Shown here: one piece after another, positions 1 through 64,000 of the stretch
Position numbering within the stretch: position 1 is the first letter of the stretch
Layout: every line of letters starts with the position of its first letter
Assembly: GCA_964016885.1 (NCBI GenBank)
Contig: OZ024742.1
Span: 152,892,001-152,956,000, forward strand
Source of the DNA: Eledone cirrhosa
Taxonomy: Eukaryota
DNA length: 64,000 nt
Reading direction: 5' to 3'
The notes under the pieces: model-generated
The model's database searches: none
Seen by the model: only the letters and a program-made list of their open reading frames with translations
What the model was told of the DNA's origin: nothing
Position numbers and translations under genes: made by a program

Positions 1-165
1 ATCTTGTATCAGTAATGACGGTAAAATATATATATATATGTGTGTGTGTGTGCGTGTAAGTGAGTAGAGTAGCGTGTGTGTGTGTTTGTTGTGTGTATGA
101 GTGTTGCTGTGTCTACGCATATGTATGCGTGTGTGTATATGTCGTACGTATAAGTGTCAATAAGT

Positions 166-197
<32 letters not shown>

Positions 198-199
<2 letters not shown>

Positions 200-500
200 G
201 CGGGGACATAGAAATAATCGGGCTGGATGCCCGATCGCGCAGTTAAACCACTGGGAGTGAAGAACCCCTAGCCCATGTCAGGGTATTCTTCTAGGAGAAG
301 GCATCTCAGGAAACTGGGTTAACTCCGATATAAAACCTGCGGCTCAGTAGTTACCGATGATGTTGATCTTTTCTTCTTTTCGGGTTATAGCTACTGTCGC
401 TCAGAGAGTGGGATTGGTTCAGTGCACAGTCTTTCCTCACTTTAAAAATATTCGTCACGCACAGGCATTGCACGAGTGCATTAATAATTATTAATAGTGT

Positions 501-538
<38 letters not shown>

Positions 539-543
539 TATTA

Positions 544-575
<32 letters not shown>

Positions 576-3500
576 CCAATTCAATGATGTTCCAGAACAA
601 TGTAAACGAGATAATTGCCAATTTGGGTTCTGGAACAAAAAAGATCATTGGCAATAAGGGCAGGGGCCCCAAGTTATCACAACCTGGGCCCGCCCGTCAT
701 CGTGCCATTGTAATAGAGCCAAACAGGGCATTTAGTCTTGGCTGCTGGAACGTACGGACGCTGCTTGACAGGGATTCTTTGGAGCGTCCTGAACGAAGGA
801 CCGCTCTTGTTGCAAAGGAGCTTCGACGTTACGATCTTGACATCGTGGCTTTGTCTGAGACGAGGTTAGCTGGAGATGGTCATCTTACGGAATTTTGTGG
901 AGAATATACATTCTTCTGGAAAGGAAGAGATGAAGGAACCAGAAGAGAGGCTGGGGTAGGATTTGCTGTTAAGACTGTACTGGTGAATAAATTAGAAGAA
1001 TTCCCAGTGGGGATTAGTGAGCGTCTTATGTCCATGAGAGTTCCGCTGGACAAGGGAAGATATGCTACCCTGGTGAGTGTGTATGCTCCAACTATGAATT
1101 CTGTCGATGAAGAAAAACTGTCCTTTTACCATGCCTTGAAAGGTGTTTTAAGAAATATCCCTCAGGCAGACAAAGTCATCGTGCTTGGTGACTTTAATGC
1201 TAGAGTGGGTAGGGATTTTAACACATGGAATGTAATCGGAAGGCATGGGGTGGGAAAGTGTAACAGCAATGGTATGCTCTTGCTGCAGATGTGTGAGGAG
1301 CTGGATCTGTGTGTTACCAACACCATGTTCCAACAAAAGAACAAATTCAAGACCACATGGATGCATCCTGCATCTAAGGAATGGCATCTTTTGGACTACG
1401 TCCTAGTCAGGATGCGTGACAGACAGGATGTGCAGTGTGTTCGTGTTCTTCGTGGAGCTGAGTGCTGGACGGACCACCGCCTGGTACGCGCAAAAGTGAA
1501 TCTAATCACCAAACGTAAAATCCGGGCTCCTGGTGTTACCCTGCCCAAAAGATTGAATGCTGCTCGTCTTAAGGATAAAAATGTGAAGAGGACATTGGAA
1601 GAAGAGATGCAGGCTGCAGATCTTGGTGAGGATTGGCCGACCCTTAAAAAGTCGGTTTATGATGTAGGCAGACGTGTTCTGGGATTGGTGCAGAGAAAAC
1701 ATCAGGACTGGTTTAATGAGAAAGATGTGCATATAGATGACTTGTTGGCTGATAAGAGGCGCGCTCTGTCACGCTACTTGACGGCAAAACCACAGGAGAG
1801 GAATACGTTGCATGAGGAGCTCAGGGATGTAAAATCACGTGTTAGGCGGAGTCTTTCTCAGATGAAGGATCAGTGGTGGAGTGAGAAGGCTGGTGAGATA
1901 CAAACTGCGTCTGATTGCAATAACACAAAGCTGTTGTACAGTCTCTTGCGTGAGGTTTATGGACCGTCTTCTTCTCTGGTGACACCGATTCGCAGCAAGG
2001 ATGGCAAAGAACTTCTTCGTGACTCACAGGGAATTCTATGAAGGTGGCGAGAGCACTTTGATGATCTTTCGAATCAGCCGTCTGTCGTCAGTGAAGATTT
2101 CCTCAATCTCATTCCGGAAAGTCCTGTGAAAGTAGCTCTCGCAGAACCTCCGACACTTGTGGAGGTTGCAGTGGCTATTTCGAAGCTGAACAGTGGAAGA
2201 TCTCCAGGTATGGATGGCATACATGCTGAGCTCCTACAATATGGTGGTGAGAGACTCCTGCAACATCTTCACTCTCTGTTTGGAAGGATATGGGCTAATG
2301 AATCCGTGCCTGAGGACTGGAGAGATGCAGTAATGGTGGTCTTGTACAAGGGAAAGGGTAACAGGAATGATTGTGGGAACTACAGAGGTATATCATTGCT
2401 TTCTGTCGTGGGGAAAGTTTTATGTAGGGTGCTTCTGGACCGTCTGCTGACACACATTGCAGATTGTGTCCTTCCTGAAAGTCAATCTGGTTTTCGTGTT
2501 GGACGCGGCACTACTGATATGATCTTCTCAGCTAGACAGCTCCAGGAGAAGTGCATTGAACAGGGCTTGGATCTGTATCAGGTTTTTGTCGATCTGACAA
2601 AGGCTTTCGATACTGTCAACAGAGATGCATTATGGAAGGTTCTCCAGAAACTTGGTTGCCCTGATAAGTTCCTTGCTTTAGTTAGGTCTTTCCATGACGA
2701 CATGAAGGCTTGGGTTAATGTCGGAGGTAACATGTCGGAGCCTATCTCAGTAAAAAATGGAGTGAAACAGGGGGATATTCCAGCACCGACCCTGTTTGCC
2801 ATATACTTTGCAATGGTTTTCTGTATTGCATTCAGGAATTGCGAGCATGGTGTTTACATCCGATATCGAACCTCAGGCAGCATATTTAACATCAGGCGCT
2901 TTGCTGCGAAGACAAAAGTATTTACATCAGTCATAAGAGACCTCTTGTATGCAGATGATTGCGATCTTGTAGCGCACACAGAGAGTGATATGCAGCACAT
3001 TTTGAATGTATTTTCTGACGCTTGCACTGCCCTGGGTTTGACTGTCAGTCTCAAGAAAACCGTCGTCATGTACCAACCTGTACCTGGTAGGCAGTACACT
3101 GAACCAAACATCTATGTGTATGGCAGACGACTTGGAGTGGTTGATCAGTTTGTCTACCTGGGAAGCACTGTCAATCGATACGGCAACCTTGACAGTGAAA
3201 TCTCACTTAGGATTAGGAAAGCAAGTGATGCTTTCGGAAAGCTAGAAAGGCGACTCTGGGGTCGGCGAGACATATGCAGGAGGACAAAGGTAAAGGTGTA
3301 CAGGGCATGTGTACTCTCTTGTCTTCTTTATGCCTGCGAGACCTGGGTCACATATCGACGCCACCTTAAGCAATTGGAGCGTTTCCATCAGATGTGTCTC
3401 AGACGGATACATGGCGTTCGCTGGAGGGACCACATCAGTGATGTCGAGATTTTGGAAAGCTCTATGTGTGACAGTATAGAAGCTCTTGTGCTTAAGCAGC

Positions 3501-4137
3501 GACTCCGTTGGAGTGGTCACCTTGCCAGGATGAAGGATTCTAGAATACCAAAACAACTCTTCTATGGAGAGTTGGTTAAAGGAAAACGACCGCCACATAA
3601 ACCAAAAAAGAGGTATAAGGATTCCTTGAAAGCCTCTCTGAAAGACGCTAACATCTCTGCTGATACATGGGAAAATATTGCTGCTGATCGTAATAAATGG
3701 AGAAAGACTGTATATGAGGGAAAAGTTGCCTTTGAGGCATCTCGAATCGCACACGAGAAAGTAAAGCGGGACGTGAGGAAGGGTATTGCTGTTGCACTTC
3801 CAGACGGCGAGGGTCCTCCTATGTTTCTGACATGCAGCGTCTGTGCGAGACTCTGCCTAAGCAAAGCTGGACTCGAAAGTCATCTTCGCAGTCATAAAGT
3901 AAGACCAGTGGTTGACTACCAGGCTGCTGTTGGAGATGCTACTCATCATGCTTGCCAAACATGTTGTAGAGAATGTAAATCAGCAGGAGGACTCAAGCGA
4001 CATGCAAAAGTACACGAACTCCAACCACAGCCGACTATTCCCAGTAAATGTTTTGGTTGCCGACTCTGTGCAAGACATTTTAGATCATTGGCTGGGCTAA
4101 AAAGCCACATTCGATCGCAGCACTGTTAGTTGCTATC

Positions 4138-4179
<42 letters not shown>

Positions 4180-4258
4180 GCTTATGTGCGTGCGTGTGTG
4201 TGTATATATATATGAATATGTATATTATTATTGTTGTTGTCGTTATTATTATTATTGC

Positions 4259-4307
<49 letters not shown>

Positions 4308-4427
4308 GTTATTAATGTATGTGTGTATATATGTGTGAGAGTATGTGTATGTATGTGTGTGTGTATATATGTATGTATGTGTATGTATGTGTGTGTGTAT
4401 ATATATGTGTATATATATATATATGTA

Positions 4428-4462
<35 letters not shown>

Positions 4463-4486
4463 CTTTTCCCTTTTTTTTTTTTTTTT

Positions 4487-4531
<45 letters not shown>

Positions 4532-4620
4532 TTTTTTTTATTTTTATTTATTTTTTTTTTTTTATTTTTTTTTTTTTTATTGTGCAATGGCCATACTCGA
4601 TAACGAGGGGGCAGCCATCA
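198..4620 (+). mobile_element. RTE-clade LINE, near full length
   Basis: 5' UTR-like segment ~198-480, APE+RT ORF 584-4129, microsatellite-laden 3' UTR ending in TGTGCAATGGCCATACTCGATAACGAGGGGGCAGCCATCA then (TA)n. 5' boundary approximate. Confidence 0.88.
584..4129 (+). pseudogene. RTE ORF: APE endonuclease + reverse transcriptase + three C-terminal C2H2 zinc fingers, one in-frame stop
   Basis: ORFs 584-2041 and 2126-4129 share a frame, split only by TGA 2039-2041 (GIL*RWREHF). Motifs WNVRTL, LSETR, GDFNARVG, TDHRL, NYRGISLL, FVDLTKAFD, GVKQG, LYADD; three CxxC-x12-HxxxH-type fingers. Confidence 0.93.
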
Positions 4621-4663
4621 TATATATATATATATACATATATATGTATATACATACATATAC

Positions 4664-4823
<160 letters not shown>

Positions 4824-4829
4824 GTATAT

Positions 4830-4864
<35 letters not shown>

Positions 4865-5198
4865 TAATAGGAACTCCAACTATGTCTGATTTACTCGTTT
4901 TATTTACACACCTTTAAAATTTATAATGGTATTATAATGAAATAGTATGATAGAATATTAAATGTTAAGTGTTAATTGAACAAGTACTTTTATGATTTCG
5001 CAATCTTCAGGTTCATAATGTGTGGTGACAGTTAAGTTTGCAATGTTCAACTGTAATGAGATGGGTAAATTTTGTACCTTATATACAGTGAAAAGTAGCT
5101 CCAGAAAGCTAAATTTTGCAAACTGTATTTAGACCAATCGGTGTATAGTTTCACTGAATTACTAAAGCTGATTGGTTTAGGCGTCACGGTTGGTTATG

Positions 5199-5233
<35 letters not shown>

Positions 5234-5290
5234 GTATATATGTATATATATGTATATATATGTATATATATATATGTATATATGTATATA

Positions 5291-5414
<124 letters not shown>

Positions 5415-6963
5415 ACCTACCTAAATACAAAAACAGAAATTTTCACCAGTTGCCCACACATGAAATCACACTTGCTTTCTAGCTTATATAAACTTAACTC
5501 ACTTTCAGATACTTATCCTCCATAAACTCTTATTCTCCACTTTCCTTAAATTATCCTCTTTACAGACTTCTCTTTCTGATTTTCTTTCATTTTTAACTTT
5601 ATTTTTAATTTTAATTTCATTTTTACTTCACATCCACCAGTATCCTCCCACCCCCTACTTTTCGATTCACTTCCCTAATATCTTCACATTCCACATTTTA
5701 CACCCCCATTTTCTTTCACTACCTGATACAACTTGTCACTTGCGTTTTCCACTCTAGATATATCATATTGTTTCGCAGCTGATTTTATATTTGTACTCAT
5801 TTATTCATATGGCTGATTTATAATCTTTATCTATGTGTCTGAGTGTGCTTATGCCTGTATACGTTCTGTATATGTATACGAACGCCTCCGTATGTGTGCG
5901 TGCGTACGTACGTATATATATGTGTGTGTATGTGTGTTTTTATATCTATGTTTTTTTTATATCTATGTTTTTTACATTCTTATTTTTACGTGTGTGTGTA
6001 TGCGGGTGAATGTATGTGTATGTGTATGTATATGTGTATGTATATGTGTATATATGTATATGTATGTATGGGTGTGTATGTATATGTGTATATATATATA
6101 GTCGCGTACGTACGTGTGATTAGATATACATGTGGCGATATATATATATATACGTGCCTCGTGTGTATGTACGCATGCATGCGCTTTTGTCTGTACGTAT
6201 TTGTGTGTATAAATATTTTTCTGTATATATATATGTGTATGTACGTGCGTACCTATGTTTGTTTTATTTTCTCTAGTGTTAATTGATTACTTTCTCTTTG
6301 ATTTAAACATTTTTTCATTCTAATATATTGTTTCATTTTTATACATATATCGATAATGACACTTCTTTTTATTACACTCCCTTCCCGCTTTATCTTCCCC
6401 ATATAAGTGACCGCGCGTGTGTGTGTGTTTATACGCGTGCTTTCATACTCGTATGTGTATTAAATACCTGTATCTGGATGCGTGTCTACTATATTATCAT
6501 ACAATTCCTTTTTCAACTCATATTATATACGTATTTGTGGTCACATATACACAAATATACTTTCCCTCATATATGTACTTCCGCACATATTTTCACCATA
6601 CACATGCATTTGTACATACACACATATGTACATTTGTGAGTGTATATACATACATATACACATACCCTAACTATATTTCCTCATATTGTTTTTATATTTT
6701 TTTAATATATCTCTTGCATTACTTTTATTTATATAATTTTTGCATTTATTGAGAGACATTCCAAATATTTCACTTTGATTTAAATTGCATTGTCCGACGA
6801 ACGAAGGAGGACATTTTTCGTATTCGTCTTATTCGGTAAACCTCTGGTAATGAGGTAATTATATTGTATTGTTTATTATAACTTAGATTTTGCTCTGGTA
6901 CTAGCATAGACCGCTCTTCACTCCTATGACTTTTTCAATTTTCAACGGAAACTTCAATACATA

Positions 6964-7015
<52 letters not shown>

Positions 7016-7064
7016 CATATATATATACAAATATACATATATATATACATATATATATATATAC

Positions 7065-7922
<858 letters not shown>

Positions 7923-7925
7923 CAC

Positions 7926-7990
<65 letters not shown>

Positions 7991-8028
7991 TACATATATA
8001 TATACATATATACATTGATTCATCAACA

Positions 8029-8796
8029 ATGGCCGATCTACTAAATGAAACTATTGACCCCTCAGTGGCCTCTGTCTCACAGCATGAAACGCCACATTCT
8101 TTCTCTGTCCCAGCAGTCCAATCATCACCACTGCCAACATCTCTGCCTACTACTACTACTACTACTACTACAACATTTTTGTCTACTGCTATGTCAAGGA
8201 ATTTACCTTCTAATACCAGATCAAGAACTCTCCCTCCCACAATCCACAAAGGTCGTCAAATCCTACCCAAACCATCATCTACACCTCTCACAACACACAC
8301 ACCCACATACCCACCCACTCGAAACCCCATCATTTGCCGCTACTCTCTACGCTATAGAATATGTACGGATAGTGGCTGCAAATTCACCCATTTACCTAGG
8401 ACAAAACGATCTATCCCCACAAACAGCCACCACCATAATACATACTCTAATTTAACACCAACACAACCACCAATAGCTCAAACGAGGAATCCACAAATTT
8501 GCCGCTTTTCCCTGCGAGACAGATTGTGTTTAGACCGGGATTGTCCCTTTACCCATCTCCCGGGGACCCGTCGGACAAATGAAAATAAAATTAAAAATAA
8601 AAACAAAAACAAAAACCATAACCTACATAAAAATAACCACTACCACAGTCACCAACAGTCTTCTAAACAGGAAACTTCTTCCTCTTTTTTAGCCATAATG
8701 AATCTGGCAAAAGTACTGGAAAAAAACATTCGAGCTATCACCCAGCACCACCCTCCACTATCACCCCACTGCACAAACTCCCATTGCTGCCATTAA
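8029..8796 (+). CDS. LINE ORF1 with two CCCH-type zinc fingers
   Basis: ATG at 8029 (MADLLNET...); [19 protein letters not shown] and [19 protein letters not shown]; Pro/Thr/Ser-rich N-terminus; overlaps the ORF2 start. Confidence 0.7.
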
Positions 8797-11700
8797 CAAA
8801 CAAACAAATTAACAACACACCAAAACAATTAAAACCATCCACTCTCGCCTCTACATTTTTGCTTAACGCCCAAGGCATCAGCCCTTCCACCAATACTCAA
8901 AAATGGAAGATCAAATTCCTGGAGGACTGGATTGATGTCCATCCAAACCACATCCCTTTCTTCGTCCTCACTGAAACCCATCTCAGTAACCTCCATTTGG
9001 AAGCCGAGGTGAAAGTGAAAAATTTCAAAGCCATCCGTGCTGATCGCGCTGGCAGAAGAAAGGGCGGAACTGCCATTTATGTCCATAATTCTTTCTCAAC
9101 AGAGGCTATGAACATATTCACTAATGGATACTGTGAGGCAGTCACTGTATTCAGTCAAACCAACAACCTCTTAGTAGTTGGGCTCTATAGGCCACCCCAA
9201 ACGCCTGTACCATGATTCAAGGAATGCCTCAACAGCATAAAGTGTTTCATCCAAGAGTGTCACCCTGACAACATCTTAATGATGGGGGACTTCAACCTCC
9301 CCGGAGTTGACTGGTCCACAAACAGCCTGCCACCAGGTTCTTCTGCCTCAACCTCTGACAGGGAAGCTGTGGAATCGCTTCTTGACTTCATGGATGATTT
9401 CTTCCTATCCCAACTGGTGCTCGAACCAACGAGGTGCCACAAAAACGTCCTAGACTTAATTTTCAACAATCAGACTGTAAATATCCACAATATTGCAGTG
9501 GAGAAAACTCTACTCTCTGATCATGACATGGTTCTCTGTGATCTGAGATTCCACCGTCCAATATACAAACCCAATGTCATCTCTCCTGTCCATCCGTTTG
9601 ACGCTATGGATTTCCACAATGCAAACTGGGAAGCGATCAGTCATGATCTTGCACATGTCGACTGGTCCTTCACGCACACTCATACACCCACTAACATCAA
9701 AAAGTCCTGGCAGACATTTGTGGACACTGTTACAAACATATGTGCTAAACACACCCCATTAAGAACTATAAACAAATCTAAGAGCAGAATCCCTAGAAAT
9801 AGAAAAACGCTCATCAGAAAAATTAAGAGAACGAACAAAAACATCAACAAGCTGAAATACTGTCAGCAGCAAAAAATCAACTTAACTGCCATTTCATCAC
9901 TAGAGATTAAAAAACATAACCCCCAAAACAACATAATGTCCCTCATCAACAATCAGAGAAGAGCTGAAGAGGCCTGGGCCATTGAGAAGATCAAACTCAA
10001 TCCCAAAGTGTTCTTTTCATTTGCAAAAAAACACAAAATCACTGGCTCTACTGTTGGCCCTCTAATTGATGAAAATGGCACTCTTCAAGACAATGCTAAA
10101 ACCATGGGTGAGATACTGCAGAAACAATACTGCTCTGTTTTCAGCAATCCTGATATGGCCGATCTGGGCTGTATCGGCGATGTTACTCCCCATTACACCT
10201 TATCGGACATAACGTTTGGCGCCCCTGATGTCTTGGCGGCAATAAAGGAAATCAAGCATAATTCAGCAGTAGGTCCCGATAGGTTCCCTGCTTGTGTCTT
10301 GAAGGCGTGTCAACACCAACTTGCATCTCCTCTTGCCAATCTGTGGCGGAACTCACTGGATGCTGGATATGTGCCAGAAAACCTTCTATCCCAGTCTGTT
10401 GTCCCAGTTTTCAAAAAGGGAAACAAATCCCTTGCCGTGAATTACCGTCCAATCTCACTCACCTCTCATATCATTAAGGTATTTGAGAGAGTGGTGAGAT
10501 CGCGAATGACCCACTTCCTTGAGAGTAACAATATGCTGAACTCCAAACAGCATGGATTCCGTAATGGAAGGGATTGCCTGACGCAGCTACTGCATCACTT
10601 TGATGACAGTTTGAGAGCCTTGGGAGAGGGTTCCAACACTGATGTTATCTACCTTGATTTCAGCAAGGCCTTTGACAGGGTTGATCATAACATTCTACTG
10701 AGAAAGCTGTCCAATATTGGTATCACTGGAAAGCTGCTGCAGTGGATCAAGAGCTTCCTGTCAAACAGAACCCAACATGTTGTAGTTGAGGGAGTCAAAT
10801 CCAGCCCAGCCAAAGTCAGTAGTGGGGTCCCACAAGGCACTGTGTTGGGCCCACTTCTCTTCATCATCTATATTAATGACATCACTGACATCATCAAACA
10901 CAGCAACATTAAAATTTTCGCTGATGATTACAAGCTCCAAAAGGTCATCAATGGCGTGGATGACCGGATAAGCCTTCAGTCAGACCTACTGGCTGTTACC
11001 CAATGGGCGGAAAAGAACAACATGTTACTGAACGAAGACAAATTCGAACTGATCCACTTTGGAAAAGAGGATGCTCTGAAACACCCGTACTCCCTTCCCT
11101 CCGGGGAAACTCTCGTGGCATCTAACAACATCAGAGACTTGGGAGTAACTGTGGACAGCAACATAAGCTGGACCACACATATAAGCAGCAAAGTTGACAT
11201 GGCCCGCAGAATGTGTTCCTGGATCCTCAGAACCTTCCAGTCGAGAGATTCCCGCACCATTATCCTTCTCTTCTCTACTTTTGCCCGACCACACCTTGAA
11301 TACTGTTGTCCACTGTGGTCTCCCCACACGAAACAAAGTATCATGAAACTTGAAGCTCCTCAAAGGGCAATCACGAAAAAGATAGATGGCATGTCAGACC
11401 TTGACTACTGGGGTCGATTGGAAAACCTGAAACTTTACTCACTCCAACGTCGCCGTGAGCGTTATATTATCTGCATGATGTGGAAAATGTTCCATCATCA
11501 CTGCCCAAATGATGTTGGCATCGCCTTCAAGATACACCCAAGGCTTGGGCCCCGTGCTATCCGTCCCATTCAAAAATCTAAATCGCAACTCATAACAACA
11601 ATACGGCACAATTATTTCACCTCAATCGGCCCTGCTCTCTTCAACATCACACCAGGACACGTCAAAACAGAAACTGACCACACAAAATTCAAGAAGTCTT

Positions 11701-11840
11701 TGGACAAATTCCTCCAAGTAATCCCGGACAAACCACCCACACCCGGATATGTCTCCGCAAACAGTAATTCTCTTCTCGAATGGGCCATGGTGCCCAAATC
11801 CAGAATTGAAAGACTTCGCCAGGTGGTGCTATTAAGTTAG
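8784..11840 (+). pseudogene. LINE ORF2: APE endonuclease + reverse transcriptase, one in-frame stop
   Basis: 8784-9215 and 9279-11840 share a frame, split by TGA 9213-9215. LTETH, GLYRPP, GDFNLP, SDH, NYRPISLTS, YLDFSKAFD, GVPQGTVLGP, FADD, YSLQRRRERY. Confidence 0.92.
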
Positions 11841-11989
11841 ACATGGCCTGGGCCAATACTGGCCAAAACATTTCAAAGTTATTCAAAGTTATATATATAC
11901 ATATATATTTACATATATTTCTCCAAGTATTAGTTGGAGTGAGGTCATATATTTTATCGTTCCTGGGGTTTTTAACCTTAGGATAGGAA

Positions 11990-12077
11990 AATGCTTCTCT
12001 GATGATCTTTGCTTTTCAATTAATATCCACGTGATATCTAATGTTTTGCAACGTGAAACTGTACGGTTAGGGCCATT
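11990..12077 (+). ncRNA. Degenerate type I hammerhead in a solo pLTR-like remnant
   Basis: AATGCTTCT-CTGATGA(11999)-long imperfect stem II-GAAA(12055)-CTGTACGG-TT-AGGGCCATT. Confidence 0.55.
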
Positions 12078-12190
12078 TGAATAGGTAAATATTTATATTA
12101 TATTTTTTTAATTTTGATTAATTTTAATTGTATATTAATTTTGATTTATTTTGAAAAATTGGTTGAATTTTACTTATTCTGCTTATCTTG

Positions 12191-14340
<2,150 letters not shown>

Positions 14341-14370
14341 AAAGAATAGAGGTGTAACACACAAGTTATT

Positions 14371-14635
14371 ATATATTGGTAAATGGAATAGAAAATGCTG
14401 ACAATTTGTTCACAGTTGAAAAATGGTTTAATTAGGAATACAAACAGCACGGACACTCTATCTCAAAATTATTTTTGAAAAGCATTTAGAAATGCGCAAC
14501 CGGTAAAAACTTAAAAACTTAAAACCACAACTGAATACTAACCCATACAATCACTAATACTCTTTTATTCCTAATTAAACCATTTTTCAACTGTGAACAA
14601 TTTGTCAGCATTTTCTATTCCGTTTACCAATATAT
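14371..14635. repeat. Small fold-back element with ~70-bp inverted arms around a hammerhead-like variant
   Basis: 14371-14440 is the reverse complement of 14566-14635; centre TTT-TTGAAAA-GCAT..ATGC-GCAA-CCGG-TA-AAA; related single-arm copy at ~42812-42975. Confidence 0.7.
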
Positions 14636-14712
14636 ATATATATATATATACATATATATATACATATACATATATAACTATATATATATATATATATACA
14701 TATATCTATATA

Positions 14713-14818
<106 letters not shown>

Positions 14819-14830
14819 CATACATATATA

Positions 14831-14994
14831 TCTATCTAAGGCGGGTAAAATTCCGGTGATCCATGGACGAGTTCTCTCCAGCGGTCTCTGTCCCTCATTG
14901 TCGCTGCCATGTCCTGCGTCTCCAACAGACCAGTGTCTGACCTTAGGGCATCAACATACGTCAACCTTGGTCTTCCTCTTCCAGTGTGTCCATG

Positions 14995-14996
<2 letters not shown>
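14831..14996 (-). mobile_element. 5'-truncated copy of the RTE-like LINE at 55459-58509
   Basis: Encodes [25 protein letters not shown]...HGSPEFYPP*, nearly identical to the C-terminus of ORF 55545-58496, with the same (TAGA)n tail. Confidence 0.93.
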
Positions 14997-15026
<30 letters not shown>

Positions 15027-15349
15027 CATAAATATATACATATATATATATATATATACATACATATATAAATACATATATATATACATATATATATACA
15101 TATATAAATATATACATATATACATATGTATATATATACATATATATATATATATAAATATGTAGATAAATCTACCAAAATGTACGGTAGTGTCCAATCC
15201 GTATGAAGAACTCAATGTAATCCGAACATCATGAAAAGAGAAGATGTATTCAAAAACATTTTTGGATGAAAAATACAGGAAAACAGAGCCAATATAATTT
15301 AATAAAAATAATGAATAAACAAAGAAACAGTTCCTTATATTAAAAAATT

Positions 15350-15485
15350 CATCATTTTACGATTGTTTCTAGGATATATATGTCAGTGTTGGGATGCATA
15401 TCCTATAGATCTATGTAACATTTTCCCAAAGTATCAGAAGGAATATACATGCCTACACATATATATGCTGTCTTCAGAAATAATG
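15350..15485 (-). ncRNA. Type I hammerhead with ~100-nt extended stem II, in pLTR-like remnant ~15162-15720
   Basis: Minus strand: CATTATTT-CTGAAGA...GAAA-CAATCG-TA-AAATGATG; homologous to 26037-26175. Confidence 0.72.
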
Positions 15486-15735
15486 ATATTTGTTTATTGA
15501 AAAAAACCAACAAAGATTTAATGCAATAGGTCTGTTTGGGAACAGGTTTTGAATTGACCAATAGAAAGATAGTGAAAATCAAGATGGTAAAATAGTAGTA
15601 AAAGAACCTTAATTTAGGGGTGGAGGAAGGTAGATTTCAGTTTTGGATGGAAAGAATATTATGAATGAAAGATTATTTTAGCGATGAAAACAGGTCATAT
15701 GCTGTCTTCAGAAATAATTACATATATATATATAC

Positions 15736-15811
<76 letters not shown>

Positions 15812-16379
15812 ACATATACATATACATATATATATATACATATATTAGTTTTGCGAGGTTTTTTATATGAAATCGTGTGTCAAAACAAATATTGTTATAC
15901 TTGGGGAGGGTCATATTTGTGTAATATTGCCAGAATTAATAACAGAACACACTCACTGTTTGGTTGGTTTTCGCTTCTCGCTGTCTTTTATATCGGTAAT
16001 ATAACTTACTCGGTCGTCAATGTAGCCATTGACTGACCGACGGTCAAAAATAATACAAATACAATATAGACACAAACACATATATATAGTTTATCATAAA
16101 TATATCGTTCCACATCTGCACCATCGTCAGTGGTGTTATATTTTCCTCCTGTTGTGTTGTATGTCTACGCCATTTTTATTCAGTCTGTCTATTTATTTAT
16201 TTATTTGCTTGTTTGTTTATTTTATTTCGTCTTCTTTGCGCATGCATTTGCGTGTGTGTATAGTGTTATGTTTGCTGTGTGATGGGTGACTAGTGTGTGT
16301 TTATGTGCTTGTTGTTATTGTGCTTGTGTATGTATTTATTTTATTTATTTACTTATTTATACTTCTCTTAGGTCAGTGT

Positions 16380-19300
16380 TGTTTATTTGGGTGTTGTTAT
16401 TCCATTCATTCTTTCTGTTTAGCTTTGGTCTTCTAATTTCTATTTCACTGGCCTCTCTGATTTGCCTATCTGCTGGGTCATTTCTATGTTTAGATATTAT
16501 TCTAATTTCTATGTTGTCTATGTTACCGTCATGTTGTTGTCTAGCATGTTCGTATAGTACTGACCCGTTTTTTCGTCCTTTTAGTTCCCCCTAGTGTTGG
16601 CCTATCCTTTCACCTATGCTACGAGCTGTCTCACCTGTGTATGTTGTTGTCATGTTTCTGCAAGTACCCTCTGTACATCTTATGCTACAGACTACGTTTC
16701 TAGTTTTACAGTTTATCCGGGGGTTCACCTTACATATGATACATTTCCTATTGTTACAGTGGGTTTTCTTAAAAGGGTAGGTTTTGCTGATCAGGGATTT
16801 TATGGTGGTTCCTGACTTTTCTACCACCTTTATTTTTATGTGGGTCTTTCTCAGAGCCTTTCTACACTGGTTAGCTAATTTCCCTCCAGGGTTGGCGTCC
16901 ACAAACATGACACTCTGGTATCTCGGGTTGTCGTACCATGAGGTGGCTTTCCCTATCTTATGTCTAGCCCTATCTAAGCTATTCCATGATTTGCTCCTGT
17001 ATAATGGGCAAATTCCTTTCATGTCCAGTTCTATGAGGGTCTTATACTTTTCCATGGCTCCTTAGTATACTCTGACTCTGTCTCTTTGGTTGTAGCCAGA
17101 GAACTGCATGCGGTTGATGAAGTGTTGGATGTGTCTTTCCATTTATGTTGGGTCGCACATGCGGGACACATTCTTCATCACTCGTACCGAATCTGTGATC
17201 AGAATATTAAACTTAGCACTACTGGACATTGCTGAGTTTTTGAGTATCAGGTATTTGGAGGCCATGGGTTTAGCATAGTGTGAGTGGAGAATTTGGGCTC
17301 TCTCGTCTATAGTGTTAATCCAGAGTTCTGTGTCTAATACAGGTAGTCTATTGTTAGGGTGTTTGGAAGGGAAGTCGATAGTTACAGTTATACTCTGGTG
17401 TATGGAATTAGGTATCTGCTGGATGCTTTCCATCGTGCTACGTTCTAAATCAAACTTGTTAGTGCTCTCTAGTGGGGGTGTTCTTATAACTATATTGATA
17501 TCGTCTACATAATGAGAGTACATGATGAGGTCTATGGAGCTTTCATTAAGGAGATCTTTAAGTCTCCTTTCCCACCATACCATGAAAAGGTTGGCAACAT
17601 CACCAGCTATGCTGACGCCAATGGCTGCTCCCTCATTTTGGGTGTAGATTTTCTCGCTGAACTTAAATATGTGGCCCTTTAAGGTAGTTTTGATACTAGC
17701 CCCTATTGCATGTGCGACCATTTTTCTTACCTGATCATTGTTTTGGGGGTCCGTATAGCTTTGGTCCACCCAATCCACCTTCCCATGGGAGTTTTTTTGG
17801 CCATTGAGGTTATGGTGGGGGTCTACCTCTTATAGGTCTACTAGGGCAGAAACATCTATGGTTATGGCTGCCTAGGTAGTCAGTGTCGTAGGTAAGTCTA
17901 AGTAGGAGGCCCAGTCCGTCTGTGTCGACGTCGCAGAACTCCACCTCACTCTCAATGATCATCCCCACACATCTTTTCACAGCAAAATCAATGTTAATGG
18001 ATGGGTACAGTGACACCACATCCATGCTGCCTATTATACAGTTGGATAGGCTCCTGTTTTTGTTGCACTCACTTATTCTGCTAAGGAGGTCCTCTGTACT
18101 GTCACATACATGTGGGGACATCTTGATTATGGGGCGTATAACCATTGAGAGGAAGTAGGAGATCCTGTAGTTGCTAGCTATATTAGCTTCGCATACGGGT
18201 CTTGTTGGTGGTCCTGTTGTCGGGTTGTCGACTGTCTTGTGGTCTTTGCGGAGCCCATACAAGTGTTGTATGCCATTGTCAGACGCCTGGAAGTTGTTGG
18301 TAGTGCGTCTGCTTGGCTTTAGGATGTCAGTCCACATAATCATGTGAGCGTTGAGGGTTTTTTTCTCTCCCATCGTGTGTTTGTTGTGCAATTTCGCTCG
18401 TGTTGGTGATGTGGGGTTGCATAGCCTTGATGTAATTCGGCATGCTATCTATTGACATCCTACCAGACTTATCCGTGGGTAGACACACTACCTCACCATC
18501 CCTTGTGCGCTACTTGAGGCTAACCAATCCTTCTACAGGTTTCCTCCCAAGTTGTTGGGCCTCTGGTCTGCTCTGTCTCTTAGTATACCTATCTACTATT
18601 TGTCTAATCTTATTTCTAGCTATGGTGAACTGTGTCTCTGTCTCGTCATCTATTTGTTGTGGTATGCAAATTCTTTTATTAAAGGGTAACCTCGTAGGAT
18701 AGATATTACCCATCTTATATCTTATGTCAGCTGGGTTGAAAAATAGTTTCTCTAAGGGGTTGTCATTATATCTATCGTCATAGTTGTGTGTGTTGCTATT
18801 ATTGTTATCAGGGCGGTTGTTGTTGTTTCTATCATTAGCATTATTATTATTGTTATGATTGCTAGATGTATTGTTGTTTACTTCACCGTTATGGTTGTTG
18901 TTGTTACTGTTATTTCTACCATTGTGGTTGTTACTTTTATTATGTTTCTTGTTTTTGTTGTGTCTATCATTGATGTTGTTACATGTACTATTTCCATTAT
19001 TACCACTGTGGTTATTGTTGTTGTTGTTCGTATTGTTACCTTTATTACTACTGTGGTCGCTGTTACTGTGTCTGTGGTTAATGTTTCTATTATTATTATT
19101 ATTGTGGTTGTTGTTGTTCTGTCTATCGCTAGTATTATTACCATTATCACTATTTCTCACTTTCCTGCTATTGTTATAGTTATTGCTGTTATTTCTATAC
19201 TCAGAGTTATTGTTTATATTACTACTACCGTTATTATTATTGTTGTTTACCTTTGCATTCCAACGTATTTTTTGTGAAACACTTTTCCAGCTCCGTTTTG

Positions 19301-19859
19301 CACTCCATAGGGTTAATCTTTTTGTAGATGGCAAATGTTGGTGGTAGCCGCAGGATTTGTTGTTCTTGTTCACTGATTAAAGTGTTCCCATAGATATTAC
19401 TGTGTGGTCATTGGTAAATTCTTCCGGTAGTTTTACATCAGTCATACGGATATTGTCGATGTTATCTGGGTATTTTTGAGAATATTCGATTTTCCTTTCT
19501 TGTAGTTTTTTCTTATTCATCCATTCTAATTTCTTATTGAAATGCCTATTGTATTCGTTTCGAGCGTATTTCGTTTCACGTCGGATGACGCTCATAAAGT
19601 TATCTCTCTCGTTTGCTGTGATGAGATTTCGGATTTCCTTAACGTTAATGCGTTTCTGTCTGTAGAGTGCGTTGACTTTTGTGTATGTTGTTCTTTTCAT
19701 ATTAACTGTTATTGTGTGTTTTAGTCGTTCAGCTTGTGTTTTGTTCAATAATAAATTATTTACTTGTTTCGATATGTTTGTTGTGTATGTTTTGGAGGAA
19801 ACACAGTGTTTTAAGAAGCGGATTTGTTCTGTTGTTATTCTGCAAATATTGTGGGTCAA
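16380..19859 (-). pseudogene. Decayed Penelope-like element (RT + GIY-YIG), probably Naiad-type
   Basis: Frameshifted pieces: TRPVCEAN, IGSMDVVSLYPSI, GAAIGVSIAG, HYVDD, DFPSKHPNNRLPVLD, HYAKPMAS, PLYRSKSW, IKVVEKSG, CNNRKCIIC, NVVCSIRC...YTGETARSIGERIGQH; Asn-rich insert ~18780-19245. Clade call is from recalled motif pattern. Confidence 0.85.
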
Positions 19860-20253
19860 CTTTCACTATATCATTTAGAGTGGCAGTACACACTTAGAGA
19901 TTACATTCATATTAAAAGGTACAATCAAAAATCAAAAATACAGGTTAAAATACAACATGAAATTAAGCGGTTATATAGTGCAAATGATATATGTGTGGCA
20001 AGCACGTGCGTCTTGTTTATATAGTGTGGCCTACCTAAGTGCTTCTACTACACGTAACTCTCTGCCCCACTATATAAACAAGACGCACGTGCTTGCCACA
20101 AATATAACATTTGCACTATATAACCGCTTATTTTCATGTTGTATTTTAACCTGTATTTTTGATTTTTGATCGTACCTTTTAATATGAATGTAAACTCTAA
20201 GTGTGTACTGCCACTATAAATGATATAATGAATGTTGACCCACAATATTTGCA
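19841..20253. repeat. ~190-bp-arm inverted repeat at the 5' end of the PLE
   Basis: 19841-20030 is the reverse complement of 20064-20253 with a few mismatches; ~33-nt loop. Confidence 0.92.
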
Positions 20254-20316
20254 TATGTATCTGTATGTCTCTTGGGTGAAAAGGAGGTCATATAACTGTC
20301 CATTCATTAATAAATA

Positions 20317-20361
20317 GCTCCGAACAATCCAAACCTCGGTTTGGAGGAAACAGTTGTAAGC
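20317..20361 (+). ncRNA. Degenerate minimal hammerhead (CCGAACA core)
   Basis: GCT-CCGAACA-ATCCAAACC tc GGTTTGGAG-GAAA-CAGTTG-TA-AGC; homolog at 31027-31075. Confidence 0.55.
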
Positions 20362-20601
20362 ACAAAAATGTTTTGAACAGTTCTTTGATTCTTATATTTC
20401 ATATAACTGCTCTGTAAATCATCTCATCTGATGTTTCTACATTGAACTACTTAACTTACTGGTAATAAGGTAGTAATATATTACTGCCTACCACTATTTA
20501 GGGTTTGTATAAAAAATACATATAACTGCAAAAGGTTTTTGTATTCACATAACCATAAATAGTATAATTAATACTATATATATATACATATATATATATA
20601 T

Positions 20602-20811
<210 letters not shown>

Positions 20812-20847
20812 AATAAATAACAAAGAACGCTTATAGCATATGCATAT

Positions 20848-20905
20848 CTTTACTTGCTAACATTGTTTCATCCGCACTATAAGTGGGACTCATCAGAGCA
20901 TAAAG
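20848..20905 (-). ncRNA. Minimal type I hammerhead
   Basis: CTTTATGCT-CTGATGA-GTCC CACT tat AGTG c GGAT-GAAA-CAATG-TT-AGCAAGTAAAG on the minus strand. Confidence 0.75.
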
Positions 20906-21576
20906 GTTAATTACATACCATACAAGCAATAACAAATCCAAGACATTGAAGTATGAAAGGTAATAATAGACGATAGAGGATAAGAATAAAAATAAAAATA
21001 AAAATAAAAGTAAAAATAAAAATAAAAATAAAAATAAGGGGTGCTATCAGTCACAGTTGGGCGGTGTGCTGTCAACATATAGTTACATACAAGCATACAC
21101 ATGGATAAGAGAACAGACAAGAGTAGGTAAGATAATGGGATTAGGTAAGAGTAGGTAAAAAATAGGTAAAAAATAGGTAAAAAATAGGTAAAAAATAGGT
21201 AAAAAACAGACTTATAATATATATAAAAAGAAATACAAAGAAATACATAACAAACTTACATATAAAATATAAAATATAGGGTAAGGAATGAGATAAAATA
21301 ATATAAAATTAAAAATTAAAAATTATATACATAGAACATAATATAGTATAATCGTAAAATAAGATAAAATAAGGTAAACTAAAATCAAATAACATAGACT
21401 AAATTAAAATAATATAATATAAGATATAATTAAAATCAAATGTATAATTATATGTATAATTAAATGTAATTAAATGTAATTAAATAAATAAATAAATAAA
21501 TAAATAAAAATTAAATAAATAAATAAAATTAAAATTTAAATTTTAAAATTTAAAAATTAAAATCTAAATTTAAATA

Positions 21577-21623
<47 letters not shown>

Positions 21624-22626
21624 ATGGAGTCAAGTAAGTAAATAAATAAAATTAGATAACATGAAATGAAATAAAATAAAATGAAATAAAGTAAATTGAG
21701 ATAAGATATATATTTTTTTAGAATATATCTCTTGAATATATCAGGGGCCCACGAAGGCACTAAATGTCACAGTTATGTGTATCACTTGACCAATTTCTTA
21801 AAATATATTTCTTGAAAACATCAGGGGCCCACGAAGGCACTAAGTGTCACAGTCACCAGTATCACTTGACCATTGCAAGGCAATGGAGGCGTCCCAGGTT
21901 GGGCAGTCTCGAAAGTTCACTCGAAAGTCATGGGTGTGCATTCACACAGTTGAGCGGTGGGGTAATCACAAACCGGTTCACACACCAATTTTTTAAAATA
22001 TATTTCTTGAAAACATCAGGGGCCCACGAAGGCACTAAGTGTCACAGTCACCAGTATCACTTGACCATTGCAAGGCAATGGAGGCGTCCCAGGTTGGGCA
22101 GTCTCGAAAGTTCACTCGAAAGTCATGGGTGTGCATTCACACAGTTGAGCGGTGGGGTAATCACAAACCGGTTCACACACGGGCAGGAGTCGAATGGTCA
22201 GAGAGGTGCATCAAAGGAGGTAGAAGAATTCACATGCATTAGCAAGCGAGGTGAGGTTAAAGCAAGCAGACACAGTTGTAGCGCATACAAAATATATATA
22301 AAAAGACAGAAGATATATAAAAAAAAATAGCTTCAAGAGCCATTAAGTCACCGCATTGGGACATCACAAGATTGTACACATCAATATGTTCAGCACGTAT
22401 ATGCACGTATACACACCACATGCATATGCAGAGACGGTATACATATATATATATATATTTTTTTTTATATATACACACAGACACATATAACCACCTACAC
22501 CCATACACATATAAATGTATACACGGGCACACACGCACACACACACAGACGACCAACATTAGGAGACAGTTACACTCAGTCAGAGACAGTTACACTAGAC
22601 AGCCCAACTGGAGGAATAAGGACGTG

Positions 22627-23634
22627 CTAGCTAACAGGTTTAAAGTAGAAGAAAGAGCTTAATATTCGGTGGGGGCAAGAGGAAAAAATGTCAGACTTTC
22701 TATTTAATAGAGGGCATTTAGCAAATATAATAGAGTGGGATTCGGCAAGGCACAGGTTGCATACTCTACTATGAGAAGTATATGGATGGGATTTAGCAAC
22801 CTGCCGCCAAGTAAGTGTGTAAGGTGTTCGTGCATTTTTTAAATTATGGACGTACGCTGCCAAGGAGGTGGAGTTCTTCAGTTTATTATGTCTAAAAGTG
22901 CATTGATGAGAGTTAAACCTGGTCTTAAAGGGGGTGGAAGTTGATCCTATATAGGTCATAGTGGACGCCGTAGTTACCACATCACACGCATAAACTATGT
23001 TTCTAACAAGGCAGAAACCATTCAGGGGGCAGCCCGAAGCCCTTCTACAGTTACAACCTCTGGTGATGCTATTCTCAGAAAGATCACCACCAGTGTTACT
23101 GCCCACTCTATCCACTACCGTGTTTTCCCCTAGGCTTAGGTTGTCCAGGCCTTCCTTTATTTTCTTATTATTAGTAATGGCCAGATGAGAGGCCAGATTT
23201 TGGGTTGTAGAATACGAAAGTTTAACAACATTCTTATTGAGGATAGAGTGGTACCTATTACCAGGAGGGAAGTTCCGTTCTAGCACAGAGAAGAAGGCCC
23301 TAGGAATATTTGTAGCCACTTCAGAATTAAAAGGGGGGTTGAAGTATGTATTCAATCTTCTTCTATTCTTTTTATTCTTTCTATTTCCATCAGTATTATT
23401 AGCATTATTATTTCTACGGTTCCTATGCTCACCTAGTCTATGCGGGGAGCTGCGAGGCCCACCATTGCTATTACTTAGACTAATGGTGCCATGCTGGTTC
23501 ATTCCACCGGCATCTAGAAACCTCCCGTTCACGACACCTCTATTGTTATTACTTAGACTAATGGTGCCCTGCTGTTTCATTCCACCGGCATTTAGAACCC
23601 TCCCATTCGCGACACCTCGATTACCAATGGACAT
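22627..23634 (-). CDS. PLE linker + GIY-YIG endonuclease, uninterrupted 335-aa frame
   Basis: YFNPPF, KLSYS, CNCRRASGCPLNGFC, NIVY...TYIGST...FKTRFNSH, CNLCLAE, SCPHR; N-terminal ~26-aa duplication; same type as the 54676-59952 PLE. Confidence 0.85.
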   Translation of the reverse strand: MSIGNRGVANGRVLNAGGMKQQGTISLSNNNRGVVNGRFLDAGGMNQHGTISLSNSNGGPRSSPHRLGEHRNRRNNNANNTDGNRKNKKNRRRLNTYFNPPFNSEVATNIPRAFFSVLERNFPPGNRYHSILNKNVVKLSYSTTQNLASHLAITNNKKIKEGLDNLSLGENTVVDRVGSNTGGDLSENSITRGCNCRRASGCPLNGFCLVRNIVYACDVVTTASTMTYIGSTSTPFKTRFNSHQCTFRHNKLKNSTSLAAYVHNLKNARTPYTLTWRQVAKSHPYTSHSRVCNLCLAESHSIIFAKCPLLNRKSDIFSSCPHRILSSFFYFKPVS

Positions 23635-24441
23635 ATTATGTGTTATAACAACACTGGTAGAGCTACTATTAATATCGTATTTAATATCGGCTTTGACCCG
23701 GGTGTCCTACGCTGTGTGTGTGTGCGTGTGTGCCCGTGTATACATTTATATGTGTATGGGTGTAGGTGGTTATATGTGTCTGTGTGTATATATAAAAAAA
23801 TATATATATATATATATGTATACCGTCTCTGCATATGCATGTGGTGTGTATGCGTGCATATACGTGCTGAACATATTGATGTGTACAATCTTGTGATGTC
23901 CCAATGCGGTGACTTAATGGCTCTTGAAGCTATTTTTTTTTATATATCTTCTGTCTTTTTATATATATTTTGTATGCGCTACAACTGTGTCTGCTTGCTT
24001 TAACCTCACCTCGCTTGCTAATGCATGTGAATTCTTCTACCTCCTTTGATGCACCTCTCTGACCATTCGACTCCTGCCCGTGTGTGAACCGGTTTGTGAT
24101 TACCCCACCGCTCAACTGTGTGAATGCACACCCATGACTTTCGAGTGAACTTTCGAGACTGCCCAACCTGGGACGCCTCCATTGCCTTGCAATGGTCAAG
24201 TGATACTGGTGACTGTGACACTTAGTGCCTTCGTGGGCCCCTGATGTTTTCAAGAAATATATTTTAAGAAATTGGTCAAGTGATACACATAACTGTGACA
24301 TTTAGTGCCTTCGTGGGCCCCTGATATATTCAAGAGATATATTCTAAAAAAATATATATCTTATCTCAATTTACTTTATTTCATTTTATTTTATTTCATT
24401 TCATGTTATCTAATTTTATTTATTTACTTACTTGACTCCAT

Positions 24442-24480
<39 letters not shown>

Positions 24481-24549
24481 TATTTAAATTTAGATTTTAA
24501 TTTTAAAATTTTAAAATTTAAATTTTAATTTTATTTATTTATTTAATTT

Positions 24550-24581
<32 letters not shown>

Positions 24582-25162
24582 TTACATTTAATTACATTTA
24601 ATTATACATATAATTATACATTTGATTTTAATTATATCTTATATTATATTATTTTAATTTAGTCTATGTTATTTGATTTTAGTTTACCTTATTTTATCTT
24701 ATTTTACGATTATACTATATTATGTTCTATGTATATAATTTTTAATTTTTAATTTTATATTATTTTATCTCATTCCTTACCCTATATTTTATATTTTATA
24801 TTTTATATGTAAGTTTGTTATGTATTTCTTTGTATTTCTTTTTATATATATTATAAGTCTGTTTTTTACCTATTTTTTACCTATTTTTTACCTATTTTTT
24901 ACCTATTTTTTACCTACACTTACCTAATCCCATTATCTTACCTACTCTTGTCTGTTCTCTTATCCATGTGTATGCTTGTATGTAACTATATGTTGCCAGC
25001 ACACCGCCCAACTGTGACTGATAGCACCCCTTATTTTTATTTTTATTTTTATTTTTACATTTATTTTTATTTTTATTTTTATTCTTATCCTCTATCGTCT
25101 ATTATTACCTTTCATTCTTCAATGTCTTGGATTTGTTATTGCTTGTATGGTATGTAATTAAC

Positions 25163-25220
25163 CTTTATGCTCTGATGAGTCCCACTTATAGTGCGGATGA
25201 AACAATGTTAGCAAGTAAAG
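25163..25220 (+). ncRNA. Minimal type I hammerhead
   Basis: Same motif as 20848-20905, CTGATGA at 25172-25178. Confidence 0.75.
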
Positions 25221-25367
25221 ATATGCATATGCTATAAGCGTTCTTTGTTATTTATTTATTATATTACGGCTCTGTCCTCAGACATTGAGCTAACCGCATA
25301 CTGCCTGCTGGATAAGTGGAGTGTTATACACCCCTGATCCTTTCCCTAGCTATCTATATATATATAC

Positions 25368-25414
<47 letters not shown>

Positions 25415-25443
25415 TATACATATATATATACATATATATATAC

Positions 25444-25474
<31 letters not shown>

Positions 25475-25503
25475 CATATATATATATATACATATATATA
25501 TAC

Positions 25504-25534
<31 letters not shown>

Positions 25535-26036
25535 CATATATATATACATATATATACATATATATATACATATATATGTAGATAAATCTACCAAAAGTTT
25601 ACGGTAGTGTCCAATCCGTATTTATTGATACATTTTTATAAGTATGTCGAGATTGACACTTTCGTTTAATTACTATACTCCCTTACCTCTTTTACTTCCG
25701 CATCTAAATGTAAGTGTGTGTGGGCGTGTTTATGTGAGCGTCTCAATATTCATATACTTATGATATATATATATATATTCTGTCTGTCGATTACAGACAT
25801 ACAGATACATTAGCCCTAAATGTTATATTTACATACACTTTTTCACTATACGTATACATATGAGCATACACTTTTATGCACATCTGTGAGCGTATTTACA
25901 TACATATATACACACCTAACTGTATTTTCTTGATAAATTTTTATGTATCTCAATCTTTATTTCATTGGTCTATTCAAAATCTGTTCCCAAACAGACCTAT
26001 TATTTTGAATTATTGTTATTATCAATAAACAAGCAT

Positions 26037-26175
26037 CATTATTTCTGAAGACAGCATATATATGTGAAGGTATGTATATTCTCTCTGATAGTTTGTATAA
26101 TTTTGTACATAGATCTTTTGAATATGCATACCAATTCTAACACATATATGTCCTAGAAATGATCGTAAAATAATG
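26037..26175 (+). ncRNA. Type I hammerhead with extended stem II, in pLTR-like remnant ~25578-26240
   Basis: CATTATTT-CTGAAGA(26045)-CATATATGTG..GGTATGTATATTC..GAATATGCATACC..CACATATATG-GAAA(26156)-TGATCG-TA-AAATAATG; perfect 8-bp stem I. Confidence 0.78.
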
Positions 26176-26240
26176 AACTTTTTTTGTTTAATATAAGGAA
26201 CTGTTTCTTTGTTTATTCATTATTTTTTAATAATTTATAC

Positions 26241-26293
<53 letters not shown>

Positions 26294-26328
26294 CACATAT
26301 ATATATATATACATATATATATATACAC

Positions 26329-26361
<33 letters not shown>

Positions 26362-26583
26362 CATACATATATATATATATACACACATATATATATATAT
26401 ACACACATATATATATATATATATATCACATATATATATATATATATACATATATATATACACACACACATATATATATACACACACACATATATATACA
26501 CACACACACATATATTTATATACATATATATATATATACACACACATATATATATACATATATACACACACATATATATATAC

Positions 26584-26614
<31 letters not shown>

Positions 26615-26619
26615 CATAC

Positions 26620-26702
<83 letters not shown>

Positions 26703-26754
26703 CATATACATATATATATATATACATATATATATATACATATATATATATATT

Positions 26755-27305
26755 CGGGTAAATATTGATGCAATTCAAATCAAGCACTCGACGTACTTTT
26801 TCCCATAGGAGTGACGGAGTAAATCTCGAATAAGGAAAAGCGAAGTAGTTTCAGATGTTCAAGTCCTTTAATAATAATGCTGTGATATATATTTCAATGG
26901 CGACACTGGCCACACTCTTCTCTGTGCGAGTATCGTGACATCATCAGACAGCTTGTTACATAATAAGGTTATGTTTCCGAGGTAATCCAAATTGAATCGA
27001 CATGGGAACGGATGAAATGCGTGCTTTTCGGTTTATCACCCGTTCCCATGTGACTACCAATTCACACCAACCGGTCTGCGCGTGCGCATGTCCGAAGGAA
27101 GTTGACCATTAGCTACCGCAGATTTCAACGAAATTCGCTTAGTCAGTTCACCCTCTCAGTCACACAATGGCCCGTACCATAGTTTACTGCTACCCATCTC
27201 GCCTGTGGTAGTCAGTCGAAAGCCAGAGCGCGTGGGAGAGTATTAGTTTATACAGGTAATAATACTACCTCTCACCTAGCGTGGAAAGTACGACCGACCA
27301 TCATA
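26755..27305 (-). mobile_element. Retrozyme-like structured non-coding unit in (TA)n
   Basis: GC-richer ~550-bp island with a hammerhead at 26879-26952 and several long helices; no ORF. Confidence 0.6.
26879..26952 (-). ncRNA. Type I hammerhead ribozyme
   Basis: Minus strand: GCTGT-CTGATGA-stem II (CGATACT/AGTGTCG, CGCAC/GTGTG)-GAAA-TATATA-TC-ACAGC. Confidence 0.82.
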
Positions 27306-27338
27306 CATATATATATATATATATACATATATATATAC

Positions 27339-27394
<56 letters not shown>

Positions 27395-27523
27395 TGTTAT
27401 ACTTTGGGAGGGTCATGCTGCCAATAAGAAACACACGCACCAATTGATTTCACTTCAATTTATTATCGGTTTCAACACACGATTTGAGATAAAGAATCTT
27501 GCTAAACAAATTCAGAAACGACA

Positions 27524-27555
<32 letters not shown>

Positions 27556-27556
27556 C

Positions 27557-27587
<31 letters not shown>

Positions 27588-27724
27588 CATATATATACAT
27601 ATATATATATATACATATATATATATACATATATATATACACATATATATATATATATACATATATACATACATATATATACATTTATATATACACATAT
27701 ATATATATATATATACATATATAC

Positions 27725-27755
<31 letters not shown>

Positions 27756-27879
27756 CTTATATATATATACATATATATATACATATATATATATACATAT
27801 ATATATACACATATATATATATACATATATATATATATGTGTATATATATATGTATATATATATATGTATATATATATG

Positions 27880-27924
<45 letters not shown>

Positions 27925-27961
27925 GTATTTATGTATATATATATATATGTGTATATAGTAT

Positions 27962-28684
27962 GCTAGGGAAAGGATCAGGGGTGTATAACACTCCACTTAT
28001 CCAGCAGGCAGTATGAGGTTAGCTCAATGTCTGAGGACAGAGCCGTAATATAATAAATAACAAAGAACGCTTATAGCATATGCATATCTTTACTTGCTAA
28101 CATTGTTTCATCCGCACTATAAGTGGGACTCATCAGAGCATAAAGGTTAATTACATACCATACAAGTAATAACAAATCCAAGACATTGAAGAATGAAAGG
28201 TAATAATAGACGATAAAGGATAAGAATAAAAATAAAAGTAAAAATAAAAATAAAAATAAGGGGTGCTATCAGTCACAGTTGGGCGGGGTGCTGTCAACAT
28301 ATAGTTACATACAAGCATACACATGGATAAGAGAACAGACAAGAGTAGACACATGGATAAGAGAACAGACAAGAGTAGATAAGATAATGGGATTATGTAA
28401 GAGTAGGTAAAAAATAGATAAAAAATAGGTGAAAAACAGACTTATAATATATATAAAAAGAAATACAAAGAAATACATAACAAACTTACATATAAAATAT
28501 AGGGTAAGGAATGAGATAAAATAATATAAAATTAAAAATTAAAAATTATATACATAGCACACAATATAATATAATCGTAAAATAAGATAAAATAAGGTAA
28601 ACTAAAATCAAATAACATAGACTAAATTATAATAATATAATATAAGATATAATTAAATGTATAATTAAATGTAATTAAATGTAA

Positions 28685-28748
<64 letters not shown>

Positions 28749-29323
28749 AAATTAAATAAATAAATAAAATTAAAATTTAAATTTTAAAATTAAAATTAAA
28801 ATTTAAATTTAAATAAATAAATAAATAAATAAATGGAGTCAAGTAAGTAAATAAATAAAATTAGATAACATGAAATGAAATAAAATAAAATGAAATAAAG
28901 TAAATTGAGATAAGATATATATTTTTTTAGAATATATCTCTTGAATATATCAGGGGCCCACGAAGGCACTAAGTGTCACAGTTATCTGTATCACTTGACC
29001 AATTTTTTAAAATATATTTCAAAAAATATATTTAAAATATATTTTAAAAATATATTTAAAATATATTTTAAAAAATTGGTCAAGTGATACACATAACTGT
29101 GACACTTAGTGCCTTCGTGGGCCCCTGATATATTCAAGAGATATATTCTAAAAAAATATATATCTTATCTCAATTTACTTTATTTCATTTTATTTTATTT
29201 CATTTCATGTTATCTAATTTTATTTATTTACTTACTTGACTCCATTTATTTATTTATTTATTTATTTAAATTTAAATTTAAATTTTAATATTTAAATTTA
29301 AATTTTATTTATTTATTTAATTT

Positions 29324-29363
<40 letters not shown>

Positions 29364-29997
29364 TTACATTTAATTACATTTAATTATACGTTTAATTTTA
29401 TCTTATATTATATTATTTTAATTTAGTCTATGTTATTTGATTTTAGTTTACCTTATTTTATCTTATTTTACGATTATATTATATTATGTTCTATGTATAT
29501 AATTTTTAATTTTTAATTTTATATTATTTTATCTCATTCCTTACCCTATATTTTATATGTAAGTTTGTTATGTATTTCTTTGTATTTCTTTTTATATATA
29601 TTATAAGTCTGTTTTTCACCTATTTTTTACCTATTTTTTACCTACTCTTACCTAATCCCATTATCTTATCTACTCTTGTCTGTTCTCTTATCCATGTGTC
29701 TACTCTTGTCTGTTCTCTTATCCATGTGTATGCTTGTATGTAACTATATGTTGACAGCACCCCGCCCAACTGTGACTGATAGCATCCCTTATTTTTATTT
29801 TTATTTTTACTTTTATTTTTATTCTTATCCTTTATCGTCTATTATTACCTTTCATTCGTCAATGTCTTGGATTTGTTATTGCTTGTATGGTATGTAATTA
29901 ACCTTTATGCTCTGATGAGTCCCACTTATAGTGCGGATGAAACAATGTTAGCAAGTAAAGATATGCATATGCTATAAGCGTTCTTTGTTATTTATTA
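27962..29997. mobile_element. Non-coding ~2-kb palindrome made of two inverted pLTRs of the 20808-25350 family
   Basis: ~28047-29020 is the reverse complement of ~29055-29997; hammerheads at 28088-28145 (-) and 29903-29960 (+); tail 27962-28050 on the left arm only. Confidence 0.9.
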
Positions 29998-30062
29998 TAT
30001 TATATATATGTGTATATATATATGTATATATATATATGTATATATATATATGTATATATATG

Positions 30063-30152
<90 letters not shown>

Positions 30153-30198
30153 GGTATATATATATATGTATATATATATATATGTATATATATATATG

Positions 30199-30243
<45 letters not shown>

Positions 30244-30298
30244 GTATATATATATGTATATATATATATATATGTATGTATATATATATATGTGTGTA

Positions 30299-30348
<50 letters not shown>

Positions 30349-30389
30349 GATATATATGTATATATATATATGTATGTATATATATATAT

Positions 30390-30428
<39 letters not shown>

Positions 30429-30443
30429 CATATATATATATAC

Positions 30444-30478
<35 letters not shown>

Positions 30479-30545
30479 CATATATATATCTATATACGTA
30501 TACATATATATATACATATATATATATATACATATATATATATAC

Positions 30546-30576
<31 letters not shown>

Positions 30577-30599
30577 CACATATATACATATATATATAC

Positions 30600-30630
<31 letters not shown>

Positions 30631-30651
30631 CATATATATATACATATATAC

Positions 30652-30707
<56 letters not shown>

Positions 30708-31026
30708 TCATATATATATATATATATATTCATATATATATATACATACATATATATATATATATACACACATATATATATATACATACATATATATATA
30801 TACATATATATATATACATACACACATATATATATATACATACATATGTTTTATTTTAATTTTAACTTTAATTTCGTCCTTTAATATGACTGTAATCTTT
30901 GTATGTAAATTACCATGCTATATTATCATAATGGATGTCAACCGACTGTAGGTCAATATATGCATATGTTTCTATATGTCTCTTGTGTTGAAAAGGAGGT
31001 CAAGTATGTTAAAAATCACTGAATAA

Positions 31027-31075
31027 TTGCTCCGAAGATTCCAAACCTCGGTTTGGAAGAAACAATTGTAAGCAA
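31027..31075 (+). ncRNA. Minimal hammerhead with U4C core, in pLTR remnant ~30847-31110
   Basis: TTGCT-CCGAAGA-TTCCAAACC tc GGTTTGGAA-GAAA-CAATTG-TA-AGCAA; flanks homologous to ~20140-20395. Confidence 0.7.
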
Positions 31076-31227
31076 ATAAATGATTTAAACAGAACTTTGA
31101 TTCATGTAATCTCTATATATACATACATATATATATATACATATATACAAATATATATATATATATATACACATATATGTATATATATGTATATATATAT
31201 ACATATATATATATATATACACATACG

Positions 31228-31259
<32 letters not shown>

Positions 31260-31452
31260 CATATATACATATATACAAATATATATATATATGTATATAT
31301 ATATATACATATATACATATATATACATATATACATATACATACATATACATATATACATACATATACATATATACATACATATACATATATACATACAT
31401 ATACATATATACATACATATACATATATACATACATATACATATATACATAC

Positions 31453-31495
<43 letters not shown>

Positions 31496-32662
31496 CATTA
31501 AGAAAGAGAGATCCTTCGAAATATAATAACAATCATCTCCATATTAAACCATCAAGAAGCAGATTTCGGGTTAAACCATAAATTCTAAACAGAATATTTA
31601 ATACACGAAGAAGAGGAAGTCCTAAAACAGGTGCCATCTATAGTAATTAATATTACTCACCCATCCATAATAATTCTACAAACACTCACACTCTAGTGTA
31701 TTGATTTCTCTTTCCATCACTGATTTTAAATATGTGTTGTCAGAGAATTTAGAAGAGATACACCACTTTACAGTATTTCAATATAAATCAGTAACACCGC
31801 AATGATTTATATAGACATTCAACAAAATATCTATTTAACAACACGATGCTTGATTTATTTTTTGTCTTGTAAAGGATATTCTCTCTCTCAATACAAATAT
31901 TTAGCTTTTGGGAATCAGGCTTGAGCAATTTTCATAATTTTAATTTTTCTTTTCAAATTTGTTAATGATTCTTTTAAAAAATGTTTTTCAGTTATTGCTT
32001 CGCTAATCAATTAAATAAATGGATCTTGACATACTGTGAAATTTATGTTACAATCTCTAGTCGCCTTGATGGCAAATTTAAGCGCATTGCCACTTATTCT
32101 ATGGCTTTACGTTAGTCTTTAGTATATCATCAGTGTAAAAGTTCATAAAATTACGATACATAGAGTAAGCCGTGTGAAAGATGAAACAAATTAAAAAGAA
32201 GTGACAAGATTTAAATTTGAAACACTAAAATATAATATGTAGATAACTGTAACACGAGTAGTAGCGCAGTATACTACCTTCCTATAGCATGTAATTCTAC
32301 TTGATCACCATCACAAATTATTGTATGTTATACTACAGACTTATAGGCAGATATAAAGAAGATTATAGGCGGCGAACTTTCAGATTCCTTAAAACATCGG
32401 ACAGAAGACTTGTCGACATTCGTTGCCGTTCTCTTTGCTATGAGTTCAAATACAACCGAGGTGATGACAACTTTGCCTTTAATTCTTTCCTCATCGATAA
32501 AAGAAAATTGCCAAAGAGATACCGAGATCTATTCATTCATTCTCTCTCTTTCTTTCTCCTCGGGAAGAAATGAACCTCTTTAGACCCGGATTTGTCTTGG
32601 GTTCCGCGAGTTTCAAAGTGCCTGAGACATGCTGTATGTCAGGGCTGAACCCCAACGATTCA

Positions 32663-32718
<56 letters not shown>

Positions 32719-32720
<2 letters not shown>

Positions 32721-34343
32721 AAAGTTATATTTAAATTGTTGGGTTACAACTAGTAAATATTTATAACTGACATAAAAGCACTCAACAAGTATTTGGAGTA
32801 TATTTACGATATTAAATAAATGGAAACTATATTTATAAAACCATATTTATTTCATTATATATATTTCAGGGATATCATATTAAAAATATGTTATGCCTTC
32901 TTCAGACAAAATACAATATAGACAGTTTTATAGATAAATAGATTTGACATACCGTTCAACATCGACTTGTATTTGAAAAAGTTGATTTGGCAGTGAAAAA
33001 TTGTAAACAGAAAGAAAGAAAGAAAGAAAGGAGGAAAGAAAGAAAAAAAAGGAAAAAAAAGAAGAAAAAGAAGAAATGCATGCAACAAAATAGAGAGATG
33101 GAAAGATAGATAAAGAGAAGAACTTCATGTAAAGAAACAGAGAGAGATATATAGAGAGAGGAAATAGATAGAGATAGATATATATAGAGAAAAGTAGGTA
33201 GTTGAACGACGTATCAATGATACATTTATTTATTTATTTATTTATTTATTTAGCTCTAGTATTAATGTAAGGGAGATATATGTGGTTAGATATATGTTCG
33301 CTATAATAACCACAAGAATTCTTTTACAGATCCAAGCAAAAAATCTTCAACAGCACTATCAGGCGTACTCTGGCAACTTAGGCAAGATAACGTTAGATAT
33401 TCGACGGCTTGGAATATAGTCTCAAGAGGGATTCCTTTTAATTCATCCTCTGAGGCATGTGACCTCTGCGCGGAGGAGATATTCTTTATACTAAAATCTA
33501 AAAATTCCCTTAATCTACGGACAAATTTATTCAGTTGCTGCAAACATAGATTGAACTCAACTTTTAAATATAAATTTAAATTTAAAATGTAGTATATTTA
33601 GTTTGATTTGTAATTATTTGGGAAACTAGCCGATAAATCTTTCGATTTCTTCTTTTTATTCTTCTTTTTATTTTAATTTTTATTTTAAACATTCTTCATG
33701 AAAATTAGACTACCCTAAAAGTTGATGCTCCAAATATATCGAATAAACGTTACACTAGATAAACTTCTATATTAAATATAAGAACATATGTAGACCAAAT
33801 GGGCATCCTAAACTTTTGAAATGATTTCTGCTAGACGCGATTTGGTAAATAATTTTTAGCTTTATCTGTTTTCGACTCTGATGCTTATAATGAACTTGGC
33901 AATATATTGTCAATTCATTTTGAAGGGTTGATCTTTGTGGTCGATTTGCGTGGCATATTATGTTTTTATTTTTATTATTTTAATATTTTTTAATATTTTT
34001 AATATTTTCATTTTTAATATGTAATATTTTATTATTTTTTTAGTTTTCTATTTTATTTATTTGTTTATTATTATTATTATTATTATTATTATTGTTATTG
34101 TTATTCCTTGAATCTCAGTCATTGATGTTGGTTAACTGGAAAGTCCGTTGGATTGAATATCAAGCCACTACCTGCAACCTCAGATATTCAGGACGTATTG
34201 GAGGGTTCTTGCCGTTCCAAGCAAGCATGCCTTTTGAAGCCTTCCAAAAAGCGTGAAGGGGCCGATTTTCTTTAACCATCCCTGGAAACCTTTGGAGATA
34301 GTCCCCAGTGCGCCTATGACAATCGGGATCACTTTATTATTAA

Positions 34344-34386
<43 letters not shown>

Positions 34387-35322
34387 TTTTGTTTTTTTTC
34401 TGATATTTTTATTAATATATTGAAATCTGTTCTCTATTTCTGCTTGATAGATAATCATGTAGAGTAAAGACAAGAATAGTATTGTTAAAATTAATATAGA
34501 CTCTATATATATGTGTATATATACACATATATGTATACTTAAATTTTTATAGCACAATGAGAATGTTCTCCGTGTGAAATAGGGGTTTGCAGAGTTGATC
34601 ACGTAAATTCACATCGATGTTTGTAGTTATCGTATAAACATATGAATTTTTAAAACTAGACATAAGATCATTACTTTTCACACATTATAGATACGTGTCT
34701 CATTCAGGAATACTGATATTTACATTATAGTGCCTGGTTTTTATACGAACTAATATTTCTATATTAAAACATAGGGTTTTTAAATTCTGCCTCGCCTATG
34801 TCTGGTTACTTTTCATTTTTCTCTCTATATAACGGCTGGTTTCTTTCCTAACCACATATATCTCCCTTACATTAATACTAGAGCTAAATAAATAAATAAA
34901 TAAATGTATCATTGATACGTCGTTCAACTACCTACTTTTCTCTATATATATCTATCTCTATCTATTTCCTCTCTCTATATATCTCTCTGTTTCTTTACAT
35001 GAAGTTCTTCTCTTTATCTATCTTTCCATCTCTCTATTTTGTTGCATGCATTTCTTCTTTTTCTTCTTTTTCTTCGTTTTCTTTCTTTCTTTCCTCCTTT
35101 CTTTCTTTCTTTCTTTCTGTTTACAATTTTTCACTGCCAAATCAACTTTTTCAAATACAAGTCGATGTTGAACGGTATGTCAAATCTATTTATCTATAAA
35201 ACTGTCTATATTGTATTTTGTCTGAAGAAGGCATAACATATTGTTAATATGATATCCCTGAAATATATATAATGAAATAAATATGGTTTTATAAATATAG
35301 TTTCCATTTATTTAATATCGTA
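32719..35322 (+). mobile_element. 5'-truncated PLE with inverted 5' pLTR
   Basis: GIY-YIG C-terminus at ~33297-33591 (YNNHKNSF...CDLCAEE...SCCKHR); ~32805-33290 is the reverse complement of ~34847-35322; hammerheads at 32849-32912 (-) and 35215-35278 (+): ATTTTGT-CTGAAGA-AGG..CCT-GAAA-TATATA-TA-ATGAAAT. Confidence 0.88.
34106..34335 (-). mobile_element. 3' fragment of an R4/Dong-like RLE non-LTR retrotransposon
   Basis: VIPIVIGALGTISKG...LQKACLLGTARTLQYVL* C-terminus; (TAA)n on both sides. Confidence 0.8.
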
Positions 35323-35382
35323 TATATATATATATATATTAATTCAAAATATTAACAAAAATAGACATTCGTTGATCAAGTA

Positions 35383-35449
35383 TATTTTATTATACATATT
35401 TCAGAGGTACTGAGCTATCTTTAACAGTACGTCCTCATCAGATAAAATA
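35383..35449 (-). ncRNA. Type I hammerhead (separate family)
   Basis: Minus strand: TATTTTAT-CTGATGA-GGAcGTACTG..CAGTACcTCT-GAAA-TATGTA-TA-ATAAAATA. Confidence 0.8.
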
Positions 35450-37155
35450 AGATGATGCATGACATACCGTGACATAGTAGATAGCTAAGATTCAGTCATG
35501 GTAGTGAATATGATATGATAAGACTCAATATTTATATCCCTTAAGATTGAGACATGAAATAACTTACATATAATACAGAGGGTGCGTGTGAGAAAGCTTA
35601 AAAATACATAATAGCAATTTACATATCTGTTAGAGATTTAAATAATTTAAATTATTGAAGAAAGAAGAAGGAAAGAAGAAAGACAGAGAAAAACAGATGA
35701 GGAAAAACTATAGTTACTAGAAATATAGTAAGCAAAAGAGAATTGATCAAGGATAGACAGACAAAGGGGAATAATTTCTATAGTATAAAGCATAGACAAA
35801 ATACATGAATATACATTTGGGCATAGCTTTGTGAAAGAGTAAATTCGAATCTTTGAATTACCTAGAAGTATCCATCTATCTAAATATTAAATATATCTGG
35901 GTGTAATTATATGAGGGTTTAATTTCGCGTCCTCAATTAATAAGAAATATACTAGCAATTATTTACACACCATATATATCCAAACTTAACCGGCTGATCG
36001 TTAAATTTCAAATTCCTTATGTTAGTTCAGAATAATGGATTAAACTAAAGGTATAATATTTCAGGCTATAAAAGTTTATAAATGTCTATATTAATATTAA
36101 AGTATACTAACATATTTAATTTATAAAATCATATTTAAAGTATTTTCAAACATGAGAAAGAAACATCCACACGAAGGTAAACCATATTAAATTATATTAT
36201 CTTATATTATTTTCCCAAAATAAAATAATTTTCACTATATAATTTAGAAAATAATTACAGTTATAACTTTAAAAATTTTATATTAACAATTAGAATGCCA
36301 TAAAGCATCTAGAGGCCTTATATTGAAACTTAAAAAAGTTATTATTAAATTTGATATATGCATTTGTCCAAATATATACAAAGAGTATATTGTTTAAATT
36401 TGAAGACGATATTAGTCAGTTATACATAAGACAATATATAAGACAATATAATATAATATAATAAATAAGATACTGTTAATATTGTTACAATTAAGATTTT
36501 AGATCAATTATTGTATCTTAGGTTCATGTAATACATATATACTATGAAAAGTTCACGAATCATAAGGAAACGAACCAGATTCAAAATAAATAAGTAAATT
36601 GTTTGCGATCATATACGTGCCAAATATATAATTTAAAATACAAGAACCTTTTTTTTAAGGATCTATATAGTATTATAGTATCATATTTAAAGTGTCTGCA
36701 AACATGAGAAAGAGAAAACTTAAGATTTTCCTCGACCCGAAGGTAACCCGAATTTAATTAAATTAAAAATAATAATCTTTATATAATTTATAAAATATTC
36801 AACAATTATAACACTAGAATGTCCTTAAGTATCTAGAGTACTTATAAATGTGGCTTATAGAGTACTTATAAATGTGGCCTGTTATTAAACTTGATATTCA
36901 CATTTGTCCAAACACATACAGAGTATTCTGTTCGGAACTCAAAATGATATTAGTGATCCATATACATATAATAAATAAATAATAAAGACATTGTTAGTAA
37001 AGTTATAATTGAAGTTTAACATCAAGTTAAGTGGAAATGTTTGTCGACTAGGATCGTGTACGATGTTGAGTGCTTTCAATCCATTGTAAAACTCATTCTC
37101 TGATTTATTCATTGAACATTGTTTAACCTTTAAATATATATATATAGAGAGAGAG

Positions 37156-37649
37156 ACAATTGAGGTTGGTAATGGCACATGGAATATATAAGAGACAGAA
37201 TACTTTTTTGTGAAAAAACATATAATTTTATAAGGTAAGGAAATAATAAAGTGTATAAAAAATGACCGGTTTCGATGGGTTTGCAAAAGCCATCTTTTCA
37301 AATGTTGATTAATATTAAGAAAATTAATAATAAGAAGAGTTAAAATTTGAGATTTCAAAATTCAAGTATAAAATTCAGTGTGGGATTTCATAGTAGTTTT
37401 CATCTTGGTAGCAGCAAGTTGACTGCTGTGTGCCTTTCTGGTAGTGAATGAGGAGTTATTTGGGGGAGTGGGTTATTTTATAAAGGTCAGATTTAGCAAT
37501 GGCCAGATGGCCAGCTGCTGGTCAGTGAGGGGGTGGAAGCAATATACATACACATATCTCCCTGTGGTCGGTAGGAGAGGGGAGAGTGATAGATAGGGAT
37601 TTAGTGCACTTACACCTATATATACACACATACACTCATCCACACACAG

Positions 37650-37682
<33 letters not shown>

Positions 37683-40600
37683 TATATATATATACATATA
37701 CACACATACATACACACACACATACATATACATACACGCATACTCACACACACACATATATACACATACATACACATATATATACACACACAAACACATA
37801 TACATACACATACATCCAGATACACACATATATACACACGCACACACACACACACATATATGCACATACACACACATATATATATATACACACACACATA
37901 TGTATACACATACGCATACATCCAGATACACACATACATACACTCACACACACACACACGATACATACACATACGTACATCCACATGAACACACATACAC
38001 ACACACACACATATACACATACATACACCCACACACATAGAGAAATGGCCTCCAAATATATATATACATACATACACATATATTTTTTCCATAATATAAG
38101 AAGTTAGGACAGTGAAATTAAAATGCAAGTCATTCTGATCACATTGAGTTCTTCATGTAGATTGGGCCCCGCAACCGACAGTGGTGAATTCTGTGTGCGC
38201 ATATATATATAGATATATGTGTGTGCACGTGCAGGGTTTAACATGGATGTGTTGGTCACACAAAGGCATGGTCTGTCAACGAATAAACCTGATTCTACAG
38301 AATTGGTCTCTGGTCTTTAATAGTAGTGATAATTATATACATGCACACATACACACACATATATCTGTCACTCCGTGCGTATGTGTGTTTATATTTTATG
38401 ACAATTCTATTGGGGTGATAACCCGTTTAATTTTGGTTTAAATTTGTTAAGGAATAGATTTTCTTTGTTTATTCTTTGTTGCTGAAGAAATAAAGCACTG
38501 GACACGTACTGCGAACACATCACCAACTTTCCCTATGAACAAATTACAAATAAACACACGAAATCAAACCTATCTACACATGAATGGGAAGAATTATTCA
38601 CACTTAGAAACAACCCTGAGATAACCACCAAAGAAGCCGATAAAGGCAGTACTGTTGTCATTATGAATACGGACTACTATAGGACCCTCGCACTTAACAT
38701 TTTAGAAAACAACACATACTATGAAAAAACAGAAAACTACAAACACACCAAAACAATGGGGAACCTTTTGACCTTACTGAATAAATACCGCAACAGCTTA
38801 ACCACAACAGAGTTTAACTATATAAGCCACTTCAAATGCAATACAAGCTCTTTTTACGGCTTACCGAAACTCCACAAATGTAATCCCATAAACGATGCAT
38901 GTGACACCTCAACCAACAATTACATTGAACTAACACCACCAGAAGACCTAAAACTCAGGCCAATTATAGCAGGCCCTACATGTGAAACCCACAGACTTAG
39001 TAACTTTCTGGACATCCTACTGAAACCCTTTCTACAACATATACAGAGCTACATACGAGATGACCTTGACATGCTGAAGCACCTCCCTAAAACAGTAAGT
39101 GCAAATACACTTCTTGTCTCCTTTGACGTAATAAACCTCTACACAAACATACCCCACAAATATGGAATAACAGCAGTCCAATACTGGCTTAACACACCCA
39201 TCAGAAATACCGACACGCATCAACAAAGATGTTATCACTGACAGACTCCGCTTTATCCTACAAAATAACTACTTCACATTCAATGGTTCAACATACAGAC
39301 AAGTATCAGGTACTGCAATGGGCACGAAAGTAGCACCCACATATACCAACCTAGTCATGGGATTCCATGAACAGCAAATATACAGTCAGTCCCTTCTCTT
39401 ATTTGGAGACTCTTTCCACACAGACCTCAAAGCCAATTGGAAAAGATATCTAGACGACTGCTTTATCCTATGGCAAGAAGACATGAACTCACTTACTATG
39501 TTTAAAAACATGATAAACAACATAGATAATAATATACAATTCACAATGGAATCCAATCCCAAGGAATTAGCCTTCTTGGATATTCTCATCTCTGTAATAG
39601 ACGGGAAATTAGATACAGATATATTCTATAAAACCACAGATTCCAAGCAATAACTCTTTTTCACATCAAGTCACCCAAAACATACAAAACTTAACATTCC
39701 TTACAATTTGGCAAAACGTATATGTACCATAGTATCAGATCCACCTAAACGGGAGCAAAGACTAAAGGAACTAAAAGACACACCTAAATCCCCATCAACT
39801 TAACAATCCAAAACAGAAAACCACACTCAACACCCTGCCATATGTATCCACTTTCAACCCCAGAAATACCGAAATGTTTGATCACCTACACAAAAACCTC
39901 CCCATCCTACTTAAAGATGTAAAAATGAAGTCTATTCTTGAAACACACAAGATCCTTAAAAGTAAAAGACAACCCAAATCACTAAAACGCATTCTCACTG
40001 GACCAAATATACCCAAACCAATCCTCAACCCTACAGTTACCAAATGTGGTAGAACAAACTGTGGAACGTGCCTCTACCTCACCGAAGGATAAAAATTTAC
40101 ATTTAAAGATGGCCAAACATTTACAGTAAAAAACAATTTCACCTGCAACTCGGAGAACTTGATTTACGCAATAACTTGCGGTGGGTGCAAACACAACTAC
40201 ATAGGACAGACGGGCACCTCATTACGCAAAAGAATGACCATCCACCGCCAACAAATCCGGGACGCTAACACAAGAAAAATCCCCTTGAGCAGCCATATTG
40301 CGAACTGCGCAGGAATGACACTACCCAACTTTAAAATCTTCCCCTTCTACAAGTGCTCAGATTCGTTCACACAGCAACAAAGAATAAACAAAAAAAATCT
40401 ATTCCTTAACAAATTTAAACCAAAACTAAACGTTTATCACCCCAATAGAATTGTCATAAAATATAAACACACATACGCACGGAGTGACAGATATATGTGT
40501 GTGTATGTGTGCATGTATATAATTATCACTACTATTAAAGACCAGTGACCAATTCTGTAGAATCAGGTTTATTCGTTGACAGACCATGCCTTTGTGTAAC

Positions 40601-41002
40601 CAACACATCCATGTTAAACCCTGCACGTGCACACACATATATCTATATATATATGCGTACACAGAATTCACCACTGTCGGTTGCGGGGCCCAATCTACAT
40701 GAAGAACTCAATGTGATCAGAATGAGTTGTATTTTAATTCCACTGTCCTAACTTCTTATATTATGGAAAAAATATATGTGTATGTATGTATATATATATA
40801 TATTTGGAGGCCATTTCTCTATGTGTGTGGGTGTATATATGTGTATATATGTGTGTGTGTGTATGTGTGTGCATGTGGATGTATGTATGTGTATGTATTG
40901 TGTGTGTGTGTATGTGTGTCTATGTATGTGTGTATCTGGATGTATGCGTATGTGTATATATATGTGTGTGTATATATATATGTGTGTGTATGTGTGTATA
41001 TA

Positions 41003-41035
<33 letters not shown>

Positions 41036-41813
41036 CTAGATGTATGTGTATGTATATATGTGTGTGTGTGTATATGTGTGTATCTAGATGTATGTGTATG
41101 TATATATGTGTGTGTGTGTGTGTATATATATATGTGTATGTATGTGTATATATGTGTGTGTGTGTATGTGTGTATGTATATGTATGTGTGTGTGTGTATG
41201 TATGTCTGTATATGTATATATATGTATATATATATATGTATATATATATATGTGTATATGTATGTATATGTATATGTATGTGTGTGTGGATGAGGGTATG
41301 TGTGTATATAATAGGTGTAAGTGCACTAAATCCCTATCTATCACTCTCCCCTCTCCTACCGACCACAGGGAGATATGTGTATGTATATTGCTTCCACCCC
41401 CTCACTGACCAGCAGCTGGCCATCTGGCCATTGCTAAATCTGACCTTTATAAAATAACCCACTCCCCCAAATAACTCCTCATTCACTACCAGAAAGGCAC
41501 ACAGCAGTCAACTTGCTGCTACCAAGATGAAAACTACTATGAAATCCCACACTGAATTTTATACTTGAATTTTCAAATCTCAAATTTTAACTCTTCTTAT
41601 TATTAATTTTCTTAATATTAATCAACATTTGAAAAGATGTATTTTGCAGACCCATCGAAACTGGTCATTTTTTATACCCTTTATTATTTCCTTACCTTAT
41701 AAAATTATATGTTTTTTCACAAAAAAGTATTCTGTCTCTTATATATTCCATGTGCCATTACCAACCTCAATTTTCTCTATAACCTTCGTTTTGTGTAGAA
41801 ACTTACACTTTTC
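37156..41813 (+). mobile_element. PLE (Neptune/Poseidon-like) with ~1.3-kb inverted arms
   Basis: 37156-38487 is the reverse complement of ~40372-41775; variant hammerheads at 37259-37306 (-) and 41624-41671 (+); ~35-nt tail on the right arm only. Confidence 0.9.
38500..40440 (+). pseudogene. PLE RT + GIY-YIG, frameshifted and stop-interrupted
   Basis: EADKGSTVVIMN, FYGLPKLHK, LRPIIAG, SFDVINLYTNIPH, GTAMGT, RYLDD, FLDI, CGRTNCGTC, IYAITC..C...YIGQT...RMTIH. Confidence 0.92.
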
Positions 41814-42971
41814 ATATATATATATGATGAAAAATAAGAGTTACGGGTGAAAGAGGGTAATATCCATCGTCAGTTGTCTGCTAGGAATCATAGGTATTTC
41901 TTCGCGTTAGAAACAAGACACCTTAGCCTAGGACGAACAATAACTAAAATAAGTTATTGGGATAAAATGGGGTGTTAAACAGACACGCAGGGTAAAGCAA
42001 CGTAAAGAGTAGAAATATAGGAAACAAATATCCAATCAACAACTGATTTCGAACAAGACCTGGCGAGTTTGACGTTAGAAACAAGACACGTCATCACTCG
42101 AGCCGTGTGAGAGAGAAGAGATTGTTTACAGTGGCGGACGAGGGAGGAAGTGAGCTTCCTTTTACTTACACATACACACGTATATATATATAGTTGTGCT
42201 TTTCAACCACTCCACCCCATATTTCTATCATCATTATGCAACTCCTCCTCCTACCTCGCTCCTAACCGCACATAATCCCACCCATACTACTTCCTTTTTC
42301 TGACCCTTAGCCTGTCCAGATAAACTAAGCATTCTCTGGTCTCCTACTTTTTTCGTCAGCCCAGTTTACTACTATCATAAATTCGACGAAAGCAGTACCA
42401 AGACTAGTGACCTATTTGTACACACCCTACAAATATTATTACACCCATGAAAGGCTTGCTGAAAACACAAGCTGAAACCGCTTGGCGCACCGGAATAGAT
42501 TTTACCATTCTAAATATCCCCAGGAATGTTATAGTTGTCTCGCCCCCTCTCTCTCTCTATATATATATCTAAAGAATAGCGATGAAGTTTTGTTTACATC
42601 TACATAGGTTTTTGTGTGTATCACCCTGGTACGCGCATTTCAAAGAGGATTGGCTCAAGTTCAGTTATATAAGTTATGGAGACGACTCAAATATCGACTA
42701 GCTCTACAGACTGGTGATTTAATGAATGTTAGTATCAGCACCAATAATTCACCGAATAATATTTATTACACACACACACACATACACTCATAGCAAAAAT
42801 CACGAGCAATCTATCTCAAAACTATTTTTGAAAAGCATAAGAAATGCGCAACCGGTAAAAACTTAAAACTAAAACTGAATACTAACTAATACTTATTACT
42901 AATTTATACTTATTCCTAATTAAACTATTTTTCACTGGGAAAAATTTGTCTGCATTTTCTTTTCCTTGTTA

Positions 42972-43020
<49 letters not shown>

Positions 43021-43919
43021 TCCGTAGGAGAAGAATGCGACATTTAGAAAATATATTTGGTGGACAGATTCCAACACGCTATGCAGAAAGCGTGTTTATT
43101 AGATTGGTAATTAAGAAAAGGTGTGTCGTTTTGAAATTTATCCAAGTACAAATTATAGATTAGCTATTGAGAATAAAATAATTTTCGACACTTCGCACCT
43201 TAATATCAATATATGATTTGAAATTAATTAAACAACGATAGAAATTAAAGGATTTTATCGCTATTTGCTGTTTTAATTCTCACTTTCACGATAATTGCTA
43301 TGTCGGTTACCATCCATAGTGAAATGTAACAAATTAATAAGCAGTTTTGTTGCAGGTTAAGTTGATAAAGGTTTTAGATGTACTCACTGAACAGTTATTT
43401 GCCTGCAACCTCTCATTTTCAATGTAATAATGCTAGTTTAAATGTCAGATAACCCTTATTAGTCAGTTCTACACAACAGTAAATATGGATTTCCTTTGCC
43501 TTTCAGCGATGTAATTGTATGCTGTGTTACTTGATCTCAGAGATATGGTAGAATTGTGTCAGTGTCGATGCTGCAGAAGTGTGACAAAAATGTTGACATG
43601 CCGATCCGCAAAATGAAAATGAGAATATCAGTATGAACGTAAATGGCTTAAGAGGCTCTTCCGCGATATATATGCTTCTGTGGTAGTTTTAAGAGAGTAA
43701 CTCCAAATATAATGCCCTAGTAAGGAAACACGTTGGACTTTTGCCTGTTTAGTCTAAGCATATATTCTCCGCTTATATACAAATGAAAACATTCATCACA
43801 TACATACTTGCTTGCATACACTCACAGAAAACACACATACACATATGCGCGCGCACACACACACGCACTCACACAAACACACACTCTCACTCATATATAT
43901 ATATTTGTGTATGTGTGCG

Positions 43920-43950
<31 letters not shown>

Positions 43951-44904
43951 AGTATAAAGAAATTGCTGAAGCGCAGAAATGCTATAAGCATAGCTTATAA
44001 ACTAAGGTGGAGACCATTAAAAGACGGGAAAAATATTGCCAACAACCGCTATGAGGAATTGAAACCCCATATCTTCCAGATACCGCTTGAGCACTTTCTG
44101 TATACTTACATTTATACATATATTCACAGTGCTTCAAAAGCCAAACATTCGGCTTCGTACATTGCTTGTTTACACACGGATGTCAGCCTCTCTGCCTGCT
44201 TGTTGAAGTGTGAAAGCTGTTGTCCAGTTATATAGAGTTAAAATGATGGAAAGAAATGTGTCATTGGCTCCTCTCATTAAAGGTATCTGAAAGATATGGG
44301 GTTCAATTCTTCATAGCTGTCGTTGGCAAATTCTATAATAATAAGATGGTGAAGAGGAAGCAATTGTAGTATACCGTTTGGAATTAGAAGTAAATATTGA
44401 CTTTGAATTATAAGGATACTACAGTGTTTTGCTGAATAAAATAGTTGGAAATGATATTCTAGTGACGAAACGTTTCAAACTGTTTCTGGATATTACCTCC
44501 AATAGAAATATAATTTAGCTGTTCGGCATGTTCCGCCTAGAACTTTAGTATGTATGGAGTTGTTTATTTATGTTTACGTGATATACTTAAAAATACTCAC
44601 AAACATAATGTTCCTTGGAATGTGATATTTTGTGAGGACAAAGCAATGTGTTACTTTCACTTTTATGATATTTTGACAGATGTGGTGCAAATATAACTGA
44701 TTTCCTCAGCAAAAGAATGGTTTAATGGTCGTGTAAATTCCAATGTTCGGGATAATTAAATCCAATGTGTCACATTACTTCTTGTATCGAAAATGTTAAA
44801 TTATTTATTCTTTACAGCATATAAACTAATCGAGCTTTTCCCCTGTATTATAATATAGCTTCAGCAATATTAAGCATTTTTTCATATACTCCCAAATGTA
44901 TCAG

Positions 44905-45064
44905 TTTGAGAGGAGGGATAAATTGATTACTCCGACACCAGTACACCACTGGTGTTTTAGTTGATCGATCTCGATGGAATTTGAACTCCGAATGTAATAA
45001 ACCGTTACCAAATACCGCAAATCATATTGCCCGATGTCCTAAGAATTTTGCTAATCCGCCGCCC
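44905..45064 (-). mobile_element. Decayed tRNA-derived SINE (octopus OK-type-like); another remnant ~45687-45805
   Basis: Minus strand starts GGCGGCGGATTAGCAAAATTCTTAG (A-box-like), has GGAGTTCAAATTCC (B-box) and a CCAGT..ACTGG core. Family name is from memory. Confidence 0.6.
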
Positions 45065-47439
45065 TATTTTCAGCTAAAAACAATAACAACGATTTCTAAC
45101 ATAGATAGAAAACTATGAATTTCAAGTAGACATATGCGTTTATATTGACTGAACCTGTTGAATTATGAACACAAGAAATCTGAATGCAGAGGGAACCTTG
45201 ACCACAAATATACGGGCGTATGGCTAAACGGCTGGATTCTTTTCGTATTATAATAGTCTCGAATCTATTAATAATGATTTCGATCTTTTAATAAGCAAAG
45301 ACGATTTAGTAAGGTCCTTAACATATTTTCTCGAAATATTAAACAACACCTCCTCTTTTACCGACCAGCGTAACAATAAATAACATAGTGAACTCTATAA
45401 TTAGGAAATAAATAAATGTGATTAAATTCGCACATAGTTCAATATACTACAATATTTGCTATCCCCAAATATTAACAAATCTAATCGTCATTGTTATTCA
45501 TACCCTGGGCAAATTGCCTCGTTTAAAAATGTTAACAAATAGTTTACAACTAGAATATCCCAGTTTAAATTACGTTATGTAATTGTTCTACTTCAACACA
45601 TTCTGTTACCTTTGAGGGAAATTTGCTAAAATGTAAGTTTATAGGTTTACAATAACCGCGTCTAACATAGCCACATGAGTGATACATTTGGAGCGAATGC
45701 AGCAGTCGATAATTTTGTCTCTAGTACTTTAATAATACTTTATTTATCTACCCCGAAATGAAGAGGGTTGAACTTGGAGGATTTTAAACTCTGCTGAACT
45801 CAGAATAATAAAATTATGAATGTGTAGTTTACTAATACATCAAGAGCAGGTATTGAATTGCAAATAAGGCCATATCAAAAATATTTTCTTATTCTTATTT
45901 AATGCAATATCACTGGATGAATACCACAATTTACATTACTCCATAGAAAAGAAATGGATATTGTCTTGGCATTATAGAAATAAACTTTTGCCCAATTTGC
46001 AAAAATAGCATATTGATCACAGCTTAATGATAATTTATGTTCAAACTACATTTGTGATTTACAGTATTTAATGAAATTCAAGTTATTTTAAATCCTCCAC
46101 ACATTATTTCATTTGTATGATTACAGTTTCTGATAATTCAACCGAAGGATACGTTGTTGAAATGTGTTTCATTCATAATTAAATGATATTAAGATTAAGC
46201 CAGGTTCTGCTTCATGAATAATTTGAAAAGATGAGACAGTATCATGGGCTTTCTAACATCATAATAAAGGTAATACATGTAAATACATACAAAATAGATT
46301 ATGTGGGCAACTGCTTCTTGTTTCTTTTTTATTCCACACAGACATCACATAAAAAACATCCTATAAATTTTCAGTTAATAAAAAAACAATAGAAAGAAAA
46401 ATTTACAGCAAAAATATTATTCCATGCAGATCAAAACAAAGTAGTAAATAAAGTTTCTTTTTCTCTGAATGTTTAATTAATTTCAATATAGCTAAAATTA
46501 ATTAAAATTTCAATTAATATAGAGAATATATTCACTTTCTAATTATGATTAAAGATAATTTTGATTATACCTCTAATGTTGTTTCACTTCCCGATATTGC
46601 ACGGCATCCTACAGTAATTTTTAATCAGAAACTTCATTTGGTGTAGTTCATATTGAAAGTTGTGTTAAACTCAATTTGAAAATCACAATTCAGTGATTAT
46701 TTCCTGTAATAAATCAGTGCGATGGAAGAAAATGTTTTGACGATTTGGCATGTTACACACAATACACACTCGCATACGCGCAGAGACACACATATAGACG
46801 AACACATAGTTATATCAGGATGAGAGAATCAATTATGAACTAGTTAAATCACATAAAAAATTCTGCAGAGTTATGCACATCTTTACCCTATTATCTGAAC
46901 CAACTGTTCTTCAAAGTATGTCGTAAAATTAATTCTCGATTCGGGGATCACCCAGATAGAAATAGTGCTCCCTTAATACGAATACAAATAAAGCTAAAAA
47001 GGATGGCTACCTGTCACTATGTTACGGGTTCGTCAAATATCATCATTGTTACCCTGCAGGTACAGATTACTGGTAGGATTCTACAGGGAATTTTTATATT
47101 TTCAGAACAATAGCGACGCTTAATCTGTAAGACGATATTTACAGTGTGGTTAATTGTTGTAAGGCAAAAATACAGAAGAGTATTCTGACTAAATCAATAT
47201 TCTATGTAACCAAACGAGTACTAGTTCATATATTACCTGGCGAATATATCCTGAATAAATGTCCTGAAAAAATGTCCTGAAATGTCAAAGATCGGTTTGT
47301 ATATTGATAAGTAGTTTATATCACTCTCACGTATTCTCCCGTTTGGGGTGGGTGATACATGTCTTCTCTTGTGAAAAATGTCCCCGTTGCCTCATGTCTC
47401 CCCATTTTGGGGCACTTTTCTCATGGTACTCTCCGTTTG

Positions 47440-47639
47440 NNNNNNNNNNNNNNNNNNNNNNNNNNNNNNNNNNNNNNNNNNNNNNNNNNNNNNNNNNNNN
47501 NNNNNNNNNNNNNNNNNNNNNNNNNNNNNNNNNNNNNNNNNNNNNNNNNNNNNNNNNNNNNNNNNNNNNNNNNNNNNNNNNNNNNNNNNNNNNNNNNNNN
47601 NNNNNNNNNNNNNNNNNNNNNNNNNNNNNNNNNNNNNNN
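47440..47639. other. Assembly gap (200 N)
   Basis: Run of N. Confidence 1.
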
Positions 47640-47673
<34 letters not shown>

Positions 47674-48080
47674 CATATAATTACATATACATGTGTGTGT
47701 GTATATATTGTGTGCGTGTTTGTGTATGTATGTGTTTATGTATTTGTATATGTATATTTTTGTGTGAGAGTGTGTGTATGTTTTTACTATTTCGTGCGTA
47801 TGTATACGTGCATTTGTGTGTATTACTTACCACGCGTGTCTGTCCAGTTAGCTGCCTCATGTAACGGTGTCAATAATTTTTTAATATATATATATTTTTT
47901 CTTTTATTTATTTGCGTGTGTGAATATGTAGAGGAGTGCATTTATGTATGTGTATGTATGTACGTTATGTATGTTTGTGTGAATGTATGTATGTATATGT
48001 GCGTATGTATATGTGCGTGTGTATGGCTATGTTTGTGTATGTGTATGCTAGTACACACACATATGTATGTATATGTAAGT

Positions 48081-48146
<66 letters not shown>

Positions 48147-48441
48147 ATGGGTGAGTGTGTGTGTGTGTGTGTGTGTATGTATGAATGTATGTATGTGTAT
48201 ATATGTGTATGTGTATGTGAGTGTACGTTTTATATATATGTGTATATGTATATATGTATCCGTACATATATATATGTATATATGTATGTGTGTGTAAGTA
48301 TGCTTTTGTGTTTTTGTGTGTGTCTTTGCATGTGTAGTTTTATTTTATTTTTCCTTTCCTTCTCCCTTCTCCAGCCTCACTTTCATATAGATTGCATTTT
48401 TGTTTTTTAAAATCCAAATTCAATAAACAAACCAGGATTTT

Positions 48442-48500
48442 TTCATTCTGAAGATGGAAAGCAAAACCTTTTGCTTTTAAGAAACCACTGGTAAATGGAA
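48442..48500 (+). ncRNA. Type I hammerhead at the end of a microsatellite-rich pLTR-like remnant
   Basis: TTCATT-CTGAAGA-tgGAAAGCAAAA cc TTTTGCTTTTaa-GAAA-CCACTGG-TA-AATGGA. Confidence 0.78.
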
Positions 48501-48529
48501 TAATTGCCTTATGTTGTTTATTACATATT

Positions 48530-48887
48530 AATAATATATATATATAGAGAGAGAGAGATATATTATATATATATATCTATATATATTATATAGATATATT
48601 ATATATATATATAGATATATATATTTTATATATATATAGATATATATATATATATTATATATATATAGATATAGATATATATATTATATATATATAGATA
48701 AATATATTATATATATATATATTATATATATATATATTATATATATTATATATATATAGATATATATATTATATATATATAGATATATATATTATATATA
48801 TATATATATATTATATATATATATATATAGATATTATATATATATATTATATATATATATATATTATATATATATAGATATATATAT

Positions 48888-48919
<32 letters not shown>

Positions 48920-49005
48920 ATATAGATAGATATATTATATATATATATATATTATATATATTATATATATATATTATATATATATAGATATATATATTAT
49001 ATATA

Positions 49006-49071
<66 letters not shown>

Positions 49072-49188
49072 ATATATTATATATATAGATATAAATATTA
49101 TATATATACATATTATATATATATAGATATATATATTTTATATATAAAGATATATATATTATATATATGTTGATATATATATATATAT

Positions 49189-49243
<55 letters not shown>

Positions 49244-49267
49244 ATTATATATATATATATATACAAA

Positions 49268-49359
<92 letters not shown>

Positions 49360-49447
49360 AGATATATATATTATATATATATATTATATATATATAGATA
49401 TATATATTATATATATATTATATATATATAGATATATATATTATATA

Positions 49448-49516
<69 letters not shown>

Positions 49517-49685
49517 AGATATATATATTATATATATATAGATATATATATATATTATATATATATAGATATATATATATATTATATATATCTAGATATA
49601 TATATTATATATATATATGTTATATATATATATAAGTATAGATAGATATAGATATATTATATATATATAGATATATATATTATAT

Positions 49686-49721
<36 letters not shown>

Positions 49722-49948
49722 ATTATATATATATAGATAGATATATATATTATATATATATATATAGATATATATATTATATATATATATATTATATATA
49801 TATATATTATATATATTATATTTATATATATTATATATATTATATATATATATATTATATATATTATATATATATATATTATATATATATAGATATATAT
49901 ATTATATATATATTATATATATATAAATATATATATATTATATATATA

Positions 49949-49993
<45 letters not shown>

Positions 49994-50407
49994 ATAGATA
50001 TATATATATTATATATATATATATTATATATATATAAACATATATATATTATATATATAAAGATATATATTATATATATATATATATATTATATATATAT
50101 AAATATATATATATTATATATATAAATATATATATTATATATATATAGATATATATATATATATTATATATATATTATATATATATATAGATATATATAT
50201 ATATTATATATATATATATTATATATATATATATTATATATATATATATTATATATATATATTATATATATATAGATATATATATATTATATATATATAT
50301 ATTATATATATATATAGATATAGATATATTATATATATATATATATATTATATAAATATAGATATATATATATTATATATATATAGATATATATATTATA
50401 TATATAT
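48530..50407. repeat. Degenerate (TA)n array
   Basis: Direct reading; similar arrays at 52358-53103 and 54066-54206. Confidence 0.97.
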
Positions 50408-50854
50408 GCAAAGTTTTATTTAAATTGTTGGGTTACAACGAGTAAATATTTATAACTGATATAAAAGCACTCAACAAGTATTTGGAGTATATTTACGATA
50501 TTAAATAAATGGAAATTATATTTATAAAACCATATTTATTTCATTATATATATTTCAGGGATATCATATTAAAAATATGTTATGCCTTCTTCAGACAAAA
50601 TACAATATAAACAGTCCTATAAATAGATATATTCGACATACCTTTCAACTTCGACTTGCATTTGAAAAGTTGATTTGGTAGTGAAAAATATTATGGACAG
50701 TTATAAAAAGAAAGAAAGAAAGAAAGAAAAACGAAAAAAAAGAAGAAATGCATGCAACTAAATAGAGAGAGATAGATATAGAGAGATAGATAGAGAGAAG
50801 AAATTCATGTAAAGAAACAGAGAGAGATATATAGAGAGAGGAAAAACACAGAGG

Positions 50855-50885
<31 letters not shown>

Positions 50886-52357
50886 CAGAGAGAGAGAGAG
50901 AGAATATATAGAGTGATAGATATAGATAGAGATAGAGAGAAAGAAAATAGGTAGTTGGGCATCATTTGAATGACGTATCAATGATATATTTATTTATTTA
51001 TTTATTTATTTAGCTCTAGTATTAATGTAGAGAGAGATATATGTGGTTAGGAGAGAAAACAGCCGTTACATAGAGAGTAAAGAAAAATATCCAGACATAA
51101 ACGAGGCAGATTTAAAACACTATGTTTCATCAATGTAAAAATATCAATTCGTATAAATCAGGCATTTAAATGTAAATATCAGTATTCATGAATGAGACAC
51201 GTATCAATAATGTGTGAAAAATAATGATCATATGTCTAGTTTAAAATTCCTAGGTTTATATCAGAGTTGAGATAAAATAGAAGGTTATCCCAGATTCGAT
51301 ACTATAGACATCCATGTGAATTTACGTGATCAGCTCTGCAAATTCCTATTTCACACGAAAACATTCTCATTGTGCTATAAAAATTCTAGTATACATATAT
51401 GTGTACATACACACAAATATATATAGAGTCTACATTAATTTTAACAATACTATTCTTGTCTTTACTCTACATGATTATCGTTCAAGCATGAATAGAGAAC
51501 AGATATCAATATATCAATAAAAATATCAGAAACAAAAACATAAACAAAAAAACAAAAAAATATTAAAGAGAAAAATATTAAAAATATTAAAAATAAAAAT
51601 AAAACATAGTATGCCCCGCAAATCAACTACAGAGATCAACCCTTCAAAGTTAATTGTCAATATATTGCCAAGTTCGTTATAAGCATCAGAATCAAAAGCA
51701 AACAAAACCAAAAATTATTTACCAAATCCTGTCTAGCAGAAAACATTCCAAAAGTTTAGGATACCCATTTGATCTACAGATGTTCTTATATTTAATATAG
51801 AAGTTTATCTAGTGTAAAATGTATTCGATATATTTGGAGCATCAGCTTTTAGGGTAGTTTAATTATTCATGAAGAATGTTTAAAATAAAAAAGAAATCGA
51901 AAGATTTATCGGCGGGTTTCATAAATAATTATAAATCAAACTAAATATACTACATTTTAAATTTATATTTATATTTAAAAGTTGAGTTCAATCTATGTCT
52001 GCAGCAACTGAATAAATTTGTCCGTAAATTAAGGGAATTTTTAGATTTTAGTATAAAAAATATTTCCTCCGCGCAGAGGTCACATGTCTCAGAGGATGAA
52101 TTAAAAGGAATCCCTCTTGAGACTATATTCCAAGCCGTCGAATATCCAACGTTATCATGCCTAAGGTGCCAGAGTAAGCCTGATAGCGCTGTTGAAGATG
52201 TTTTGCTTGTGGTTATTATAGCAAAGTTTAAATTCTGTCGAGGTGGAACCAACTGTTGGTTCCACCTCGACAGAATTTTTAATATGATATCCCTGAAATA
52301 TATATAATGAAATAAATATGGTTTTATAAATATAATTTCCATTTATTTAATATCGTA
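50408..52357 (-). mobile_element. 5'-truncated PLE of the 32719/54207 family with snap-back junction
   Basis: GIY-YIG C-terminus ~51950-52253 on minus; hammerhead 50538-50601 (-); short inverted pLTR end 52275-52357. Confidence 0.88.
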
Positions 52358-52489
52358 TTATATATATATATATATTTTATATATATAGATATATATATAT
52401 TATATATATAAAGATATATATATTATATATATATATATATTATATATAAAGATATATATATTATATATATATATATTATATATATATAG

Positions 52490-52547
<58 letters not shown>

Positions 52548-52577
52548 GTATATATTATATATATATATATATATATG

Positions 52578-52655
<78 letters not shown>

Positions 52656-52791
52656 ATATATATATATATATTATATATATATAGATATATATATATATTG
52701 TATATATATATATATTATATATATATAGATATATATATTATATATATATATTATATATATAGATATATATATTATATATATATATATATAT

Positions 52792-52825
<34 letters not shown>

Positions 52826-52873
52826 ATATATATTATATATATATAGATAAATATTATATATATATATATATAT

Positions 52874-52905
<32 letters not shown>

Positions 52906-53036
52906 ATATATTATATATATAGATATATATATTATATATATATATATTATATATATATAGATATATATATTATATATATATATATTATATATATATTGAT
53001 TTATATATATTATATATATATATATTATATATATAG

Positions 53037-53075
<39 letters not shown>

Positions 53076-53107
53076 ATTATATATATATATATTATATATA
53101 TAATGAA

Positions 53108-53323
53108 GGCGTGTGGCTGACTGGTTAGAGAATTGGATTCGCAATCGTAAGGTTGTGAGTTCGATTCCTGGACCAGGCGATGCGTTATGTCCTTGAGCAA
53201 GACACTTTATTTCACGGTGCTCCTTCTACCTGGAGTTGCGACCGATAGATAGTATTAGCAATTGGAAAGACCAACGGAAACATTGTTCCCTCGGTCCGAT
53301 TTGACGAAAGTCGATCGTTCCTT

Positions 53324-53325
<2 letters not shown>
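53108..53325 (+). mobile_element. tRNA-derived SINE
   Basis: A box TGGCTGACTGG (53114), B box GAGTTCGATTCC (53157), central GTCCTTGAGCAAGACACTT domain typical of core-bearing SINEs. Confidence 0.85.
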
Positions 53326-53382
<57 letters not shown>

Positions 53383-53447
53383 ATATATATTATATATATA
53401 TATATATTATATATATATATATACATATATATTATATATATATATAT

Positions 53448-54064
53448 ATTCTCGCTAATTTATATTTGTATTAATCTCCAGAGTCTAGCTATTGAGCAGT
53501 TACTTTTATTGATTTTTTTCAGTTACTTATATTGACTGTTGAATGGCTCTGTTATATTTAACCATCCTGTCGAGAGCTTTAATTCGATTTGTGATATTTT
53601 GCATTCTCGCAATAATACACAACTGAATCATTCGCTTAATAGAGGTGTTACCTCCCTTGCTGAATCCCACGAGGGGTCAGTAATAGCTACACTATCTATA
53701 GCATATTGGAGCAAAACCCGTTGAAAACACGACTGCCTTGTTCATCATCTCACCAGAAGCCTAACATTCTTTATGTAGGCAGACAGTACCTGATTTGGAG
53801 TCGCAGAAACCAATACTGGATTTTACCATCAGTCCAGGGTCCGGGAAAGTATCAACACATATATTTTTATTGTTTGACCCGAATTACTTGGTCGTTTTGA
53901 TTTTGGCTGTGCGGATGATATGTTTAACCATCATCTCAGTGTGTTTGGCCCTTAACGTATGTTGTAGCTCTGATTCATATGATTCATCGAGCGCTTGCCA
54001 CACATATCGGACGTTGATTTTCGTTAATTCCTGAGCTGAAAACGATTCTCGCTAATTTATATTT
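53448..54064. mobile_element. 597-bp non-coding unit with 20-bp direct terminal redundancy, in (TA)n
   Basis: ATTCTCGCTAATTTATATTT at 53448 and 54045; collinear homology with the 615-bp unit at 61449-62769. Confidence 0.75.
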
Positions 54065-54159
54065 ATATTATATATATATATATATATTCTCTATATATAT
54101 ATATTATATATATATATATATATTATATATATATATATATTAAATATATATATATATAT

Positions 54160-54193
<34 letters not shown>

Positions 54194-55458
54194 ATATATA
54201 TTATATGCAAAAGTTTTATTTAAGATTGTTGGGTTACAACGAGTAAATATTTTATAACTGATATAAAAGCACTCAACAGTTTCTGGAGTAGGTTTACGAT
54301 ATTAAACAAATGGAAACTATATTTATATTTATAAAACCATATTTATTTCGTTATATATATTTCTTTGATATCATATTAAAAATATGGTATGCCTTCCTCA
54401 GACAAAATACAATACATAAGCTGTTTTATAAATAATTATTGACATACCTTATAATAATGCGACTTCCATTTAAAAAGTTGATTTGGTAGTGAAACTGTTA
54501 TGACAGTTATATAGAAAGAAAAACGAAGATGAGAAGAAGAAGATGAAGAGATGTATGTAAATAAAAAAAGAAGAAGATGAAGAGATGTATGTAAAGAAAA
54601 ACAACAGAGCGAGATAAAACTTTTGCATATATTTTGCTCCAATACCGTTGAGCGCTTTATATTATAACTGAAAAAATGGAATTCTTTAAGATCTCTTCTT
54701 CTCTAAAAGACATACCTCTACCTAGAAACAAGGACTTTATTAAACAACTAATAGATAAATCAGACTCCTTTATAAGGAGAATCAGGTGGCGTGCATTCCA
54801 CTTTGATAAATCTAAATCTAATGTAAACGAAAATGTCTCAGACCTAGACAGAGTCTTCAAATCTAAAAAAAATCCAGCCCCCAACAAACTTTTGAATGAT
54901 TTTGAAAACGATATCATTTCTATCATACAAGGAGTCAGATTCAAGAGAAACTTCAATGGCCAGGAATATCTGAAAAGCATTAAGGATAACATTGCGAGCT
55001 TAGAGAGAACAGAGAAGATCTTGGTGAAATCGGACAAAACCAACAACCTCTATGGAGTGGAAAAAGACATGTATAATGGCCTCATACTGAAAGAACTAAG
55101 GAAAAAGTACAAGGTAGCAGATAAGGCTGAACTTGAGAAAATGAATGTTGAGGCATCTTGTATAATGCATGAGTTGGAAATTGAGAACAAAACACAACCT
55201 TTCGTGCCTAGGAAACCCAAGATCAATATGAAAGATCACAAGAGAAATTTTGAAAATGACTTGCCAGTCAGGTTGATTGCACCATCAAAATCTGACCTGG
55301 GTAAACTTAGCAAGAACATTCTAGACAGAGTGATACAGCAAATTAAGGATTTGAATTGTTTACCTGGCTTGACCTTGTGGAAGGGAACTGGGGAGGTCAT
55401 TGAGTGGTTTAATGAAGTTAAATATAACAATAATAATAAATTTATTCAACTAGATATT

Positions 55459-58400
55459 GCCTGGTCGTTATGACTCTGCTGGCTTAGAGCCACAGAGAGG
55501 GCCAGTGGATGATGGATCAGCTGTCTCTGAGACAAATATAAAGAATGCAGTTTTGTCCTGCAGAAGAGCCATCAAAATTGGGCACTTTGAATGTGAGGAC
55601 TATTCGAACGCTGGAGAAGAGAGAGGAGTTGGGACATCTGTTCGAGGAGAGTGGTATACAGATACTTGCGATCCAAGAACACAGGATTCTACACGATGAG
55701 CCCGTGAGGAGTGTGATGATCGGGAGGAAGAGCCAGCTCATCACTACATCGGAAGTGAAGAACACAACAAATGCTGCAGTAGGAGGAGTGGGTTTTGTGT
55801 TCAGTGCAAAAACCAATCTGTTTGTGAGGGAAATAATGCCTATCTCCCTGCGAGTGTTGAGGGTGACCTTCAATGGAAACCCAATACTGACAGTCATCTC
55901 AGCCTATAGTCCAACCGAGGGGGACAGTAATGTGAATGCCGAGGAGTTCCATGAGGAGGTGTGTAGAGCTGTCAACACCACTCAGGCGCACAATATCCTG
56001 CTTGTTTTGGGGGACTTCAATGCACATCTGAGTAAGGAGGGCAGTGAAGATCCTTGCTGGTACTTCCATAACAACACCAACCGAAATGGAAGAATACTGA
56101 GAGACACCCTGCTGGAGGCGATCTTGATGGCGACCAACCTAAGGTTTAGGAAGAATCTGGGGAAGATGTGGACCTACATCTCAGATATGCACCTGTCCAA
56201 GTCCCAGATTGATTTCATTCTGGTGTGGAAAAAGTGGCGGAATAGTGTTCTGAACACGGAACCATACAGCTATTTCAGTACACTGGGTAGTGACCACCGG
56301 CTTGTTATGAGTGAGGTCCGCGTGAGCTTAAGAATGAGCAAGGCTCAGCCCCGGAGAACAATCTATGACTGGGGAGCTTTCAAGGAAGATGATAAGCTAC
56401 AGGAGAGGTTCACAGTGGAAGTGAGAAACAGGTTTAGTGCTCTGTGTGGAGAGTCAGAGGAGAGAGAGATTGGATGGACTGAGGAGAGTGTGACGAGGAG
56501 GTACGGGCACTTCACCAATGCAGTGGCGAAAGCAAGTGAAACCCTGGTGCCGAGGAAAAAGAACAAAGGGAAGCACGTCAGCTCTGCAAACCCAAAAGTG
56601 TGTGCAGCCAGAGAACACCTGAAAGCTGCCAGGGACCAATTCTATACTGATCCTACGGAGGAGAGGATGGAGACTGTGGAGGTGATGAGAGAAGAGCTCT
56701 GTACCGCTTACACGGAGGTCAGAGAGGAGGCACTGATAGAGAAGATCAGAAGTGTGGAGAGAGCGGTTGACAGATCTGGATGTAAGGAGAGGTGGATGAT
56801 CATCAACGAGATCACAGGGAGGAAGAAAAGGTGTTCGAGTCAGATCCAGGGAACGGGGCCCGAGGATAGGAAGAGGAAATGGCTAGACCATTTTAGGACC
56901 CTACTAGGAGAGCTACCCTCCACAGCCCGGAGCACTGGGGACATCAGGCGGCTGTTTGAGGAACTGGATGTTGAGACAGAGCCCTTCACCAGAGAGGAGC
57001 TTCAGAGAGCCAAGAAGAAGATCAAGGAGGGCAAGGATCATGGAAAAGATGGAGTGGCATCAGAGGTGATGAAGAGGTGTGATTTTGATGATATCATCCT
57101 GGGGTTCTGTAACGGGGCACTGGAGAAAGGAGTTGCCCCGAATCAGTGGAGGATCAGTAACATCGTCCCAGTGCCAAAGAAGGGAGATCTCTCTAACACC
57201 AACAACTGCCGGGGGATCTCACTGACGTCACTTGTGGCAAAGACCCTCAACAGGATGATTCTTAACAGGATCCAGCCTGAGATGGAGAAGAAGCTCAGGG
57301 ACAACCAGAACGGCTTCAGAGAGGGTAGATCAACCACCAGTCACATCCTGATGCTGAGCAGGATATTAGAGGGAGCTAGAGCAAAGTGCCTTCCTGCGGT
57401 CATGGTTTTCATTGACTTTAGGAAGGCCTTTGATTCTGTGGACCGTTACTGCCTGATGAAGATCTTACAGGCTTATGGAATCCCCAAGAGGATAGTGGAC
57501 CTGATATCACTGCTCTACACCAACACCAAAGCCCAAGTCATTACACCTGATGGGATGACAGAGTTCTTTGAGATACTGGCTGGAGTGCTCCAGGGAGATA
57601 CATTGGCTCCCTACCTTTTTATCAGCGTAGTGGACTATTGTATGCGCCTTGCACTGGAGAAACACCAGGACACTGGCTTTACTGTGGCACCGGCTCAGAG
57701 CAGGAGAGTTGGGGCGAAAAAGGTATCGGATGCTGAATTTGCCGACGACATAGTTTTGGTGACAAATACAGTGAAGGAGGCAGAGGATTTGGTGCGGGAG
57801 GTTGAGACTGTGTCGATGAGTGTGGGGCTGAGAATGAATGAGACTAAAACAAAATATCTGGTAGAGAATGTTGAGAAGCCAGAGGGGATCACTAATGTAG
57901 GCGGAAAGCCGCTGGAATTGGTTGAGGACTTCCTGTATTTGGGAGCAAAGATTGGGAATACGGAAGATGATGTGGTTGAGAGGAAGAGCAAGGCCTGGGC
58001 GGCGTGTCGCAGCTTGAGACCGGTGTGGAAGTCGGACCTTCTTAGAGACCTGAAAATCCGCCTCTTCATTGCTGTAGTGGAGTCTGTGCTGCTGTATGGG
58101 TCTGAGACTTGGACACTGACCAAGAGACTCACTCAGATGGTGGATGGGTGCTACACGAGAATGCTGAGGATGGCTCTGAACATTAATCAGTATACACTGA
58201 GGATGAAAAACTCAGAGCTGTATGGGAGCATCCCAAAAGTCAGCTCAAAAGTGACACAGAGGAGACTGAGGTTGGCTGGACATGCTCACCGACATCCAGA
58301 GTTGACATTGCACTCAGTGCTCCTTTGGGAGCCCCTACATGGACACACTAGAAGAGGAAGACCAATGTTAACATATGTTGATGCCCTAAGGACAGACACT

Positions 58401-58509
58401 GGTCTGTTGGAGATGCAGGATATGGCAGCGATAATGAGGGACAGAGACCGCTGGATAGAACTCGTCCATGGATCTCGAGAATTTTACCCGCCTTAGATAG
58501 ATAGATATT
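55459..58509 (+). mobile_element. RTE-like LINE inserted in the PLE RT, 8-bp TSD TAGATATT
   Basis: TAGATATT at 55451-55458 and 58502-58509; (TAGA)n tail directly after the stop codon. Confidence 0.93.
55545..58496 (+). CDS. LINE APE endonuclease + reverse transcriptase, 983-aa open frame
   Basis: GTLNVRT, IQEHR, GDFNAH, SDHR, RGISL, FIDFRKAFD, GVLQGDTLAP, FADD, YLG. The true N-terminus probably lies in frame 55457 (AIKIG|TLNVRT) via a 1-nt indel near 55580. Confidence 0.9.
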   Translation: MQFCPAEEPSKLGTLNVRTIRTLEKREELGHLFEESGIQILAIQEHRILHDEPVRSVMIGRKSQLITTSEVKNTTNAAVGGVGFVFSAKTNLFVREIMPISLRVLRVTFNGNPILTVISAYSPTEGDSNVNAEEFHEEVCRAVNTTQAHNILLVLGDFNAHLSKEGSEDPCWYFHNNTNRNGRILRDTLLEAILMATNLRFRKNLGKMWTYISDMHLSKSQIDFILVWKKWRNSVLNTEPYSYFSTLGSDHRLVMSEVRVSLRMSKAQPRRTIYDWGAFKEDDKLQERFTVEVRNRFSALCGESEEREIGWTEESVTRRYGHFTNAVAKASETLVPRKKNKGKHVSSANPKVCAAREHLKAARDQFYTDPTEERMETVEVMREELCTAYTEVREEALIEKIRSVERAVDRSGCKERWMIINEITGRKKRCSSQIQGTGPEDRKRKWLDHFRTLLGELPSTARSTGDIRRLFEELDVETEPFTREELQRAKKKIKEGKDHGKDGVASEVMKRCDFDDIILGFCNGALEKGVAPNQWRISNIVPVPKKGDLSNTNNCRGISLTSLVAKTLNRMILNRIQPEMEKKLRDNQNGFREGRSTTSHILMLSRILEGARAKCLPAVMVFIDFRKAFDSVDRYCLMKILQAYGIPKRIVDLISLLYTNTKAQVITPDGMTEFFEILAGVLQGDTLAPYLFISVVDYCMRLALEKHQDTGFTVAPAQSRRVGAKKVSDAEFADDIVLVTNTVKEAEDLVREVETVSMSVGLRMNETKTKYLVENVEKPEGITNVGGKPLELVEDFLYLGAKIGNTEDDVVERKSKAWAACRSLRPVWKSDLLRDLKIRLFIAVVESVLLYGSETWTLTKRLTQMVDGCYTRMLRMALNINQYTLRMKNSELYGSIPKVSSKVTQRRLRLAGHAHRHPELTLHSVLLWEPLHGHTRRGRPMLTYVDALRTDTGLLEMQDMAAIMRDRDRWIELVHGSREFYPP

Positions 58510-61448
58510 TCTAACTACTATTCATCCATTACCCCTAATCTACTTAATAAGGCACTAAATTACGCATTCAAGCATACAGACCTAACTAGCAATGAAATGC
58601 ACATTATATTATCGGCAAGGAAAACTTTGATAGAATTTAATAACCAACTATGGACTAGGGCAGACAGAGATAATAATGTTGACATTACTATAGGATCATC
58701 AGACACAGCTCAGGTAACGGACCTTGTGGGCCTATTTATAATTAATTCGCTGCATAGGAAAATACCCGGTGTTACCGGAGGTTTATATAGAGATGACATG
58801 CTTTTACTTATTGAAAATAATAACTCTGAACTAAATAAGAAAAGAAAACAAATTATACAATTTTTTAACTACCTTAATCTAAAAATAGAAATTGAGAATA
58901 ACCATAGAATAGTCAATTTCCTAGACGTAACATTTAATCTCAACACATGTCTTCACTATCCATTTCACAAGTTAAATGAAAATTTGAATTATGTCAATTT
59001 TAGCTCCAATCACCCAAGATCTGTCAAAAATACTATAGTGATCTCTGTTCAAAAACGTATCTCTAGAATCTCTTCCAATAAAAATATTTTTGACGAAAAA
59101 GCCCAGTATTATAATGAAGCTTTAGCTAGAGCAGGATATAATGATACAATTATGTACATCGATAATAGACAAACTAACCAAAATAACAACAATTTTAATT
59201 ACAGTAACAACTTTAACAACTATAATAGAAAGCACTACAATAATTTCAAAAACCAGAAAAGAAATAGAACTAGAAATATAATATGGTTTGCCCCCCCTTC
59301 TCACTAAACATTAAAACCCACATCGCTAAACTATTTTTTAATGCTCTTGACAAACGCTTCCCTATAACACATAAGTATCACTCAATTTTCAATAGACATA
59401 CTATAAAATTAATGTACTCGTCCACCAAAAATTTAGCACAAAATATTAATAGAATAAATAATAGGAATCTAAAACCTAGCCAAAATACCGAAAATAGCCT
59501 AAACAATATTCAAGTAAAACACTGTAACTGTAGAGATAGATCTAAATGTCCGCTAAATAACAATTGCTTAGTTAAAAATATAATATACAACTGTAATGTT
59601 AGAACTGATTTAAATTCTTTTAATTATGTTGGTTCCACCTCGACAGAATTTAAACTTCGCTATAATAATCACAAAAATTCTTTCACGGATCCAAATAAAA
59701 AAATCTTCAACATCGCTGTCAGGGTTACTCTGGCAACTTAAGCATGATAAAGTTGGATATTCGATGGTTTGGAATATAGTCTCAAAAGGGATTCCTTTTA
59801 ATTCCTCTTCTGAGACATGTGACCTCTGCGCAGAGGAGATATTCTTTATAATAAAATCTAAAAATTCCCTTAATTTACGAACCAATTTATTCAGCTGCTG
59901 CAGACATAGATTGAACTCAACTTTTAAATATAAATATGAATTTAAAATGTAGTATAAAATGTAGTATATTTACTTAAGATATTTAACTATTTATGAAACT
60001 TGGTGATAAATCTTTCGATTCCTTCAATTTTTTTAAAACCTTTCTGCATGAATATATAATTAATGAGATTAAATAAACTACCCTAAAATCGGCGTTGTTC
60101 CCAATCTTTTGAATAAATTTTTAAGCTGGATAAACTTCTATAATAAATATAAGAGCATTTGAAGAATAAGTTTTGAATGATTTCTGCTAAATAAGGCTTG
60201 GTGAACAATTTTGGTTTTGTTTGCTTTTGATTCTGATTTTATGTGACCGATATGCGTGGCATACTATGTTCTCTTGCGTCCCTAGATACTCTGTGGAGTG
60301 ACGAAGATATTCTTGGCGTTTTTAATTTTTAATATTGATATCTGTTGTCTACACTATGCTTGATCGATAATCATGCAAGTGAGGCTGGAATGTTATTTTA
60401 AATGTTAATGTATATCTTATATATTTTATATATTTTATGTCTATATATATGTATTTATGTATGTAAATGTATGTAGGGTGGAATCTTTTGTAACGCAATG
60501 AAGTTTTTCATGAAATATAAGAATCTGTGCAGCATATCACGTAGGTTCACATGTGTGTCTATATTTATCAACTTGAATTTGAGATAACCTTCTCTTTTCT
60601 CTTTTTCTTTTTTCACGAGAATGCATATATACTTATGTTTGAAGTTTTATCTCAGATTTTGCATATAGACCTAAGAATTTTTAAACTGAGCATGTGGTCA
60701 TTTTTTCACACATAATGGATATGTGTCTCATTCATGAATACTGATATTTACATTATAATACCTAATTCATAAAAATTGATAATTCAAATGGATGAGACAT
60801 AATATATTTTTAATATATTTTAAATATATCATCTTTCTTTCTTTTTCTCCTATACACTGGACGTGATTTATGTGTCGGCTAGTTTAACTGTATCCCTTCC
60901 CTCCTTAACCTCTCACATATACGATGATCATCTGTCCAAAAGCTCCCTACTATATTTGTTCACTTCCTCAATGTATTTCTCTCTCCCATATCTCCTTGTC
61001 TCTCTATCTCGCTCTGTTGTTTTTCTTTACATACATCTCTTCATCTTCTTCTTTTTTATTTACATACATCTCTTCATCTTCTTCTTCTCATCTTCGTTTT
61101 TCTTTCTATATAACTGTCATAACAGTTTCACTACCAAATCAACTTTTTAAATGGAAGTCGCATTATTATAAGGTATGTCAATAATTATTTATAAAACAGC
61201 TTATGTATTGTATTTTGTCTGAGGAAGGCATACCATATTTTTAATATGATATCAAAGAAATATATATAAAGAAATAAATATGGTTTTATAAATATAAATA
61301 TAGTTTCCATTTGTTTAATATCGTATATATATTATATATATATATATTATATATATATATATATATTATATATATATATATATAATATATTATATATATA
61401 TATTATATATATATATATATTATATATATATATATATTATATATATAT

Positions 61449-62769
61449 CTGAATTATTGAGCCCTCTGCCGCTCATATCGAATTTCGTTTTTCGTGAACT
61501 CGTGCGCCGATTTTTCGATACTCGATCTTTCTAATATATTTAGCTCTGGACATAGCTATCCACCAGTTAATTTTATTGCTCATTTTTTGTCGATTCTATT
61601 GAGTGATGAATAGCTTTTGTTTTATTTTAACATGTCTATTGAGCACTCTAATTCGATATGTGTATTTCCACATTCACTCGAATTGTTTTCGCGGATATAG
61701 GGGTCATCTCCCTTGTCTAATGCCATGTGCGTTTTTCACCGCTAGTTGACTCCTTTGCCGCCAGGATAAAACTCGTTGACAACGTAAACTCCGTTCCACT
61801 TATTCTAGTAGGCTTTTATATTTATATGTGAGCTGATAGAGTACTGTCTAAGGATTTACAGAAACCCATGAAGCTAGATTTAACACCTTTCTAGTGGGTC
61901 CGGGTATGATTTTACATTCATTTAAATTATTGACGTATTGTTTTATTGATATTTTTTATCTGTTTGGCCCGAATCTTCCTTTATCGATTTTAAATCGTAT
62001 GGTTGATTGTAGACTTGTTCTATATGTGACGGTATTTTAACGATAGTTATAGCTCTGATTCATCTGAATTATTGAGCCCTCTGCCGCTCATATCGAATTT
62101 CGTTTTTCGTGAACTCGTGCGCCGATTTTTCGATACTCGATCTTTCTAATATATTTAGCTCTGGACATAGCTATCCACCAGTTAATTTTATTGCTCATTT
62201 TTTGTCGATTCTATTGAGTGATGAATAGCTTTTGTTTTATTTTAACATGTCTATTGAGCACTCTAATTCGATATGTGTATTTCCACATTCACTCGAATTG
62301 TTTTCGCGGATATAGGGGTCATCTCCCTTGTCTAATGCCATGTGCGTTTTTCACCGCTAGTTGACTCCTTTGCCGCCAGGATAAAACTCGTTGACAACGT
62401 AAACTCCGTTCCACTTATTCTAGTAGGCTTTTATATTTATATGTGAGCTGATAGAGTACTGTCTAAGGATTTACAGAAACCCATGAAGCTAGATTTAACA
62501 CCTTTCTAGTGGGTCCGGGTATGATTTTACATTCATTTAAATTATTGACGTATTGTTTTATTGATATTTTTTATCTGTTTGGCCCGAATCTTCCTTTATC
62601 GATTTTAAATCGTATGGTTGATTGTAGACTTGTTCTATATGTGACGGTATTTTAACGATAGTTATAGCTCTGATTCATCTGAATTATTGAGCCCTCTGCC
62701 GCTCATATCGAATTTCGTTTTTCGTGAACTCGTGCGCCGATTTTTCGATACTCGATCTTTCTAATATAT
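61449..62769. repeat. Tandem array of a 615-bp unit (2 full + 91-bp partial)
   Basis: CTGAATTATTGAGCCC at 61449, 62064 and 62679; units look identical; (TA)n flanks. Confidence 0.95.
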
Positions 62770-62805
62770 ATTATATATATATATATATTATATATATATA
62801 TATGT

Positions 62806-62840
<35 letters not shown>

Positions 62841-62957
62841 AATATATTATATATATATATATATATTATATATATATATTATATATATATATATATATTA
62901 TATATATATATATATTATATATATATATATATATTATATATATATATATATTATATA

Positions 62958-64000
62958 ATGGACAAATTTGAACAGTGACAAAACAGAGAGGCAGTACAAC
63001 GAAAGTTTATTAATTTCACGCTCTGGAGAGTGGGGTGTTGGTGGGGGACGACGTTTAGGGCATAAGCCTTTCCTCGGGTGAGAAGTGTGTGGGAACAGAG
63101 TTCACAGGGTGTGTAGGGGAGTGGTGGAGAGAAATATAGCGAAAGGAAACGGTGCGAATGAAAAAATAAAAAATAAACATAAAAATAAAAATAAAGCATG
63201 ATCAAAATACAAGGAATGAGATAAATTTAAAGATAAAGGCATGATCAAAATAAACTGAAATTAAAAGGGGGGTAAACAGGTGGTGGAAGGGTGTGGGGTG
63301 TGTAGGGGTGGTGGCGGGTGGAGTGGGGAGAGGGAGACGGGGTGTCCGAGCGGGGAGGGCTGAAGGTGGTGTGTGTGTGCAGGTGTGCGTGTGTGTGTGT
63401 GTGTGTATGTGAAAGTAAGGTTTGGGGGAAGAACGGGGTTGCATGTTCAGGAAGAGGTGTGTGTGTGGGGGGGTCGGAGTGTATGTGCGTGTGTGGATAG
63501 AGGGGTGCGGGGAGAGGAATCGGGAGGCTGAGGGTGTAAATATGTGGTGGATAGCACGTGTGTGTGGGGTTTAAGCTTGTTGTGGGTGTAGGTGGCTTAT
63601 GGAGAAAAAACATTTTTGGGGTGTGTGTGTGGGTGAGTTATATAGGTGATTACGTAAGAGGATGGTTGAAAAGTTGGAAAATTCCGAAGATGTTTAGTGG
63701 ATTGGTTGTTGGTCAATTTCTGCGTGTGTGTATTCCATGAAGCGATGGTCGGTAGAGGAGAGATGTGGGGTGCGCGCGCAACAGGAAGTGGTCAGCAGTG
63801 GGAGTGCTGTGGTCTGTTTGTGCTGGGAGGTGGTCAGAGGGCATAGCAGCAGTCGGTGGAATGGTAAAGGGGCGAGGATGTGTAGGTGTGAAAGTTGGAG
63901 TGAGGAGGGTGTGTGTATTAGTAGGGGTGTTAGTGGGATGAGTGAGTGTGGAGCGAGGGTGTGGGTGGAGCGGGGAGAGAAGGGTGTGTGTGGTTCTATG
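62958..64000 (-). mobile_element. Decayed PLE 3' end with degenerate hammerhead
   Basis: Minus-strand remnant STPTADHF (GIY-YIG C-terminal-like) near 63800; CCGAGGA-AAGGC ttat GCCC-TAAA-CGTCG-TC at ~63045-63078. Confidence 0.5.

Follow-up and report, generated by a model that had tools for sequence, protein, structure and literature searches.

A non-coding tandem repeat of Eledone cirrhosa with a predicted variant type I hammerhead and hallmarks of mobilisation by Penelope-like elements

The window analysed here is a 64,000-nucleotide stretch of the Eledone cirrhosa genome (assembly GCA_964016885.1, contig OZ024742.1, positions 152,892,001 to 152,956,000), and all features below lie on its + strand. 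It contains two copies of one repeat, both set in (TA)n: a subfamily A copy at 53448..54064, consisting of a 597-bp unit plus 20 bp (1.03 units, GC 0.39), and a subfamily B copy at 61447..62769, consisting of two 615-bp units plus 91-93 bp (2.15 units, GC 0.36). The periods proposed in the first-pass annotation were confirmed, with 20 of 20 repeated bases agreeing in A and 706 of 706 bases identical in B, where the match reaches two bases further left than the proposed 61449-62769. As that annotation also claimed, the two copies are collinear end to end (alignment score 426 against 205.7 ± 8.6, maximum 235, for 200 shuffles), the helices it named are present, and the repeat has no ORF, the longest frames wholly within units spanning 62-89 codons from stop to stop. 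Outside the repeat, a neighbouring Penelope-like element (PLE; 54207..61326) with a C-terminal GIY-YIG-type endonuclease represents a candidate enzyme-donor type. It is composed of an inverted arm (54207-54616), a start hairpin (54636-54657), a broken ORF (54676 to ~59950) and a 3' repeat that runs to 61326 and holds a minimal hammerhead at ~61214-61275. A LINE with approximate boundaries of 55460..58510 sits inside this ORF, and its 984-codon frame (55542-58496) encodes an endonuclease and a reverse transcriptase. A tRNA search using ARAGORN returned 0 genes.

The repeat family has 5,715 motif matches genome-wide, distributed among many subfamilies that are 56-97% alike, with a non-coding unit of 570-625 nt inserted in (TA)n; TRF is blind to periods above 500. 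The B copy of the window shares ~100% identity with arrays on many contigs. These B-type arrays range from 1.5 to >13 units and each has its own junctions. The first-pass annotation had allowed for an assembly duplication as the origin of the 615-bp tandem, which we discard because arrays of identical units with separate junctions occur on many contigs, with 750 B-type right ends counted. The common right-hand stop of A and B in (TA)n was borne out, the family having fixed 3' ends and variable 5' ends. A metagenome pattern scan gave nine matches, all attributed to chance (best 10.6 bits, compared to 88-134 for full-length members). One of four sequencing runs examined as contigs contains a 645-nt contig (unit plus 30); it is no evidence for a circle, because a tandem array would give the same contig.

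Further analysis revealed that the repeat unit holds a complete predicted hammerhead of a variant type I form. In the A copy it occupies 53716..53845, with the 5' strand of stem I (53716-53720), the core UUGAAAA (53721-53727), an extended stem II (53728-53805), GAAA (53806-53809), a stem III that runs to the GUC at 53839-53841, and the 3' strand of stem I (53842-53845). The predicted cut at 53841/53842 coincides with a pile-up of 5' ends. The first B copy carries the motif at 61771..61905, with stem I at 61771-61775/61901-61905, the core UUGACAA at 61776-61782, stem II as GUAAA/UUUAC, GAAA at 61861-61864 and the predicted cut at 61900/61901; in the second copy it lies at 62386..62520, with the predicted cut at 62515/62516. 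The missing CUGANGA partner and the unrecognised ribozyme or processing route of the first-pass annotation are thereby replaced: a covariant UUGANAA stands at 53721-53727, 61776-61782 and 62391-62397, within a complete predicted hammerhead whose helices covary. The CGGG following the GUC pairs with the strand directly preceding this core. The CGGG/CCCG helix noted earlier does exist, but as an alternative pairing, the stem I partner lying upstream instead; in A, ACCCG at 53877..53881, 3' of the cut, is such an alternative partner for the post-cut strand and would block stem I.

Beyond its U3-A8 core, the predicted hammerhead is characterised by 75-82 nt separating the core halves (the extended stem II), a long stem III, a stem I of 4-5 bp, one additional nucleotide 3' of A9 and a further additional A ahead of G12. 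Cores with U3-A8 are found in nature and show activity in vitro (PMC3088659), and they also occur in PLEs (PMC4209133). Searches with Rfam yielded no hammerhead, either at gathering score in the window or at E up to 10 within 53000-63000, and at both thresholds only five weak unrelated matches without a ribozyme among them. Hairpin, HDV-like and twister ribozymes were judged by eye against consensus motifs in addition to Rfam, and their motif order did not fit. The sequences CUGAUGA (alignment columns 91-97) and GCUGAC (directly 5' of stem II), two other candidates for the missing half, are poorly conserved and lack a stem I partner.

All 29 aligned sequences have every position of the type I core in the right order, UUGANAA or UUGANGA, then GAAA, then GUC. 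U4 and G5 are invariant (29/29), A6 and A9 are present in 28/29, and positions 3/8 are UA in 23, UG in four and CA in two. The 5' half of the hammerhead, which lay outside the search pattern used to collect the sequences, is 86-100% conserved, compared to a mean of 71% for the other upstream columns. In 15 copies that were outside the pattern set used for model building or were re-found by another anchor, TTGAN(A/G)A occurs in 12, AGAAA in 14 and GTC in 12. The G10.1-C11.1 pair by the core is replaced by A.A in 20/29 and C.A in 9/29, and the next pair is G-C in 24/29. Natural hammerheads with a U.U mismatch at 10.1/11.1 are on record. A second mismatch is found in subfamily A, which nonetheless shows the sharpest 5' edge.

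In the alignment, 86.4% of the helix cells are paired, compared to 81.7% after shuffling and 26-43% after sliding, and the helices contain 41 double changes against 17.7 after shuffling, counts that related sequences inflate. A set of 17 distinct copies, aligned by fitting to the model and mostly located via an anchor outside the ribozyme, gave 87.8% pairing and 14 pairs with a double change, a result reached in 0 of 500 shuffles. Pairing amounts to 94.5% in stem I, 87.9% in stem II and 97.3% in stem III. The changes in stem I are C/U on one side only, and double changes are found mainly in stem II and its extension because stems I and III vary one-sidedly or not at all. The minimum-energy fold of the isolated A and B motifs is the hammerhead, with a stem I probability below 0.2 in nine of the 29 isolated motifs. 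In the whole unit, the stem I probability falls to 0.00-0.03, CGGG favours its downstream partner (0.3-0.7) and stem II of A is lost as well; the folding z-scores of whole units are modest (-2.3 and -1.3). For 25 units, some of them partial, RNAalifold returned only 11 pairs because of gaps.

The 5' ends of subfamily A concentrate at the predicted cut. Among the 23 junctions listed, 20 lie at unit 393-405, at or just after the cut, four of them exactly on the first base after GUC, and three fall within the preceding 17 bases (p 4e-5). Reverse-strand matches to A ends number 39, compared to five in an upstream window of equal size; a downstream window gave 0, a weak control because its anchor fits just part of A. 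Nine of 29 long A insertions begin at unit 386-412, corresponding to 1.35-1.40 or 2.37 units. In other subfamilies, nine of 30 anchor matches begin no more than ~26 nt after the cut and none within the 124 nt before it. Untemplated extra letters accompany four of the nine A junctions at 393-397. The pile-up suggests that cleaved RNA served as the template, and the predicted hammerhead likely cuts its own RNA after GUC. The A copies resemble products of a linear, cleaved RNA more than products of a circular one. The edge is weak in B-type copies: of the 26 listed junctions, ten precede the cut by 6-22 nt, and the majority of the remaining 16 fall at a TAT that matches the target.

An improbable alternative is that PLEs mobilise an inactive fold of hammerhead shape, and that the 5' pile-up arises because reverse transcriptase stalls at the GC-rich three-way junction, because transcription starts there or because a protein nuclease cuts. 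The absence of stem I from whole-unit predictions, the mismatches where stem II meets the core and the B-type ends that read through the site all speak for it, as does the anole PLE, whose insertion in vitro did not need hammerhead cleavage and which gave no reads ending at the cut (PMC11167929). Against it, conservation at the unpaired catalytic positions exceeds that of the neighbouring sequence among subfamilies that are 56-97% alike, the edge falls on the very base after GUC with its untemplated letters, and the same edge recurs where an inverted arm (locus L161) has its inner end; this arm spans exactly from the cut to the inner of the two fixed 3' sites described below. We retain a self-cleaving hammerhead as the likely reading.

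The 3' ends are fixed. All 30 A loci stop at unit 20-28, and 19 of 20 B arrays at unit 91-94, the remaining one running beyond the sequence examined. A second fixed site (site 1), where inverted arms end, lies ~105 nt upstream of this main 3' end (site 2); three of the 20 B arrays have inverted arms, all terminating at site 1, and in A it serves as an end at one locus only, L161. Both fixed ends lie 5-10 nt ahead of a CTC/GAG helix motif. In the A copy, site 1 (~53960, from the L161 arm) is followed by the hairpin GCTC..GAGC+GCTT (53967-53996, within 53949..53996), and a helix TCTC/GAGA+GCTT around ~93 nt (53475..53579) comes after site 2 in the repeated unit. In B, site 1 (62660) is followed by GCTC..GAGC+CCTC (62651..62696, also 62036-62081), and site 2 in the repeated unit by GCTC/GAGC+ACTC (61543..61648, also 62158-62263); the stretch from site 1 to site 2 forms a "tail" of ~109 nt (62661..62769). 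No target-site duplications were seen in six loci with non-TA left flanks; elsewhere they are unreadable because the ends lie in (TA)n.

Hairpins of the form RCTC/GAGY+RCTY are also found after each of the two fixed ends of the PLE family represented in the window, and two other PLE families contain them too; shuffled DNA yielded 27 matches in 2.23 Mb. Moreover, of 15 non-TA 5' flanks inspected, two consist of a PLE repeat that abuts the retrozyme-like repeat without a TA spacer (L101, L121). The earlier proposal of a retrozyme-like, non-autonomous element that uses PLE enzymes is upheld by the fixed 3' ends and truncated 5' ends, the partial tandems, the inverted 5' arms with their tail, the insertion into TA targets and the PLE chimeras. 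Among the PLE pieces in the loci examined, the start-site helix motif is the only sequence kinship between the repeat and PLE terminal repeats, and none is an autonomous element with a U3-A8, extended-stem-II hammerhead; the hammerhead of the window's PLE is minimal and differs from that of the repeat. Of the 143 scored PLE matches, 17 lie in frames of at least 700 codons. Pfam found nothing in the four PLE pieces, and gave matches in relatives of ~700 aa, with GIY-YIG in one.

In five of 20 arrays, a substitution occurs throughout the array or throughout one block of it and is absent from the other sampled arrays; a non-A at unit position 117 occurs in just 28 units at six places among ~750 B-type ends. 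Counter-cases are one array with a variant in three of six units and 117T in two arrays. The earlier claim of a circular-RNA-derived non-autonomous retroelement stands for the retroelement, and its circular step is backed indirectly by these array-wide, near-private variants. Such variants are also expected of a satellite that began as single retroposed units and grew in place by unequal crossover, which would need no circular or multimeric template, and local amplification was proposed by Li et al. for retrozyme arrays (bioRxiv 2026.07.22.740005). We nevertheless consider this origin very unlikely, because the arrays are dispersed, ~100% identical across contigs, fixed at one end and ragged at the other, both arms of one inverted insert (L045) carry a common variant, and the lengths of 0.4, 1.4 and 2.4 units are tied to the cut site. 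Rolling-circle DNA transposons also make head-to-tail arrays with one fixed end, but a Helitron- or Replitron-like element, like an assembly artefact, is already largely refuted and scarcely credible, given that the covariation is of RNA type and includes many G-U pairs, that inverted arms with a tail stand head to head, that PLE chimeras occur and, for the artefact, that there are 750 separate right ends.

The repeat is thus very probably an animal non-LTR retrozyme, with a predicted variant type I hammerhead that likely cuts after GUC and with copying into (TA)n likely carried out by a PLE reverse transcriptase-endonuclease. We propose that a more-than-unit copy would be transcribed and cut by the hammerhead into RNA beginning at CGGG, part of which might be ligated into circles. 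The PLE protein would bind the CTC/GAG helices and start cDNA 5-10 nt upstream of them, primed from nicked (TA)n, with site 2 giving the main arm and site 1 the inverted arm. On linear cleaved RNA, the cDNA would stop at or jump across the cut end, yielding the 0.4, 1.4 and 2.4 units typical of A, while on circles or uncut multimers it would run on into the long arrays typical of B.

The family is a variant of a known retrozyme kind, and its ribozyme class itself is not new. Like animal non-LTR retrozymes (Cervera & de la Pena 2020, PMC7229834; Li, Clavereau & Pollet 2026, bioRxiv 2026.07.22.740005), it consists of non-coding head-to-tail repeats present in thousands of copies, has GC below 50% and one (here predicted) type I hammerhead in each unit, and co-occurs with PLEs. 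It differs in its unit of 570-625 nt, compared to 170-400 nt (PMC7229834) or 51-972 bp in vertebrates (bioRxiv 2026.07.22.740005), in its long, stable stem III instead of a palindromic one of 1-2 bp, and in its U3-A8 core, 75-82 nt extended stem II, (TA)n targeting and two mapped start sites. The long stem III would allow a monomer to fold, which also applies to the PLE hammerheads of fungi and protists. In Xenopus, only one of nine predicted retrozymes cleaved in vitro (bioRxiv 2026.07.22.740005). The minimal hammerheads of PLEs, including the U3-A8 form of Schistosoma Cercyon (PMC4209133), share the U3-A8 covariation, the 4-5 bp stem I, the extra nucleotide after A9 and a long stem II. PLE terminal repeats, as described in PMC8557442 and PMC3846280, share the partial tandems, inverted 5' arm and tail; compared to them, the present repeat has no ORF, a long stem III, a second additional A ahead of G12 and a tail of ~105 nt instead of 30-40 nt.

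The anole Poseidon PLE (PAc; Frangieh et al. 2024, PMC11167929) likewise has two internal start sites 3' of the hammerhead, whose spacing makes the tail, and an AT-rich target primed on both strands. However, no PAc reads end at the hammerhead cut and cleavage is dispensable in vitro, whereas here genomic 5' ends pile up at the predicted cut and a helix motif adjoins each start site. Non-autonomous Chlamys elements such as MRC1 are also non-coding PLE dependants, multicopy and head-to-tail in microsatellites (PMC8557442); they have a 3' end like that of an autonomous family and mostly lack hammerheads, whereas here a short motif alone is shared with PLEs. The role of the hammerhead in PLEs and the recruitment of PLE enzymes by retrozymes are named as open questions in PMC8557442, PMC11167929 and bioRxiv 2026.07.22.740005.

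A broader reading, which we offer tentatively and hold at somewhat less than even odds, is that these copies record hammerhead cleavage in vivo during PLE retrotransposition. The pair of CTC/GAG helices would be a portable PLE start signal that determines how long the tail is and by which unrelated RNAs can be carried along, the U3-A8 hammerhead with its extended stem II would be monomer-active and switchable, and the sister subfamilies would use linear (A) or circular (B) templates. If so, PLE-type elements called ribozyme-free may hide such motifs, since this form is invisible to current models. As Rfam missed the predicted hammerhead despite thousands of copies, retrozyme numbers may be underestimated by surveys that rely on CUGANGA and a short stem II. 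The family offers a young, high-copy substrate. Its predicted cut site, its two start sites and its candidate enzyme-binding motif are located to within a few bases, and all of them are therefore open to mutation in the in vitro PLE assay already available.

The repeat family to which the two tandem stretches belong is real. As stated in the first-pass annotation, the copy of subfamily A (53448-54064) has a period of 597 nt with a 20-base repeat, and that of subfamily B (61449-62769) a period of 615 nt with 706 of 706 bases identical; their collinearity over the full length also holds, with an alignment score of 426 versus 205.7 ± 8.6 in 200 shuffles. Search of the genome (3.0 Gb in 1,796 contigs, the window being on contig C3) gave at least 236 matches of unit B (33 of 535 candidates scored), with near-identical arrays on many contigs, and at least 74 of unit A (40 of 3,742 candidates scored). 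The motif CAGAAACC-N20-45-GGTCCGGG has 5,715 genome matches (reversed control, 4). At 750 places, a B-type right end is joined to (TA)n. Across 14 full units, length ranges from 572 to 624 nt and the units are 56-97% alike; the family is old enough to comprise many subfamilies, of which B is very young. At locus L070 (1496-3072), two subfamilies (73% alike) lie head to tail, separated only by TATAT. An assembly gap of 200 N (47440-47639) is far from these copies.

When 25 diverse copies were aligned, RCCYG-TTGAN(A/G)A stood out as conserved, lying some 80 nt ahead of GAAA, which overturns the earlier statement that no CUGANGA partner is conserved. In the predicted type I hammerhead, RCCYG pairs with CGGG(T) downstream of GUC to form stem I, and the strand after the core pairs with that preceding A-GAAA to form stem II, the letters of which differ between subfamilies. 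Among 38 distinct motif sites tabulated, three have no core within reach; in three others, truncation or deletion of the copy at that place leaves a poor core. Leaving out these six, near-duplicates and incomplete ones, 29 sites were aligned: U4 and G5 never vary, A6 and A9 are each present in 28, and positions 3/8 are UA in 23, UG in 4 and CA in 2. The named structure is 86.4% paired, versus 81.7% in shuffles and 26-43% when slid, and contains 41 double changes versus 17.7 in shuffles. These fall on nine pairs versus 7.7, a value reached by 142 of 500 shuffles, so that the count of doubly changed pairs alone is not significant. An RNA model built from the aligned sites gave 18 matches across the window and 25 loci chosen by an anchor outside the ribozyme, with 87.8% paired and 14 pairs doubly changed in the fitted alignment.

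The A and B motifs in isolation are predicted to fold as hammerheads, and an Rfam search of the window did not detect the variant. When the whole unit is folded, stem I is absent from the prediction and the post-cut strand prefers a downstream ACCCG, which counts against activity; this may represent a switch or the mark of a dead ribozyme. Directly after the predicted cut (61903-61908 and homologous sites), most subfamilies carry GG-GTAAG/GTATG/GTGAG, lost in subfamily A, which we take to resemble the splice donor consensus. Introns next to hammerheads are known in repeats of Penelope-like elements (PLEs). According to PMC3088659, the U3-A8 covariant occurs in nature and has activity in vitro, and PMC4209133 describes it as common in Schistosoma PLEs, the hammerheads of which have an extra base after A9. 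The retrozyme family shares both features; it differs in the 75-82 nt from A9 to G12, in its long stem III and in a stem II whose base is an A.A or C.A mismatch.

If the RNA began after GUC, copies would be expected to begin at that point or slightly downstream. The first 100 of 243 A matches listed contain 23 TA-flanked insertions starting at unit positions 376-406 (the predicted cut being directly before 395), 20 of them at 393-405, four precisely at 395 and three upstream (p 4e-5, assuming independence). Extra letters occur at four of nine junctions within 393-397, and the two junctions at 393 would also be compatible with a start at 395 preceded by extra letters. On the reverse strand, 39 A starts fall in the cut window versus 5 in an equal upstream window; the anchors of the two windows may fit different copy numbers. 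Of the long A insertions, 29 are distinct and nine of these begin at 386-412, equal to 1.35-1.40 or 2.37 units. In locus L161, the inverted arm covers unit 395-513, reaching from the cut as far as site 1, the upstream one of two fixed ends. For the other subfamilies, 30 anchor matches include 10 that begin 5-26 nt beyond the cut, of which one is an internal TA expansion, and no match begins in the 124 nt ahead of the cut; ends are approximate and not all matches independent. The pattern is less clear for B-type starts: the first 100 of 155 matches listed yield 26 loci, with starts 6-22 nt ahead of the cut in 10 and at +1 to +7 in 16, most of the latter at a TAT that also fits the target. None of 20 long B arrays begins within 9 nt after the cut.

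The main 3' end (site 2) is fixed at unit 20-28 in all 30 A loci fetched and at unit 91-94 in 19 of 20 B arrays, the remaining one running beyond the fetched stretch, and 5' ends are variable in both. Three of the 20 B arrays have a head-to-head inverted arm, all stopping at site 1, which lies some 109 nt before the main end, as does an arm in one A locus. Fixed end, 5' truncation, partial tandems, inverted arm and optional tail are alike in this family and in PLEs, as described in PMC8557442 and PMC3846280; the tail in vitro is the stretch between two internal reverse-transcription start sites, according to PMC11167929.

The PLE between the A and B copies (54207-61326) has an inverted arm, an ORF broken and split by a LINE, a minimal hammerhead and a CNC..CPL..C linker ahead of a GIY-YIG-type domain, and its sequence, judged from a published description, points to the Neptune/Nematis type. 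A first look at this PLE family gave 53,608 candidates; among the 143 matches scored, 17 lie within frames of at least 700 codons. Downstream of both of the family's fixed ends, at a distance of 5-10 nt, stands RCTC..GAGY+GCTT; this motif also lies ahead of the ORF in a second PLE family, and in a third it comes after the fixed end, against a background of 27 matches in 2.23 Mb of shuffled DNA. In the retrozyme, it follows site 1 in 28 of 28 distinct sequences picked up by the expression, and after site 2 it takes the form of a long-range helix, which is TCTC/GAGA in most sequences and, through one compensatory event, GCTC/GAGC in the B group. We propose that this motif may bind the PLE enzyme. 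Among the 15 non-TA 5' flanks examined, two (L101 and L121) consist of PLE repeats that abut the retrozyme directly; template switching accounts for them, and deletion between neighbours could do so as well. The third PLE family, seen at L121 (minus strand, about 800-1100), L149, L154 and L160, has a minimal hammerhead, the loop III of which is palindromic, and a fixed end of its own, after which comes the start hairpin; its chimera in L121 is with a B-like retrozyme. Further pieces related to the window's PLE, with inverted repeats and minimal hammerhead-like motifs, lie at 32663-35441 and 50292-52541, and a hammerhead-like motif at 7441-7411 on the minus strand.

In five of 20 B arrays (L044, L046, L048, L049 and L050), a substitution absent from the other sampled arrays extends over the entire array or over one block of units, and in L045 one variant is common to both arms. 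Such sequences would fit repeated copying of one monomer. Local expansion of the arrays fits them too, beside which stand a second variant in three of six units of L048 and the presence of 117T in two arrays. The array-wide variants of L044, L046, L048 and L050 are mostly at adenosines (positions 86, 104 and 117); at position 117, the arrays differ in whether the change is to T, C or G, with non-A letters in 28 units at 6 places genome-wide.

The family carries the testable marks of animal non-LTR retrozymes given in PMC7229834 and bioRxiv 2026.07.22.740005. We found no report of the family or its hammerhead form in the open literature, where figures or supplements of PMC3088659, PMC4209133 and PMC8557442 may hold similar core variants, nor of 5' ends at the hammerhead cut or the start-site motif, PMC6765202 included.

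Two other short repeats accompany these loci. An element in (TA)n at 53105-53325, also in the flanks of several loci (e.g. L054, L128 and L143), has tRNA-like A and B boxes by eye and resembles a SINE; ARAGORN detected no tRNA in it. A short TA-flanked repeat with a long hairpin, found at L047 (about 5760-5850) and in the flanks of L101, L103, L122, L137 and L138, is probably a further PLE-dependent non-coding family, with an ACTC..GAGT+ACTT motif near its fixed end, as in the retrozyme and PLEs.
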